Translations under genes and position numbers: made by a program
The notes under the pieces: model-generated
What the model saw: the letters and a program-made list of their open reading frames with translations, nothing else
Database searches by the model: none
Told to the model about the DNA's origin: nothing
In this document: in pieces, positions 1 through 64,000 of the stretch
How the letters are laid out: each line of letters begins with the position of its first letter
Position numbering within the stretch: the stretch's first letter is position 1
Assembly: GCA_023391105.1 (NCBI GenBank)
Contig: JAEWBO010000040.1
Coordinates: 39,265-103,264, forward strand
From: Bacillota bacterium
GTDB lineage: Bacteria > Bacillota > Clostridia > Christensenellales > SZUA-584
Direction: 5' to 3'
DNA: 64,000 bases

Positions 1-57
1 CTCTTCGCTCTCAAGGCTTTTGATCACGACTCTGTCGCCCAATGGTTTTATGGACAT
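1..57 (-). CDS. groES: Co-chaperonin GroES, first 19 codons only (gene runs off the left edge)
   Basis: Reverse strand from ATG at 57 reads MSIKPLGDRVVIKSLESEE, the canonical GroES N-terminus. AAGGAGG RBS at 66-72. CIRCE operator lies upstream. Confidence 0.85.
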   Translation of the reverse strand, partial: MSIKPLGDRVVIKSLESEE

Positions 58-108
58 AATAAAAACCTCCTTGTAGATATTATATTTACATTAATATTTC
101 CATCTTTG

Positions 109-135
109 TTAGCACTCTCTTTATTCGAGTGCTAA
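109..135 (-). promoter_or_regulatory. CIRCE element (HrcA operator)
   Basis: Perfect TTAGCACTC-N9-GAGTGCTAA inverted repeat, read directly, between the putative promoter and the groES RBS. Confidence 0.9.
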
Positions 136-143
136 CAGGATTA

Positions 144-172
144 ATAATAATATATAAGAGAAATGATGGCAA
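144..172 (-). promoter_or_regulatory. Putative sigma-A promoter of groES operon
   Basis: On the reverse strand: TTGCCA (172-167), 17-nt spacer, TATTAT (149-144), immediately upstream of CIRCE. Confidence 0.45.
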
Positions 173-559
173 ATCTCAAAAATGCTACTAGTCATTCATA
201 TTCCTCCGTAATCAGACTTTATTCTAAGATATCTTTGCATATGAACATGAATCTCCTGATTATCTCGTTTTTTTGATTAATTTAAAATATTTCCCACGTT
301 TGTGCAGGACTTTTCCCACGTGCGTTGAATATTAAGATGTTAGAATCGCTCCATGCAAGCTTTTCAACGAATAAATTGAAATGATATTTACACCACGCAG
401 CATCTTTTGCCTTTGGGCTTATTGGGCTGCATTTTAAACCAATTAATCGTAGAATAATTATGGCGTTCTGCGCTGGATCGTATATATTGGACAAGCATCC
501 TTGCGGATTATGTTATAAAAAATATGCGTGAGAAGCGCAGGATTTCGAGGAGCAACAGC

Positions 560-1009
560 ATGGATAAATGGGACAAGCGTTTTATGGACTTAACGGTCAA
601 CATCGCCAAATGGTCCAGCTGCTACAAGACAGACCGCAGCATTGGTGCAGTAATCGTTAACAATAAACGGATACTCACCACGGGCTATAACGGTGCGCCT
701 GCAGGCCTGAAAAGCTGCAAGGAAAAAGGCGAATGTCTGCGCCAAAAGCTCGGCATTGAATCCGGCACCAAGCACGAGCTGTGTTATGCCGTTCATGCCG
801 AACAAAACGCCATCATTCAGGCTGCCAAGCTCGGTATCAGCATCGAGGGTGCCACAATGTACTGTACGCACCAGCCATGCGTGATTTGCTCGAAAATGAT
901 CGTCAATGCGGGGGTCTCCCGCGTCGTCTATTTAAAACCATATCCGGATGAATTCTCACACGAGATATTTAAGGAAGCCGGGGTTGAGCTCGTCAAGTTT
1001 AAGAGCTGA
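560..1009 (+). CDS. comEB: dCMP (deoxycytidylate) deaminase, ComEB family
   Basis: ORF 524-1009. Zinc-deaminase motifs HAEQNAI and PCVICSKMIVNAGV. Likely start at internal Met (MDKWDKRFMDL...). Confidence 0.85.
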   Translation: MDKWDKRFMDLTVNIAKWSSCYKTDRSIGAVIVNNKRILTTGYNGAPAGLKSCKEKGECLRQKLGIESGTKHELCYAVHAEQNAIIQAAKLGISIEGATMYCTHQPCVICSKMIVNAGVSRVVYLKPYPDEFSHEIFKEAGVELVKFKS

Positions 1010-1117
1010 ATCTTAGAAAAACGTTATCTATTGATAACAAGCGCCTTTTGGGGTAATATAATGTGGTGTATTGAAAAGAATACACCATATTTTGTGATGG
1101 AATAAAGGGGAGATAAT

Positions 1118-3085
1118 ATGGCCAAAGAATACAGTGCGAGCGATATACAGGTGCTTGAGGGGCTCGACGCAGTACGCAAACGCCCCGGCATGTATATCGG
1201 TTCCACGGGCCAAAAGGGGCTGCACCATTTGCTATGGGAAATCGTCGACAACTCGGTGGATGAAGCGGTCAACGGCTATGCCGACAAAATCAGTGTAACG
1301 CTGCACACGGATAATTCCGTCACCGTCGAAGACAACGGACGGGGCATTCCCGTGGGATTGCATCCTGAAAAGAAAGTATCCGGCGTGGAGGTTGTGTTTA
1401 CACAACTGCACGCAGGCGGCAAGTTTAACAGTGACTCATATACATACTCGGGCGGTCTGCACGGTGTGGGCGCATCTGTTGTCAACGCGCTGTCGCGCTG
1501 GCTCCACGTCACCGTCTGCGTGGGCGGCAAAATATATGAACAGCATTATGAAAGCCGTATGAAAAGCGGCAAGGTGGAAAGCGGTCGGCCAATCACCAAG
1601 CTTGAGGAAAAGGGCACCACGAAAAACCGCGGCACCAAGATCACGTTTTTGCCGGATGACCGCATTTTCGAAACCATCAGTTACAACTTTGATACCGTTG
1701 CGTCGCATCTGCGCGTGATATCCTTTTTGAGCAAAAACGTCAAGATCGCGCTTATCGATGAGCGCAGCTTAAAGGACGGTCGTCCCAAGAAAATCGTGTT
1801 CGATTATCAAGGCGGCATTGTTGATTTCGTGCAATATCTCAACGAAGAAAAAACTGTGCTGCATAAAACGCCTATCTACTTCGATGGCGAAAAAAACGAC
1901 GTGCGCGTTGAGATCGCGATGCAGTATAACGACACCTACAATGAAAACATACTTTCCTTTGTGAACAATATCAACACAGCGGACGGCGGTACTCATGTCT
2001 CGGGATTCAAGGCCGCACACACCAAGGTGATGAACGAATACGCAAGGACTGCCGGTCTGTTAAAAGAAAAAGAGGACAACCTCTCAGGTGACGATTACCG
2101 GGAAGGGCTGTGCACCATCATCAGCATCAAGATGAAGGATGCTCAGTTTGAAGGCCAGACTAAGGCTAAGCTTGGCAATACCGATGTCAAAACCATTGTG
2201 GAAAGTATCGTACAAGAAAAGCTCTCCCTATTCTTTGCAGACCTTAACCACACCGCGATCGCGAGTGAACTCGTGGGCAAGGCCGTGAAGGCCGCCAAGG
2301 CAAGAGAGGCCGCTACCAAGGCCAAGAAGCTCGAGCGCCAGCGCAGCAAGCTGGAGGGCGCGCCGCTCGTCGGCAAGCTTTCAAGCTGCTCAGGCCGTGA
2401 CGCCAAAAGCAATGAGCTTTTCATCGTGGAGGGCGACAGCGCGGGCGGCAGCGCCAAGCAGGGCCGTGACCGCAAATTTCAGGCGATCCTCCCCCTTCGC
2501 GGCAAACCGCTTAACGTGGAAAAGAAGCGCCTTGATCAGGTGATTGAGAACAACGAATTCCGGTCGATCATCACCGCTCTTGGCACCGGCTTCGACGGCG
2601 TTTTTGAAGAAGCTGATCTCAAATATCACAAGATCATCATACTCGCGGACGCAGATCAGGACGGCGCGCACATCCGCGCGATATTGCTGACCTTCTTCTA
2701 CCGTTATTTCCGTGATCTGCTGACGGCGGGTCATATCTTCATTGGGCGTCCCCCGCTGTATCGCGTTCACAAGGGAAGCAAATCCGTGTACGCCTACACA
2801 GACGCGGAGCTAAGGGCTGCGCAGCAGGAGTTTGGCAAGGAAGCCAACGTGCAGCGCTACAAAGGCCTTGGCGAAATGAACCCCGAGCAGCTATGGGAAA
2901 CCACGATGAACCCGGCACAGCGCAAGCTGTATCGCGTGGAGCTGGACGACGCGGCGGAAGCCGAGCGGCTTGTCACGCTGCTTATGGGCGATAAAGCCGA
3001 GCCGCGCAAGGAATACATTTCCGAGCACGCGAATTTCAACAAGGAAGACAGTTTTTATAAAGAGAAGGTGTTGAGCCATGCCTAA
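1118..3085 (+). CDS. parE: Type IIA topoisomerase B subunit, most likely topoisomerase IV ParE
   Basis: 655 aa. GHKL N-terminus ([18 protein letters not shown]), [25 protein letters not shown]. Sizes match the ParE/ParC pair of Bacillus. The partner lacks a GyrA box at the start of its C-terminal domain. Confidence 0.75.
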
Positions 3086-5501
3086 CAAAAACGAAGCGAA
3101 CTCAATCGATATCACGCCAGTATCCATGAGCGACATGATGCACGATTCGATGATCCCGTTTGCCGAATACGTGATAATGGACAGAGCGCTGCCCCGCGTG
3201 GAAGACGGTTTAAAGCCCGTGCAGCGCCGCATACTCTACACGATGCTGGAGCTTGGCCTCACGCCCGATAAACCGCACAGAAAATCCGCACGTATCGTCG
3301 GTGATACCCTGGGTAAATACCATCCTCACGGCGACAGCTCGGTTTACGACGCGATGGTGCGTATGGCGCAGGATTTTGTGATGCGCGCGCCGCTCGTTAA
3401 CGGCCACGGCAATTTTGGCAGCATGGACGGCGACTCCGCCGCCGCTATGCGTTACACCGAAGCGCGTCTCTCCCCCATCGCCATGGAAATGCTCGCGCAC
3501 ATCGAAAAGGACACGGTGCGCTGGTCTTTGAACTTTGACGACACATTGAAAGAACCCGACATGCTGCCCGCGCGTTATCCCAATCTGCTGGTCAACGGCG
3601 CGGCAGGCATCGCGGTGGGTCTTGCCACCAACATCCCGCCTCATAACCTTGGAGAGGTGATCGACGGCGTTGTCGCGCGAATCCGCAACCCGGAGCTCTC
3701 GCTCGAAGAGCTCATGGAACTGATTCCGGGGCCTGACTTCCCCACGGGCGGCTATCTGCTCAACCTTGATCAGCTTAAAGAAGCATACGCCACGGGCCGT
3801 GGCAAGATCGCCATGCGCGCCAAGACGACCATTGAGAAAGGCCTTAACGGAAAATCGCTGATCGTCATCAACGAAATGCCGTATCAGGTCAACAAAGCAG
3901 CGATGCTTGAAAAAATTCTGCAGATCACCGAACAGAAAAAAGAGATGTTCGCGGGAATATCGGACATCCGTGACGAGTCTGACCGCACCGGTCTGCGCGC
4001 AGTCATTGAGGTGCGCAAGGACTATGATCCCAAAACGATACTCAACTGTCTGTACAAATATTCGGATATGCAGACGACGTTCGGCATCAACATGGTATGC
4101 ATCGCGGACGGCCAGCCCAAACAGCTCTCTCTGATGAGCATCATCGACCACTATATCCGTTTCCAAAAGGAAATCGTCACACGCCGCACGCAATATGATC
4201 TGGAAAAAGCGCGGCAGAGGGAGCATATCCTCGCCGGTCTCATCATCGCGGTTAAAAATATCGATGAAGTGATCCGCATCATCCGCGGCTCATCGTCTCC
4301 CAAGGAAGCGCGTGACAAACTGATGAAACGCTTCGATTTATCGCATATTCAGGCACAGGCCATACTCGACATGCGCCTTGCAAGGCTGACCGCGCTCGAG
4401 ATCGAATCGCTCGAAAAAGAGTATGCCTTCATTCTTGAAACCATTGCGCGGCTTGAAGCGATTCTCGCATCTGAGCAAAAGCTCATGAGCGTCATTATCC
4501 ACGAGCTCACCGAGATCAAGGAAAAATACGGTGACAAACGCCGTACGAAAATACTCGATACAAACCATGAAATCGAGATCAACGAAGATGAGTTTAAATC
4601 GGTTGAAGAGTGCGTGATTATACTCACGAACGGCGGCTTCTTAAAGCGCATCAATCAGAAATCGTTCCAGAAGTCTGTTCAAAGTGAGGACGACGGTGTG
4701 AAAAGCATCGTGCCGTCTGCGACGAATCTTCGCGTTCAGATATTCACGAACCTTGGCACGCTCTATACCCTGCCCGCTACAGATATTCCGGACTGCAAGC
4801 TCAAGGACAAGGGCAAGCCGCTGTCTGCGATCATCGCGGGTATCGATCCAAAAGAAAGCATTGTGGGGCTTTTCTCTGTTGCCGATTACAATACTGGCGG
4901 CGTCTTCTTTGTCACACAAAACGGGCAAATAAAACGCACGCATCTGTCGGAATACGATGTGCGCAACAAAAAAATTGCGGCCTGCGGCCTTGCAGAGGGC
5001 GACAGCATCATCTCTGTGAATCTGCTTAAGGATGAAAGCGACTGGATGATAGTCACCAAACTCGGCATGGGTATCCGCTTCTCATCCGAAGACGTGAACC
5101 CCATGGGCCGCAGCGCCAAGGGTGTAAAAAGCATCACACTGCAAAAGGGCGACTGCGTCGTCATGGCTGCACCCGTCTCCGAACAAGACGATATGGCGCT
5201 GTTTACCGACCTTGGCTACGCCAAGCTCACGCGCGTTTATCTGTTTGAAACGCAGAAACGTGGCGGCAAGGGCTTAAAAGCGGTATCGCTGCTCAAAAAC
5301 GGCACCACCGGCACGTATGTGGCGGCGGCCTTCCCTGTTTCCGAGCCGTGCGGTATCGTCGTCACGCTGAAAAGCGGACAAAGCTTTTCGCTCTCCTCCG
5401 AGCAGCTCGACCGGCAGGACAGAAACGCCAAAGGCAGCTCCGCGGTGCTGGCCGTGCTGGGCGACTGCGTGGTATCGGCGGGCAAATCGTTCCTCGCGTA
5501 A
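3078..5501 (+). CDS. parC: Type IIA topoisomerase A subunit, most likely topoisomerase IV ParC
   Basis: 807 aa. HPHGD and [11 protein letters not shown] (catalytic Tyr region). 8-nt overlap with the B subunit. No QRRGGKG motif directly after the coiled coil. Confidence 0.75.
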
Positions 5502-5512
5502 ACGAAGCATGA

Positions 5513-5542
5513 GCCGTTCGCAGAACTGCGGGCGGCTTTTTT
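5513..5542 (+). terminator. Intrinsic terminator after parC
   Basis: GC stem gccgttcgcag/ctgcgggcggc followed by TTTTTT. Confidence 0.7.
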
Positions 5543-5743
5543 CTATTTAATACCTGACTTGAGCACCTTTCATCAAAAACGATATCTTAAAACGTCGTAA
5601 TACCGATCAATAGGCACTTTTCATTCAGCCGCCCATAAATGTGCTTACCTATGAGGTGCGCAAAAACGCTTGTTTTAATGCGACGTTTTATCAGATATTT
5701 CACTTCGTCTTCTCAGTATGACAGAGATAAAAATGAATACATG

Positions 5744-5772
5744 CAAAAAGGAACGGTCTGTTACCGTTCCCC
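5744..5772 (-). terminator. Intrinsic terminator after the carboxypeptidase gene
   Basis: Reverse strand: ggaacggt-aacag-accgttcc followed by TTTTTG. Confidence 0.65.
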
Positions 5773-5823
5773 AAAAACAAATAATCCATAATTATTAATT
5801 AGTCATTCTAATTATTAATTGCT

Positions 5824-7269
5824 TTACCTTCTGATCTTATAACTGTATTGCGGTTTCTTGCGCGTGCTGTAGCGTTTTCTGCGTTTTTTATTCACCGTGA
5901 GCAGTCGGAACACGAGGAAACCGATCAGCGCCACGGGAATTAATAGCCAAAGCCAAATACCGGAATGATCGCTCTTTTTGACCAGCTGCTCAGGAATCGT
6001 AGGCGGCAGCGTCGCCACGGCCGTTCCGCCCTTCACACTGCTCTCCGTGCCTGCCTGAAGCACATCACGCGAGGCCACAAGCGAACCTGTATATATGACT
6101 TCGCCCGTTTTTTCGCTCTTATATGTCACCGTCCCCAACACTTGGTCTTTAACTATCGGCGCCTGCAAAGGTATTACCGCAGTAAACGCAGGTTCGATCT
6201 GTACATTGTCCGTTCCATCCAGCAAGCCGTTGGCAACGTTGCTGGGCAATGTCACATAAGTATCTTGCGAGGGAGCCGCAAATTCAAGAAGCCCGCCTTT
6301 TTCATCCGTGGCAGAGCAATTCTCCACCGTTTGCTGCAAAGGCGGTGTATCCTTAAGTACTTCCGATATCTTCAGCGTCCTGTAATTCGAAAATCCAAAG
6401 TCGAACAGGTTCTTGGCATCCGTCCATCTGTCCCGACCTTCTTCGGTTGCCGTATCCTTAAATAAAAGGACGATAAGCTTCATGCCATCCTTACTGGCCG
6501 AAGCCACCAGGCATGCTCCGGCTTCCTCTGTGGAACCTGTTTTCATGCCATTCGCGTATGCATAGTAATATTCGTTATCTTTTCTGACAAGAAAGTTCGT
6601 ATTATCATATTTCATATTGTTTTCAGGCAGTGTATAAGTCGACCTGTCCACAATCTCCATAAACTTTGAATTTTCCATCGCAGCACGCGCAAGTATGGCC
6701 ATATCCGATACTGTGGTGACATGGTCTTCCTCGTGCTTGCCGTGCGGCGTGACGAAATGTGTATTGGTCATGCCCAGTTCTTGCGCTTTGGCATTCATCA
6801 TATCGACGAAATTTTGCTCATTGCCGCCGCCCAAATGCTCGGCCACCGCTGTGGCCGCGTCGTTACCGGACACCATCATCATAGCCGTCAGAAGGTTTCC
6901 CAGATTGACTTCTAAGCCTTCATCAAGATAACAGGAAGACCCGCTCATGCGATCGGCATGACCGCTTATCTTCACCGTGTCGCTGAGATTGCCTTTTTCC
7001 AATGCCACCAGCAACGTCATGATCTTGGTTGTGCTCGCGGGTTCAATCCGTTCACTTTCATTTTCCGAAGACGCAAGCACTCTGCCCGAATCCGCGTCGA
7101 TTAGCATCCATGCATAAGAAGCCGGATCACCTGTAAATTTAGGCTCAGCGGCAAGCGCTGTGCTCGAAAACGCAGCGAGTACTAATATTAACACGAATAA
7201 AAAAGAAGTCACTCTTCTCAAAATACAAACATCTCCCCGACCACCTGTATTCATCTCCCAAAAACACAA
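5824..7269 (-). CDS. D-alanyl-D-alanine carboxypeptidase (PBP5/DacB-like, S11) with C-terminal membrane anchor
   Basis: SxxK (ASTTKIMT), SGN (VSGNDAA) and KTG (MKTGST) motifs. N-terminal signal peptide. C-terminal TM plus basic tail. The true start is probably internal (TTG near 7221 preceded by GGGGAG, giving MRRVTSFLFVL...). Confidence 0.85.
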   Translation of the reverse strand: MCFWEMNTGGRGDVCILRRVTSFLFVLILVLAAFSSTALAAEPKFTGDPASYAWMLIDADSGRVLASSENESERIEPASTTKIMTLLVALEKGNLSDTVKISGHADRMSGSSCYLDEGLEVNLGNLLTAMMMVSGNDAATAVAEHLGGGNEQNFVDMMNAKAQELGMTNTHFVTPHGKHEEDHVTTVSDMAILARAAMENSKFMEIVDRSTYTLPENNMKYDNTNFLVRKDNEYYYAYANGMKTGSTEEAGACLVASASKDGMKLIVLLFKDTATEEGRDRWTDAKNLFDFGFSNYRTLKISEVLKDTPPLQQTVENCSATDEKGGLLEFAAPSQDTYVTLPSNVANGLLDGTDNVQIEPAFTAVIPLQAPIVKDQVLGTVTYKSEKTGEVIYTGSLVASRDVLQAGTESSVKGGTAVATLPPTIPEQLVKKSDHSGIWLWLLIPVALIGFLVFRLLTVNKKRRKRYSTRKKPQYSYKIRR

Positions 7270-7582
7270 AGCGCAGTGACAGTATAACAGTTTTGTAACA
7301 CTTTGTACATACTAATTAAACAAATTAAACCAAAACCAATGGATCAATTTCCATTAGACAATCGGGGTGTGAATGAGTAGTGTGAATTTGATTGTGTTTT
7401 TCGTTTTCTTTAAGGGTAAATTATATGATGTATGAAGATTTACATCTATATTAATCATACAGTATTTAAAGCTTTGAATCAATGAGAAAAGTGTGAACGA
7501 TGCATCCTCTAAACACTATAGGATTTGTAGCAAAAAGTACAAGACCAACTAGTTGTATGAATCTAGGTTATTAGTCAGCTTA

Positions 7583-8272
7583 TTATAAGCCCATGATCGC
7601 ACTCACACCATTGACGTATTTTGAATTTTTGGAAATTCGAAATCCAAGCTCGTTCACAAGATCAGATGCACCGGCAATTTCACTTGTATCAAATTTTATC
7701 TCCAGAACAAGAATCTGTTCATATGTCCCAAAGTGACCACAGTTGAGTTTGGCTTCTGTTGGATTAGCAAACCACAGTTTCTTATCCAGTGTTATTCTAT
7801 ATTTCTTATCTCCGGTAAGAAAATAACGCCGTACATAGCTATTAACCAAAACAGGGTTCCTTTGGAGCAGTTCGCTCACCATAACCATATTGTCCGGATT
7901 ATGTGCTTCACGATGCATGATTTCGCAAAGCTTTGGTGTATAATTATAATAATTGAAAGTCTCGTCAAAGCGAAAAGATGGCAGCCTCATGCATTTTTTT
8001 CCGCCCGACAAACCAAATTTGTATTTGTTCTCAAGTGTTGGAGAGGCAATTTCGCCTCTCAGATCACCATACCAGCGAATCCGGTATTTTTTTCTGTTTG
8101 AATCACCATGAGTATTAGCACGGTAATCCGAATAGTCCAATGAATCGAAATAGATATTGTTTATCTGCCGTTCATGATAGATTTCACGAACGGCATGTCT
8201 GCTGCTAATCAACCTGTTCACAATCATAGTATAATCAGACTCAGGAAAAACCATTTTTAACTCATATCTCAT
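7583..8272 (-). CDS. VTC-domain (CYTH-like tunnel, polyphosphate polymerase domain) protein
   Basis: 229 aa. Opens MRYELKMVF and has a late ...LEIKFD strand, as I recall for bacterial VTC-domain proteins. ATGA overlap with the upstream gene. Sits with DUF4956 and CotH genes, the usual neighbours of this family. Confidence 0.65.
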   Translation of the reverse strand: MRYELKMVFPESDYTMIVNRLISSRHAVREIYHERQINNIYFDSLDYSDYRANTHGDSNRKKYRIRWYGDLRGEIASPTLENKYKFGLSGGKKCMRLPSFRFDETFNYYNYTPKLCEIMHREAHNPDNMVMVSELLQRNPVLVNSYVRRYFLTGDKKYRITLDKKLWFANPTEAKLNCGHFGTYEQILVLEIKFDTSEIAGASDLVNELGFRISKNSKYVNGVSAIMGL

Positions 8273-10200
8273 TTAATCGGCTCCTCATTTATCATCTTTT
8301 CAATAATCAAGGCCTGCTTCTGCTTTTGCGACGCTTCCCAGCTCTGACCATTTACTACAAGTTTGTCATTCTCCTCGATCAGATACCTGAAGTCAATTGA
8401 ACCTTCTAAAGAATATTCATCGATTGTCATTATGCAAGGCCCAAATTCGGGCTTCTTTTGGTAAGAACAGAATCCGATAAATGCGTTTTTTATTGTGACG
8501 TTTGATGCCGTCACTACAGAATTGTCTTTTGCCCCGATACCAATTTGTACATTCTCGGCATACATGTCAACGACTTCGACCGTTGAAGCCTCCCCTGAGC
8601 TTATTGCTTTATCATGAATGTCTTTAAAACTGGTGTTGATCACAGTAAATTTACTTGTAGACACATCAAACGCATCATTACCAGTGGCCTCGAAGTAACA
8701 TCCGTCAAAAGTACCTTGACAGAAATCAGAATCGAAAGCATCCTGAAATGTATTTTTAAAAGTACAGTTTTTTAGATAAATATCACTTCTCACCGTATTG
8801 AGGCCGTCTTCAGAGCGGTTATTAAGAAACTCGCAGTTATAAAAATCCACATCTGACTCATAGAAAGTAACTGCTCCCGTTAAATGATAAATACCGCTGG
8901 ATAGCTCGCCAAGATTATCGCAAATCAAGTAATTACATATAGATCGGATTTCCGCCTGAATTACAACAATTCCCGCGCTTTTAGAATTATCTGTCGTCGT
9001 TATTTTCGCAGGCCTTTGCTTAGTTCCTTCAACAACCAACGCTGAACGAGAGATGATAAATGCGTCGTTATGCAAATCTATCGTCTGTCCTTCTTTGATC
9101 ACAAATGTAAAACCCTGGGGTATAAACAACGCCTTATCCAGAACCACATAATCGTCTGTGAAAAATACCTTGCCGTTTTCCTGTCGCAGATTCAAAAAAC
9201 TCGACATATTGTCTTGCGTTCTAATTTGTGTCCCTTGATAAACCGCCTCGTTTATCTGGGCAAAGGGATTTACCTTTTGACGTTTGATTTCGTTTCCTTT
9301 CTCATAGCGATAACAGATGTAAACATCATCAGGGAAGTATTCATGCGTCATGAGTGGCAACGAGTATTCCTTATATAATAGGGTATTATTTGTATTATCA
9401 GAATCAATTAGAACGGCTTTGGGTAAAGTTGACTCCTCAGGAAATTCTGCCAACACATCACCAGTTTCATTCTCAATTCGTAATAGCTCCATATCCAGTT
9501 TGGTTGTCGCACTCTCCAACTGCAAATTGATTTTGCCTTCATCCCAGTTTTTAAGATATGCAAACAGCCCCTGTACATCATATTGCGATCCTGTTCCTGT
9601 ACCCAAATATGCTCTGGTTACTTGCATCTCTTCTGCCTGTTGTAAAACGACAGTATCCTCGATAGACTTAAGCAAAGAAAAATAAGATAATGAAAAACCA
9701 TTCCCAGCATATGGTTCAAATATGATCCTGTCAAAGCCCCTATCCGTCACTTGGTCCGGAAGCTTAATCACTTTCTTACGCAAATCTTCCTGATTGCAGA
9801 TAATCCTCTCATTATCCTCAAATAATCTGTCTTCGCCTATAAGCTCAGACCCAAGATAATACTCTAAATTGTATTGTCCTTCGATCATAATTTCATACAA
9901 ATTAGCATTTGTTGGCTCAGATAATTCAATAGAGAATCCCTTACTTTCACTAACAGCAAGATAGTTTTTTGTATATCCATAGGGGTTATATTCCGAAAGC
10001 ATTTCGGCAGTGAAGTGAGTATATTCGCTGTCATCTGCTCTATTGCTCACATAACTTATGTGATCTTTAACAAATAAAACAGCAAGACAGCAAACTGCTA
10101 AGAATATGGCTATTCCCAGCACAATGATCAGCTTTGCCGAAATGGATATTTGTTTTTCTTTTTCAATTCTTAATTCCATTTTTCCCTCAATAAACTCCAC
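8269..10200 (-). CDS. Membrane-anchored right-handed parallel beta-helix repeat protein
   Basis: 643 aa. N-terminal TM (LIIVLGIAIFLAVCCLAVLFV). The C-terminal half has repeated short N/D/S/T-rich turns (NAFDVSTSKFTVINTSF, NSVVTASNVTIKNAF) typical of PbH1 beta-helix repeats. Confidence 0.6.
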   Translation of the reverse strand: MEFIEGKMELRIEKEKQISISAKLIIVLGIAIFLAVCCLAVLFVKDHISYVSNRADDSEYTHFTAEMLSEYNPYGYTKNYLAVSESKGFSIELSEPTNANLYEIMIEGQYNLEYYLGSELIGEDRLFEDNERIICNQEDLRKKVIKLPDQVTDRGFDRIIFEPYAGNGFSLSYFSLLKSIEDTVVLQQAEEMQVTRAYLGTGTGSQYDVQGLFAYLKNWDEGKINLQLESATTKLDMELLRIENETGDVLAEFPEESTLPKAVLIDSDNTNNTLLYKEYSLPLMTHEYFPDDVYICYRYEKGNEIKRQKVNPFAQINEAVYQGTQIRTQDNMSSFLNLRQENGKVFFTDDYVVLDKALFIPQGFTFVIKEGQTIDLHNDAFIISRSALVVEGTKQRPAKITTTDNSKSAGIVVIQAEIRSICNYLICDNLGELSSGIYHLTGAVTFYESDVDFYNCEFLNNRSEDGLNTVRSDIYLKNCTFKNTFQDAFDSDFCQGTFDGCYFEATGNDAFDVSTSKFTVINTSFKDIHDKAISSGEASTVEVVDMYAENVQIGIGAKDNSVVTASNVTIKNAFIGFCSYQKKPEFGPCIMTIDEYSLEGSIDFRYLIEENDKLVVNGQSWEASQKQKQALIIEKMINEEPIK

Positions 10201-10224
10201 CTAGATTTGGCATATGACCCAAAA

Positions 10225-12063
10225 CTATTCTTCAACCTCGCATAGAATGTTGGCTTCTAATTCTCCGGAAAACACCGTATGATAGACAATTTTCATACCA
10301 GGTAGTTTTTCAGTATTAAAATATTTTGGTAACACGATTTCAAAAACCGAATCTCCCTCGATTTTTTTTGGAGCATCATTGATATCAAAATAATAAGCCA
10401 ATAACGTATCTGATTCACCCGAAGGATTTAATACATCCGTTATATACAAGCCGAGCAAATTATTGTTGGTTATTGACAACTTGTATCTTCCAGTCTCATT
10501 GTCATACAGCAACGTGAATCGAGGTTTATCAACGACATCAATCATGTTTTCTAGTCTTCCAACACGATAATTGACATCATTCACATCCATATAAAAGTCC
10601 ATATTAAATCGCTTAATCGTTGTCATATATTGATTAATCTGCGTCTGATGCCGCTCGATGAACTCAGGGTACTCTTTTGCCAATTGCATTACATATTTCT
10701 TATATAAATCTTTGTATTCCCCGCTGTCAGAGAATCCAAAATAGTCTGCGTAGTTGGTTTTATCCGCCAATACATGAGTATCGCTAAAAGCATGCTCATC
10801 AAAAGGTATTGGTTCCATCAGACCGGTAACAGGGTTATAATAGTTTCTCATATTATGCCATATACGCCCATGACTTGCTGAGAATATATCCAGTATGGCA
10901 TTCAGCCTTGCGTATAGATTAATATCAAAGACTTCTGATACGGAGGCTTCTCCGCTTCGCAGTTTGTTCAGCTGCGTAATGGCATACATCGCATATCCTG
11001 TTAAATTTGATGACTGTGTGGTCTTCTTTTCGGAAAAAGTATTCACGTTATTGTCCTGATAATAAGAGAAAGACTTGTCACCAATATAATTCGCCCAATG
11101 CTCCCATAAAAAGTCTTCGCTCATTCTAATGATGGGGCCTTCCCTTTTCTGAGAATGCTCAATAACACGCTTCTCCATGAATTCCTCAATCGCATACACG
11201 CCCTTATAAACATCGTTAACGAAAACATCCGCAAAATCGTACCGGAGCGCAACACCGCCCTGTTCACGGTACATCTCATAGATGAGATATTCCCAAATGT
11301 AATTACGGGTTTGAGGAGGCTGGATGGAAAACTTCTGCAATCCATAAATGCAGTAATCACCCTTAAGATCAATACGAAAAGACCATTGGTCTCCGATCAG
11401 ATGGTCTGTCCAATCTCCTTTTAAGCGCAGATCTGCTTTGTATTTAGTCCCTTCCGCTTTGATATTTGCTTGAACATTGTCGGAATCCTCTGTCAGTAAA
11501 ATACCAACCTGAATAGCCTCGTTTCTTTTCTTCTCTATTTTGTCGTAATCCTCCTCATCAATCTCTATCTCCAGCTGTCTGATTTCAAAGTCAATCACGT
11601 TACAATCTTCTTGCTGGCTTTTGCCTACATCATTAAGAAGCACAAAGCGCGATACATCATAGAAACCGTCACCCAATATTGGCGTAACCGTAACCTTGTC
11701 ATACCCATCAGAGGCTATATAATCAGGAATCAAATGAAGAATTTCCTTATTCCCACTCTCATTTGATTCTGTTGCCCATGCACCGCTGTTTATAATCAGG
11801 TTGTTGCTCTTTCCACCCTTGTAGAATTTTAGCTGATAAGTATCATCAGGACTAAAATCTGCTTTCAGCCAGTTATCAAAGCTCAATGATTGATTTGTGA
11901 ACACCGTGGTTTCCAACCCCATCGAAAACGTATCTTGAGACTCAAGATTATTTGCTTTCACTGAGGATTGAAAAACAACACAAATCACAATAACAACAGC
12001 AATAACCGCGGTAATCGCAAAAGCGCTTACCATTGCTATTTTTTTGTACATCTTTTTCTGCAT
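10225..12063 (-). CDS. Membrane-anchored CotH-family protein kinase
   Basis: 612 aa. N-terminal TM (IAMVSAFAITAVIAVVIVICVVF). CotH-like core (RNYIWEYLIYEMYREQGGVALRYDFADVFVNDVYKGVYAIEEF ... RNYYNPVTGLMEPIPFDEHAF). Confidence 0.7.
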   Translation of the reverse strand: MQKKMYKKIAMVSAFAITAVIAVVIVICVVFQSSVKANNLESQDTFSMGLETTVFTNQSLSFDNWLKADFSPDDTYQLKFYKGGKSNNLIINSGAWATESNESGNKEILHLIPDYIASDGYDKVTVTPILGDGFYDVSRFVLLNDVGKSQQEDCNVIDFEIRQLEIEIDEEDYDKIEKKRNEAIQVGILLTEDSDNVQANIKAEGTKYKADLRLKGDWTDHLIGDQWSFRIDLKGDYCIYGLQKFSIQPPQTRNYIWEYLIYEMYREQGGVALRYDFADVFVNDVYKGVYAIEEFMEKRVIEHSQKREGPIIRMSEDFLWEHWANYIGDKSFSYYQDNNVNTFSEKKTTQSSNLTGYAMYAITQLNKLRSGEASVSEVFDINLYARLNAILDIFSASHGRIWHNMRNYYNPVTGLMEPIPFDEHAFSDTHVLADKTNYADYFGFSDSGEYKDLYKKYVMQLAKEYPEFIERHQTQINQYMTTIKRFNMDFYMDVNDVNYRVGRLENMIDVVDKPRFTLLYDNETGRYKLSITNNNLLGLYITDVLNPSGESDTLLAYYFDINDAPKKIEGDSVFEIVLPKYFNTEKLPGMKIVYHTVFSGELEANILCEVEE

Positions 12064-12076
12064 GGCTGTCCCTTCG

Positions 12077-12763
12077 TTAGACTAGAGTGCTGTTGGAAAC
12101 AAAGCTGGTGATTACGCTGCTATCGATGCTTCTCAATTTGTCTACTGCTTCTTTTAGTTGCGCAACCGTCGAAAACTCAACATTAAAATGAACGTTGAGC
12201 GTGTTTCCATCATTATCCGACCTGCGAAGTTGTATCCTCGATGCATACTCGCTGAGAACGTCAACAACAACATTAATATCCATTTTCGAAGTTATCACGC
12301 TGAAATTAAAAGTGTCTCTTTGAGATTTTTTGATATTGAATAGTCCGCGAATGATAAGTATGACCAAAATCAATATACTGACGACAAAGGTCAGAGCCCT
12401 CTCGCCTGTTCCAAAACCAAGCCCTATGGCAATACAAAGGAATGTGTAAGCCAACTCTTCAGGTTCTTTTACCGCTGCTCTAAAGCGGACAATGGAAAGT
12501 GCGCCCACAAGCCCAAGCGAAAGCGCAAGCGAGGCTTTTATCAGTGTGATAACCAATGTGGTACACACAGCTATAAGTAAAAATATTTTTCCAAAATACT
12601 TTCTATTTGAAAACGTATTCCCAAACTTGATAAAAACGAGATATGCCAGTTGTGACATTATTGCCGCACAGGCAATATTTATTATCACATCCACTAATTC
12701 AATTGAATCCGATACCAAAAAAAAGTCAAATAATTGTTGCATTTTGCATGTCCCCTTTAGCAT
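12077..12763 (-). CDS. DUF4956-like polytopic membrane protein
   Basis: 228 aa. Several TM helices followed by a soluble C-terminal domain. First gene of the CotH/VTC operon. Start may be the internal MQQLFDFF at 12742. Confidence 0.55.
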   Translation of the reverse strand: MLKGTCKMQQLFDFFLVSDSIELVDVIINIACAAIMSQLAYLVFIKFGNTFSNRKYFGKIFLLIAVCTTLVITLIKASLALSLGLVGALSIVRFRAAVKEPEELAYTFLCIAIGLGFGTGERALTFVVSILILVILIIRGLFNIKKSQRDTFNFSVITSKMDINVVVDVLSEYASRIQLRRSDNDGNTLNVHFNVEFSTVAQLKEAVDKLRSIDSSVITSFVSNSTLV

Positions 12764-12799
12764 ATAATGTTAACAGAAGAATATAGTTTCATTCAATAC

Positions 12800-12824
12800 T
12801 AACGTAAAATGAATATTTACGTTA
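12800..12824. promoter_or_regulatory. Perfect 9-bp inverted repeat, candidate operator upstream of the DUF4956-CotH-VTC operon
   Basis: TAACGTAAA-N7-TTTACGTTA read directly, about 40-60 nt upstream of the first gene of the operon. Confidence 0.35.
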
Positions 12825-12927
12825 AGTTTTTGTTAACTCATAGTAAATACTATCATAATTATTTCCCAGAGTCCATGCTGTTTGTTTTGGAATAGAATCT
12901 ATTAACTGTCTATATAGGAAATGTCGC

Positions 12928-13593
12928 TCACAGCGCCACGCTCAACGCGAAGAGTATTTGGCTGCCATAATAGGCAAACGTACTCAGCATGCCAAAAGCC
13001 TTTGATAAACGGCCGCCGATGCTTTGGGCAGCGAGCAGTACATCGGAGACAAGAAAAAGCCCGCCACCAATCGCGATAAGAATTGCAAAAGTGTCGCCAG
13101 CCTGCGGTGAAAAAAGCGTGGAAAAAGCGCGTGCAGCCATTGCGCAAAGCACCGCAGCGTAAATATAAACAGCCGGATGAAGCTTTTTAAAACGCACGCC
13201 GCGCAAACAAAAAGTGATTGCCGCAAGCACGAGGAATGCCGCAAAAAAAGCGGCGTCATAAACAGACAAGGGCACTCTTGTAAAAAGCGCCGCGATATAA
13301 AAAAGATGTGTGAACAGAAAACAGACCATCCCCCAAGCCAAAAAGCTTGAAGAACGGTCTGTAAATATCAATAGCACATCACCGGTAAGGGCGAGGCAAA
13401 GGCCGATGAGAATCAGAGAGAAATACGGTTCTTCCGCGCCCGTTTGCAGGCTCACAGCCATCAGCACAAACATGACGCTGGCTGTCGTCTTAAAAAAAAC
13501 TCGGCTTGAAAGCTTACCACTGTGCCGAACAAACGCATAAATACAAGCAAAGATGCCTGTCAGCGCTAAGAACACATACGGCACAGCTATCAA
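12928..13593 (-). CDS. YhhN-family membrane protein (lysoplasmalogenase-like)
   Basis: 221 aa, about 7 TM. Motifs LTGDVLLIF, FLFTHLFYIAAL and GGLFLVSDVLLA parallel E. coli YhhN. Confidence 0.65.
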   Translation of the reverse strand: MIAVPYVFLALTGIFACIYAFVRHSGKLSSRVFFKTTASVMFVLMAVSLQTGAEEPYFSLILIGLCLALTGDVLLIFTDRSSSFLAWGMVCFLFTHLFYIAALFTRVPLSVYDAAFFAAFLVLAAITFCLRGVRFKKLHPAVYIYAAVLCAMAARAFSTLFSPQAGDTFAILIAIGGGLFLVSDVLLAAQSIGGRLSKAFGMLSTFAYYGSQILFALSVAL

Positions 13594-13602
13594 CCCTTTC
13601 GC

Positions 13603-13920
13603 TTAATCTTGCTTCTCTTCGTCACTTTCATCTCTTTCTTTGTCGCCTTCTTCATCATCGTCTTCGTAATAAAGGCGCTCAAACTCTTCCCATACTTGGT
13701 CGAGGCGGTCTTCGTTCTCGATAGGCACGTAGCAATCGTTGCCGTCCTCGTCCTCAAGTATTTCCATCAGCAGCACTTCACCGTTCTCGATGTCTTCCAT
13801 ATCTTCCTCGGGTGTCAATGCCACAAAAAAGCTATCTTCAAAATCGAACGTCATGATGTGCAAAAAGCGTATGTCTTTGCCATCTTCATCAGTGAGTATG
13901 ACCACATTTTCTTCGTCCAT
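13603..13920 (-). CDS. DUF1292 (YrzB-like) acidic protein
   Basis: MDEENVVILTDEDGKDIRFLHIMTFDFEDSFFVALTPEE... AAGGAG RBS sits 6 nt before the internal ATG at 13920. Conserved position downstream of ruvX. Confidence 0.8.
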   Translation of the reverse strand: MDEENVVILTDEDGKDIRFLHIMTFDFEDSFFVALTPEEDMEDIENGEVLLMEILEDEDGNDCYVPIENEDRLDQVWEEFERLYYEDDDEEGDKERDESDEEKQD

Positions 13921-14004
13921 TATTGTCTCCTTTGCCAAAACCGGCATTCTTTATTATGATAAGCCGCGCATCATTTTATACGCTGCAGCAGACCCAGTAT
14001 GGCA

Positions 14005-14415
14005 TCACGCCCTGTGCGTGTCAAGATAAGCGCTCAAAATATACACAGCCGCCAATTTATCGACAACCTGACGGCGCTTTTTGCGAGACACATCCGCCTC
14101 GATAAGCATACGCTCCGCGCTCACCGTCGTCAGCCGCTCGTCCTGAAAGACGACGGGCAAGCCCAACGCTTCCACCTCAGCCATAAAGGCACGAACGTTT
14201 AATACCGCCGGTCCTTCGCTCCCGTTCATGTTAAGTGGCAATCCCGCTACAATTTTTGATACTCCCAGCTCGCGCGCTTTGTTTGCGATGTATGCCGCGT
14301 CACCTTCACCCTTGCGTGCATACGTTTCCACTCCCTGCGCCGTCATGCCAAGCGCGTCCGAAACGGCGATACCAATGCGTTTTTCGCCGATATCCAACCC
14401 TAAAATTCTTTCCAT
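14005..14415 (-). CDS. ruvX: Holliday junction resolvase-like nuclease RuvX (YqgF)
   Basis: MERILGLDIGEKRIGIAVSD... from the internal ATG at 14415. Confidence 0.85.
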   Translation of the reverse strand: MERILGLDIGEKRIGIAVSDALGMTAQGVETYARKGEGDAAYIANKARELGVSKIVAGLPLNMNGSEGPAVLNVRAFMAEVEALGLPVVFQDERLTTVSAERMLIEADVSRKKRRQVVDKLAAVYILSAYLDTHRA

Positions 14416-14516
14416 TATTTCCCCTTTATGCAATTTAAAAAGGTCAAACTCAAAACAGAGCTTAACCCAAATACGCGATATTATGTGACCAAGCAAAAAT
14501 TCGCTTCATAAGCAAA

Positions 14517-14786
14517 TCAGTCTTCCGCCTTTTGCATGTTATCAATGTATACCTTGACGAACTCTTCTAAAAGCTCGTCCCGTTCCACGCGCTTAATCAA
14601 AGACCTTGCATTTTTATAGCTTGTAATATAAGTGGGATCACCCGAAATGATATACCCCACAATCTGATTCACAGGATCGTAGCCCTTATCTTTGAGTGCA
14701 TCACAAACAAGCCAGATCACTTCTCTTTGCGGATTATCAAGCTCCTTCGACAGCGAAAATTTCATTGTTTCATCAAATCTGGACAC
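14517..14786 (-). CDS. ireB: IreB-family regulatory phosphoprotein (UPF0297/YrzL)
   Basis: GTG at 14786 gives MSRFDETMKFSL...GYDPVNQIVGYIISGDPTYITS, closely parallel to B. subtilis YrzL. AGGGGG lies 8 nt upstream. Confidence 0.85.
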   Translation of the reverse strand: MSRFDETMKFSLSKELDNPQREVIWLVCDALKDKGYDPVNQIVGYIISGDPTYITSYKNARSLIKRVERDELLEEFVKVYIDNMQKAED

Positions 14787-15012
14787 GAGTGGCACCCCCT
14801 TGCTTTATGCTTATTATATACCATGTATGGGCGCTTTTCAAACGCAATGCGCAAACATTTGGTAAACTTTAATAATCGTCATAGTTGTATCACATATTCG
14901 TCATGATTGTTATGCAGAACACAACGAATATCACAAAGCCGGCCATTTAAGCCGGCTTTGACAAATTGCTCCCGTTTATACTTCCTCAAAATATAAAACA
15001 TTCTTTTGCCGC

Positions 15013-15177
15013 TTAGCTTCCCGGTTCCGTCATCTTGTCCATATGGTTGTTAATCGCTCTGCGCCCTTGGCGAATTATACGATTCATCCGAGGCTGAAAA
15101 TACGGCATCGCGACCATCGTGGCAGCCGCACCGATTGCACCGCCCACAATCATGCCCACCAGCAAATTGACTCTCAT
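15013..15177 (-). CDS. Unannotated 54-aa small membrane protein
   Basis: Below the 60-aa ORF-track cutoff. Reads MRVNLLVGMIVGGAIGAAATMVAMPYFQPRMNRIIRQGRRAINNHMDKMTEPGS. AAGGAG RBS 8 nt upstream. One Gly/Ala-rich TM helix plus a basic tail. Confidence 0.45.
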   Translation of the reverse strand: MRVNLLVGMIVGGAIGAAATMVAMPYFQPRMNRIIRQGRRAINNHMDKMTEPGS

Positions 15178-15275
15178 CTGTCACACTCCTTTCAAGCAGT
15201 TCTTGCTACTTGTATTTTGCTCAAGAAGTGGCAAACATATTTAAGCCGATGTCATAAAGTTAGTACCATAATATT

Positions 15276-15641
15276 CTATTTTCTCGATTTGTAATCCACA
15301 ATTGCGGCTTTTATCGCATCTTCGACCATCAGTGAGCAGTGTACCTTTTGCTCGGGCAGACCGCCCAGCTCTGCCACGATGTCCGCCTTGGAGAGCGCCT
15401 CAGCCTCCTCAATTGTTCTGCCCTTCACCATATCCGTTGCGATACTGGACGATGCGATGGCTGCACAGCAGCCATACGTTTTGTATTTGATATCGGTTAT
15501 TCGACCGTCTCGAACCCTTAAATACATCGACATGGTATCACCGCATTCGCTGCTTCCCACTTCGGCATATCCGTCTGGATTCTCCATCTCGCCTACGTTG
15601 TGCGGATCTTTAAAATGCGCCAGCACTTTCTCATTATACAT
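15276..15641 (-). CDS. nifU: Fe-S cluster assembly scaffold NifU/IscU
   Basis: MYNEKVLAHFKDPHNVGEMENPDGYAEVGSSECGDTMSMYL... AAGGAGG RBS. 8-nt overlap with nifS. Confidence 0.9.
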   Translation of the reverse strand: MYNEKVLAHFKDPHNVGEMENPDGYAEVGSSECGDTMSMYLRVRDGRITDIKYKTYGCCAAIASSSIATDMVKGRTIEEAEALSKADIVAELGGLPEQKVHCSLMVEDAIKAAIVDYKSRK

Positions 15642-16815
15642 TCTTTTTGCCTCCTTTACGCTGTGCGAAAAGCGGCGATAATGCCTGAAGCCTTTCCACC
15701 GCGGCTTTTGTCTTTTGTATGACCGTATCAATCTGCTCCACGTTGTTATCCCGTCCGATGCTCATTCGCAGCGACCCACGAGCATCTTCGATAGAAAGAC
15801 CCATCGCCCGCAGCACATATGAAGGCTTGAGAGAACTTGATGAGCAAGCGGAGCCTGTGGATACCGCAATGCCTTCCAGATCAAGAAACGTCATGAGCGC
15901 TTCCGCCTCAATGCCGCCGAACGTCACATTAACGTGCCCCGGCAGCCGCTCTGCCTCACCGCCGTTGAGCCGTGTCTCGGGCAGCACCGAAAGACCGTTC
16001 GCGAGCCGGTTCGCCAGCATACGTTCGTGTTTTTCGTTTTCCTGCATGGTTCGTGCCGCAAGCTCCGCCGCCGCGCCCAGACCCACGATACCCGGTGTGT
16101 TCAGCGTTCCCGCACGAGAGCCTCTTTCCTGCGCGCCGCCGTGCAAAAAGCGCCCGACGTTGACACCCTGCCGCACATAAAGCGCGCCGATACCCTTGGG
16201 ACCATAAAACTTATGTGCACTCATGGACAACAGATCAATATCCAACTCATTCACGTCGATGGGCACATGACCCACGGCTTGTACCGCGTCTGTGTGAAAC
16301 AGAATGTCGTTCTCGCGCGCCAGTTTGCCGATTTGTGCAATTGGCATCAACACCCCTGTTTCATTGTTGGCAAACATGATGCTGATAAGTATGGTATCGG
16401 GCCGAAGAGCCTCCTCCACGGTTTTTGCGCTCACACGACCCATCTCATCGACCGGCAGGAACGTGACATCGAGCCCGCGCGACTTTAAATAGTCGCATGT
16501 ATCCAGCACAGCGTGGTGCTCGATAGACGTCGTAATGATATGCCCCTTGCCCGCAAGCTCCGCGATGCCCTTTAGCGCCCAATTGTCGCTCTCAGTACCG
16601 CCCGACGTGAAATAGATTTCCTCCGCCTTCGCGCCGATAACCGCCGCTGTCTGCTCACGCGCTTTCATGACGGCCTTGTCCGCCGCGCGCCCAAAGCTGT
16701 GCAGGCTGGACGCATTGCCGTACGTCTCCTCAAAAAACGGCCGCATAATGTCTAGCACGCGCTTGTCTGTATGCGTGGTTGCGGCATGATCCAAATATAT
16801 CCCCATAATTAGCAC
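15634..16815 (-). CDS. nifS: Cysteine desulfurase NifS
   Basis: 393 aa. Class-V aminotransferase. SAHKFYGPKG (PLP Lys) and SSGSACSS active-site loop. Confidence 0.9.
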   Translation of the reverse strand: MLIMGIYLDHAATTHTDKRVLDIMRPFFEETYGNASSLHSFGRAADKAVMKAREQTAAVIGAKAEEIYFTSGGTESDNWALKGIAELAGKGHIITTSIEHHAVLDTCDYLKSRGLDVTFLPVDEMGRVSAKTVEEALRPDTILISIMFANNETGVLMPIAQIGKLARENDILFHTDAVQAVGHVPIDVNELDIDLLSMSAHKFYGPKGIGALYVRQGVNVGRFLHGGAQERGSRAGTLNTPGIVGLGAAAELAARTMQENEKHERMLANRLANGLSVLPETRLNGGEAERLPGHVNVTFGGIEAEALMTFLDLEGIAVSTGSACSSSSLKPSYVLRAMGLSIEDARGSLRMSIGRDNNVEQIDTVIQKTKAAVERLQALSPLFAQRKGGKKNV

Positions 16816-17270
16816 CTTATATTTTTTGCCTGCGGACGCTGCTCCGCAAGCCTTTTATCATCGTCAAGCATATCCTGTAAGGATATGCCTTCCACCACTG
16901 CACTGATACCGTCATAAATACGCTGCCATATCGCGTGCGCGGTGCATGCGTTGGCGTTTTCGCAATCCGTGCCGCCGCCTACGCATTCCGCCGGAGCCAG
17001 CTCTCCCTCGAGCGCCGTGAGCACGCTGCCCACTGAAATATCCTTGGGTTCATATCTCAAAACATAGCCGCCGCCAGCGCCGCGCGTGCTCCCCACAAGC
17101 CCCGCGCTTTTGAGCATCGGAAATATCTGTTCCAGATACTGTTCGCTCAAAGCCTGCTGTGCCGCGATTTGCCGCAGGCTCAGCGGTCCGCTGCCCCATG
17201 CCTTGGCGAGCTCAAACATCGCACGAAGGCCGTAGCGGCCCTTTGTGGAAATGATCACTTGCTCCTCCAA
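16809..17270 (-). CDS. Rrf2-family transcriptional regulator (IscR/CymR-like)
   Basis: STKGRYGLRAMFELA N-terminal wHTH. Cys residues in ...PAECVGGGTDCENANACTAH... Heads the nifS-nifU operon. Confidence 0.85.
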   Translation of the reverse strand: MEEQVIISTKGRYGLRAMFELAKAWGSGPLSLRQIAAQQALSEQYLEQIFPMLKSAGLVGSTRGAGGGYVLRYEPKDISVGSVLTALEGELAPAECVGGGTDCENANACTAHAIWQRIYDGISAVVEGISLQDMLDDDKRLAEQRPQAKNIRC

Positions 17271-17295
17271 AATTCCGAGTTTTTTAGTAGGCTTT

Positions 17296-17325
17296 ATGGT
17301 ATGACAAGATTAGTGGTTTGTCAAT
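17296..17325 (-). promoter_or_regulatory. Putative promoter plus inverted repeat (candidate Rrf2 autoregulatory operator)
   Basis: Reverse strand: TTGACA (17325-17320), 18-nt spacer, TACCAT (17301-17296). TGACAA-N10-TTGTCA inverted repeat at 17302-17323 overlaps it. Confidence 0.35.
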
Positions 17326-17482
17326 ATAGATTATCCGAAAGTCTGGCAGTAAAAATTCTCGATAGATACCAAAGGCTCTACTATTAATATAATATAAGCG
17401 ATTCAAAGTCTATTGATATCGAACAGATGGCTGATTATATGCATAGTTATATATAAAACAGATAATCTAAGGAGGTGGAAAT

Positions 17483-18040
17483 TTGCCATATTCCATTCCG
17501 ACTTATGGTTCACCAGAACACCGTTTTGAAATGACGGGAGACTTTCCATATATAGCAAAGAGTATACAAAGACAGCCGAAGATGATGGATCCCAAACTCA
17601 ACGATCCTTACGATCCACAAGCCGCGCTGCCTGAAGCCTTGAATCTTATAAAGCAAGCGGTTCTCGGTGAAGCTGAGGACAGAAAGTTTTATGAATTTCT
17701 GATATCGGAAGCACCCAGCATGGAGGACAAAAAGATCATTATGGGCATTCGAGACAACGAAATCAAGCATTTCGGTTTGTTCCGACGTATTTACAATGAA
17801 TTGACAGGCAAAACGCTGCCAGGGTCCGAGGAAGTCAGCTTCGAGCAGCCAGCGTCCTACTGTGCGGGGCTGCTTCAGGCACTGCTCGGTGAACAGAACG
17901 CCGTCATAAAATACAGACAAATACTGTTTGCCATGCTGGACAGACGCCACATCAACATGCTGACTGAGATCATCACTGACGAACTGCGACATTTTGGCCT
18001 ATACAACTATTTATACTCAAAAAACAATTGTTCCGTATAA
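17483..18040 (+). CDS. Ferritin-like (rubrerythrin/COG1633-type) domain protein
   Basis: TTG start after GGAGGTGG. Two ExxH-type helices (IRDNEIKHF, ITDELRHF). Confidence 0.6.
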   Translation: MPYSIPTYGSPEHRFEMTGDFPYIAKSIQRQPKMMDPKLNDPYDPQAALPEALNLIKQAVLGEAEDRKFYEFLISEAPSMEDKKIIMGIRDNEIKHFGLFRRIYNELTGKTLPGSEEVSFEQPASYCAGLLQALLGEQNAVIKYRQILFAMLDRRHINMLTEIITDELRHFGLYNYLYSKNNCSV

Positions 18041-18114
18041 GAGAACATATTCCATCACCGTATCATAAAAGCGCATCGAAAACCCGATGCGCTTAAACTT
18101 CTTTTATGCTTAAA

Positions 18115-18807
18115 TTAGATGCTGTCCGCAAACTCGTTTCTCTTTCGCACCCGAAAGCTTCTGTCATCATCCAAACGGTTAGAAAGCAGTTGCCTGTTCG
18201 CCGTCCAGTAAAACTGGACGAAGATCCCGAGCCCCATCAGCACCAACGCGACACCGCCAATCAGATATGCATTGGAAGTGATGAAATATTCAAACGGGAT
18301 AAGCAAATTGCTATATGCGACGATGCTTGCCGCATCAACCCCCACGAGATACAGGTATAACCCGATATATGCCGCGCCGCATCCGCCGAGAACGGCAGTG
18401 GTAATCACTGTTCCGATACGCTGATACGCCACCGTCAGCAGAGCCGCGACAACCGAGACTGTGAGGCATATGGGATAAATAAGCGGCATATTCTGCACGC
18501 CCAAGGCATGGACGACAAAAGCGGCAAATGTGCCGCCCGCGGCAAGTCCCGCAAAAAAGCTCGCAAAACGTTTGAAGAAGAACAATATCAGATAAATCGA
18601 GATAGCGCTGCCCACGAAAAATAGCCATGTGCTCATCGCATCGAGTCGCAGGTGGTCGTATACGAAAAGATAAAGCAGTCCTTCAAACAAGACAAGCCCG
18701 CTGAACGGCAGTAAAAACCTCGCAAGCTTGTACCCAAAAAAGCAATGCAGCAAACTCACTATCAGCGCCGCACAGCCACAGATCAATATCACAAGAGATG
18801 AATTCAT
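18115..18807 (-). CDS. DUF4203 (TMEM198/TM7S3-like) polytopic membrane protein
   Basis: 230 aa, about 7 TM. N-terminal LLHCFFGYKLARFLLPFSGLVLF motif. Confidence 0.55.
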   Translation of the reverse strand: MNSSLVILICGCAALIVSLLHCFFGYKLARFLLPFSGLVLFEGLLYLFVYDHLRLDAMSTWLFFVGSAISIYLILFFFKRFASFFAGLAAGGTFAAFVVHALGVQNMPLIYPICLTVSVVAALLTVAYQRIGTVITTAVLGGCGAAYIGLYLYLVGVDAASIVAYSNLLIPFEYFITSNAYLIGGVALVLMGLGIFVQFYWTANRQLLSNRLDDDRSFRVRKRNEFADSI

Positions 18808-18821
18808 GCTCTTTTCCCCCG

Positions 18822-19424
18822 TTAACGTTTTTTGCTGGACAGCTGCACAACCAGGCCGCCGACGAATAGTACCCCAAGAGCCGCAAGATATACCGTTGAC
18901 GAATATGCGCTGTATGTGGCCTGCGGGTCATAAAGCACGAGCGACTGCGTCCGTATTCCGCCCACGATTGAGTCCACAAACTGCGCAAGCGCCGAAGCGC
19001 CGATAAACGATGTGAATATCGCGATGAATATGCGCTTGTGGTTGAGCGTCAGCGCGCCCAGCAAGCAGCATATAACAAGCGCCGGAAGATAGACATACCA
19101 GCTTAAAATATTTAATTCCAGCACATTGATCAACAGCAAACAAAGCAGCAGACCGCCGCCAAAGCCGATGCAGAATACGCCGAAATACAGCAGAAACACA
19201 AAAAGCAGCGCAACCACGATGCCCGCGCCAAGGCTGGCCAACAACAGCGTGGTATCGCCAAGCGACATAAATATGGGGAGCAACGTATTCGCGAGCAGAA
19301 ATCCTGCCGCAAAGCCATATATCGCGAGAATCACCTTGAGCCATCTGTTGCCGAAGAAACAGAACACAACACCCAGCGCAAGATCGATAATCAGCACAAG
19401 AATAGAAATCAATTGGCCATCCAT
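18822..19424 (-). CDS. DUF4203-like polytopic membrane protein (paralogue of 18115-18807)
   Basis: Internal ATG at 19424 preceded by GGAGGG. ALGVVFCFFGNRWLKVILAIYGFAAGF motif. The longer ORF-track version would overlap the LysM gene. Confidence 0.55.
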   Translation of the reverse strand: MDGQLISILVLIIDLALGVVFCFFGNRWLKVILAIYGFAAGFLLANTLLPIFMSLGDTTLLLASLGAGIVVALLFVFLLYFGVFCIGFGGGLLLCLLLINVLELNILSWYVYLPALVICCLLGALTLNHKRIFIAIFTSFIGASALAQFVDSIVGGIRTQSLVLYDPQATYSAYSSTVYLAALGVLFVGGLVVQLSSKKR

Positions 19425-19491
19425 AAACACCCTCCACGCTTGTATTTTACCACACGGAAAATACAAACACAATTGTTTGATATACCCACCG

Positions 19492-19989
19492 TCAGTCAAG
19501 AAGCAGCTGCATGCCCGGGTAAATCGGCTCCTTTGGGCCAAGGCCGTTCTTCTCGCGAATGCGGCGCACCAGTATGCCGCGCTCTCGCGCAATGGTCTCT
19601 ATCGTCTCGCCCTCACGCACCGAGTAAATCTCACCTGACAGTATCGGGATGCTGAGTTTATCCCCTTCACGGATGCTCCCGGGGTCACTTAAGTTGTTGG
19701 CCTTTTTAAGTATATTCATGGTTACGCCGTGATGCCGCGCAATGCTAAGCAGCGTATCTTCCGGCATCACTATGTATATCTTCCAGTCGGTTTTTTCCTC
19801 GCCTTCGCACCGGTTGCAATAGCACTGGCGCGGTATGTTGATCTTTCGGCACCGCTCGAAATCCTTTACGGTTTTGATGCCGTTGGCGCGCATAATCATG
19901 CACACCGGCACACGGTATTGTACGCTGAGCATTTCGAGCCTGTCCGTGCGCTTTAAATTATGAACCGTCAGCATTTCCATATGCATCAC
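19492..19989 (-). CDS. LysM-repeat protein
   Basis: Three LysM-like units (VHNLKRTDRLEMLSVQY..., YIVMPEDTLLSIARHHGV..., YSVREGETIETIARERGI...). Confidence 0.7.
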   Translation of the reverse strand: MMHMEMLTVHNLKRTDRLEMLSVQYRVPVCMIMRANGIKTVKDFERCRKINIPRQCYCNRCEGEEKTDWKIYIVMPEDTLLSIARHHGVTMNILKKANNLSDPGSIREGDKLSIPILSGEIYSVREGETIETIARERGILVRRIREKNGLGPKEPIYPGMQLLLD

Positions 19990-20019
19990 CCCGTTAAAGA
20001 ATATGCCGGGGCAATCATG

Positions 20020-21174
20020 TTATATGAGTGACAGTATGAATTTTGCGCATTCCTCTTGTGTGAATGCGACCGGATTTTTACTCATTGAAGAACCCATTGA
20101 CGCAGCTGCAAGCTCCTCCGCCATGTCCGCCGTGACGCCCAGCTCGCCAAGGCGGGCGGGCAGCCCCACATCGGCGCAAAGCGCCGCGACAGCCTCCGAC
20201 ACAGTGAGCGCCGCATCCAACTCGTTTGCAAACGTCCTATTGCATACAGAATCCGCAAGCGCCGCATATTTCGTCACACCATGCTCAATGTTATAGCGCA
20301 TCACATGCGGCAGCAGCATACCGCAGGCCACGCCGTGTGTCACACCCAGCACCGCACCCAATCCCGCGCCGATACCATGCGCCGCGCCCAGCCCTGCGTT
20401 AGCAAGGCACATGCCGCTAACCAGCGCCGCAAGAGACATCGTTTCACGCGCTTTATGGTCGCTGCCGTCGGCGTATACACGCCGCAGCGCGTTCATGGCG
20501 CGCGGTGCGTGATAAAGCGCCATTGCGTCACAGAAATCGTTGGCCTGCCGCGTGGTCAGGCTTTCGATGAGCTGGCAGACTGCATCCATGCCGGACGCCG
20601 CCGTCACGTTTGGCGGTACAGGCACTGTCAGCGCCGGGTCCACAAGCGCCACACGCGCAAGCAGCCGCTCGTCGCGCATGCTCACCTTGAATTTATCCTT
20701 GGCAGACATCACGACCGCGTTTTTCGTCACTTCCGTGCCGGTGCCAGCCGTGGTCGGCACAGCGATAAAAGGCAGTGGATCGGCAATAATCTTCGCACCG
20801 GTACCCACGCCTTCCAGAAACCCGCGGACGCTGCCGCCGTTGGAAATCACGCCTGCGGCAGCCTTAGCCGTATCCATCGCACTGCCGCCCCCGATACCCA
20901 GAACCGCATTCACGCTCGCACGAATGCCGCACTGTACGGCTGCGTCCACCGTTTCGGGCGTCGGCTCTCCCATCACACTGTCAAACACGGTGCATTTGAT
21001 GCCCGCCTTTTCCATATCGTTTAACAGCGTATCCAGCACGCCCGATCGACGCAGCGAATTACCGCCAGTCACAACCAGGTAGTGCTTGCCAAACCCCGCG
21101 CATATCGACGGCAGTTTTTTTATAGCACCACTTTCAAACACGATACGCGGTGCGGTATAGAATTCAAAGCCCAT
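20020..21174 (-). CDS. Iron-containing (group III) alcohol dehydrogenase
   Basis: 384 aa. GIGGGSAMDTAK and His-rich metal site (AAHGIGAGLGAVLGVTHG). Confidence 0.85.
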   Translation of the reverse strand: MGFEFYTAPRIVFESGAIKKLPSICAGFGKHYLVVTGGNSLRRSGVLDTLLNDMEKAGIKCTVFDSVMGEPTPETVDAAVQCGIRASVNAVLGIGGGSAMDTAKAAAGVISNGGSVRGFLEGVGTGAKIIADPLPFIAVPTTAGTGTEVTKNAVVMSAKDKFKVSMRDERLLARVALVDPALTVPVPPNVTAASGMDAVCQLIESLTTRQANDFCDAMALYHAPRAMNALRRVYADGSDHKARETMSLAALVSGMCLANAGLGAAHGIGAGLGAVLGVTHGVACGMLLPHVMRYNIEHGVTKYAALADSVCNRTFANELDAALTVSEAVAALCADVGLPARLGELGVTADMAEELAAASMGSSMSKNPVAFTQEECAKFILSLI

Positions 21175-21183
21175 GAACGCCTC

Positions 21184-22341
21184 CTATTCTTTGCGTTGCA
21201 GCGCAACAAGCTCCGGCGCCGAAACGCTGAACTGCGCGTCGCGGCAGCATTGTTCGGTATAACGCCCTTCCTTTCCGCTTTCTCCATGCCCCAGCAGCAT
21301 AAACGGCGCAGGCTCGCCACCATGACCGCCGCTGTCTGAAAACGTATAGTGATCGGACACAACGAAAGCGCTGTACGGCTTCTTCATCTGAGCAAAGAAT
21401 GGGCGGATAAAATGCTCGTCAATCAATTCGATCGCATGCATCTTTTCCACGGGCTGAAGCTCATGCGAAAGATCGTCAAGCTTCTGTATATGAATGTACG
21501 CATAATCATAATCATCAAGCGCTTTCAGCGCGGTATTCGTCTTGTCCTTCAGAAACGCCACAAAGCCGTTGTCCTCAGGCGTCGTGATGCAATCTGTGCC
21601 CGAAAGCGCGGAAATACCGCGCATCAGCGACGTTTCAGCCAGCACCACGCGGCGTCCGGCAGGGGGCGCTTCAAACTCAGGCGCGTACGACGCGCCCCAG
21701 AACCATATCGCGTTGGCCTTGGTGTCGTTGTTCTCCTTGAGCACCTCGTAGGCCTTGCGCATCATATCAAAATACGGCTGCATGACCTCGCTGTCCTTCA
21801 GGTAATCAGCCACCTTACCGCCGATCATATCATGAGCGGGCATGAACTTAAGCGCCGGCGCGATCTCTGCCGCACCATCCACCACGAGTATGTTGCGGAA
21901 TGTGTCGATGTTGATCAGCTCAAACGGCGCATGAAACACCTCTTTGTTAAGCCGCTCCACAAGCGGACGCGACAGATGTGTCTCGATATCGTGCGCACTG
22001 TAGCTCTGCATCACGCTGTTTTCAAAATCATTGCCTACCAGCGTCACGAAGTTGCAGCGCACATAAAGCGCTCCCTGCTTCACGGGCAGCCCTGCGCCCG
22101 CCGCTTCGATAACCGCGCGACCCCTGTATGTTTTCGCGGGATCATACCCGAGCAGATTCATATTCGCCACGGCGCTGCCAATCTCCATTCCTTCAGGTAT
22201 GGTGCGCACCGTGCCCTGTATGGAATTCGCAAAAAGTGCGTCCAGCCCCGGTGTATTGGCTGCCTCCATGGGCGTTTTTCCATTCAGCTTTTCCTGCGGC
22301 CTGTCCGCAATGCCGTCCAAAACGATGGTGAATTGTTTCAT
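21184..22341 (-). CDS. Cofactor-independent phosphoglycerate mutase, ApgM-type / 'proposed homoserine kinase' family
   Basis: MKQFTIVLDGIADRP...GKTPMEAANTPGLD...PEGMEIGSAVANMNLLGYDP... from ATG at 22341 (AGGAGAGG RBS). Confidence 0.75.
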   Translation of the reverse strand: MKQFTIVLDGIADRPQEKLNGKTPMEAANTPGLDALFANSIQGTVRTIPEGMEIGSAVANMNLLGYDPAKTYRGRAVIEAAGAGLPVKQGALYVRCNFVTLVGNDFENSVMQSYSAHDIETHLSRPLVERLNKEVFHAPFELINIDTFRNILVVDGAAEIAPALKFMPAHDMIGGKVADYLKDSEVMQPYFDMMRKAYEVLKENNDTKANAIWFWGASYAPEFEAPPAGRRVVLAETSLMRGISALSGTDCITTPEDNGFVAFLKDKTNTALKALDDYDYAYIHIQKLDDLSHELQPVEKMHAIELIDEHFIRPFFAQMKKPYSAFVVSDHYTFSDSGGHGGEPAPFMLLGHGESGKEGRYTEQCCRDAQFSVSAPELVALQRKE

Positions 22342-22429
22342 TGTCCTCTCCTTAATCTGATTAACGTAAGCAAATCCGCGCGCAGCGGATATCCCTTGAT
22401 GCAATATTAAAAAGAACCCTTGGTTATGT

Positions 22430-22457
22430 ATTATAACAGAAAAGGGGGCGCTTCCAA
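22430..22457 (-). promoter_or_regulatory. Putative sigma-A promoter of apgM-like/ADH operon
   Basis: Reverse strand: TTGGAA, 16-nt spacer, TATAAT. Confidence 0.4.
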
Positions 22458-22534
22458 AGTAAAATAAAAACGAAGGTATATCGATGTGCCCTTTTACATG
22501 ATGATAATAATGCCTTACCTAAAAGACCAATATG

Positions 22535-24967
22535 CTATAACTGCCGCGCGAGAATATACGTCATACCGTCCTCATAACAATAGAGCGCGACCGTGTTCAA
22601 ATCAACACACGAGAATCCGAACATCGGGGCTTCTGTGCCGTCGCTTTGTGTGATACATAGCACGCCGTCCCGAAAGCTGTAGGCGGCGCCATCGATGCCC
22701 GGCAGATTGTATTGAATGTTGCCGTCAGCATCCATGAGGAACAAATTGTCAGCGTCGTCCTGCCAGCTTCCGCATAGATAGTGCGTAATCAGCGCGTCGG
22801 AAGTCAAATACGGTGTGATATCCATCATATCCGCCAAGCCTAGAAATGCGTTGTAATCCTCCTTCGTGAACACGCTGCCGCTCTGCGAACCCGTCAGCAG
22901 ACCACATATCCGGACATAAGCATCCGACTGTTTAAACCCGGAAGCGGCCGCAAAATTCGATGCGGCTATGTCCATTTCCCCGGTGCTTATGGCGTAAAGC
23001 CCCGCTTCATAGAGCTTGGCCTTCGATTCGTCGATACGTGCCGCCGAATCATTGTACGGATCAATGGCCTTAAACACTTCAAGCGCGGAAAGATAAAGAC
23101 CTGCATCAAAGTAAGTGCACGCGTTTTGATACATAATCTCAGTTTTCATTTGCGCCGCGTCCTTGTAGCCGCCGATCGTATCGAGCAGCGTCTCAGCATC
23201 TGTATAACTGCCTTTTTGCATCAGGTACTGTGCATGGCGATAATAAGCTTCGCTAACCATCTCGGATGCATGACGGTAATGCCTGAGCCCAGAGAAAAGG
23301 CGTGCCGCCGCATCGTATTCACCGCTTTCCAGCTTCAGCCCAGCGTCTGCGTATTGCGATAATTGCGTGGCATCTCCATAGAACGCAAACACACCTTTAA
23401 GACTCCGCTGCGCCTGTGAATACGCGCCCGATTCAACATGAGTGACCGCCTGCGCATAGTTGACCTCATTGACAAGCCATGTGCCGCCCAGCAGCAGCGC
23501 GCCAACCAAGACGCTCACCACAGCCATTCTCTTTTTACCGCTTAGTTTCGCAGGCTTAACAACCTGCTGCGAGACAACAGGTGTATTTTGTATTTGACTT
23601 GCCTTGGATAAGGCATCATTCTTCGTTGCCGCGTGCGCAGGGCGATGCCCAATCAGACACGCTTGAATCTGTACAGAAAGCGTATCCAAAGATATCAGCC
23701 TGCGCGATATATCAAGGAATAGCCCTTGTGATATTGCATCTGCCAGCGCTTGATATTTTTCAATCAAGCCATTAAACAACGTCTCGTCAGGGCCGCGCTC
23801 AAAGGCGGCCGGCAGTTTGCGCCCTGTCATGGCTTTATATACGAGCGCACTGACCGCGTAAACATCCGACCATGGCCCCACTGCACCGCCCGTATACCAT
23901 TCGGGCGCCGAATAACCGGGACACGGAGTGATTCCTCCTCCTGCGCTCAGCCTTATGCTTTTCACACGCAGCAAGGCACCTTTTTTAGACATGACAATAT
24001 TCTGCGGGCAAATATCCAGACCAAAGCGGCCTTTTTTGTGCTGCTCGCGCACCTGCTCCACAACAGGCAATATGGCCTGCAGCTCATCTTCAATCTGCCC
24101 CATTGGGTTATGATGAATTTCGGTCAAATCGTTTTTGGTTCTCTTTTTACGCTTCAGCAGAAATATTATACCTGCAGCGATGATCACCGTTCCTGCCGCT
24201 ACTATGAAAATGGTCGTTATTGTATGTGTCGCAGCTTGCTCCGAGGCGCTTTGATAGCCGATACCAGCGGCGCTCAGCATACTTGTGAGCGCATCTGCGC
24301 TTAACGCCGCGTTGATATCCTGCGCATCAAGCACCGCGAGCGTATTCACACCCACCACGTGTCCGTTTCCATTTAGCAACGGCCCGCCCGAATTCCCGCC
24401 GCTCAGCGACGCATTAACCTGCAAAAGCGTGACCGACGCACCATCCTCCTTAAGCTTTCCCGTTTTTTCAGCGCTGACAATGCCGTCTGTCACAGTCACG
24501 TCCTCGGCAGACGCACCGATATCAATGGAAATGACGTCTGACGCGAGAGGAAAACCAAGCGCATAAATCGCGTCACCCGCCTTGGCGGCCTTTGCATCCT
24601 CCAGCACAAGCGGTTTAATTCCGTGAAGGGGGGTGGACAGCTTGAGCACGCATAAATCAGTATTCTCGTTTTCCAGGTAAACAGAGGCACCAACCTTTAG
24701 CGCATCCGCGCACAGCACTGAGATGTCTTTGCTGTCCTGTGTGACATGACGGTTGGTCACGATAAACATAACCGGCTCGTCCTGACCCACGGCAAAGCCT
24801 GTCCCCAAGACGGCGCTGCCATCTTCCTTTTCGCAGCAAACGCGCACCAATCCGGCGCGTGCAAAAAGCACTTCCTCCGGAACCGCGTTGGCGCAGAACG
24901 CAGCAAAAGGAAACAATAGCATCATTACAGTAAAAAGCAGCCAGACGGCTGATCGAATGATTTTCAC
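22535..24967 (-). CDS. Multidomain membrane protein: trypsin-like serine protease / TM / truncated pseudokinase / TM / TPR-like repeats
   Basis: 810 aa. Signal-like N-terminus. Catalytic triad context TNRHV, NTDLCVLKL, GNSGGPLL. TM1 IFIVAAGTVIIAAGIIFLL followed by KRKKRTK. Kinase C-lobe remnant (GLDICPQNIVM...GYSAPEW...SDVYAVSALVYKAMTG) lacking the N-lobe, HRD and DFG. TM2 MAVVSVLVGALLLGGTWLV. Repeated GxYxxA...F motifs follow. Confidence 0.7.
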   Translation of the reverse strand: MKIIRSAVWLLFTVMMLLFPFAAFCANAVPEEVLFARAGLVRVCCEKEDGSAVLGTGFAVGQDEPVMFIVTNRHVTQDSKDISVLCADALKVGASVYLENENTDLCVLKLSTPLHGIKPLVLEDAKAAKAGDAIYALGFPLASDVISIDIGASAEDVTVTDGIVSAEKTGKLKEDGASVTLLQVNASLSGGNSGGPLLNGNGHVVGVNTLAVLDAQDINAALSADALTSMLSAAGIGYQSASEQAATHTITTIFIVAAGTVIIAAGIIFLLKRKKRTKNDLTEIHHNPMGQIEDELQAILPVVEQVREQHKKGRFGLDICPQNIVMSKKGALLRVKSIRLSAGGGITPCPGYSAPEWYTGGAVGPWSDVYAVSALVYKAMTGRKLPAAFERGPDETLFNGLIEKYQALADAISQGLFLDISRRLISLDTLSVQIQACLIGHRPAHAATKNDALSKASQIQNTPVVSQQVVKPAKLSGKKRMAVVSVLVGALLLGGTWLVNEVNYAQAVTHVESGAYSQAQRSLKGVFAFYGDATQLSQYADAGLKLESGEYDAAARLFSGLRHYRHASEMVSEAYYRHAQYLMQKGSYTDAETLLDTIGGYKDAAQMKTEIMYQNACTYFDAGLYLSALEVFKAIDPYNDSAARIDESKAKLYEAGLYAISTGEMDIAASNFAAASGFKQSDAYVRICGLLTGSQSGSVFTKEDYNAFLGLADMMDITPYLTSDALITHYLCGSWQDDADNLFLMDADGNIQYNLPGIDGAAYSFRDGVLCITQSDGTEAPMFGFSCVDLNTVALYCYEDGMTYILARQL

Positions 24968-25053
24968 AGGATTGGTGACAACTCCATTATATACTATTTA
25001 TTTATAGTATATATACAGCCGCTATATTTTACAACAATGGTTTTCGGATACCA

Positions 25054-25383
25054 TCATACTTTTGACCGCTTTCTTCTCGGTTTGATGGTGATTTCGCGTA
25101 ATGTAACCCCGTTCACATAAACTTTAACCACATAATTTTTCTCCGTTTCAACAGGTCCGAATACGAACTCGCCGTCGCTGTCCGTAAATGTGTCCGCTAC
25201 GGATTCAAGCTTGTCTTCGCTGCATACGAAAAGCCGCACGACAGCATCGGGGATATGCTGCCCGTCAAGATCAAAAACGGTACCATGAACGATAGATCGA
25301 AGCTCTTTGGGTACGGTCACCACAGCCTCTATTCTCTCGTTCTGGCCGGGTGTAAACGCAAATCGCATGGGATACAGCGGCAT
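25054..25383 (-). CDS. Small carboxypeptidase-regulatory-like (prealbumin-fold) domain protein
   Basis: 109 aa. IHGTVFDLDGQHIPDAVVRLF...TDSDGEFVFGPVE pattern. Confidence 0.45.
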   Translation of the reverse strand: MPLYPMRFAFTPGQNERIEAVVTVPKELRSIVHGTVFDLDGQHIPDAVVRLFVCSEDKLESVADTFTDSDGEFVFGPVETEKNYVVKVYVNGVTLREITIKPRRKRSKV

Positions 25384-25475
25384 AATTCACTCCTTTATGG
25401 TCCTTTGTTTAATTTTTATTCATCCATACAGATGAAAATGTATGATATAATGAGTAAAAAAGACAGGAGACGCTT

Positions 25476-26660
25476 ATGATATTTGGCACAAGAGAAGTCA
25501 GCACCGATCTTGGCGCATTCAGCAGCGAAAAATGCAGCGCGTGTAAAGGCAGCTATACATATCATTTTTACAAGATCACCCGTTTTTTTGTCGTATTCTT
25601 TATGAATCTCATTCCGCTTGGCTCTCACTACGAAGCCGTATGTGAAGTCTGTGAGGACTCAAAAGCCGTGGATGGCAAGACAGGCCGCAGTATTGCCAGA
25701 CAGAATTTCAAGAAGCGCAGCCGCGCGCTGGCCGCAAAGACAATCTTTAAGCTGGCGGCAACCGCGCTTGTGATCGCAGCGGCGGTGGTGCTGCCGCTTA
25801 CCCTTCGCATTCCTCTGGACACGCGTCCGGAAACGCTAAAAAACCTCGTCACCGAAGACGGGCTTTACAGTATTCAAAACAGTGAGGGCCACGTGCTGGG
25901 TGTCGTGCAGATTGCTGAAGGCATGAACCTGCTCACCTATTACGACGATACAAGCGTACTCGTTAAAGAAACGGGTGCAGACGGAAGCTTCAAAATGCAT
26001 GAATACCGTCAGGAAGCCACAAACGAATCGGGACAGGATGACGTTTTTCTCGTACGCATTCCCGACAATCCGGGCATTCTGGAAGACAAGTACGGCACAC
26101 CTGTGCGTATCTACCATTACGATACCGAAACTGACGCGCTGGGATATTCCCGAGGCGTGGATGATCTGTCTGCCATCGAATATACGCCAGAAAAGGTTGT
26201 TTATCCGTTCAAATACTATTCGTCTGACACGCAGGAGCCGACCGATTACAAGCTTGTGCTTTATTTCACCGGGGACAAACAGCTTGAAGCCACGTATATT
26301 CCTGAGCTCGCCACCGGGGAGACCAATCAGTTTGTGATGGTGACAGTGAGAGAGTTGAAAAACGGGCGCATCGCATCTGAGGTCATATACCAATTTGATG
26401 AGAATACGATCGCGCTTGCCAAGGAGGCCGGCCTCACACATCAGAGCAGCGCTCAGGACATTTTGAATTTTATCGATCAAAACGCATTGGTGTCCACGAT
26501 GGTCACCGATTTTGAGTATTACAAAAATACCAAGGTGATCTCCAAAATGACGCTTTCAATGCAGGACGAAGGCGGCAATATGCAAAGCGTGGCACAGGAG
26601 TTTGATATCACCGTTAAAAACGGCTATTATATCGTGCAAAGCGTGAGCGAAGAACAATAG
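25476..26660 (+). CDS. Zinc-ribbon membrane protein with large extracytoplasmic domain of unknown function
   Basis: CSAC...(hydrophobic hairpin)...CEVC zinc-ribbon arrangement, then TM (LAATALVIAAAVVLPL), then about 290 aa without recognisable motifs. Confidence 0.5.
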   Translation: MIFGTREVSTDLGAFSSEKCSACKGSYTYHFYKITRFFVVFFMNLIPLGSHYEAVCEVCEDSKAVDGKTGRSIARQNFKKRSRALAAKTIFKLAATALVIAAAVVLPLTLRIPLDTRPETLKNLVTEDGLYSIQNSEGHVLGVVQIAEGMNLLTYYDDTSVLVKETGADGSFKMHEYRQEATNESGQDDVFLVRIPDNPGILEDKYGTPVRIYHYDTETDALGYSRGVDDLSAIEYTPEKVVYPFKYYSSDTQEPTDYKLVLYFTGDKQLEATYIPELATGETNQFVMVTVRELKNGRIASEVIYQFDENTIALAKEAGLTHQSSAQDILNFIDQNALVSTMVTDFEYYKNTKVISKMTLSMQDEGGNMQSVAQEFDITVKNGYYIVQSVSEEQ

Positions 26661-26683
26661 ACGCTTTCTACACAAGCAAAACA

Positions 26684-26725
26684 AAGCCCGATCGGCTTCA
26701 TTTGAAGCCAGTCAGGGCTTTTTTG
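26684..26725. terminator. Bidirectional intrinsic terminator between convergent genes
   Basis: agccc...ggcttcatttgaagcc...gggct nested hairpin flanked by an A-rich run on the left and TTTTTT on the right. Confidence 0.65.
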
Positions 26726-26792
26726 CTTGTCGAAAAACCTGCGGTTTTCCGCCAGTTTATATTTCAACGCTTTTCTTGTGTCTTTAATGTTA

Positions 26793-27611
26793 TCAGTCAA
26801 ATACAACGATCGCGTCACTGCGTTTGATGCGCGGCATTGCCGTTTCAATGATACGCAGCACGTGGTTCAATTCCTTGAGTTCAAGATAAGAGGCCACGAA
26901 ATCCTGCCCCACCGCAAGATCGATATATTGCGCATCCGAGCATACAAGCACCGCTTTGTCTATGCCGAGCACAGGCGTCCGGTACAGATGTCCATCGACA
27001 AGCGCACTCACGCGGTCGATTTCCATGCGTCCCGTTCCGGGCTGGATGCGCTGCATCTGTGTATAAAGATTCGGGCTCACGATGAGCGCCGTGCGGCCCC
27101 AAATGCCCTTTTCCACCAGCGTTTCAACGCCCTTGGCCACATCCGAAAATGGATTCTCTCCCGTTTTCCAATCTGTTCTCTTCAAATGCGCAGCGCCTTT
27201 GGCCGTGAACAGACCGTCGTATCCAAACGCTTTGCTGCCAAAGAATATAAGCTCATCCTCTTTTTTCGCGCACAGCGCGGTAGCCTCCACGACCGTGGTT
27301 AAATCCAGCGGACGATCCGACTTTATACTGTTTTCCATATCACGCCAATAAAGCGTCGCGTCGCTGTAGATAAGCGGCAGCTCTTTGTAGGCTCTTCCGC
27401 CTGTCTTTGTCATAATGCCGTCGTTTTCCACGGCAGATTTTCGGTTTAGGTCGTCCACGGGGACGCTTAACGTCTGTGCGCCCAAGGGGCCGTAGATATC
27501 GACGAACCGTCTGCCTGTCAATATTTTGCGTGCCGCAGCGACCACTGTTTCATCAATTTGATTCCATATCTTGCCCGAAAACGGGGCGCTCTCCCTCGAT
27601 AAGTAGTCCAT
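26793..27611 (-). CDS. Family 1 encapsulin nanocompartment shell protein (HK97 fold, linocin M18-like)
   Basis: 272 aa. MDYLSRESAPFSGKIWNQIDETVVAAARKILTGRRFVDIYGPLG... parallels the T. maritima encapsulin N-terminus and overall length. Confidence 0.85.
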   Translation of the reverse strand: MDYLSRESAPFSGKIWNQIDETVVAAARKILTGRRFVDIYGPLGAQTLSVPVDDLNRKSAVENDGIMTKTGGRAYKELPLIYSDATLYWRDMENSIKSDRPLDLTTVVEATALCAKKEDELIFFGSKAFGYDGLFTAKGAAHLKRTDWKTGENPFSDVAKGVETLVEKGIWGRTALIVSPNLYTQMQRIQPGTGRMEIDRVSALVDGHLYRTPVLGIDKAVLVCSDAQYIDLAVGQDFVASYLELKELNHVLRIIETAMPRIKRSDAIVVFD

Positions 27612-27623
27612 ACTTCCCCTTCC

Positions 27624-27986
27624 TTATTCTTTGATTAAACTGCCCACAGTAAAGGCGGGCTTGTCGGGTTCAGGCGCTCGCCCTGCGATTCCCAATTCCT
27701 CAAGCATCTCTTTGACTTCGTTCTCCCCCGAGATAAAATGCGCGGCCTCCTGCGGGTCAAGATGCCGCAGCAGCGTCATCAGCTCGCCCACATGGGCTTT
27801 TTCTTCATCTCTGATATCCGCAATCACTTTTTTGGCCACCGGATCGTCGGTGGCAATCACATGGGCGTCGTACACATAAATGGCTTCCAGCTCCCCCGCG
27901 ATGTCTAAGCGAATGGCTTGAATCAGTTCTTCCTTGGTCAGCTTACGATTCACATTTCCCTGAAATGGATTTGCAAAGTTTGGCAT
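27624..27986 (-). CDS. Encapsulated ferritin (EncFtn) cargo protein
   Basis: 120 aa. Ferroxidase residues in GELEAIYVYDAH...RDEEKAHVGEL. C-terminal targeting peptide ...PAFTVGSLIKE. 12-nt gap to the shell gene. Confidence 0.85.
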   Translation of the reverse strand: MPNFANPFQGNVNRKLTKEELIQAIRLDIAGELEAIYVYDAHVIATDDPVAKKVIADIRDEEKAHVGELMTLLRHLDPQEAAHFISGENEVKEMLEELGIAGRAPEPDKPAFTVGSLIKE

Positions 27987-28126
27987 GATCTTAACCTTCC
28001 TGTTTCTTATTAATATTGTTTGTAAATAACCTTAAAAAATATCTAGTCCTGTCAATTCCAAGTAAGCTTTATATTATGGAATTATGCATAGAAATATTCT
28101 CTTCGCCTAAAATAGGCACACAAAAA

Positions 28127-28331
28127 GACGTGCCGACATGGGCACGCCACAATCCGTCAATAAATTCTATTTTGTCGTTCCGAGCCTGTCGACTACGGTA
28201 GTGGACTGGAATCCCATGAAAAATGCTTTGTTGAAGGGGATTTCAATCCACTACGGAGTCGATCGCTGACGCTCAATCGGAGTGACATAAGTAACTTATT
28301 TGACACTCTGAAGCGTGCTGATGGGCACGCT
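28127..28331. repeat. Palindromic non-coding repeat element, copy A (MITE-like), bracketed by a duplicated hairpin
   Basis: Core 28152-28303 recurs as the reverse complement at 43339-43472. Flanking direct repeats are acgtgccgacatgggcacgcc and gcgtgctgatgggcacgct. No conserved ORF. Confidence 0.75.
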
Positions 28332-28348
28332 AATCTTCCGATGGAAAA

Positions 28349-28879
28349 CTAGTTTTTCATAAGCAAGCGCCGCAAATTGTTGAAGTAGTACGAGGTGACC
28401 TTATCATACAGAAAATCATAAATCACGAACGCCACCTCCGCCAGCACCACGAAAAGCCAAAAAGCCACACCTGTGCTTAATACATCCTCATAGATGATCT
28501 GCTGGGCAAGCAGGTAAACGAGCCCAAGTGCCACATTATAATAGAGCAGCTTGACGATGTATGCCGCCACCTTGTCTTTAATGCGTGTTTGAATATAGTA
28601 CTTACCGATGCCGTAATGTCCAAAGAAAATCACATAAGGAAGCACCCGAATGATATTTGGCATCAACAGCAGCGACATCAGGGACACTCCAATATACATG
28701 AGAACAGCAAGGCCGATTTCTTCCTCTATCACCAGCCCCATTATGAAGATTGAGCTCAGAAAATACATCGCGATGCGCCCCGTCGGCAAAACAGAAGCCA
28801 AGTACAAGAACAACAGCGACATGGATGCAAACATGGCCGTTAGGCTGACCCGGTGTGCGGTACGGTGAAAACGCGGCAT
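28349..28879 (-). CDS. Polytopic membrane protein of unknown function
   Basis: 176 aa, about 5 TM. Last gene of the DUF5685/J-protein operon (25-nt gap). Confidence 0.5.
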   Translation of the reverse strand: MPRFHRTAHRVSLTAMFASMSLLFLYLASVLPTGRIAMYFLSSIFIMGLVIEEEIGLAVLMYIGVSLMSLLLMPNIIRVLPYVIFFGHYGIGKYYIQTRIKDKVAAYIVKLLYYNVALGLVYLLAQQIIYEDVLSTGVAFWLFVVLAEVAFVIYDFLYDKVTSYYFNNLRRLLMKN

Positions 28880-28904
28880 AAAAAAACCTCCCTATCCTAG
28901 AACA

Positions 28905-29525
28905 TCAGCAGCAGGGTATGCAGTCTCCGCCCATGCATTCACAGCAGCAGTCTGCGCAGAGCAGCCCGCCGCAAATGTTGCAGACGTTGGCGTCGTTCGC
29001 GCCCCGTCTTCCGCCGTAAAACGTCTGGCCGTAACCGCTGGCGCTTCTGTTGACAGTGTTGTAGGCGTTGGCGTATTCGACATTGCCGGGCTCCATGCCA
29101 GCTGCCGTGGAAAAATGCTGACGGGCCCCGTCGTACCAGCCTTTTTTGAGCAGCACCATGCCTTTGAGGTAGTGCCACTCCGCCGGTCTGCTTGATATCG
29201 CGTCCAGCATCGCGTCCGCGCGCGTCAAATCGCCGCGCTGTATGGCCATGCGAATATCCGCAAACTGCGGCGAGCCTGAATAGCCGCCGCCGGAGCTTTC
29301 CCCACCGGCATATGAATAACCACCGCCACTCGATTGGCGCTGTTTTTGTATCATATCATAGGCTTCGTTGATCTCCTTGAGCCTCTCCCCTGCGAGGTCT
29401 TCCAGATCATGCCCCTTGTATTTGTCAGGATGGTATTTTTTCGCGAGACTTCTGTACGCTGTTTTGATTTCAGCATCCGTCGCGTTCGGATTGACCCCCA
29501 ATACTTTATACGGATCCATTGGCAT
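28905..29525 (-). CDS. J-domain protein with TPR-like middle and Cys-rich C-terminal tail
   Basis: [33 protein letters not shown] (HPD motif). Gly/Ser-rich linker. C-terminus [25 protein letters not shown]. Confidence 0.8.
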
Positions 29526-30372
29526 CCCCTTTCAGCACATCTTCCGTTTTTTTCGCAAGCCCCAGATACATGATGTTATCCAGCAGCGGCTTGTCTCTTT
29601 TTATATCCAGCAGCTCGTAGGCATTCACAGCCTGAGCCAGCGACATGTTCAAATTAAACGCGGCTTCTTCTTTTATCGCTTCGCGCAGCGCCGCGATGTC
29701 TTTAAAATCACGCTGAAGATAAACGTTATAGCTTTTGGTCTTGTGATCCTTTTCAATATCACTGACCGCGTCCGCAATATATATCCAGCGCCCGAGGTTA
29801 TACCCGAAATGCCACAGCGTCCGCTTCGCCGCTTCGTCCAAGAAATCAAACGGCGCGTTCGCAAACACCGCAGCCAGCAGCTGAGCAAACTCATTTGATA
29901 TAGCGTCGATATCCCCGCAGCCCTGCTTCTCCAGCGTATGCAGCCCCGCAAGTCTTTCGGCGAACTGCGCCGCCAGCTCCCTGTGGTTTTTTGTGGCTTT
30001 GCGGCTCACCCGCCGGAATAGCAGCGAGAGTATGCGCGCGTATAGCTTATTATCGTCTATCGCAGTATCGTCAATCTTGGCATAGCCCAGCATCACATTG
30101 ATCGCCGCCGCGTATTCAGCCTGTTCGGAATGAACGATGAGCTTCTTTTTGAACGGATTCGCAATGCATGCTTCCTTGTTAACCTCGGGAACAGCATCGC
30201 TCATTGACGAAAGCAGTATAAGAAGCACGGCGCAGTCGTAGTTTAGCATAAATCGAGCGCCATGTGTATAGTTTTGTCCTATCGCCTTGCACAGGCCGCA
30301 ATAGTAGCCTTTAAACGCCTCATACTCCTTGACCTTGAGCTCAGGCTTTAATGGCTGCACATATCCGAACAT
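29506..30372 (-). CDS. DUF5685-family protein
   Basis: Internal ATG at 30372 (GGGGAG RBS) gives [32 protein letters not shown]..., the N-terminus I associate with DUF5685. 20-nt overlap with the J-protein gene. Confidence 0.6.
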
Positions 30373-30514
30373 GTTCGTCTCCCCAGTGAATAATATTACC
30401 ATGCGCCGCCTTTTTTAACAATCAGCGAGAGTGTCATATTTACGTTTCGTTCATAAATTTCATTGATTAAAAACCCTGTGCATACAAATAAAGCAAGACA
30501 CAAAGGAGACGCAC

Positions 30515-31072
30515 ATGTGGAATTATGAAAAGAGACTGTTGTATCCCGTAAAAATATCGAAGCCGGATCTGCGTATGGCTCGTCTGCTTCTGGAGCCGTA
30601 TGCGGGAAGCGCCTCCGAGCTAACTGCGGCAATGACATATTTGAACCAGCGCTATACCATGCCGTCCGGCGCGCTCAAAGCACTGCTAACAGATATCGGC
30701 ACAGAGGAGCTTGCCCATATGGAGGTCATCGCAAGCATGATCACGCAGTCTTTTCAGGGTGCATCTTCACAGGAGCTGGAAAAAGCGGGATTGGATAGCT
30801 GGTACGCGGCGCGCCGCCGCAGCCTGTTCGCGGCAGACAGCGAGGGCCATCCTTGGAGCGCAAGCTTCACCGTTTCCTCGGGCGACCCGGCCACCGACAT
30901 CGCGTTTGACATGGCAATGGAAAGCCGTGAACGCGCTCAGTATGAGAGACTGATCTCGATGAGCGACGACAAAAGCTTCACAGAACCCCTTGAGTTCCTT
31001 AAAGAGCGTGAAATCGTGCATTATCAGCGTTTTGTCGAAGCGCTTGAGATATTGAACTCAAATAGCAAATAG
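30515..31072 (+). CDS. Manganese catalase-family protein (spore coat CotJC-like)
   Basis: MWNYEKRLLYPVKISKPDLRMARLLLEPYAGSASELTAAMTYLNQRYTMP...EELAHMEVIASMI. Confidence 0.8.
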   Translation: MWNYEKRLLYPVKISKPDLRMARLLLEPYAGSASELTAAMTYLNQRYTMPSGALKALLTDIGTEELAHMEVIASMITQSFQGASSQELEKAGLDSWYAARRRSLFAADSEGHPWSASFTVSSGDPATDIAFDMAMESRERAQYERLISMSDDKSFTEPLEFLKEREIVHYQRFVEALEILNSNSK

Positions 31073-31095
31073 AAGAGCTAAAAACGGTGAATCAG

Positions 31096-31236
31096 TTACC
31101 TCTCGCAGTACGGCGGCCTGTCGTGCGAGCCGTGGTATTGTTTGCACTCCTCGCACTTTTTATATCGCGGACAGTTTTTCTTTTTGCACGGACACGTTTC
31201 AGGGTTCCATTTTTCTTTGATTTTCTTCTTTTTCAT
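31096..31236 (-). CDS. Unannotated 46-aa Cys-rich small protein (DUF6485-like pattern)
   Basis: MKKKKIKEKWNPETCPCKKKNCPRYKKCEECKQYHGSHDRPPYCER. The pattern C-x-C-x4-CPR-x3-C-x2-C-x2-YH-x6-P-x-C matches a small clostridial family as I recall it. RBS is weak or distant. Competes with a less plausible 85-aa plus-strand ORF. Confidence 0.45.
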   Translation of the reverse strand: MKKKKIKEKWNPETCPCKKKNCPRYKKCEECKQYHGSHDRPPYCER

Positions 31237-31393
31237 ATTGATCAATTGCACCCTCAGGGCAGAAGTTATAGCAAGCCAGGCAGTTTACGCATCGGTGCAG
31301 CCACTTTGGCTTTCCACCTTCCGGCGTCTAATAATACTATATAACGGAATTGAAGTCTACTTTATGCAGGCAGCTTTGGCAATGTCTTGACAT

Positions 31394-31426
31394 AAAAAAA
31401 GACCGCCGAGTCTCCCCTGCGGTCGC
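31394..31426 (-). terminator. Intrinsic terminator after the lipoprotein gene
   Basis: Reverse strand: gaccgc-aggggagactcg-gcggtc followed by TTTTTTT. Confidence 0.65.
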
Positions 31427-31440
31427 TGAAGGCGTTTTTG

Positions 31441-31950
31441 TTACTTTGCGAGTTCGATGCTTTCTGAACCGAATACCGCCACGACACCGTCCCCGTTCCA
31501 GATGATATCGCCCTCGGGGCCATCGAGGTTTTCAAACTTCTTGCCATACGCCGCGTAAATGGCATCCGGCTGCTGGCCGTAGAGCGTGGGCGCACAGGTG
31601 ATGAACCCCGTCACTATCTTAACTGTGTCGTCATATTTCTCACTTGTGATCTTGAAATCGTGAGATATCTGATCCCCGTTCTTTGTCATTGTGACATAGT
31701 CCACAATCATGCCGTCCTGCGACACAACGGAAACGTGCAGCAACGCGCCATCCATAATGTTCGTTTCTCCCGAAACCGTAAACGTATCACCGTTCAGCGA
31801 AATCTCACAGCTGCCGTCAACCGACACCTGTGTGGCGTTCTCGGACATTTGCGGCTTTGCGATCGTCACCGATCCGCAGCCTGCCATCATCGCTGCAAGC
31901 AATACAACCAAAATGGCCGCAGCGGCTATCTTAATGCGTTTTTTTTGCAT
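31441..31950 (-). CDS. Lipoprotein of unknown function
   Basis: Signal peptide with lipobox (LLAAMMAGCGS). Confidence 0.6.
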   Translation of the reverse strand: MQKKRIKIAAAAILVVLLAAMMAGCGSVTIAKPQMSENATQVSVDGSCEISLNGDTFTVSGETNIMDGALLHVSVVSQDGMIVDYVTMTKNGDQISHDFKITSEKYDDTVKIVTGFITCAPTLYGQQPDAIYAAYGKKFENLDGPEGDIIWNGDGVVAVFGSESIELAK

Positions 31951-32127
31951 AACAATCCCCTTTTATAAAGTCGTACTCAAGTATACATAAAATTATTTGG
32001 TATGTAAAGACCAAAAAGCGCTGTATCATTGAACATAAAGTTAACGCATTTGTCATTGTTGCTGCGTCTGTTTAAACAATAACGTTGGTGTTATATAAAG
32101 AACAGACATTATGCAAGGGTAAAAAAC

Positions 32128-32910
32128 ATGGATATCGCAGTAGGCGTCACCATATTTGTATTCGGCACCATTATCGGCAGCTTTCTTAATGTATGCATAT
32201 TGAGACTGCCTGCTTCGCGTTCCGTTGTGTCGGGCGCGTCCGCCTGCCCTTCGTGCGGCACACGGCTCACCCCTGTTGATCTTGTCCCCCTCGTCAGTTA
32301 TCTTGCGTTGGGCGGCAAATGCCGCCGCTGCAAGGCGCGTATATCACCCATATACCCCGCCGTCGAAGCGCTCACGGGCGCAATGTACCTGCTGCTTTAT
32401 CTGCGCTTCGGCTTCATATGGCAGCTGCTTGTCTACATGGCACTGGTCAGTCTGCTCATCGTCATTTCCGCGATCGACTTAAAAACGATGGAGATACCCA
32501 ACGGCCTTATCATCGCAGGGTTCATCGTGGGCGCGATACAGCTGGCCGCAACGGCACTCACGGGCATTTTCGGCGACTGGTTCAGCTACATGATCGGCCT
32601 TTTCGCGGGCGGTCTTCCGCTGCTGCTGATCGCGCTGATTGCCGGTTTTCTGCTCAAGAAGGAAGCGATGGGCGGCGGCGACGTCAAGCTCATGGCGTTT
32701 TGCGGTTTTATCATCGGCTGGAAGCTCGTCATTCCTGCCTACCTGATTGGTATTGTGTTGGGCGCGGTTATCAGCGTGTTGCTTTTGGCTCTCGGGCGAA
32801 AAAAGCGCGGCGATGAGATTCCGTTCGGGCCGTTTTTATCTCTCGGTGTGGTATTAAGCGTGTTCTTCGGAGACGCGCTGATCGATTGGTATCTGGGGCT
32901 GATTCTATGA
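32128..32910 (+). CDS. pilD: Prepilin peptidase (A24 family)
   Basis: 260 aa. N-terminal Cys-rich zinc region (CPSC...CRRC). Polytopic. GGGDVKLM catalytic Asp motif. Confidence 0.85.
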   Translation: MDIAVGVTIFVFGTIIGSFLNVCILRLPASRSVVSGASACPSCGTRLTPVDLVPLVSYLALGGKCRRCKARISPIYPAVEALTGAMYLLLYLRFGFIWQLLVYMALVSLLIVISAIDLKTMEIPNGLIIAGFIVGAIQLAATALTGIFGDWFSYMIGLFAGGLPLLLIALIAGFLLKKEAMGGGDVKLMAFCGFIIGWKLVIPAYLIGIVLGAVISVLLLALGRKKRGDEIPFGPFLSLGVVLSVFFGDALIDWYLGLIL

Positions 32911-32930
32911 GACAAAACAAAAAAGCGTCA

Positions 32931-33135
32931 CGCTGGTCGCCGAGCTGCTAAAGGGCATGGCCAACTATTTAAAAGCGCCGATCTCAAGGCTGCTGTGTGT
33001 CCTCTGCGACCACCTAGCTAAGCTATAAGCTAAGCATCTCGCTGAACCTCGGGTCCTGCTGCATGACCTGTAATATCCCGGCGGACATGGCTTATCCGTT
33101 CGACAGCGGTCCATAAGTTTGGCGACCGCGTTTTT
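32931..33135. ncRNA. Candidate structured RNA with 6S-like rod architecture (strand undetermined)
   Basis: ORF-free. Terminal complementarity cgctggtcgcc (32931-41) / ggcgaccgcg (33121-30). Further register-consistent pairs gctgct/agcggt and cgccg/cggcg. Central apical hairpin gctaagct-ata-agctaagc (33017-35). Poorly paired middle segments. U/A tracts lie outside both ends. Confidence 0.3.
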
Positions 33136-33181
33136 AAATAAGAAGGCGGCTGAATGGTTAATATAATTGGGTTAACGAACG

Positions 33182-33214
33182 AATGCCCCGTTGGACACGT
33201 CCAAACGGGGCATT
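33182..33214. terminator. Strong hairpin downstream of the DUF342 gene
   Basis: aatgccccgttggac / gtccaaacggggcatt near-perfect long stem. Confidence 0.55.
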
Positions 33215-33237
33215 TTCATACCATTCATAATGATCCG

Positions 33238-34923
33238 TCAGCCTCTTACCTCGCAGGACGTGAAGACAATTTGTCCGTTGACGCAACGGAAGGTGGCATA
33301 ATCAATCATAGACTTCGTCGTCAGGATTCCAGTGTCGATTTGAATTTTCACATTGGGGTATATCGCTTTGATCGCGTTAACGCGCGCCTCACTTTTGGAG
33401 GACAGCGCTTCCTTAAGAGCTTCCATCTGCAGCACAATGTTTTCATACTGTTCCTCAAGCTGTTGTCCGGTCTCAATAAGCTTTTGCCGCATCGCGAGGC
33501 GATCAGAAGCTGTATCACTTGACGATGACATTCTCGTTATGTTTTGTATACGATTCAGCTGTGCTTTAATCTGGCCGCGTTCAGCGTCCAGCTTGGTGTA
33601 TCTCGCGCGCTCATCGGGCAATGTGCCAAGCTCGATCTGCGTCTGGTCGTTTCCCGGAGAACCGATTGTATTGGCTGTGACTTCCTTGCCCGCACGGATC
33701 AAGCCGCCCAGCAGCCTGCCCCATTTGCCTTTGAGTACGACAGAACCATTCGCTACGATAAGACAGTGTGCGATATAGTCTGCAAATACGCTGCCATGGG
33801 CAGTGATGGAGGCTCTTTCGATAAAACGCGCCACAACATTTCCGTCCGCTTCAAGCTTACCTTGGTTCATTCCCTGCATACCATTGCGCAGCACGATGTC
33901 CTTGCCTGCAATGAGCGTTGCGCCTTCTACAGAGCCGCGCACCTCAATGCTTCCTGTTGCTTGGACGGAAAGCCCGGTAATGATGCTTCCGTCAATCGTC
34001 ACATCGCCGTCGAACACAATATTTCCGACGCCCATATCGACATCACCCGTCACGTGATAAACATTCGAGACCTCCACCCGGTCTTTAATAAAATCGACAC
34101 GGCCACTTTTCTCTGCGATCAGCGATTTTCCGTCTTCCGATTCCTTTACGTTCTTGCCTTTGGGCAGCTTTTTCTCCTTACCGCGCTGCGCGGGAATGAT
34201 TTCGCCTTTGACAGTCATTCCGTCAATCCCGTCCTCGGGCGGCAGAGCGGTTGCCACCACTTCGCCCTCGGAAACACGTTCAAACAGCTTTAAGCTTTTG
34301 TAGTCGGCGCTTCCGTCAGGCAGAATCTCAGGTGCATAGCTGCGCTTCGCGCTGAACGCAAATACGATTTCGCCATCTTTGCCTCTTTCGGCCGGTTTTC
34401 CGTGTGCAATCTCAATATATTTGTTATAAACCTTATTTTCTACAATGTCTCTGACAAGCTGTTCGTTCAGACCAAATGTGATTTCACATTCCGTCCTTAT
34501 GCGTTCAAGCACCTCTTCGGCTGTTTTTTCGCCGCCTGCATCCACGGGAGGAAACAACATCATGCCTGCTGTCATTCCATTCGACGAAACAGTCACGGCC
34601 ACATCAGAATCCGCCTGCTTCTGTTTCTGCGGGCCTGCAAGGCGAACGCGTATATCTTTGCGGCGCAAACTGAAGCGCAGTATGTCAACGTTAAGCCCCT
34701 CAATTCCTCTGCGGCACAAATCAAACAGCACAAGTTCTTGACGAAGCGGCTCTCCATTTTCCCGTTCCCGTGTGATTTCAAGAAACACGCCTTCGTCGGC
34801 ATAGCAGACCTCATATGAGGCATCCGGCGATGATCTTGGCACCAGTTTTGCTTGATCAGGTTTCTCTGCTGTTAATATTTTGTTTGCTTCATCAGGCAAC
34901 TGTGCTTGAATTGATTCATCCAT
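33238..34923 (-). CDS. DUF342 (FapA-like) protein
   Basis: 561 aa. Beta-helical repeats VTGDVDMGVGNIVFDGDVTIDGSIITGLSVQATGSIEVRGSVEGATLIAGKDIVL and a C-terminal coiled coil. Confidence 0.75.
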   Translation of the reverse strand: MDESIQAQLPDEANKILTAEKPDQAKLVPRSSPDASYEVCYADEGVFLEITRERENGEPLRQELVLFDLCRRGIEGLNVDILRFSLRRKDIRVRLAGPQKQKQADSDVAVTVSSNGMTAGMMLFPPVDAGGEKTAEEVLERIRTECEITFGLNEQLVRDIVENKVYNKYIEIAHGKPAERGKDGEIVFAFSAKRSYAPEILPDGSADYKSLKLFERVSEGEVVATALPPEDGIDGMTVKGEIIPAQRGKEKKLPKGKNVKESEDGKSLIAEKSGRVDFIKDRVEVSNVYHVTGDVDMGVGNIVFDGDVTIDGSIITGLSVQATGSIEVRGSVEGATLIAGKDIVLRNGMQGMNQGKLEADGNVVARFIERASITAHGSVFADYIAHCLIVANGSVVLKGKWGRLLGGLIRAGKEVTANTIGSPGNDQTQIELGTLPDERARYTKLDAERGQIKAQLNRIQNITRMSSSSDTASDRLAMRQKLIETGQQLEEQYENIVLQMEALKEALSSKSEARVNAIKAIYPNVKIQIDTGILTTKSMIDYATFRCVNGQIVFTSCEVRG

Positions 34924-35038
34924 GAACGCACACTCCTTAATTGTTTGTTTGGTGTGAAAAAGCTGCTATAACATATATCGATAAGTTCATCTTATTAATA
35001 AACCATTTATTTATAGTTCAATAAATTAATTCTTAGCA

Positions 35039-36037
35039 TTATCTGTGATAAACCTGATTTAGCGCAGATATCCATCCGGCGATGTGTGTCCTTAGGCTCT
35101 CTGGAAAAAGCACCTCGGCTTTGTCGCCGAATATCGTCAGCCATGAAATAAAACCAGGGCTGACGCGCACATTGACAGAAACCGTGAAGTGGCCGTCCCG
35201 ATTATCCGAAACCGCCACATCAAGCCCAAAACGATCGAATACGGCGGTCGCAAGCTCGTCACAGAAGCGGATCCGCACGCTTTGAGGCTCGCCCCCGAAC
35301 ATGGAAAATACGCTCCTGTGGTAATCGTCAAAATCAATGTAATTTTTGTATTCTGACACTTCGCTGATTTCGCGCTGGTCTTGCTCGCTAAGCTCCACAC
35401 GCGTCATTCTATCTACCCGAAAATGCGACAGATTGTCGTATTTGTCGATATTGCAGATGAGGTAATATGCGTCCTCAAACCACATCAGCGAATAAGGGCT
35501 CGCGCAATACCGCTGTCCGTTCCTTTTCAGGCGCTGGGTTTTATCCGGCATGTATTCAAAATACAGAAACGTGATCTTCTTCCCGAGTGTCTGTGCATGC
35601 ACAATGCGGTCAATATTGTAATATATCTCTTCGTTTCGTGTTTTCTGTGTGCGAGCCAGTTCCAAACGGCTGCGAAAGCTAACCGACTGCGTTTGTCCGA
35701 AAAAATCACCGAGTTTTCTTATCAGCTCACGTGATTTTCGCTCGGTCATAAATCGCGCGGCGGAAATCGCGCTGGCGCAAACTTGTGCCTCGGCCATCTC
35801 CAAAGAGCGCTGACCCAAAAAGTAAGCCGCCTTTCCGTCCGTTGTTTTGATGATATCAAAGCCCACATCGCGCAGCAGATTCAAATCCCCGTATATGGAT
35901 TTTCTTTCAGCTTCAATGCCGTTTTCTTTAAGGTATGCCATGATATCACAAAGCTGCTTGGGATGGTATTCGTCCGTATGCTGCTGGAAATACTTCAATA
36001 CTAACAAGATCCGCGCACGTTTCGGATAATCCGTCAC
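35039..36037 (-). CDS. HTH + WYL domain transcriptional regulator
   Basis: 332 aa. N-terminal wHTH (RILLVLKYFQQHTDEYHPKQLCDIMAYL). WYL-type core (DAYYLICNIDKYDNLSHFRVDRMTRVEL). GTG start. Confidence 0.7.
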   Translation of the reverse strand: MTDYPKRARILLVLKYFQQHTDEYHPKQLCDIMAYLKENGIEAERKSIYGDLNLLRDVGFDIIKTTDGKAAYFLGQRSLEMAEAQVCASAISAARFMTERKSRELIRKLGDFFGQTQSVSFRSRLELARTQKTRNEEIYYNIDRIVHAQTLGKKITFLYFEYMPDKTQRLKRNGQRYCASPYSLMWFEDAYYLICNIDKYDNLSHFRVDRMTRVELSEQDQREISEVSEYKNYIDFDDYHRSVFSMFGGEPQSVRIRFCDELATAVFDRFGLDVAVSDNRDGHFTVSVNVRVSPGFISWLTIFGDKAEVLFPESLRTHIAGWISALNQVYHR

Positions 36038-36128
36038 TTCCCATCCCCCTTTGTATAACTGCTTTCATTGACATGCAAAGATGTGTATAGCATAATTATA
36101 CCATACATGCCGCCAAAGGAGAACATCT

Positions 36129-37568
36129 ATGTCAGATTCCAGCTTTCAGATTAATAAAAAAAGTCTCATCACAGCAATCATCATCATCTTCTCCCTCATC
36201 GTCATTTCGTTCTGCCTGACGCTGTTTGTTCCGCCCGGCCAGTTTGAAACCACGACCGATGAGCAAGGCGACGTGGTCTATATACCGGAATCCTACATGC
36301 AAACAGGCGATGCCGGTGAGTACCCCGTGTATAACATACTTCTTTCCGTATTCAAGTCGTTCGCACCTGGCGGTGATGTGAACGTCACGATGATTGTGAT
36401 CATGCTGTTCATACTGCTGATCGGCGGGTCGTTCACGCTGCTTGATAAATCGGGCATACTTCGCGCGGTGATCGCTAAAATCGCGGCAAAGATGTACCGG
36501 CGCAAATATCTGCTTATCGCAGTGATTTCGTTTGTATTCATGTTTTTGGGATCGTTCTTTGGCATACTCGAAGAAATTGTACCGCTGATTCCGCTTATCG
36601 TGGGTCTGTCGTTCATGCTCGGCTGGGACAGTCTCATGGGCCTTTCTTTAAGCCTGCTGTCCGCGAGTTTTGGCTTCGCGGCGGCGCTTTACAACCCGTT
36701 TTCCATCGCAGTGGCGCAGAAGCTCGCAAACGTGCCGCTCTATTCGGGCACATGGCTGCGGCTCATATTCTTCGTGGTGATATACGGTGTGCTGCTGCTG
36801 TTCCTCATTCGATACGCCAAAAAGCTGGATAAAAACCCGATGGTCTCTGCCGTATACCTCGAGGACACCCAAAGGCGTGAGAAATATCAGCTGAGTCCAG
36901 CTCAAATTGAAGAGGCGGCACAATTCAAAAAAAGCCCCATCGTGTTTGTGGGGCTGCTGCTCGGTATCATGTTCGTGTTTCTCATTGCCGCACCGTTTCT
37001 GGGGCTTGCCGATTTTTCGATGATTTTCATCGCCATCATATTCATACTCGCGTCCACCATCGGCGCAAAGCTGGCCGGTTATAAGACTGCCGCCAAAACG
37101 TTCTTCAAGGGCATCGGCGACATCGCGCCCGGCATACTGCTGATTCCCATAGCCATGGCGGTCTCCACGATCATTCGTGACAGCGGCATACAGGACACAC
37201 TGCTGAACTACGCGTCTCTCGCGATTACCAACACGAGCCCGTATATCAACATCATCATCATATACGTCGCAATACTGCTGCTGGAATTCTTCGTGGCGCA
37301 GGCCTCGGCCAAGGCGTTTCTCATCATGCCGCTTGTCGTGCCGCTCGCGTCTTTGACGGGCATTTCAGGGCAAGCCACCGTGTTCGCCTACGCGCTGGGC
37401 GACGGCTTCTTAAACGTGCTCTACCCCACCAACGCCATGCTGCTAATCGCGCTGGGGCTTACCACCGTGAGCTATACCAAGTGGTTCAGATTCACGATTT
37501 GGGTTCAGCTGTTGATCGCGGCCATCAGCGTCGGCTTCCTTATGATCGCTGTGGGCGTGGGTTATTAA
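36129..37568 (+). CDS. YfcC/DcuC-superfamily anaerobic carrier-type transporter
   Basis: 479 aa, polytopic. N-terminus resembles YfcC proteins. Confidence 0.65.
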   Translation: MSDSSFQINKKSLITAIIIIFSLIVISFCLTLFVPPGQFETTTDEQGDVVYIPESYMQTGDAGEYPVYNILLSVFKSFAPGGDVNVTMIVIMLFILLIGGSFTLLDKSGILRAVIAKIAAKMYRRKYLLIAVISFVFMFLGSFFGILEEIVPLIPLIVGLSFMLGWDSLMGLSLSLLSASFGFAAALYNPFSIAVAQKLANVPLYSGTWLRLIFFVVIYGVLLLFLIRYAKKLDKNPMVSAVYLEDTQRREKYQLSPAQIEEAAQFKKSPIVFVGLLLGIMFVFLIAAPFLGLADFSMIFIAIIFILASTIGAKLAGYKTAAKTFFKGIGDIAPGILLIPIAMAVSTIIRDSGIQDTLLNYASLAITNTSPYINIIIIYVAILLLEFFVAQASAKAFLIMPLVVPLASLTGISGQATVFAYALGDGFLNVLYPTNAMLLIALGLTTVSYTKWFRFTIWVQLLIAAISVGFLMIAVGVGY

Positions 37569-37669
37569 TGCATCAGATGTGAATTTGAAACATAAGCTTT
37601 TTTAGTATATAGAGTATTTTCATTGTCTTTACCTTTGACGTGCAAAAGTACTATATGGGAGTAGCGAAA

Positions 37670-38206
37670 ATGTGTGACAACAAAATAATAGTAGTCTACA
37701 AATCCAAAACTGGATTTACTAAAAAATATGCAAACTGGATTTCTCAGGAGCTGCGTTGTGATGCTGTTTCTTTAAGGGAAATCAGACCCGTTGATTTAAA
37801 GCCTTATGATATTGTTATTTTTGGCGGAGGAATACATGCGGGCAGAATTAATGGAATAAGCTTTATCAAAAACAATATGTTTTCATTAAAAGATAAGAAA
37901 GTTATCGTTTTTGCTACTGGTGCAACGGCTTCTATTCCAAATGAAATTGAAAGATTCAAAAACACAAATATACCTAATGACAAAAATATTGCATTTTTTT
38001 ATTTCCAAAGTGGATTGAACTATGCAAATATGCATGGCTCAGATAAGGTACTTATGGGACTATTGAAAACCGTTTTAAAAATGAAGAAAAACAAATCTGA
38101 ACTGGAGCAAGGCACTGAAGATGCAATTCAAAGCTCTTATGACTTTTCAAACAGGGATCAGATTGAACCTCTAATAAGTTTTATAAACGAACTCAAAAAT
38201 ATATAG
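37670..38206 (+). CDS. Flavodoxin-domain protein (HemG-like)
   Basis: IIVVYKSKTGFTKKYANWISQEL...YDIVIFGGGIHAGRING. AT-richer than neighbours. ATG at 37670 after GGGAG. Confidence 0.7.
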   Translation: MCDNKIIVVYKSKTGFTKKYANWISQELRCDAVSLREIRPVDLKPYDIVIFGGGIHAGRINGISFIKNNMFSLKDKKVIVFATGATASIPNEIERFKNTNIPNDKNIAFFYFQSGLNYANMHGSDKVLMGLLKTVLKMKKNKSELEQGTEDAIQSSYDFSNRDQIEPLISFINELKNI

Positions 38207-38248
38207 AGAGTACACCACCTTGCGATGATGACGCCTCTCTTAAAATTC

Positions 38249-38593
38249 TTAATGCAGATTCCTTTCCACATTCACCAAAAAGTCCTGCACGTTTGTCACG
38301 ATGAAGCGCGCGGACAAAGAGCCGCGGTCGTGCAGCTTGCCCACGGCAAACTCTGAAGTATCCACCGTATAGAAATTCACGGGACGGACGATGCCGTCTT
38401 TGACAGTGTAGCAGGGCGTCATGTTACCCGTGGCAATGGCATGAAGCTGTGTCGCAAGCGTGATGACCGTGGTGGCCTGCTTGATGAGCGCGCGCATTTT
38501 CGACTGCGCTTCATATACGTTCGCAATCACGTCGGGCAGCGGGCTGTCGTCGCAGATGGCAAATTCCGGCGCACAGTCATCGGGCAGCTTCAT
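38249..38593 (-). CDS. Hypothetical 114-aa protein, third gene of ArsR/CoADR-rhodanese operon
   Basis: ORF with coding-like composition. 17-nt gap after the ArsR gene. No motif I recognise. Confidence 0.45.
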   Translation of the reverse strand: MKLPDDCAPEFAICDDSPLPDVIANVYEAQSKMRALIKQATTVITLATQLHAIATGNMTPCYTVKDGIVRPVNFYTVDTSEFAVGKLHDRGSLSARFIVTNVQDFLVNVERNLH

Positions 38594-38610
38594 GGAAACA
38601 ACCTTCGTTA

Positions 38611-38880
38611 TTACTTTGGCAGCAGTTCAAGCAAACGCAGCGCGGCCCTGTCCACAACGTGATAGCACACGTAGCTTCCCTGCCGCTCGCAATCGACGAT
38701 GCCTGCGGCCTTGAGCTTAGACAGATGAAGTGAAATGACCGGCTGCGGAATGCCCAGCGCTTCACAAATCTGTTTGACGTGGAGGCCTTTCTTCGATAGC
38801 CCGTTTACGATGCATAATCTTATCGGATGACCCAGCACGCGCAGCTTTACGGCCATCGTTTCATATTTTGACAGATCCAT
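38611..38880 (-). CDS. ArsR/SmtB-family transcriptional regulator
   Basis: Internal ATG at 38880 gives MDLSKYETMAVKLRVLGHPIRLCIVNGL...ISLHLSKLKAAGIV. Confidence 0.8.
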   Translation of the reverse strand: MDLSKYETMAVKLRVLGHPIRLCIVNGLSKKGLHVKQICEALGIPQPVISLHLSKLKAAGIVDCERQGSYVCYHVVDRAALRLLELLPK

Positions 38881-38881
38881 C

Positions 38882-40528
38882 TTATCCCTTTCTGGTGAAC
38901 AATTCAAACAAAGAATAACCACCGCTTAAGTTCTTGGCTTTGTAGCCCTGCTGCTTGAGCATGCGCTCTGCCGTGTACGATCGGTGACCGCTGCGGCAAA
39001 ACACCACGATCTCTTTGTCCTTGGGCAGCTCGCTCATGCGTCCTCGCAGCTCCGAAAGCGGAATATGAACAGAACCGGCAATTGTGCCCGCGTCCCGTTC
39101 CTTTTGCGTGCGCACATCCAGAAAGACCGCGTCGTCAAGCGTCTTGACCTCATGCCACTGCGCCACCTCGCTAAGACCGCCTGTCACATCAGCCGCCATG
39201 AAGCCCGCCATATTGATGACATCCTTTGCGGCGCCGAACGACGGCGCATAGGCCAGCTCAATATCTGCCAGCTTATCTGCGGTGAGCCCTGCGCGCATGG
39301 CTGTGGCAAGCACATCAATGCGTTTATCCACGCCCTCTTCACCTACTATCTGCGCACCGAGTATTCGCCCTGTCCTTTTTTCAAATATCAGCTTTAATAC
39401 AATCGCCTTTGCACCCGGATAATAAGGTTCACGTGAGAGGCCGCTTACGTATATCTTTTCATACCTTATCTCCCTGATGTTAAGCTCCTTTTCAGTGAGA
39501 CCGGCGCTGGCCATCTGAGTATCGAATATCTTGATCACCGATACGCCAAGCATCTGCTTGAATTTCGAGCTGATGCCGCATATGTTGTCTGCCGCGTTGC
39601 GTCCCTGTCGGATCGCAAAAGATACCGTGCAAGGCAATATTTTGCCGCCGAACACCGACTCCACCTCAACCGCGTCGCCCACCGCATAAATATCCTTATC
39701 CGTGGTCTGCTGGTGTTCATCAACAAGTATGCCGCCCGTGACGCCTATGCCCAGCCCCGCGTTTTTTGCGAGTCCTGTTTCGGGTGTGGCTCCTGCGCAG
39801 AGTATCACAATATCCGCAAACAAAAAGCGCTCCTCTGCGAGCTCCAGCCGTATTCCTTCCTCTGTCGGGTGAAACGCGACAACAGGCGTATGCGTGATCA
39901 GTGCGACGCTGTTGTCCTCCAGCACTTGTCTAGCAAACCGCGCCATATCGCCGTCAAAGGACGGTAAAGGATGGTCGCTGCGCTCAACGATGCACGTTTT
40001 GATACCGCGCCTGGACAGGTTCTCCGCCACCTCAAGCCCGATGTTTCCCCCGCCGATGACGGCCGCCCGCCGCACCTTGTATGTGTCGATATGCGCAGAT
40101 ATCGCATTTAAATCTCGTAAGTTCCTCAGCGTGTATATACCCTGCGTATCCGCTCCGCTGACATCCGGACGGTTCGGCGTTGTCCCTGTCGCGAGAATGA
40201 GCTTATCGTACTTATATCGATAAGACTCTCCTGTATTTAAGTCATGGACGGTGACTGTGTTGTCATGTCTGTTAATAGCGGTCACCTCGCATTTCAGCTT
40301 GACATCAATTGCATATTGCGACATGATTTCCTGCACAGACTGTAAACCTTCAACATCCTTTAAATTTATCACTTTGCCGATGCAGTATGGCAAAGAGCTG
40401 CTTGGGAGTGCCACATGCTCCGCCCTTTCAAAAACCGTGATTATCGCGTTTTCGTCAAGACGCCTAAGCCGTGTCGCCGCACTGATGCCCCCCGCTATTC
40501 CTCCGATAATGACATATTTCTTTTTCAT
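38882..40528 (-). CDS. CoA-disulfide reductase-like flavoprotein fused to a C-terminal rhodanese domain
   Basis: 548 aa. YVIIGGIAGG FAD fold. Second GGGNIGLE NAD(P) fold. Rhodanese loop VVFCRSGHRS. The canonical SFANC redox Cys position reads PSSSLPYCIG. Confidence 0.8.
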   Translation of the reverse strand: MKKKYVIIGGIAGGISAATRLRRLDENAIITVFERAEHVALPSSSLPYCIGKVINLKDVEGLQSVQEIMSQYAIDVKLKCEVTAINRHDNTVTVHDLNTGESYRYKYDKLILATGTTPNRPDVSGADTQGIYTLRNLRDLNAISAHIDTYKVRRAAVIGGGNIGLEVAENLSRRGIKTCIVERSDHPLPSFDGDMARFARQVLEDNSVALITHTPVVAFHPTEEGIRLELAEERFLFADIVILCAGATPETGLAKNAGLGIGVTGGILVDEHQQTTDKDIYAVGDAVEVESVFGGKILPCTVSFAIRQGRNAADNICGISSKFKQMLGVSVIKIFDTQMASAGLTEKELNIREIRYEKIYVSGLSREPYYPGAKAIVLKLIFEKRTGRILGAQIVGEEGVDKRIDVLATAMRAGLTADKLADIELAYAPSFGAAKDVINMAGFMAADVTGGLSEVAQWHEVKTLDDAVFLDVRTQKERDAGTIAGSVHIPLSELRGRMSELPKDKEIVVFCRSGHRSYTAERMLKQQGYKAKNLSGGYSLFELFTRKG

Positions 40529-40680
40529 CTTGACTCCCTTTTTTAAAGCTTAATGCTTATATTATATATATATTGTTATATTCGATTATATATTTATATC
40601 CCCTTTGTATTATTCCATATTTTCTTGTACTTTATTATATCTTTATCTGTCTTTCTGATATAATAAACGGGGAGGGTCTT

Positions 40681-41493
40681 ATGATTTTTGGAATGTCAAC
40701 GGCGTGTTTTTTTCCCAAAATATATAATGAAGATGCGATTGATGTCATGGGTAAGATGGGCATCGCCAATATCGAAATATTTTTCAGCTGCATGTCCGAG
40801 TACAAAACGGATTTTGTAAAAGAACTAAAGAAGCGCGCCGGGTTTTGGGGCATCAATGTCAATTCTGTGCACGCGTTTACGCTGCAGTTTGAACCCCAGC
40901 TTTTCTCAAAGCATGAACGCGCAAGGCTGGAAGCGCTGGATATCTATAAACAGGTGGTTGAAGCAGCCGCTGTGCTGGGCGCCGATTCGTATGTGTTCCA
41001 CGGCCCGGCCAATGTCAAACGGGTCCAAAGCCTTGTGCTCAATTACGAAGCCATCGCCGAAACAACACAGCCGTTGATAGACATTACAGAAGATGCCGGC
41101 ATAAAGCTTTCGTGGGAAAACGTTCACTGGTGCTGGTATGCGACGCCGGATTTTCCTCAAAGGCTGCTGCCTTTGCTCGCTTCTGATAACCTCTTTTTCA
41201 CGCTTGACCTAAAGCAGGCGGTTCAGTCCGGGTTTGATCCCGCTGAATATATCAGCGGTACGCAAGGCCGTCTCAGCAATGTGCATATCTGTGACGTGAA
41301 ACACGACGATAAGCTTGGCTGTGTACCGGTGCTTCCCTTCCACGGCAGCATCGATTTTCACAGCCTCAAAAATGCGCTCAGGCAAAATAATTATGACGGT
41401 GCAATGATACTCGAGGTGTACAGTCATAACTATCAGAGCCAAGGCGATCTTCTTCATAATTACAATCGTGTCAATGCCTTCTTTACGGAATAG
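40681..41493 (+). CDS. Sugar phosphate isomerase/epimerase (xylose isomerase-like TIM barrel)
   Basis: ATG at 40681 after GGGGAGGG. Motifs ...VFHGPA..., ...LSWENVHW..., ...MILEVY... Confidence 0.7.
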   Translation: MIFGMSTACFFPKIYNEDAIDVMGKMGIANIEIFFSCMSEYKTDFVKELKKRAGFWGINVNSVHAFTLQFEPQLFSKHERARLEALDIYKQVVEAAAVLGADSYVFHGPANVKRVQSLVLNYEAIAETTQPLIDITEDAGIKLSWENVHWCWYATPDFPQRLLPLLASDNLFFTLDLKQAVQSGFDPAEYISGTQGRLSNVHICDVKHDDKLGCVPVLPFHGSIDFHSLKNALRQNNYDGAMILEVYSHNYQSQGDLLHNYNRVNAFFTE

Positions 41494-41563
41494 CTAAGAA
41501 AGCTTTGAGTACCATTTATTTAGTGTGAAAATGTTTCATCGCATGTGAAAAGGGTATTAAAAA

Positions 41564-42472
41564 TTGAATCTATTTAAGGTTGCATGTATGAAAAATCTTT
41601 TAGATCCGTTTAAAGAGACGATATGCATCACCATAAGCTCAAAGAATCTTGCACATAAAATGCCTGTCTGCATTGCGGTGCGCAAGGTTTTTCTTATTGC
41701 TGCCGGATTTGTTTTCGTCTGCGCAGTGGGACTGGGCGCCTTTGCAGGCATCAGTACTTATATCAGAATGGACAAACTCAATTTAGCCATGAATGACATG
41801 GAAACGGAGCGCGATGTCGCTTTGGCCGCACTAAGCAGCATTGTCATTCCTCAGCAAACATCTGCCGCCGATTCAGAAGTGTCCGAAGACAAAGCAATGC
41901 CGGTCATTTGGGGTGATGAAGTTGCGGTGGACGGTTCAGAGGATTCCGAGCGTCTATCCGATCCTTGGCTGACAGTGGAAGCCGCACCCATTGTGGAAAG
42001 CATTCAGTACGATAACGGCAGCGTCAACGGGCATGTCGAGCTGATCGACTGGTTCAATGGCGGATCGGAATTGTATTCCCGGTATACCGAAGCAACAGTC
42101 ATTGATGTGGAAACGGGGCTCTCGTTCCATGTTCGCCGCTTCGGCGGCCAATACCATGGCGACAGCGAACCGCTGACCGCTGAGGACACTGAGATCATGA
42201 AGCAGATCGTTGGCGGCGCGTGGACGTGGGACAGGCATGCCATTTGGCTGAAAATCGGTGAGCGCTATATCGCGGCATCGATGAATGGGATGCCGCATAT
42301 GACCAGCCCCACCGCCGGTAATAATTTCCCCGGGCACTTTTGCGTTCACTTCCTGCACAGCAAAGTGCACGAGACAGGGCAAGAATGCACCAAACATCAA
42401 GCTGAGGTAATCGAAGCTTTCGCAAGCGCAGATAAGCTCGATGAATACTTGTTAACGCATGAATACAAATAA
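41564..42472 (+). CDS. Membrane-anchored protein of unknown function
   Basis: One TM (VFLIAAGFVFVCAVGLGAFAGI), then about 230 aa with a His-rich end (PGHFCVHFLHSKVH). Start uncertain (ATG at 41588 possible). Stop lies 14 nt before the bactofilin start. Confidence 0.5.
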   Translation: MNLFKVACMKNLLDPFKETICITISSKNLAHKMPVCIAVRKVFLIAAGFVFVCAVGLGAFAGISTYIRMDKLNLAMNDMETERDVALAALSSIVIPQQTSAADSEVSEDKAMPVIWGDEVAVDGSEDSERLSDPWLTVEAAPIVESIQYDNGSVNGHVELIDWFNGGSELYSRYTEATVIDVETGLSFHVRRFGGQYHGDSEPLTAEDTEIMKQIVGGAWTWDRHAIWLKIGERYIAASMNGMPHMTSPTAGNNFPGHFCVHFLHSKVHETGQECTKHQAEVIEAFASADKLDEYLLTHEYK

Positions 42473-42485
42473 AGGAGCAATACAA

Positions 42486-43145
42486 ATGGCTAATATTCTC
42501 AAAAACGATGGATTGCGCACTGCGAAGAATCTTCCCGATGCGACTATACCACCCGGCACTGTGTTCACCGGTGATATTGAAACGGCCGGCGGCGTCCGCG
42601 TTGATGGGACTGTGAAAGGTAAGGTTTCCGCAGGAGGCGATGTGACCATCGGCGTAGACGGCATTATCGAAGGCGGCGCCAAAGCATGTAATGTGAATGT
42701 CGCCGGTAAGATTATCGGAAACATCACGGCAGCGGGCGCGGCGAAAATGCTGGCGGGTTCCAAGATCGTGGGCGATCTGGCAGCTACCTGTTTTGCAATT
42801 GAAAAGGGCGCTTATTTTAAGGGCAAGTGCACGATTACCGACAACAGCGAACAACCGATGCTGAGTGCTCCTAAATCCGAATTTTCTGAATCGGCTGAGC
42901 CTAAAGCGTCTGAGCCCGAAGCGGCTGAGTCTCAAACATCTGAGCCTGAAGCAGCTGAGTCTAGGGCGGCTGAGTCCGAAGCGGCTAAGCACGAAGCAGC
43001 TGAGTCTAAGGCGCCTGAGCCCGAAGCGGCTGAATCCGAAGCGCCTAAGTCTGAAGTGATTGAGACCGAAACAAAACAGGTAGCCGAGAAAAAACAAAAT
43101 TCTGTTAAATCTTCGGCTAAGCAGAATAAACATAAGAAGCGTTGA
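42486..43145 (+). CDS. Bactofilin (DUF583) with acidic repeat C-terminal tail
   Basis: ATG at 42486 after AAAGGAG. Beta-helical core GDIETAGGVRVDGTVKGKVSAGGDVTIGVDGIIEGGAKACNVNVAGKIIGNI. Tail of (S/P)E(P/S)EAAE units. Confidence 0.8.
   Translation: MANILKNDGLRTAKNLPDATIPPGTVFTGDIETAGGVRVDGTVKGKVSAGGDVTIGVDGIIEGGAKACNVNVAGKIIGNITAAGAAKMLAGSKIVGDLAATCFAIEKGAYFKGKCTITDNSEQPMLSAPKSEFSESAEPKASEPEAAESQTSEPEAAESRAAESEAAKHEAAESKAPEPEAAESEAPKSEVIETETKQVAEKKQNSVKSSAKQNKHKKR
42886..43056 (+). repeat. Imperfect tandem coding repeat (about 18-nt units) in the bactofilin tail
   Basis: Repeated tctgagcc(c/t)gaagc(g/a)gctgag units read directly. They generate long spurious ORFs in other frames. Confidence 0.8.
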
Positions 43146-43207
43146 AAAAGCTTTGGCCGGTGACTGACGCAAAGCGTCATATCGGCCACCGGATCAATGC
43201 AGCCTTG

Positions 43208-43237
43208 GCCTGATTCGCTTAGCTTATCAGGCTTTTT
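43208..43237 (+). terminator. Intrinsic terminator after the bactofilin gene
   Basis: gcctgat-tcgcttagctt-atcaggc followed by TTTTT. Confidence 0.6.
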
Positions 43238-43311
43238 CTATGACATCTTTAAGACCTTTCCTTACGAGAGCCTAAGCCGCACAAACGGGCCTTCTAAACG
43301 AACGACAACAT

Positions 43312-43500
43312 AAAAAGCACTCTTTCGAGTGCCTTGGGTATCAAAAAAGTTACTTTTATCATTCCGATTGAGCATAGCGATCGACTATGGAGTGGATTGG
43401 AATCCCCTTCTACAAAGCACTTTTCATGGGATTCCTCGACAGGCTCGGAATGACAAAACAGGGTTTATCGACTGACTGAGAACTCATTTGAGTGCCTTTT
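43312..43500. repeat. Palindromic non-coding repeat element, copy B (inverted relative to copy A, with a 15-nt internal deletion)
   Basis: The reverse complement aligns with 28152-28303. Flanking direct repeats are agcactctttcgagtgcctt (43316-35) and agaactcatttgagtgcctt (43479-98). Confidence 0.75.
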
Positions 43501-43523
43501 AATATATATTTTATTAAACTGTA

Positions 43524-44954
43524 TTACGCTGAATAGGATGCATAAGGCTTGCCAGCCACGTGAATGATAGCATCCACAACTTTTGGGCAATAGCCTTTTC
43601 CCCTCATTTCAATCAAACGCTTTGTGACGTCGCCAAAACTTTCCGTACCGGATGAAATAATATCGTCGAAGCCGCGGACACCCGCAATGATGCGGCTGGC
43701 GAGCGGGAGCATATCCTGCCACTTGTCATAGCGTTTATGTATATCAAGGTAAAGCTCCTGCATATCCTTTAGTTCGTCCACCTTGCTGATGATTTCACGA
43801 CCATTGACCACATGCAGCATATAATCATCCAGATCCTTGCCGGACAGGTTCAATCTATTTTTAATAAGCCTGTCGTCCACGCTGATAAGGCCAATATCCG
43901 CTATTTTGGCAAGCACCTTTATCTCGCTGATATATTCTTCATTACATCTGAGCGCCGCGGCCACCTGTGACGAAAGGCTTTGCAGCCTGATTTGGCGCTT
44001 GCCCCAGCCCACCTTTTTTTCAATAATATCGTTCATACTGTCGATAACAGTGCTTTCGGTGAGCACCGTGTGTATGGCTTTGTTTTTGCGCATTTTATGA
44101 AGCGCCTGACGGTATAGATCGCAAAAGCTTATTGCCTTGTCAGTCGCCGCATGACCAAAACTGACATCCGTTTTGATAAGATTCATGTACATGCCATGAA
44201 GCATCATGCGCGCTTGTTTGATCTTATTGTCAATTTCGAGCTGTCCTATACCCGCATACACAGCGCAATATTCCCCGCCGCCGATACGCGCAATCATCTC
44301 TGCGTCGAAGAAGCATTCTCTGATAACCTCAGCCACATTTTTTATCAGCGTGTTGCCCGCGTTATAGCCGAATAAGTTGTTAATTTCATTGAACCTGTCT
44401 ATCTTGGCAACGATCAGCGTCTGCGGGTACATGCCGAATCTAAAAAAATCATTGACGAACGAATCGAGCGCACTGGCGCTGGAAAGGCCTGTCAACGCGT
44501 CATGGTCTTGAATATCTTCACGACTCATCTTGTGAGGCTCGGACGATTTTTGCTCATATGCATAACCAACGGCAAACACACGGTCATCATTGGCAACGGC
44601 CATACCTTTTGCTTCATAGCATTGCAACCGTCCTTCGTGGAAATATCTGATTTTCAGATTGATCTGACGGCGTTCATAGCTGGAAATAAAGGAGACAGCA
44701 GAGCGCAATGGCGATATATCATCTTCATGGATATTTTCTAGCAGCTGCTCAAAGGAAAGGACCGATTCCAGTCCTGTTTTCAAATCGGTTAAAATGAAAT
44801 CTCCGGATAAGAAATCTAATTCCCAAGCAAATAACGCCTGCGCACACTCGGACATATTAACTGAATCAAACATGCCCATCTGTTCGCACACTGTGTGGTT
44901 TTTATTAAAAAAGTGGCTGGAGTGCTCACGGTTTATATCTTCAAATAAGTGCAC
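43524..44954 (-). CDS. PAS-like / degenerate GGDEF / degenerate HD-GYP protein
   Basis: 476 aa. GGDEF domain with GGGEY in place of GG(D/E)EF and no RxxD. The C-terminal region is colinear with HD-GYP, but HD is AD (KIADIGL), HHE is IHK, and GYP is missing. Confidence 0.65.
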   Translation of the reverse strand: MHLFEDINREHSSHFFNKNHTVCEQMGMFDSVNMSECAQALFAWELDFLSGDFILTDLKTGLESVLSFEQLLENIHEDDISPLRSAVSFISSYERRQINLKIRYFHEGRLQCYEAKGMAVANDDRVFAVGYAYEQKSSEPHKMSREDIQDHDALTGLSSASALDSFVNDFFRFGMYPQTLIVAKIDRFNEINNLFGYNAGNTLIKNVAEVIRECFFDAEMIARIGGGEYCAVYAGIGQLEIDNKIKQARMMLHGMYMNLIKTDVSFGHAATDKAISFCDLYRQALHKMRKNKAIHTVLTESTVIDSMNDIIEKKVGWGKRQIRLQSLSSQVAAALRCNEEYISEIKVLAKIADIGLISVDDRLIKNRLNLSGKDLDDYMLHVVNGREIISKVDELKDMQELYLDIHKRYDKWQDMLPLASRIIAGVRGFDDIISSGTESFGDVTKRLIEMRGKGYCPKVVDAIIHVAGKPYASYSA

Positions 44955-45079
44955 GTATATTCTTCCTCCGAGAAAAGTGTCAGTTGATTTATAAACAGAT
45001 TAACATCGGATGAAACAAATGAAAAGGGACGTAAAAAGTAAAACCTTGTCCTTTTTTGGCGGAATACAAAGATGCAAAT

Positions 45080-45535
45080 TCATCGTCTACGTCTTTTGGA
45101 TTTAAAATAAGTTGTGAGTAATAAAGCACATTCATCGCGCAATATGCCGCCAGTGATACGCGGCATGTGATTGAGCTTGCCTTCGGCAAGGTTGTAAAGC
45201 GAGCCCATTGCGCCGCCTTTCGGGTCGTACGCACCGAACACCACCTCTTCCACACGCGCGTTGATGATGGCGCCGGCACACATAGAACAAGGTTCCAGCG
45301 TCACATATAACGTACACCCGAGAAGCCGCCAGCCTTTCATACGTTTCGCCGCCTTGTTAATTGCCAGCAGCTCGGCATGAGCAAGCGGATTCTTCTTGGT
45401 CTCTCTCAAATTGCATGCTTTTGCAATGATCTTGTTGTTTCGCACGATAACGGCACCCACAGGCACCTCATCTTTTCTAGCAGCCTTCTTGGCCATATCT
45501 ATGGCTGCCGACATAAATTTTTCGTGTATATCCAT
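45080..45535 (-). CDS. tadA: tRNA adenosine(34) deaminase TadA
   Basis: HAELLAI and PCSMCAGAI zinc motifs. 151 aa. Confidence 0.9.
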   Translation of the reverse strand: MDIHEKFMSAAIDMAKKAARKDEVPVGAVIVRNNKIIAKACNLRETKKNPLAHAELLAINKAAKRMKGWRLLGCTLYVTLEPCSMCAGAIINARVEEVVFGAYDPKGGAMGSLYNLAEGKLNHMPRITGGILRDECALLLTTYFKSKRRRR

Positions 45536-45703
45536 AGCGCCATTATACCATTGCCTTATGGTTCGTGCACTTAAACTTTTTCAGTGAAGGTGTAATAAAC
45601 ATGCGCGATGCTCACAAATACTGTGATAAATTCCTTGGTATATTGTGAAAAACAAACATTGGTGTTATATTAAACATATCAATAATTGAGATGGGGTGTG
45701 CGC

Positions 45704-46462
45704 GTGAATACAAAAAGGCGTGATATTATCAAAGATATATTAAACGCTAAGGGCGAAGTGTTTTTACAAGATCTTGAGACAATGTTTCCCGACTGCTCAA
45801 GCATGACACTGCGCCGAGATTTAAAATACTTTGAGGAAGAAGGCCTTGTTAAGCGGACAAGAGGCGGCGCTGTGGCACTCTCTCGTCTGTCGATGGCCGC
45901 GGAAGATATTTACTCCCGGCGCGCTTTGGAAAACACGGCGGCAAAAACGATGATTGCAAAAAAAGCGATCAGCTTTGTGGAAAGCGGGCGCTCTTTGTTT
46001 TTGGATTCAGGCACCACGCTCATGATGTTTGCCAAGCAAATTCCCGACGACTATGTATCGCTGCTCACCAGCGGCCCGAACATCGCGCTTGAACTCATCA
46101 AAAAAGCCAAACCCAATGTCATGCTCGTTGGCGGGCAATTAAGCCGCAACACCATATCTGTTTCGGGCGCAAACGCCGCCAGCTTTTTACATGGTGTCAA
46201 CATCGACACAGCATTTCTGGCGTCCAGCGGCTTTTCACTTCAAAACGGCTTCACAAGCGGTACCTATTCGGAATGTGAGCTTAAGCAGGATGTGTTAAAG
46301 CGGGCATCCAAGGTCATTATGCTCATGGATTCCACCAAGGTGGGCAAGAGCCTGCCCTATACCTTTGGCACACTAGACGACATCGACGTGCTCATCTCTG
46401 ACGAGAGTCTGCCGCAGGATATCCGTCTCGCGGCACAAAGAGCAGGCGTAGAAGTTATCTGA
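45704..46462 (+). CDS. DeoR/GlpR-family transcriptional regulator
   Basis: N-terminal HTH (RRDIIKDILNAKGEVFLQDLETMFPDCSSMTLRRDLKYFEEEGLVKR) plus a sugar-binding domain. Start uncertain (GTG 45704 or TTG 45686). Confidence 0.8.
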   Translation: MNTKRRDIIKDILNAKGEVFLQDLETMFPDCSSMTLRRDLKYFEEEGLVKRTRGGAVALSRLSMAAEDIYSRRALENTAAKTMIAKKAISFVESGRSLFLDSGTTLMMFAKQIPDDYVSLLTSGPNIALELIKKAKPNVMLVGGQLSRNTISVSGANAASFLHGVNIDTAFLASSGFSLQNGFTSGTYSECELKQDVLKRASKVIMLMDSTKVGKSLPYTFGTLDDIDVLISDESLPQDIRLAAQRAGVEVI

Positions 46463-46557
46463 TCCGGAATAAACACGTTTACACAAATAACTGACACAGG
46501 TCCTGCGACTTCTTTTACCCCGCGCTGTGCGCAGCTCAAAGAAAATGAATCGGTTGA

Positions 46558-47751
46558 TTATTTATTAACCTTCAGAAGCCTTCTGACAACAGATAAGATC
46601 GGTTTAAATACGATACCCTCCATTTCTTTTCTCACTTTCTTTAAGTCTTTGCGGATTTCAATGTTTTGAGGACAATGCCGCTCACATTTTCCGCATTCGG
46701 TGCACAGAGAGGCAAAACCGGGGTTCTTTGCGCCCATGCCAAGATTCTGATAATATGTTATGCGTGATCCTTTTTTACCCAGTAGGTATTTGTCATTATA
46801 AACTGAAAAGCATCCCGGAATATTCACACCAAAGGGACAAGGCATGCAATAACCGCAGCCAGTACAAGGCACTCTGGTTTTTTCCAGCATAACCGCTTTT
46901 ACACGTTTGAAAATCTTATGTTCCTGTTCCGACAGGGCACCCGCCTGTGCATCGGAAGCTATACGAATATTTTCCGCAAGCTGCTCTTCATCGCTCATTC
47001 CCGATAAAACGACCATCACCTCCGGTTGGTTCCAAACCCAGCGCAATGCCCATTCAGCCGGTGAACGTTCTTGATCATAGCTCTTAAATTCGTCCAATAT
47101 CTCTTGCGGCAGGTTGTTGACCAGCTTTCCGCCGCGCAGAGGTTCCATGACAATAACCGGAATACCCATAGAATACGCCAGCTCAAGACCTGACTTTGTC
47201 GCCTGGTTGTTTTCATCAAGATAGTTGTATTGGATCTGGCAGAAGTCCCACGGGTAAGCATGAATCAGCTGTTCAAAATCCGTCTTCTCACCATGAAATG
47301 AGAAACCGAGATTCTTGATAATGCCATCCTTTTTCTGCTGTTCCAGCCAATCCATCACGCCGATCTTTGCCATCCGGTCAAACCCGGCTTTATCCGACAG
47401 CATATGCAACAGATAATAATCGATATAATTTGTTCTTAATTTATTCAGTTGATTCTGAAATATCTTTTTCGCACCATCGAGGCTGCTTACCATATAATGA
47501 GGCAGCTTGGTGGCCACCATAACCGTTTGCCTATACCCGCCTTCCAAAGCTTTTCCTAGCAGCGGTTCACTTTTTCCGCCATGATAAGGATAGGCCGTGT
47601 CGAAATAATTGACGCCCTGTTTGATGGCATCTCTTATCATTGCGATGGCTCTATCTTCGTCGATATGACCGCCCTTCATTGGCAGACGCATGCATCCAAA
47701 TCCGAGTATGGATAGTGTATCACCATTTTTGATGTTTTCTCTGGTTAACAT
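46558..47751 (-). CDS. Aldo/keto reductase with C-terminal 4Fe-4S ferredoxin-type domain
   Basis: AKR N-terminal domain (GFGCMRLP..., DTAYPYHGG). Cys clusters CTGCGYCMPCP and CTECGKCERHCP. Confidence 0.8.
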   Translation of the reverse strand: MLTRENIKNGDTLSILGFGCMRLPMKGGHIDEDRAIAMIRDAIKQGVNYFDTAYPYHGGKSEPLLGKALEGGYRQTVMVATKLPHYMVSSLDGAKKIFQNQLNKLRTNYIDYYLLHMLSDKAGFDRMAKIGVMDWLEQQKKDGIIKNLGFSFHGEKTDFEQLIHAYPWDFCQIQYNYLDENNQATKSGLELAYSMGIPVIVMEPLRGGKLVNNLPQEILDEFKSYDQERSPAEWALRWVWNQPEVMVVLSGMSDEEQLAENIRIASDAQAGALSEQEHKIFKRVKAVMLEKTRVPCTGCGYCMPCPFGVNIPGCFSVYNDKYLLGKKGSRITYYQNLGMGAKNPGFASLCTECGKCERHCPQNIEIRKDLKKVRKEMEGIVFKPILSVVRRLLKVNK

Positions 47752-47926
47752 GTCTCACCCCTATATAGCATGACAATAAAACAGCGGCGCCTTGTATCGA
47801 TGCCGCTGAAACTGAAAAATTTATTGACCGTCGTCGTCTTGACTGTCGTCGTCCTGCCGTGACGCTGAGTTTTCTTCTTTTTCGTCCGGACTATTTGCCA
47901 AAAAGTATTCGTAAAGATAGTTCGTG

Positions 47927-48142
47927 TCAGTCATCCTCTTCCTCCCTGAATTCTAAAATATCTCCAGGCTGGCAGTTTAGCTCAATACAGATTGCGTTCA
48001 ATGTAGAAAAACGAATCGCTTTTGCCTTGCCTGTTTTTAAAATGGATAAATTCGCCTTGGTGATGCCCACTTTATCAGAGAGCTCATTGAGCGATATTTT
48101 CCGTTTTGCCATCATGACATCAAGATTCACGATTATAGCCAA
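47927..48142 (-). CDS. YozG-like XRE-family HTH regulator
   Basis: 71 aa. NLDVMMAKRKISLNELSDKVGITKANLSILKTGKAKAIRFSTLNAICIELNCQPGDILEF. Confidence 0.85.
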   Translation of the reverse strand: MAIIVNLDVMMAKRKISLNELSDKVGITKANLSILKTGKAKAIRFSTLNAICIELNCQPGDILEFREEEDD

Positions 48143-48161
48143 TGGCTCTCCTCCTTTTCCC

Positions 48162-48632
48162 CTAAATTGTCAGGTCGTTTTCGTCTTTGAGCTTAATGGC
48201 CTTATCAAACACGGCCGCCAGCGTTTGGCAAAACAGGCTGGATAGCAGCCCGAGAATCGCCACGACAGGCGTCATCACCGAAAAATCCACAAACGTTTTG
48301 ACAATGAGCACGAAAGCCATAAACGCGCAAATATATGAAATATATTTGAGATAAAGCACGTTCTTGTAGACAAACGGCGAGCTTATGTTCACTGTCTTTA
48401 AGAGTTTCTGCAAAAACAATAAAATCAACCAGCAGCATACGCTGCAGATCTCGATAAATGTCAGCGTGGCCCATTTATTCTGCGCATCACCTGCAATATA
48501 GGTGTTGACAAATTCGGGATCAAAATAAGCAAAAATAAAAGGCACTGCAATGATGATAACAGGACTGACCACCAGCAAAACTTCAAGCATCCGCTGAAGT
48601 ATGAGCGGAATATTCCATCTGTCTGCCATCAT
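48162..48632 (-). CDS. DUF2975-family membrane protein
   Basis: 156 aa, 4 TM. C-terminal ...KLKDENDLTI. Usual partner of YozG-like regulators. Confidence 0.7.
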   Translation of the reverse strand: MMADRWNIPLILQRMLEVLLVVSPVIIIAVPFIFAYFDPEFVNTYIAGDAQNKWATLTFIEICSVCCWLILLFLQKLLKTVNISSPFVYKNVLYLKYISYICAFMAFVLIVKTFVDFSVMTPVVAILGLLSSLFCQTLAAVFDKAIKLKDENDLTI

Positions 48633-48891
48633 TGAATACCTCCATTTTTTGTGAGAATAGCACAGCGCATGATTAAAGTCAACAATTAATTATCGGTTTT
48701 CAATACCATATTATTCTTTACTGATGAAGCTGAAAGTATACATACGGTCAAATGGCACAGAAAACGATTTATTTGAAAAGCTTTTTTCATGATACCTTTG
48801 TGTCCAAAAATACGGCCTAAAGTTATGGTATACTTGTCCCGAAGGAATATTGAATATATTTATTCTTTCGAGAAAGGCTGCATGAACGTAT

Positions 48892-50109
48892 ATGGATACA
48901 ACGGGTTATATCATGATCGGCGCGGCAATTGTGCTGCTGGTTATCATTTTGGCACTCTTGCTCTCGCGAAAAAATGAGACGATTCACGCGGACAAAACGC
49001 TAAATCAGCTGCAAAACACGCTGATCACGCTTCTTGGGGATTTAAAGCAGCAAAGCGCGCAAAGCGCCTATCAGCAGCGCCGCGAGGTGATGGAGATGTT
49101 TAAGGTGCTGGGCGACGGCTTTACCAAAACGCTGTCCGACACCGCTTCTCAAAGCCGTGAGAACATGGACGCGCTGCGCAAAACCGTCGAGCGACAATTA
49201 AAGGAGATGTCTGAGGCCAACGAGCGGCGCTTGGAGCAGATGCGAAAGACCGTGGATGAGCAGCTCTCTGATGTGCTGCAAAAGCGTCTCACTGGCTCGT
49301 TCAAGCAGGTGAGCGACCAATTGGAGCAGGTGTTCAAAAGCATGGGCGAGGTGCGTTCCCTGGCCGCAGGCGTGGGCGATTTAAAGCGTGTTCTCTCAAA
49401 TGTTAAGGTGCGCGGCACATGGGGTGAAACGCAGCTAGGGAGCCTGCTTTCGGCCATGCTCTCCCCTGTACAGTTTATGCGCGACGCGAGCGTGAAGGAC
49501 AATCGCGAGCGCGTGGAATTTGCCATCGTGCTGCCCGGCAGCGGTGATGACAACGTGCTGCTGCCCATCGATTCCAAATTCCCAATGGAGGATTTTATTA
49601 AAAAAGAAGAGATGTTTGCGACAGGCAACAAGGAACTCGCCAAGGAAGCGATTAAGGCGCTTTCAAAAAGCCTTATGACAGAAGCCAAGCGCATCCGCGA
49701 CAAATACATTAACCCGCCGGTGACCACGGATTTCGCGATCATGTACTTGCCCACCGAAGGGCTGTATGCCGACGCAATATCGCTCGGCATCTCGGATATC
49801 TGCCAGCGCGAATGCCATGTCACCATCGCCGGGCCTTCCACGCTGACCGCTCTGCTGAGCAGCCTGCAGATGGGCTTCCGGACGCTCGCGATCGAAAAGC
49901 AGTCTGGCGAGGTCTTAAAGCTGCTGGATGCCACACGCAAGGCGTTCGGCGGGTTTACCGATGCCATTGACAGAACACAGCGCAGTCTGCGCGCCGCTCA
50001 GAACAATCTGGAGGACGCTTCGCGCAAATCGCGCAGCATTGAAAAAGAGCTAAGCCGTATTGACGGCATTGAAACAAAAGCCATCGATGACGTGTCAGTT
50101 TCCCTATAA
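48892..50109 (+). CDS. rmuC: DNA recombination protein RmuC
   Basis: 405 aa. N-terminal TM, long coiled coil, then the nuclease-like domain (VEFAIVLPG...LLPIDSKFP...YINPPVTTDFAIMYLPTEGLY). Confidence 0.85.
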   Translation: MDTTGYIMIGAAIVLLVIILALLLSRKNETIHADKTLNQLQNTLITLLGDLKQQSAQSAYQQRREVMEMFKVLGDGFTKTLSDTASQSRENMDALRKTVERQLKEMSEANERRLEQMRKTVDEQLSDVLQKRLTGSFKQVSDQLEQVFKSMGEVRSLAAGVGDLKRVLSNVKVRGTWGETQLGSLLSAMLSPVQFMRDASVKDNRERVEFAIVLPGSGDDNVLLPIDSKFPMEDFIKKEEMFATGNKELAKEAIKALSKSLMTEAKRIRDKYINPPVTTDFAIMYLPTEGLYADAISLGISDICQRECHVTIAGPSTLTALLSSLQMGFRTLAIEKQSGEVLKLLDATRKAFGGFTDAIDRTQRSLRAAQNNLEDASRKSRSIEKELSRIDGIETKAIDDVSVSL

Positions 50110-50208
50110 ATCGTGCCGCCATGCACCAAAAAATGCGCGCCTGCGTAGTATAGATTGAGCCTCAAATTAAGGGGATACCTACTAATCTATACAAGGAGGA
50201 CATTATAT

Positions 50209-50430
50209 ATGGGATTTGATGGTGGCTGCGGAGGCGGCTTCGGTGGCTGTAACTGCTGCTTTATTATCATCTTGTTGCTCTGCTGCTGCGGCGGCTTTGG
50301 CGGCGGCTGCAACGATGGCTGCGGAGGCGGCTTTGGCTTTGGTGGCGGATGCAGCTGCATTTGGATTATCATCCTGCTCTGCTGCTGCTGCGGCGATGGC
50401 TTTGGTGGCAGCTGCGGCGCGAAATGCTAA
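50209..50430 (+). CDS. Gly/Cys-rich 73-aa mini-protein with two hydrophobic cores (tandem YjcZ-like modules)
   Basis: ATG at 50209 after AAGGAGG. MGFDGGCGGGFGGCNCCFIIILLLCCCGGFGGGCNDGCGGGFGFGGGCSCIWIIILLCCCCGDGFGGSCGAKC. The internal duplication is visible at nucleotide level. Confidence 0.6.
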   Translation: MGFDGGCGGGFGGCNCCFIIILLLCCCGGFGGGCNDGCGGGFGFGGGCSCIWIIILLCCCCGDGFGGSCGAKC

Positions 50431-50527
50431 AAATTTGTTACCCGATTGCGAAAAGCATCGGTTAAACAACCAGAAGGGTATAGCATTAACATATACACAA
50501 AGTGTATGTTCCTTGCAAATGTCGTGG

Positions 50528-50561
50528 GAGGGCTTATCCGCATATGAAGCCCTCTTTTTTT
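50528..50561 (+). terminator. Intrinsic terminator downstream of the Gly/Cys mini-protein gene
   Basis: gagggctt-atccgcatatg-aagccctc followed by TTTTTTT. Confidence 0.7.
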
Positions 50562-50577
50562 GCTTCGGGGGGCAGCC

Positions 50578-50973
50578 TTACTCTTCCTTTGTATGAAACG
50601 GCTCCCCTATCTCGACAATATGACGGTCGGGGTCGAAGAAACGAAACACTCTTTGCCCCCATGCCTGCTGCTCAATGCCGTGTATGATCGGCACGCCCGC
50701 TCCCTTGATGCGCTCATACATTCCTTCCAGCTCTTTTGTCTCGAAATAGATCAGCACATTCCTCCCCCCCTGACGCAAAGCGGTTTTGAAGCTCTGCCTC
50801 TTGAACACCGTTTTGATGATACTTTTTGCCTGATGCAGCACAAGATGGTTTTCGAAGAATGTGATTGTTCCGAAATCCTCAAGAATTGTCTGCCCCAGCA
50901 GCTCCGAATAGAACGCCTTGGCGCGCTGCAAATCCTTAACAAAAACGATGGTGTTGACGAATACCGTTCTCAT
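50578..50973 (-). CDS. VOC (glyoxalase/bleomycin-resistance) family protein
   Basis: 131 aa. ...VKDLQRAKAFYSELLG...FRFFDPDRHIVEIGE. Confidence 0.75.
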   Translation of the reverse strand: MRTVFVNTIVFVKDLQRAKAFYSELLGQTILEDFGTITFFENHLVLHQAKSIIKTVFKRQSFKTALRQGGRNVLIYFETKELEGMYERIKGAGVPIIHGIEQQAWGQRVFRFFDPDRHIVEIGEPFHTKEE

Positions 50974-51425
50974 AGTTTATCCCTCATCATATGAATATCA
51001 TTATTTTCTGTTAAAATATCCAATTAGCGATATGATACCACACTCAATGTTTATCAGCATCACCCAGATATGAAAAATAGGGCGTATTTTGTAAAATAAT
51101 CGTTTATGGTGGATGATGATGTGTGGTATAATTTGTTATGCCGATATTATTAAAGTGATGATTATTCAAAGCGCGATTATGTCTATTATACGCAACTCGT
51201 TAATCATATAAGTGATCCCTAATGCGAAGTAAGTTGGTATGATGCAGTCGGTTCACAGAGAACTATTTCATACCGTTTATACTTACACACGGAAGAATCC
51301 AAAAAAGTCAAGCGATAATGATAAAGATTCATGACTTCTCAGCATATATTAATAATTTGTCGATTTTATTATTATAAATAGATAGGCTTGTGTACTCCGA
51401 GAAGCCTGAAGGTAAGGGCAATCAA

Positions 51426-51521
51426 ATGACTATAAGCTATAAAAAGTTATGGAAACTCAAAAGCCACACTATTCTTATTATTTATGATTCAAGAAAGATG
51501 TGTAATTTCAATCATTCATAG
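51426..51521 (+). pseudogene. Possible remnant of an XRE-type HTH gene (only the first 11 codons recognisable)
   Basis: MTISYKKLWKL matches the very common N-terminus MxISYxKLWKLLIDxxM of small Firmicute HTH regulators. The frame then diverges and stops after 31 codons, overlapping the TetR gene end. Confidence 0.25.
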
Positions 51522-52043
51522 TAACGCCCGCACAAGCGATTCAATTTCAGGCTGCATATTGGATAGCAGCGTTCCCATTTTTTCCGGCGTATCGACCATC
51601 CCACGGGAGATCCATTCGTTCAACACTCCGAACACACATCCAGAAAGACAAGCCTTACTATATGCTACTTCATCCTTGTCACTTTCCAAAAGTCCGAAAG
51701 TGTTGTTGATGCTTTCAATCAAAAGATGGGACAGCCGCTGTTTATACAGAAGTATCAGAATTTCCTTTACATCCAGACAATGCTCAAACATTGCTGTGAT
51801 ATAATCCTTTGTACTTGTTGGCGTAAACGCTCCCCACCACTTTATTACTTCCTCGTCCAGCTTGGCTACGAGAACGGATTCCTTGCTGTCATAATTGCGA
51901 TAGAAGGAGACTCTGCCTACACCTGCCTTTTTTGTCAGTTCCATAACAGTGATTTCGTGGAACGGCTGTTTCCGCATTAGGATCAGCAGGGCTTCCGTGA
52001 TGCACTCCCGTATGATTTGGTTGTTTACGTTCTTCCGACGCAT
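51516..52043 (-). CDS. TetR/AcrR-family transcriptional regulator
   Basis: HTH FHEITVMELTKKAGVGRVSFYRNY. Confidence 0.85.
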   Translation of the reverse strand: MRRKNVNNQIIRECITEALLILMRKQPFHEITVMELTKKAGVGRVSFYRNYDSKESVLVAKLDEEVIKWWGAFTPTSTKDYITAMFEHCLDVKEILILLYKQRLSHLLIESINNTFGLLESDKDEVAYSKACLSGCVFGVLNEWISRGMVDTPEKMGTLLSNMQPEIESLVRALL

Positions 52044-52171
52044 TTATGATACACCTACCCATCATATGTTTCACTTCGCTGAAACTTGCAGAAAGTTCAT
52101 TGCGTTTCAGCCGGTCCTTGACTATAATTATGATACATCTGTTTCTAATTTGAATCAAGGAGAATTATTCA

Positions 52172-53383
52172 ATGTATCAAATCGACTGGATTGCTGATGA
52201 AATTAAACATGTTTGTTTGACATACAAACGCCGTATAGCTGGCTCGGACAGCGATCGGGCTTGCGGTGACTATTTAGTGGAAAAACTGCAAAAGTTCTCT
52301 GATACGGTTGATAAAGAAGATTTTTTCTTGCATCCAAAAGCGTTTATAGGGAGCTTTGCTTTTCAAGCGACTTGTAAGTTTATCACAGCGGTTTTCTTCT
52401 TTGCATCACTGTTTCTTCATTTACCTATATTGTCTGCAATAGGTGTGGTATTTGCACTGTTGGTCGCCATATCGTGGGTTTTCGAATATTTTATGTATAG
52501 ACAATGCTTTGACTTCCTATACCCAAAGCGCATCTCACAAAATATTATGGCTGTCAGGAAAGCAGAAAAAGAAACAAGGCAGCGTATTATCATCTGCGGT
52601 CATTCGGATGCCGCGTATGAAATGCCATTTTTTCTGAAGCTCAAAGCAGTTCCGATCTACACGATGAGCATAATTGGCGTACTCGGCATTTTCTACAGTC
52701 TTGCCATTTGCTTAATCAACACATTTTATCCCCTATCCGGTTCATCAGCAATCGTATTCGGAACCATAGAAGGACTTCTATTGATTGTAGATGTGTTCTT
52801 TCTGCTTTTCGTGGATTGGAATACTGTCGCAGACGGAGCCAATGACAATCTGACCGGATGCTATCTCGGCATGAGTATCTTAAAAGACATGAAAGAAAAA
52901 GGTGAACGACTTGAGCATACCGATGTTTGCTGCCTGATTACCGGCGGTGAGGAAAGCGGCCTTCGCGGATCCTTTGCTTATGCAAAAAAGCATCGGCAGG
53001 AGCTTCTGGAGACGAACACGGTTGTGATCGCTGCGGATACGATCCATTCAACAGATCAGCTGATGATCTATACACGGGGAATTAATTTCACGCAAAAAAA
53101 CAACAAGGAAGTGTGTGAGCTGCTCAGGAAAGCTGGAAAGGAATGCGGTGTGACGCTGCCAGACACAGATTTCTATCTCGGAGCCACCGATGCGGATGCC
53201 TTTTCGCGCAATGGTATCAAGGCGGCGGCAATTTGTGGAGTCCACCACACGCCAAGCACCTATTACCATACCCGTTTTGACACTTGGAATAATATCGATA
53301 AGGATTGCATCGCCCTTACAAGAGATATCCTAAAAGCAAGCATACGCTTGTATGACGAGGCACTTGCTACACAGAACGAATAA
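52172..53383 (+). CDS. M28-family metallopeptidase with internal TM segments
   Basis: ICGHSDAAYE, NDNLTGC, GGEESGLRGS motifs. Several hydrophobic helices between residues about 60 and 210. Confidence 0.7.
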   Translation: MYQIDWIADEIKHVCLTYKRRIAGSDSDRACGDYLVEKLQKFSDTVDKEDFFLHPKAFIGSFAFQATCKFITAVFFFASLFLHLPILSAIGVVFALLVAISWVFEYFMYRQCFDFLYPKRISQNIMAVRKAEKETRQRIIICGHSDAAYEMPFFLKLKAVPIYTMSIIGVLGIFYSLAICLINTFYPLSGSSAIVFGTIEGLLLIVDVFFLLFVDWNTVADGANDNLTGCYLGMSILKDMKEKGERLEHTDVCCLITGGEESGLRGSFAYAKKHRQELLETNTVVIAADTIHSTDQLMIYTRGINFTQKNNKEVCELLRKAGKECGVTLPDTDFYLGATDADAFSRNGIKAAAICGVHHTPSTYYHTRFDTWNNIDKDCIALTRDILKASIRLYDEALATQNE

Positions 53384-53658
53384 GGCTGAAAGATGATAGA
53401 ATACAGGCTGATTAAAAGGAAGAACTCATGACTAATATTACGAACCTAGATGATTTCCTCAACAAACGCGAGATAAGGGATGGTCTCTTCGATATATATG
53501 AAAAAGTATGTAGAAAGCAATGTATCCCTCTACGAGTCGATGATAAGCCATTGATACTGTGTAGACCTTAATATAACTTGACGTGAACATTATCCATATA
53601 ACCGAAATGAGCAGTTTAGGCAATAATGGAAAGCTGCGTTAGCGACTATACTTGTTTC

Positions 53659-54288
53659 TTAAAACTCCAGCAAGCTTTTGATCGCATAAGTCGGTTTCAG
53701 TGCGAGAATGTCAGCCGTCTCGCCGTAGCCGTATTCCACGGCACAGCTATCCGCGCCCGCCGCGTGCGCATATTTGATGTCCGTCACAGTATCGCCAATC
53801 ATCAGCGTGTCAGATACGTCCACGCCGAACCGGCCGCACAGCTTAAAAAGGCTGTCGGGGTCGGGCTTGCGCTTTTCCACGTCGTCAAACGTGAGCACCG
53901 CGTCGAACATGTCAAGAGCGTGGGTATCGAGAATTTTGAGCGTCGGGGCCTTGAATTTCATCGTGACGAGCGCGAGATACGCGCCGTCGTCTTTTAACCG
54001 CCGCAGCAATTCTTCGCCGCCTTCATACACGCAGGTGTTGTCGGCGCACATCTCTTCGTAATCCTTGGTAAACCGCTCGAGGTGCGGCGCAAGCTCTTCT
54101 CCCACGAGGCCGGTTAGCATGCTCACGGCGTTCTTCGCGCCGCCGCCGATGGCGCGCGCCACCTCATCCAGATTGGGCGCGGGCAAGCCTGCGTCTTGCA
54201 GCGTCTTTTGCAGCGCACGGGCAATGTCCGGGCGCGTGTCCACCAGTGTGCCGTCCAGATCGAATATATAAAGCTTATAATCTCTCAT
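53659..54288 (-). CDS. HAD-family hydrolase (phosphoglycolate phosphatase-like)
   Basis: [12 protein letters not shown] motif I. ...MIGDTVTDI... motif IV region. Confidence 0.8.
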
Positions 54289-55286
54289 ATCTGCCTCGGC
54301 GCCACGCCGATTTTTTTATACACCTTGCGCAGCATGCGCACCGCATTGGCGCCCGCGCGCTCCGCGCCGCTCTGTATCGTCTGATTGAGATACGCTTTGT
54401 CCGCACGGATTTTTGCGAACTGCTGCTGCAGCGGTTCCAGCTCGGCGCAGACAGCATCCGCCACGCGCGACTTTAATACGCCGTAGCCCTGCCCCTCAAA
54501 TTCGGTCTCAATCTCCTCAAACGATTTGCCTGTCACGGCGCTGTATATGGACATGAGGTTAGACACGCCGGGCTTGTCCTCTGCATAGCGCACCTGCCCT
54601 TCCGAATCCGTGACCGCACGTTTGAACTTCCTTTGTATCACCTCAGGAGAATCGAGCAGCGACACGTACGCGTTCTCGTTATCGTCCGATTTGCTCATTT
54701 TGCTTGTGGGTTCGGAAAGGCTCATGATGCGCGCGCCCGCTTTGGGGATATACGGCTCGGGCACCACAAACACATCGCCATAGACGTTATTGAAGCGCTG
54801 CGCGATATCGCGCGTGATCTCAAGGTGCTGCTTCTGATCCGCGCCCACGGGGACGAGGTCTGTGCCAAAAAGCAGGATATCCGCGGCCATGAGCACGGGA
54901 TACGTGTAAAGCCCCGCGTTGATGTTGTCCGCGTGGCGTTCGCTTTTCTCCTTAAACTGCGTCATACGCGACAGCTCGCCAAGGTATGTGAAGCAGTTCA
55001 GCACCCACATGAGCTCTGCATGACATGACACATGAGACTGAAAGTAGATGATATTCTTTTCGGGATCAAGACCGGCAGCCAGCAGCAGCGACATCGTATC
55101 CAGACAGCGTTTTCGGAGATTCGCCGCATCCTGACGCACCGTGAGCGCGTGCATGTCCACCACGCAGTAATAGCAGTTGTATTCGTCCTGCAGCTTCACC
55201 CAGTTCTTGATCGCGCCCAGATAGTTGCCGATAGTGAGCACACCTGAGGGCTGCACGCCCGAAAATATGATCTTCTTATCCTCCAT
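54285..55286 (-). CDS. trpS: Tryptophan--tRNA ligase
   Basis: 333 aa. [15 protein letters not shown] (HIGH-class region) and KMSKS. Confidence 0.92.
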
Positions 55287-55295
55287 GATCTCCTC

Positions 55296-55574
55296 CTAGA
55301 GCCTTTCTATATCGACGATGTTGATCCTATCGTCCTCATAAAGATAATCGATGATGGTCTGCGTCTGGTGCTCTGCCGCTGTGTGACTGATGGCGGCCAG
55401 CGCGAATCCAAGCTGCGCCTTTTGCCATTTGCCGTCTTCCCCGCATTCCACAACAGACACGTTGAATCGGCTTTTGCAGCGCTCCTTTAAGCTTTTGACC
55501 ACGCTGCGCCTGTCTTTCAAGCTGGCCGCGCCAGGCACGGTCATGATCACCTCAAAACAGGAAGCATACATCAT
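55296..55574 (-). CDS. DUF503 (YlxP-like) protein
   Basis: 92 aa. ...PGAASLKDRRSVVKSLKERCKSRFNVSVVE... Confidence 0.7.
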   Translation of the reverse strand: MMYASCFEVIMTVPGAASLKDRRSVVKSLKERCKSRFNVSVVECGEDGKWQKAQLGFALAAISHTAAEHQTQTIIDYLYEDDRINIVDIERL

Positions 55575-57031
55575 CAGAGCACCTCAAGCACCGCGTCTCT
55601 GAGCGCGTCTTTGTCCTTGACGGCCGTGTGCCGGACAGGCTTGCTCTCGAGCGCTGTGATTTGCTGCGGCAGCGGTGTGCTTGTGAGCTTGCTCAAATGC
55701 CGTGCCATCTCAAAGCTGTCCATCCCTTTGGTATCCACGCCGAGTGAGCTTAATACATCAGCCGGGAACTTATATGGCGACGCGGTGGACACGATCACCG
55801 TTTTGGTGGCGTCACCGCTCTTTTTATATTTTTCGTATACGCCCATCGCCACAGCGGTGTGCGTATCCAGAAGATAGTTTTTCTCTTCAAACGTCTTCTT
55901 GATGCAGGCCATCGTTTCAGCTTCGTCGCACCAGTCCGCGTAAAACTCCGTTTCCAGCGCTTCGCGCGCCTTGCCGTCGATATCATAGCGGCCCTGTTCC
56001 TTAAGCTGACTCATCATCGCGTTCACCGCCTGCTCATCGCGCCCCACGAGCTCAAACAGCAGCCGTTCCAGATTGCTGGATATCAGAATATCCATCGATG
56101 GCGACATCGTTTTAAAAAACGGACGATCCAGTGTGTACGCGCCCTCCCGGAAGAAATCCGTGAGCACGTTGTTTTTGTTGGAGGCGCAAATCAGACGGTT
56201 TATCGGCAAGCCCATGCGCTTCGCGTAATACGCGGCGAGTATGTTGCCGAAGTTACCCGTGGGCACCACGAAGTTGATGCGTTCACCCTTCTCTATTTCG
56301 CCCTGTGCAAGCAGCTGCGCGTATGTGCCGATGTAGTAGGCAATCTGCGGCGCAAGCCGCCCGAAATTGATGGAGTTCGCAGACGATAAACTGTAACCCT
56401 TCTCTCCCACACGCGCGGCAAACGTGTTGTCGGTGAACATCGCTTTCACCGCGTTTTGCGCGTCATCGAAGTTGCCGCGCACAGCCACCACATGCGTGTT
56501 GGCGCCTTCCTGCGTCACCATCTGGAGCCGCTGCATATCCGACACGCCTTCGTTGGGGTAAAAAACGATGATCCTTGTGTGCGGCACATCGCAAAAGCCC
56601 TCAAGCGCGGCCTTGCCCGTGTCGCCCGAGGTCGCCACGAGTATCAGCACATCCGGGCCGCCGTCCATCGCGGCTGTCATGAGGCGCGGCAGTACGCTGA
56701 GCGCCATATCCTTAAACGCGAGGGTCGGCCCGTGCCACAGCTCCAGCACATATTCATTGTCCGCCGTTTTCTTGAGCGGCGCGACCTTTTCATCGTCGAA
56801 GCTTGCGTACGCGGCCTGCGTCAATGCATCAAGATCCTTGATATCGCCATAGAAAAGCCCAAGAAGCTTTGCGCACAACGCGGGATACGAAAGCGATGTG
56901 AAATCGCCAAGCGTCTCGATATCGGGAAATGAAGCGGGCACGTAAAGCCCGCCCTCGGGCGATATGCCCGCCAGTGTAGCGGCGGATGCCTCAAGGCGCT
57001 GCGCATTGTTTCTCGTACTGACCAGTATCAT
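55574..57031 (-). CDS. thrC: Threonine synthase (long form)
   Basis: ATG at 57031 after GGAGGA. ...GPTLAFKDMAL (PLP Lys)... About 485 aa. Confidence 0.9.
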   Translation of the reverse strand: MILVSTRNNAQRLEASAATLAGISPEGGLYVPASFPDIETLGDFTSLSYPALCAKLLGLFYGDIKDLDALTQAAYASFDDEKVAPLKKTADNEYVLELWHGPTLAFKDMALSVLPRLMTAAMDGGPDVLILVATSGDTGKAALEGFCDVPHTRIIVFYPNEGVSDMQRLQMVTQEGANTHVVAVRGNFDDAQNAVKAMFTDNTFAARVGEKGYSLSSANSINFGRLAPQIAYYIGTYAQLLAQGEIEKGERINFVVPTGNFGNILAAYYAKRMGLPINRLICASNKNNVLTDFFREGAYTLDRPFFKTMSPSMDILISSNLERLLFELVGRDEQAVNAMMSQLKEQGRYDIDGKAREALETEFYADWCDEAETMACIKKTFEEKNYLLDTHTAVAMGVYEKYKKSGDATKTVIVSTASPYKFPADVLSSLGVDTKGMDSFEMARHLSKLTSTPLPQQITALESKPVRHTAVKDKDALRDAVLEVL

Positions 57032-57082
57032 TTGTCGTCCTCCATACGTTTTTATCCCACTGACTTTTACGTCATCCATGAT

Positions 57083-57162
57083 CCAAAAAACAAACCTGCG
57101 CATACCGCATCGACTTACACGCTGCCCTTGTGGCTGCCTGAAAGCAATCGCGCTGCGCAGGT
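57083..57162 (-). terminator. Long-loop hairpin plus U-tract between the P-loop gene and thrC (terminator or attenuator)
   Basis: Reverse strand: acctgcgca, 51-nt loop, tgcgcaggt, followed by TTGTTTTTT. Confidence 0.4.
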
Positions 57163-57219
57163 CTTAGGGAAATGCTGAGTCATTCAGCATATCTCATTTA
57201 ATCAGTATTTCCTTCTTAT

Positions 57220-57624
57220 CTATTTCGCGATATATTTGTCCATATACTCTGGCACATCTTCGTTGCCGCTGATGACGAGATACGCGTTGATATCCGAGAA
57301 AAGCGTATCAAAGCTCTCAAGCAGGATTCTTAGCTCATCACTGTCGTATTTGGCCATCTTCTTAAGGCCGTCTATGTAAATTGAAGAAATATCGAAATCA
57401 CGCGATAGAATACCGCATACAAAACCATAGAGCTTGTCAGGATTGTTGATGCTATAGTCGGCTGTGTTGATGAAACGAATTTCGTGCTTTAAATCATACA
57501 TACAGCGGTTGTTGTCATCGAGATAAACGATGTTGCCCTTTGCGGTATTCACATCAGCATTCGCCATATCCAATAGTTTTTTTGATTTGCCGCTGCCCTT
57601 TTTTCCGTAGATTAAATGTATCAT
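57220..57624 (-). CDS. Small stand-alone P-loop protein of unknown function
   Basis: ATG at 57624 after AAGGAG. MIHLIYGKKGSGKSKKLLDMA (Walker A). ...IVYLDDNN (Walker B-like). 134 aa. Confidence 0.55.
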   Translation of the reverse strand: MIHLIYGKKGSGKSKKLLDMANADVNTAKGNIVYLDDNNRCMYDLKHEIRFINTADYSINNPDKLYGFVCGILSRDFDISSIYIDGLKKMAKYDSDELRILLESFDTLFSDINAYLVISGNEDVPEYMDKYIAK

Positions 57625-57880
57625 GCTGGCATCACTCCTTTGGTTTTTTTCCATTATACAATGTTTTCAAGGTTTATTCTACTCCAAAATAGACATTTTT
57701 GATTGTAAAAACAGTTATCTTTGATGTCATCAATGTGCGCCATGTCTTACATCTTTCCCTAACTTCAATTATTAAGAGCACAGACTAAAAACTTTTAAGA
57801 AATATTTGTATTGTGTGAAAAATATGTTGTTCGTGACGTAACGTCACATGTTACAATACATATCAGGAGGCATGGAAAAA

Positions 57881-58669
57881 ATGAACAAAGATTTTTTAAC
57901 CGTGGGCGAACTTGCCAAGGAAATGGGCGTTACCGTTCGCACGCTTCAGTTCTATGACAAAGAAGGCTTGCTTGTCTCCTCCGCAAAGAGCGAAGGAGGC
58001 CGAAGGCTGTATTCCAAAAAGGATATGGTGAAGCTGCATCAAATTCTGTCGCTCAAGTATTTGGGGTTCTCCCTCGAAGAAATCAAAACCAAGCTGCTAC
58101 CGCTTGACAGCCCCGAGGATGTGGCGCAGAGTCTAAGAAAGCAGAAGCTCATTATCGCAGAGCAAATCAGAGAGCTCAGCACGGTGGCCGATGCGATCGA
58201 CTCGCTGATTGATGAGGTAACCCAAATGAAAGAGGTCAATTTCGACAAATACGCAAGTATCGTGGCGCTCTTAAGACAGAACAATAAACACTATTGGATG
58301 TTCAAGCTGTTTGACGAAAAGCTCATGGATCACGTACGCGACAAATTCCTTGTTGAGCCGCAAAAGGGAACCATGCTTCATCAGACATACCACGTCATAC
58401 TCGACGAGACAATAGCGCTGCTGCAAAAGGGCGTTTCCCCTGAGAGCGAGCAAGGCCTTGAGCTCGCAAAGCAATGGTGGGACATGATTATGGATTTTAC
58501 CGGCGGCGACTTCAATCTGCTGCCTGAGCTCATTAAGTTCAATGAAAGCAAGCAGGGCTGGGATGAAAATGTAGCCAAAAAGCAAGAACAAGCCGACGAA
58601 TTCCTCGGTCAGGCACTAACCGCATATTTTGCGCAGCAGGGCATGAATATACCGCATATGGACGATTAG
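57881..58669 (+). CDS. MerR-family transcriptional regulator with TipAS-like C-terminal domain
   Basis: LTVGELAKEMGVTVRTLQFYDKEGLL. ATG at 57881 after AGGAGG. Confidence 0.85.
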   Translation: MNKDFLTVGELAKEMGVTVRTLQFYDKEGLLVSSAKSEGGRRLYSKKDMVKLHQILSLKYLGFSLEEIKTKLLPLDSPEDVAQSLRKQKLIIAEQIRELSTVADAIDSLIDEVTQMKEVNFDKYASIVALLRQNNKHYWMFKLFDEKLMDHVRDKFLVEPQKGTMLHQTYHVILDETIALLQKGVSPESEQGLELAKQWWDMIMDFTGGDFNLLPELIKFNESKQGWDENVAKKQEQADEFLGQALTAYFAQQGMNIPHMDD

Positions 58670-58682
58670 TATGGAGGGTTTT

Positions 58683-59546
58683 ATGAAAAGTATGATTGAA
58701 GTCAATTCACTGGAAAAACGATACGGCGAAAGCAGCGTGCTTAAGGGCATATCGTTTGATGTGTTGCAGGGCGAAATCTTCGCGCTGCTCGGCACAAACG
58801 GTGCCGGAAAAACCACAACCTTGGAGTGTATCGAGGGCATCCGCAGGTATCAAGGCGGCGATATTCGTGTGAACGGCAAAATCGGCGTTCAGCTGCAGTC
58901 CACATCGCTGCCCGAGCACATGAGGGCATTCGAGGCGCTGAAGTTGTTTTCCAAATGGAGCCGCACATCCATTGATGCGGATTTTGTGCGGCGGCTGGGC
59001 CTCCAGGAGTTCAAAAACAAAGCGTATAAAGACATGTCCACCGGACAGAAACGGCGGCTGCACCTCGCGCTTGCAATGGTCGGCGATCCCGATATCGTGT
59101 TTCTCGACGAACCCACTGCGGGGCTCGATGTGGAGGGGCGCGCTGCGTTGCATGCCGAGATCAGAGCGCTGAAGCAGCAGGGGAAAACTGTGATACTCGC
59201 AAGCCATGACATGGCGGAGGTGGAATCGCTCTGTGACCGCATTGCGATACTCAAGGATGGCCTCATCGCGTTTATCGGGACAGCGAATGAGCTCACGCAG
59301 CAGCTTCAGGATACATTTAAGATTCTCATCAAGCTTTCGATGCCGATACCGTTTGACAGCTTAAAAAGCGTCACCCGTTTGGGAGACCATCAGGGTTATG
59401 AAATGTTTGAGACGATGAGCCTTGAAGACGGCCTCGCAGAGCTGCTCGCCGCCGCCAAGGAAAAAGGCGCACATGTGCGCGACATTAAAATTGAGCACGC
59501 TAGCTTGGAACAACGGTTTTTGGACATCGCGAAGGAGGAAAAATGA
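58683..59546 (+). CDS. ABC transporter ATP-binding protein
   Basis: GTNGAGKTT Walker A, MSTGQKRRL signature, FLDEPTAGLD Walker B. Confidence 0.9.
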   Translation: MKSMIEVNSLEKRYGESSVLKGISFDVLQGEIFALLGTNGAGKTTTLECIEGIRRYQGGDIRVNGKIGVQLQSTSLPEHMRAFEALKLFSKWSRTSIDADFVRRLGLQEFKNKAYKDMSTGQKRRLHLALAMVGDPDIVFLDEPTAGLDVEGRAALHAEIRALKQQGKTVILASHDMAEVESLCDRIAILKDGLIAFIGTANELTQQLQDTFKILIKLSMPIPFDSLKSVTRLGDHQGYEMFETMSLEDGLAELLAAAKEKGAHVRDIKIEHASLEQRFLDIAKEEK

Positions 59547-60262
59547 TGAACGCATTTTTATATGGAATTGGTTTGCAGTGGAAGCTCGATCTGCGCAACA
59601 AGGGCGTGCTGCTCACATATTATATGGTGCCTGTGATTTTTTTCTTGTTTATAAGCGGCATATTCACCTCGATCAATCCCGAGGCCTACAAGACGCTGAT
59701 TCCGGCAATGACAGTATTCGGCGTATCTATGGGCGCGTTTCTGGGTGCCCCTGCCCCGCTCATCGAGCTTTACGGCAGCGAAATGAAAAAGGCCTACAAA
59801 GTGGGCGGCATTCCACTATGGACGGCGGCTTTAGGCAACCTCATTTCCGGCCTCATCCATCTCATGATCATGAGCACAGTTATATATCTGATCGCGCCAT
59901 TCGCGTTTCATGCCGAATTGCCCGTTTACGCTCTCACCTATTTCGCTAAGCTTGCGGTCTTCATCACCGCATGCTTATCCATCGGCACGCTGGTGGGGCT
60001 TTTTGTCAAAAGCAGCTCCAAGCTCACCATGATATCTCAAATCATCTTTCTGCCGTCCATCATGCTTTCTGGCATCATGTTCCCTGCTGATATGCTGCCG
60101 CAGACGATGCAAAGCATCGGCCGGATATTTCCCGCCACATGGGGCTTTGAGAGCCTTTGCAGCAGCGAATGGGATGCGGCAGGCTTGCTGGTGCTCATCG
60201 GCATCATCGTTGCGGCCGGGCTTGTCAGTGCTTGGCGGATCAAAAAGCTCCAAGCCGATTAA
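59543..60262 (+). CDS. ABC-2 type transporter permease
   Basis: 239 aa, 6 TM. 4-nt overlap with the ATPase gene. Confidence 0.75.
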   Translation: MMNAFLYGIGLQWKLDLRNKGVLLTYYMVPVIFFLFISGIFTSINPEAYKTLIPAMTVFGVSMGAFLGAPAPLIELYGSEMKKAYKVGGIPLWTAALGNLISGLIHLMIMSTVIYLIAPFAFHAELPVYALTYFAKLAVFITACLSIGTLVGLFVKSSSKLTMISQIIFLPSIMLSGIMFPADMLPQTMQSIGRIFPATWGFESLCSSEWDAAGLLVLIGIIVAAGLVSAWRIKKLQAD

Positions 60263-60369
60263 AACGACAAAACATAATAGCGCTTTATAATGCGTTTCCC
60301 ACCCCTGTCACCTGTCGGCGCCAGCCCCTCATCCGAAGGGGCTGGCTGTGCAAGGCTTGCAGACAAGCG

Positions 60370-60402
60370 AGGCCGGTGCCAAAACGGCATCGGCCTTGTT
60401 TT
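60370..60402 (+). terminator. Intrinsic terminator after the ABC-2 permease gene
   Basis: aggccg...cggcct stem followed by TGTTTT. A second strong hairpin gccagcccct/aggggctggc lies at 60320-60346. Confidence 0.5.
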
Positions 60403-60420
60403 AACCCCCATTTGAGTCTA

Positions 60421-62127
60421 TCACCACTTAACGATACGGTAATATACCTTGGCTGTCAGTGTGTAAACAATCAGATACAACAGCACAAACACCGCACAGA
60501 CACCGCCGATGCACGAGAGCACCAACCCCCAATCAAAGAGCATAAACGTCTGAAGCATGCGCGCCATGATCTTGGACGCAAACACCATGTGCAATATCGT
60601 CATGCCGAGCGGTATGAAGAACACCCAAAGCACCTGTCTGTTGATCGTGGCCTTCACCTGCTTGTCGTCCATACCCACCTTTTGCAATATCTCAAACTGC
60701 GCCTTGTCCTCATACCCTTCCGATATCTGCTTGAAGTAGATGATCAGCACCGTGACGGCCAGAAACAATACACCGAAGAACGCCCCGAGGAACAGCAGCC
60801 CGCCGTATAGCCCGTAACCGTCTTGACGTGCCGTGAACACATCGCTCACAAAATGCGAGCCCTCCGGAAAGGCTTGATTGGTAAGCGCCTGCAGACTGCT
60901 TACAAACGCAAGGCAATCCTCTTCGCTGCCATCCACATCAAATCGCATACCGCCGTTAAAGTAAATGAGATTCGGTGTATCCACCCATTTGGCGTCCGGA
61001 CTCACATAGTTGTTTCTTTCAAACTCTCCTTGCTTTTCGTATATCAGCTTGTCTTTATCCGCGCTCAGCGTCACGCCATTTTCCTGCGCCAGCGCCGTAA
61101 TCGCGCTGTCAAAATCGCGCACTGCCTGCTCATCGGTGTCTTTTTCAGTGCGCACAAGCACATCGTATGGATGCATCCCTGCGAGCATTTCCTCTTGCCC
61201 TAAGTAGAGCGAGAGCGTTCCGGCAACAGTGACGATCAGCATCGTTGAAAGTATGCAGATGGTCGCGAGAGATTTGGCGTTTTGCCGCATGCGCTGGAAC
61301 ATGCCGCCGATCGCGATAAAGTTGCGCGGCTTATAGTAGAGCTTTTTGTTGGCTCGAAGTGCCCGCAGCGCCGAAATACTGCCCGATGTAAACAGTATGT
61401 TCGTGGCGATTATCACCAGTATCGCGAGCAGGAAGAATACACCCAGCGCAACCCCGGGCTGCACGATGCTCCACGCGTAATAGTAAGCCGCCGCAAGGCA
61501 GATCACGCCAAGTATCGTCAGCGGTATCATGAGCTTGGAATCCTTTTCGCCCTTCTTTTCGCTGCTCATCAGCTCGATCGGACTTGAGACCCTCACCTGC
61601 CGCAAATTCAGCAGAGAGGTCATCACAAAGATGCCGAAAAACAGCAGCAGCATGATGGTATATGCTGTGGGCGCAATGGAAAAAACGCTCCCCGGCACAG
61701 CATGTATCATTTTTATCAGCACCAGAAACAGCAGTCTGCCAAACACCAGCGCGATAATAATACCGCAGATAACGCCCGCACCCAGAGTGAGCAGGTTCTC
61801 CCAAACAAGCACACGCGCCACATGGCGTTTCTCGAGGCCGAGTATGCCATAAAGCCCAAACTCCCTTTTGCGCCGGCCAATTAAAAAGTTGTTGATGTAT
61901 ATCATGAAAAAGAACGCGAATATACCAAACACCACAAGTCCGAAGGAAAACAGCCCCATTGCCGTCTGGCCTGTCGGCAGATTGGCAAGCCCATCCGAAA
62001 ACATAAGCCCTGCAATCAACAAAAATACGCCGCTGATGATGGCCGTTGTGAGAATATACGGAAAGAAGGTTTTGCGGTTGCGGAGAATGTTACTCCACGC
62101 CAGCCGCAGATAGAACGCTTTAAGCAA
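60421..62127 (-). CDS. BceB-type FtsX-domain ABC permease (peptide-antibiotic sensing/resistance)
   Basis: 10 TM with a large extracellular loop. Start probably TTG at 62127 (GGAGGTG 6 nt upstream), alternatively ATG at 62142. Confidence 0.8.
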   Translation of the reverse strand: MLKAFYLRLAWSNILRNRKTFFPYILTTAIISGVFLLIAGLMFSDGLANLPTGQTAMGLFSFGLVVFGIFAFFFMIYINNFLIGRRKREFGLYGILGLEKRHVARVLVWENLLTLGAGVICGIIIALVFGRLLFLVLIKMIHAVPGSVFSIAPTAYTIMLLLFFGIFVMTSLLNLRQVRVSSPIELMSSEKKGEKDSKLMIPLTILGVICLAAAYYYAWSIVQPGVALGVFFLLAILVIIATNILFTSGSISALRALRANKKLYYKPRNFIAIGGMFQRMRQNAKSLATICILSTMLIVTVAGTLSLYLGQEEMLAGMHPYDVLVRTEKDTDEQAVRDFDSAITALAQENGVTLSADKDKLIYEKQGEFERNNYVSPDAKWVDTPNLIYFNGGMRFDVDGSEEDCLAFVSSLQALTNQAFPEGSHFVSDVFTARQDGYGLYGGLLFLGAFFGVLFLAVTVLIIYFKQISEGYEDKAQFEILQKVGMDDKQVKATINRQVLWVFFIPLGMTILHMVFASKIMARMLQTFMLFDWGLVLSCIGGVCAVFVLLYLIVYTLTAKVYYRIVKW

Positions 62128-62887
62128 TGTCCGCACCTCCATCCGACAACACGGAAAGATTGGCCACGATGCGTTCGAAGAATGCGTGGTTGTCGTTGTC
62201 GCCGCGGTATATTTGCGAGAAAATTTCACCGTCACGGATAAATAGCACGCGCGAGGCGTAGCTGGCCGCAAACGCGCTGTGCGTCACCATCAATATGGTC
62301 TTACCGTCCATGTTAAGCGCATGAAAATTGCCCAGCAGGTTCGCAGACGCTTTGGAATCGAGCGCCCCCGTCGGTTCGTCGGCCAGTATCAGCCGCGGGT
62401 CGGTAATCACCGCGCGCGCCACGGCGGCACGCTGTTTTTCACCGCCCGATACTTCATATGGAAATTTGGCTAGCAGTTTTTCGATACCAAGCATATTCGC
62501 AATAGGCAGAATGCGTTTCTCCATCTCGGCAATCGGCGTTTGCGAGAGCACAAGCGGCAGCAGTATGTTGTCCTTTAATGAAAAGGTATCGAGCAGATTG
62601 AAATCCTGGAATACAAACCCCAAGTGCTTTCTGCGAAATTCGGACAGCTCGCGGTCGCGAATGGCCGAAAAACCTTTTCCGTCCAGCATCACGTCGCCTT
62701 CAGTGGGGCGATCAAGCGAGGCGATGATATTGAGCAGCGTTGTCTTGCCGCTGCCCGACGGCCCCATGATGGCCACGAACTCGCCCTCGCTCACGTCAAA
62801 GCTCACATGATTCAATGCGATGCATTGCTGCATGCGAAGCTTCATGTTGTAAATCTTTTTTACATTGCTGACCTTTAACAGTTCCAT
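62120..62887 (-). CDS. BceA-type ABC ATP-binding protein
   Basis: ATG at 62887 after GGAGGA. GPSGSGKTT, VSGGEKQRAAVARA, ILADEPTGALD. Confidence 0.9.
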   Translation of the reverse strand: MELLKVSNVKKIYNMKLRMQQCIALNHVSFDVSEGEFVAIMGPSGSGKTTLLNIIASLDRPTEGDVMLDGKGFSAIRDRELSEFRRKHLGFVFQDFNLLDTFSLKDNILLPLVLSQTPIAEMEKRILPIANMLGIEKLLAKFPYEVSGGEKQRAAVARAVITDPRLILADEPTGALDSKASANLLGNFHALNMDGKTILMVTHSAFAASYASRVLFIRDGEIFSQIYRGDNDNHAFFERIVANLSVLSDGGADIA

Positions 62888-62987
62888 TGTCATCCTCCAA
62901 AATCGATTATGGAAACATGATATTATGAAAAAAGCCACGCTTCCATCGCGCTGGCTTACGTTTCAGACGTCAAAACGAACATTTTTG

Positions 62988-63977
62988 TCACATAAAGATG
63001 TCACTGCGGGCTTGGGGAAAAGCCAGCGTTACCTTCGTGCCCATGCCGACCTTGGAATCAACGGTTATCGTGATGCCAAGCGCATCCGCTGCCTTCTTGG
63101 CAAGATAAAGACCGATTCCAGACGCGCGGTTATCAAGCCTGCCGTTGCAGCCCGTATAGCCCTTCATGAATATTCTGGGCAGATCCTCAGCGCGTATACC
63201 GATGCCCGTATCTTCAATGACCAGTTTTTCGTTTTGCAAATAAATCTTCACCCCGCCGGTATATGTGTACTTGATTGCGTTGGAAAGAATCTGCTCGAGT
63301 ATGAAGCCAAGCCATCTTTTGTCGCTCATCACTTTTTTGTCTGTCGGAACCATGTCCAGCGACAGCTTTTGATATACAAACAGCACCGCATATTTTTTTA
63401 CGCTTGCTGATACGATGTCTTCCAGGAAACAGCGCTCGATCACCAGGTCGGACGAGATATCCGTCAGCTTGACGTATCGAAGCGCGAGATCGGCGTACTG
63501 TTCAATTTTGAACAGCTCCTGCTTGATCACGCCTGCCGTATCGCCGTCCATATTTTGCAGCACAAGGCTTAGCCCCGCGATGGGCGTCTTGATCTGGTGA
63601 ACCCAAAGCGTATAGTATTCCAAGGAGTCGTTGCGGGCTGTGTCAAGCTGCTTTTTGATGGTATCGTATGCACTGCCGAGTTCCTGTAAGCAGCGCACAT
63701 AATCGGCCTCCAGCGCATTAATCGGCTCCGGCAGCTCGCGGGATGCGTGGTAGAGCGTCGCGGACAAGCCTTCCAGTATGCGCATGCGCCGCATATAGCG
63801 TATGCCGCCGATAAACAGTATCAGAACGAGAAAGAAGCCCATGAGCCCCACCGTATACCAGGCATATACCATGCTCTGATTAACCAGAAACTGAACAAGC
63901 AGTGTGAGCGCAGCTGCTAGTAAAAAGAAGAAAATAAGCGTCAAACGGTATTTGAGATACGAGAGCAGCTTAATCAT
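62988..63977 (-). CDS. BceS-type intramembrane-sensing histidine kinase
   Basis: 2 TM with a minimal loop. H-box WVHQIKTPI. N/G boxes (LSNAIKYT, DTGIGI, GIGLYL). Confidence 0.85.
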   Translation of the reverse strand: MIKLLSYLKYRLTLIFFFLLAAALTLLVQFLVNQSMVYAWYTVGLMGFFLVLILFIGGIRYMRRMRILEGLSATLYHASRELPEPINALEADYVRCLQELGSAYDTIKKQLDTARNDSLEYYTLWVHQIKTPIAGLSLVLQNMDGDTAGVIKQELFKIEQYADLALRYVKLTDISSDLVIERCFLEDIVSASVKKYAVLFVYQKLSLDMVPTDKKVMSDKRWLGFILEQILSNAIKYTYTGGVKIYLQNEKLVIEDTGIGIRAEDLPRIFMKGYTGCNGRLDNRASGIGLYLAKKAADALGITITVDSKVGMGTKVTLAFPQARSDIFM

Positions 63978-64000
63978 GAACAGCGTATCCCTTCCCTTTG
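63970..64000 (-). CDS. OmpR-family response regulator, last 9 codons only
   Basis: Reverse strand reads ...KGKGYAVHD*. Its 3' end (TGATTAA) overlaps the kinase ATG by 8 nt. Confidence 0.6.
   Translation of the reverse strand, partial: KGKGYAVHD

Follow-up and report, generated by a model that had tools for sequence, protein, structure and literature searches.

A probable MITE-like element family of uncultured Christensenellales-like Bacillota with duplicated terminator hairpins at its flanks

In terms of insertion behaviour, the closest described relatives of the element discussed here are insertion sequences of the IS30 family in mycoplasmas. IS1630 of Mycoplasma fermentans produces target duplications of variable length, given as 19-26 bp in PMC2853133 and as 16, 23, 25 and 26 bp in PMC3317919. 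ISMhom-1 of M. hominis, also of the IS30 family, behaves like IS1630 and duplicates inverted repeats (PMC7648426). In staphylococci, the targets of IS1272 (IS1182 family) are stem-loops of unrelated sequence, 21-85 bp in length and usually located just 3' of genes (PMC5678879). The model put forward for this element contains a 'pathway b', in which strand transfer at the 5' feet of the stem-loop results in the entire stem-loop being duplicated; IS1272 itself follows an alternative pathway, by which the stem-loop is deleted and no target duplication arises (PMC5678879). Bacterial MITEs (Correia/NEMIS, RUP, ERIC, Nezha, MITEAba12 and others) are small, non-coding, multi-copy and intergenic (PMC10969869, PMC3184786), and the target duplications described for them are short and of fixed length, 5 bp being one example (PMC3184786). 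Two reviews on bacterial MITEs do not mention one that duplicates a whole terminator hairpin. REP/BIME-RAYT biology concerns inverted doublets that are extragenic and often lie behind genes (PMC3333891).

Here we describe two copies of a small non-coding element in a 64-kb stretch of DNA (64,000 nt, referred to as the window), together with their relatives in other genomes. Weighing the evidence presented below, we think it likely that the family is a MITE-like non-autonomous DNA transposon of uncultured Christensenellales-like Bacillota, the insertion of which is directed by structure to intrinsic terminators.

Two copies in the window and their host genes

Copy A of the element occupies positions 28149-28311 of the plus strand (163 nt), as delimited by aligning it to copy B and to 13 further copies (nhmmer E = 1.5e-45). 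Copy B lies on the minus strand at 43336-43478 (143 nt) and was located by repeat search, alignment and nhmmer. The first-pass annotation of the window, made from the sequence by eye, had described a core at 28152-28303 that recurs in inverted orientation at 43339-43472, and both the repeat search and the alignment recovered two copies at essentially those coordinates. The two copies share three inverted collinear matches in the repeat search, 28150-28192/43436-43478 (84% identical), 28208-28267/43376-43435 (90%) and 28271-28306/43338-43373 (86%). According to the pairwise alignment, the 15 nt of the left inner arm (CTACGGTAGTGGACT), which belong to the module denoted M1 below, are missing from copy B. 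An initial estimate of roughly nine identical positions in ten was somewhat generous, since identity outside the indel is 84-90% and the 15-nt gap in copy B comes in addition. Within the window, the nhmmer profile finds copies A and B only, and the number of chance matches expected there is zero for core strings with 22-23 specified bases (patterns of 24-25 positions).

The element has no coding capacity. The ORF that begins at a shared ATG is 17 aa long in copy A, 5 aa in copy B and 4-49 aa in other copies, some of these frames extending past the end of the extracted sequence, and in four copies the stop follows codon 5. There is no conservation of this ORF across copies, in agreement with what had been read from a short frame in copy A and five codons in copy B. 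A conserved RBS-like GAGG with its ATG was also considered as what is left of the beginning of a transposase gene. When the 49-aa read-through ORF was used as a protein query, only three tiny ORFs of other copies were returned, and this candidate was rejected.

Copy A lies 37 nt downstream of a 176-aa membrane-protein gene (28349-28879, minus strand; from the ORF list), the terminator of which is its target, and upstream of an encapsulated-ferritin/encapsulin operon. Synteny around this gene extends to loci of the same species (L001-L010) and of related species (L109-L111), and copy A is present in all ten of the same-species contigs examined. The target of copy B is the terminator of a 476-aa GGDEF/HD-domain gene (43524-44954, minus strand; from the ORF list, with the domains taken from Pfam domains of homologues). 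Copy B is 45 nt downstream of this gene, 25 nt separating the gene from the proximal hairpin copy, and the gene converges on a bactofilin gene. Named homologues of the flanking proteins belong to Christensenellales or Eubacteriales MAGs. The window starts with gyrB and gyrA and has ordinary housekeeping genes aboard.

No transposase was found in the window, consistent with the initial remark that a matching one is absent. The search consisted of Pfam on 20 ORFs of at least 200 aa outside 18-48 kb, of same-species gene tables for 18-38 kb, and of orthologous loci for part of 38-48 kb, so that coverage extended to most ORFs of at least 200 aa. The E. coli IS30 transposase was compared to the window and related loci by tblastn, with a best E of 2.2. 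The first-pass annotation had also proposed looking for an autonomous element that shares the termini. Neither copy had a blastn match in plasmid and phage collections, and no solitary element ends that would mark a longer autonomous element occur in the window or in the related loci collected. Scans of viral contigs with the left and right ends returned 21 and 68 stretches, respectively, none of which fits the element profile.

Copies in other genomes and the internal hairpin module

Five Bacillota MAG species, together with metagenome contigs, contain at least 17 further copies beyond A and B, so the possibility raised at first reading, that only two copies exist, does not hold. The genome-collection scan, which used 20 specified core bases and gives a lower bound because it demands one exact 20-mer, returned 15 loci, 14 of them true. 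The remaining one (L101) was a chance hit of the 20-base core pattern and was discarded. The 14 true loci are 70-88% identical and come from five 'Bacillota bacterium OH_*' MAG species, namely JAEYLC01 (OH_HFB_48), JAEWQS01, JAEYPO01, JAEYKW01 and JAEZGK01. The additional copies are second copies at L105 and L107, a copy at L217, and L110, a diverged subfamily present twice. Up to five loci per MAG, a lower bound, were counted with the single exact 20-mer, and two copies are in the window. Several copies lie at contig ends, as would be expected of a repeat that breaks assemblies. The hosts of the family are uncultured Clostridia-like gut/digester bacteria.

Across the family, copies are 127-163 nt long and non-coding, and every copy is placed 20-100 nt past a stop codon. 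Both orientations relative to the upstream gene occur (6 sense and 5 antisense). The copies of OH_HFB_48 are 98.6-100% identical to one another, which points to recent activity.

From left to right, copy A is composed of a left terminal segment, module M1, a spacer, module M2 and a right terminal segment. Module M1 (28174-28215, plus strand) has the form GTCGTTCC-GA...GGAATCCC with an optional 15-nt arm, and module M2 (28236-28286, plus strand), of the form GGGGATTTC...GGAGTGAC, is approximately its reverse complement; both are delimited by the module definition and by stem covariation. The conserved spacer between them, ATGAAAAATGCTTTGTTGAA, was placed at 28216-28235 of the plus strand by alignment. 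In the alignment of 15 copies, the M1 consensus is GTCATTCC-GA..loop..GA-GGAATCCC, followed by the 20-nt spacer ATGAAAAGTGCTTTGCAGAA, the conservation of which arises partly from the core search pattern itself, and then by M2 as GGGGATTCC..loop..GGAATGAC. Depending on the copy, an optional arm of 15-18 nt is carried by either one of the modules, by both or by none; therefore, the long perfect-looking palindrome of copy A is one variant and not the norm of the family. The initial description of the core as a long imperfect palindrome is thus accurate for copy A, but what it describes is really an inverted pair of a small hairpin module. The element ends, CAGGCTGTCGATAAA ... TTTTTTGACACTCTG, match as inverted repeats at about 12 of 16 positions. 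They are short and less conserved than the interior, the spacer and the loops being better conserved than the ends. As the whole element is palindromic, these terminal inverted repeats are not independent evidence for a DDE enzyme.

The fold of copy A plus its flanking repeats (28120-28340) has an energy of -84.5 kcal/mol (z = -6.6). The two-module structure and the single long hairpin of the energy fold were each scored on the alignment. In the former, pairing holds in 98% of cells, changes on both sides affect three pairs, and none of 500 shuffles reaches the score, a control that related sequences alone can beat without any structure; in the latter, pairing holds in 92.7% of cells, and its score is equalled by 65 of the 500 shuffles. 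A compensatory change in M1 turns TTCC/GGAA into TGCT/AGCA in L110, and one in M2 turns ATTCC/GGAAT into ATTCT/AGAAT in L097, L103, L105 and L110. These changes favour the two module hairpins, and the single long hairpin was rejected as the conserved structure.

The same data bear on the possibility that the element is primarily a structured RNA, either an sRNA gene or a cis-acting 3'-UTR element such as an mRNA stabiliser or regulator, with functional hairpins and only secondary mobility. The first-pass annotation had offered a version of it, a family of sRNA genes embedded between terminators. The very stable fold, the paired and doubly changed module stems, and the conservation of spacer and loops above that of the ends are what such an RNA would show, and the element is probably within a 3' UTR after insertion, given that the gene-proximal hairpin described in the next section is without a T-tract. 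However, the mixed orientation fits poorly, optional arms are one-sided in many copies, and RNAalifold yields a weak consensus (-11.8 kcal/mol) to which covariation adds no net bonus. Counts of G-U versus A-C show no clear strand bias, there is no consistent promoter, and the shuffle result is open to the effect of relatedness just mentioned. Rfam 15 at its gathering threshold gave no match over the whole 64 kb, so that no Rfam family matches the core, and in a permissive scan of the locus the best model was a miRNA with 26 bits against a threshold of 89. We therefore regard a structured RNA as quite unlikely to be the main explanation, and the embedded-sRNA version as a poor fit. An Rfam scan of four module-rich contigs yielded nothing relevant to the element; two Acido-Lenti-1 RNAs, elsewhere in L116, were the sole real matches.

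Judged by its sequence pattern, the interior of the element consists of two inverted copies of a small and widespread hairpin module, GTCAT-stem-GA...GA-stem'-ATC. In the form GTCAT-NNN-GA...N'N'N'-ATC, this module is single in high-GC viral contigs (L017, L019/L024/L054), and in unrelated metagenome contigs it forms doublets (L123) and arrays that run in both orientations (L120). The unrelated metagenome and viral contigs that carry it include L017, L054, L114-L116, L120 and L123. Its stems, seen as TTCC, TTCT, TGCT, TTGC, TCCT and TCCC, covary, and a regular expression that requires complementarity is expected to hit 0.09 times per shuffled 64 kb. A 15-mer scan of viral contigs returned 83 stretches, mostly chance, and it exposed the short module in unrelated phage-like contigs. 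A literature search with literal sequences gave no published name for the module, its matches being primers and unrelated items only. Neisseria-type DNA uptake sequences were considered and are absent.

Such a doublet could suggest a REPIN-like history, in which a domesticated HUH/Y1 transposase (RAYT or an IS200/IS605-like TnpA) recognises the module and moves an inverted pair of REP-like hairpins in the form of single-stranded DNA. The two inverted copies of one module, its occurrence as single, doublet and array in unrelated contigs with covarying stems (0.09 hits per 64 kb being the chance expectation), and the preference of the compensatory changes for two separate hairpins over one long hairpin would all be in keeping with it. 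Yet target duplications of 16-27 nt are the rule here (see below), whereas neither REPINs nor single-strand transposition of the IS200/IS605 type is known to make a target duplication. The Y1_Tnp family is absent from the Pfam tables of the window and of the loci that have tables, and extra terminal segments beyond the modules act as element ends. We consider the REPIN-like history unlikely on these grounds, and the MITE-like transposon remains the reading that we follow in the next section.

Duplicated hairpins, empty sites and a proposed mechanism

Both copies in the window are bracketed by direct repeats that are themselves hairpins. At copy A, the gene-distal hairpin (28127-28148, minus strand) reads GGCGTGCCCATGTCGGCACGTC on the minus strand and is called in the terminator scan with 8 pairs followed by TTTTTGTGTG, the T-tract covering 28126-28120. 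The gene-proximal hairpin (28312-28331, minus strand) begins 17 nt past the stop codon of the 176-aa gene, is without a T-tract and is not called in the terminator scan. The two repeats (28127-28148 and 28312-28331) are identical at about 16 of 19 positions, with a 2-nt indel in the loop. At copy B, the gene-distal hairpin (43314-43335, minus strand) reads AAGGCACTCGAAAGAGTGCTTT and then TTATG, has a T-tract and was found in the terminator scan. The gene-proximal copy there (43479-43498, minus strand; AAGGCACTCAAATGAGTTCT) is degenerate, with a fold of just -3.5 kcal/mol, and was recognised as a direct repeat; 17 of 20 positions agree between 43498-43479 and 43335-43316. At both loci, therefore, a T-tract and a terminator-like call belong to the gene-distal hairpin only. 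The first-pass annotation had seen approximately 20-nt direct repeats that are GC hairpins specific to each locus, and had taken the left hairpin at copy A to be the terminator of the membrane-protein operon and the right one to be a copy without the tract. Both observations stand.

The same annotation had asked whether the flanks of other copies are also locus-specific, and hairpin direct repeats, each different, were found at most of them. Flanks were read in element orientation and scored against 300 flank shuffles, none of which did as well as the perfect and near-perfect repeats among those scored. The repeat is perfect at L096 (GGAGGCCACTCGGCCTCCT, 19/19), at the second copy of L107 (GAACTTCCCCCATGGGGGAAGT, 22/22), at L095 (ACAGCCGCACATGATGCGGCTGT, 23/23) and at L099 (TTTCAAAAGGAGCCTTGG, 18 nt, 18/18). 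It is also perfect between L104 (left) and L102 (right), two contig ends that belong to a single insertion in one MAG (AAAAAAACGTCTTTCGACGTTTTTTA, with both the A-run and the T-run included, 26/26). Near-perfect repeats are those of L098 (AAGCGCCGCATATTACGGCGCCG, 22-23 nt, 22/23) and of the second copy of L105 (CTTCCCTTTTTAGGGGAAGT, 20 nt, 19/20), and the 23-nt repeat of L217 has mismatches in the loop only. The repeats are imperfect at the two window copies and at the first copies of L105 and L107. A convincing hairpin repeat is absent at three copies, L097, L100 and L103; at L097 there is a mere 5-nt GTCTT repeat, and the site is without a real hairpin, a case that may hint at an enzyme with an intrinsic stagger of about 5. 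About a dozen hairpin targets were tabulated, with stems of 6-11 bp, and every one has a different sequence. In the five copies measured by hand, the duplication is 16-27 nt long and equals the complete stem-loop plus or minus a few nt. Its length thus tracks the palindrome and not a fixed stagger. Mismatches between paired hairpin copies are mostly in the loop (the two window copies, the first copy of L107, and L217), and this suggests that both stems may still be under constraint.

In order to distinguish insertion from hairpins that pre-exist in pairs, an alternative that had been raised at the outset, orthologous loci without the element were compared. L109 and L111, whose orthologues of the 176-aa protein are 95% and 89% identical, respectively, have the same neighbours but no copy A and a single terminator. 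The intergenic length at this locus is 362 nt in the window versus 176 nt in L109 and 151 nt in L111. The single terminator of L109 is GCGTGCCCATAGCGGCGCGC followed by TTTTTT, and it corresponds to the gene-distal hairpin of copy A. For copy B, L125 (77% orthologue of the locus) is without the element and has one AAGGCACTTGAAAAAGTGC hairpin followed by TTTTTTT, which matches the gene-distal hairpin. The empty orthologues, then, have one hairpin with a T-tract and miss about 185 nt. Since the hairpin is single in them, two hairpins were not pre-existing; the element was inserted and the hairpin was doubled.

In a further locus, L127 from a third species, the orthologue of the terminator hit by copy B carries another element, similar at its right end (AGCTTTTTTAACACTCT) and bracketed by a perfect 25-nt repeat of this terminator. 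It represents an independent hit on a target of the same kind. The duplication at L127 seems to continue to about 47 nt, past the hairpin, and this longer similarity possibly reflects an older, decayed neighbouring insertion. It might also be taken as a sign that no transposition is involved and that the hairpin-element-hairpin units originate from replication template switching, or from recombination at forks stalled near terminator hairpins. Hairpins are known replication-stalling sites, and the whole composite of about 390 nt at L110, flanking hairpins included, is the one that is present twice. On the other hand, the same sequence of about 145 nt with defined ends is found at many unrelated terminators in several species, junctions are precise, repeats are often perfect, and no microhomology is evident between element ends and targets. 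We find a replication or recombination origin very improbable.

The interpretation as a MITE-like element that duplicates the terminator stem-loop, which had been proposed at first reading, is supported by the further copies, the hairpin repeats, the empty sites with one hairpin and the absence of an Rfam family. Small size, lack of coding capacity, terminal inverted repeats, dispersed copies and a target duplication visible through empty sites are the features of a MITE; 16-27 nt is an atypical length for the target duplication of one, and a parent IS with the same ends did not turn up in the window, the related loci, the plasmid and phage collections or the viral contigs. Under this interpretation, an enzyme supplied in trans would recognise the element, either by its imperfect terminal inverted repeats (5'-CAGRSTGTCRATAAA ... 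TTTWTYGACAC(T)CTG-3'), by the two subterminal hairpin modules, or by both. The target would be chosen by palindrome structure rather than by sequence, which in practice would mean intrinsic terminators. The putative transposase would cut and carry out two strand transfers on opposite strands, at or just outside the feet of the palindrome, the simplest picture being the base of an extruded cruciform. Gap repair would then duplicate the entire stem-loop and leave a target-site duplication of 16-27 bp. With the T-tract outside the duplication, the gene-proximal hairpin would lose it, so that read-through into the element and a stop at the distal copy are likely. The host gene would keep a terminator, and the element would join its 3' UTR. 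The enzyme could resemble that of IS30/IS1630, that of IS1182, or something else; because it was not found, an IS30-like or IS1182-like assignment is an analogy and not a result.

Against this mechanism stand the failure to find an autonomous partner in the searches above, the short and weakly conserved ends, the three copies without a convincing hairpin repeat and the longer duplication at L127. The compensatory changes in the module stems also count against it, as they show a structural constraint not obviously needed by a purely selfish DNA transposon. A bolder reading, which we consider unlikely, makes the module the recognition unit of an undescribed and widespread mobility system. Its enzyme, neither IS30-like nor IS1182-like, would read both its own hairpins and the terminator cruciform, insertion at the cruciform base would always regenerate the terminator, and the Christensenellales doublets would be the best-resolved members. 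If true, the system would transpose in a new way, with the targeting of safe sites built into it.

Significance and comparison with known systems

Until now, structure-directed insertion with duplication of whole terminator hairpins has been known from a few copies of autonomous ISs in mycoplasmas. In the present case it accompanies a small non-coding element, repeatedly, in several species of uncultured Clostridia, with clean empty-site controls. The arrangement can be seen as an example of a 'safe-haven' strategy: the landing site is between a gene and the signal that terminates it, and the terminator is rebuilt behind the element, so that the host gene is not broken. Each insertion would also make a new target. 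In practical terms, such elements break MAG assemblies, as the several copies at contig ends illustrate, add spurious small ORFs to protein databases and remodel 3' UTRs. If the enzyme were identified, it would show how integration guided by DNA structure works in nature. A separate lead is the widespread hairpin module with its compensatory changes, and both it and the enzyme leave room for more novelty.

Among MITE target duplications, 2 bp (TA) is an example. Unlike described MITEs, the present element has an interior that is better conserved than its ends and a whole terminator hairpin duplicated around it. It resembles them in its inverted ends, folding into a long hairpin, flanking direct repeats and presumed movement in trans (PMC10969869, PMC3184786). 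Like REPINs and REP/BIME sequences, it contains a short conserved hairpin as an inverted doublet, and this hairpin also occurs single and clustered. It differs from REPINs in its long target duplications and in that no RAYT gene was seen in the Pfam tables, and from known REPs in that the module (GTCAT...ATC with tandem GA) is unrelated in sequence and the host range differs.

Like IS1272, the element belongs to a Firmicute and has stem-loop targets downstream of genes. In some copies of IS1272 the 25-bp left end is duplicated in tandem (PMC5678879), which may be compared with L008, where the left part shows a tandem duplication of 32 nt. IS1272 differs in being 1.9 kb long and encoding a 548-aa transposase, and the stem-loop that we observe is kept and doubled, on both sides of the element. 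The closer likeness is to IS1630 and ISMhom-1, whose targets are likewise inverted repeats or stem-loops that vary in sequence and length and often lie between genes or at their 3' ends (PMC2853133, PMC3317919, PMC7648426). In both, the whole inverted repeat is duplicated, as are the locus-specific hairpins of 16-27 nt here. The first-pass annotation had called so long a target duplication unusual; the length is borne out, but duplication of a whole hairpin has a precedent in IS1630 (PMC2853133, PMC3317919). IS1630 and ISMhom-1 are autonomous elements of Mollicutes, 1.2-1.4 kb long, whose terminal repeats measure 27 bp and whose transposase is a DDE enzyme of the IS30 type, in contrast to a non-coding element of 127-163 nt in Christensenellales-like Clostridia, which is likened to IS1630 by its insertion behaviour. 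The mode of insertion is not unprecedented: it shares the defining behaviour of IS1630 and departs from that of IS1272 and of REPINs, in which no target duplication is made.

Duplicated hairpins and other elements at terminators

Where paired copies of the duplicated terminator hairpin were compared, in the window at copy A (28127-28148 vs 28312-28331) and copy B (43316-43335 vs 43479-43498) and at two loci with further copies (L107:4800-5000 and L217:9920-10110), the differences concentrate in the loop and the stems are still complementary. This clustering of differences, together with the complementary stems, suggests that both copies of the hairpin are still under structural constraint. Alternatively, the hairpin loops may be copied less faithfully.

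In a third species, the terminator orthologous to the target of copy B carries an element (L127:5430-5660) having a similar right end and an unrelated interior. On its two sides the terminator is repeated perfectly over 25 nt, with similarity extending to about 47 nt, and the reversed module GTTTCGAGCGTAGCGAGGAAC lies inside the element's interior. In the 93% orthologue species (L110), the terminator region adjoining the encapsulin operon is occupied by another kind of repeat, a composite about 390 nt long that occurs twice within 20 kb (L110:6323-6727 and L110:10568-10970). The composite includes a copy of a diverged subfamily (GTCATGCTGAGCGTAGCGAAGCATCCC...), and two hairpins that resemble each other, AAAAACCACACG..CGTGTGG and AAAAACCACCCC..GGGGTGG, form its boundaries.

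The hairpin module in unrelated organisms

The GTCAT-stem-GA...GA-stem'-ATC module is also present in unrelated organisms as singletons, doublets and arrays, and its complementary stems come in six or more distinct sequences. Sites of this short module were located on the metagenome contigs L120 (1095 nt), L123 (240-430), L114, L115 and L116, and on the viral contigs L017, L054, L024 and L019; L054 and L024 have two identical modules in direct orientation, 2938 nt apart. In addition to the module, L116 has two tandem matches to the Rfam Acido-Lenti-1 RNA (4540-4584 and 4605-4649; 42.6 bits vs a gathering score of 37), which are unrelated to the element.

Surroundings of the two copies

The window begins with gyrB and gyrA (1118-5501) and its cumulative GC skew declines steadily along its length; it probably lies near the replication origin. 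Within the bactofilin gene (42459-43145, plus strand), in its 3' portion, are at least 12 tandem 15-nt units (42858-43086) that encode a repetitive tail rich in Glu, Ala, Pro and Ser (…SEPEAAESQTSEPEAAES…).

The left part of copy A

A promoter-like site, TCGACA-17-TAGAAT, with 10 of 12 matches, is found on the minus strand in the left part of copy A (28164-28192). It is directed at the encapsulin operon, but its function is doubtful since the distal terminator hairpin follows immediately. At the copy A locus in L008 (10520-10930), from the same species as the window, one population variant of copy A has 32 nt of its left part duplicated in tandem. The duplicated unit, ATAAATT.TATTTTGTC.TTCCGAGCCTGT.G, is flanked by two GTCRA motifs spaced 32 nt apart. 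This duplication is similar to the one reported for IS1272, where the 25-bp left end is duplicated in tandem (PMC5678879).
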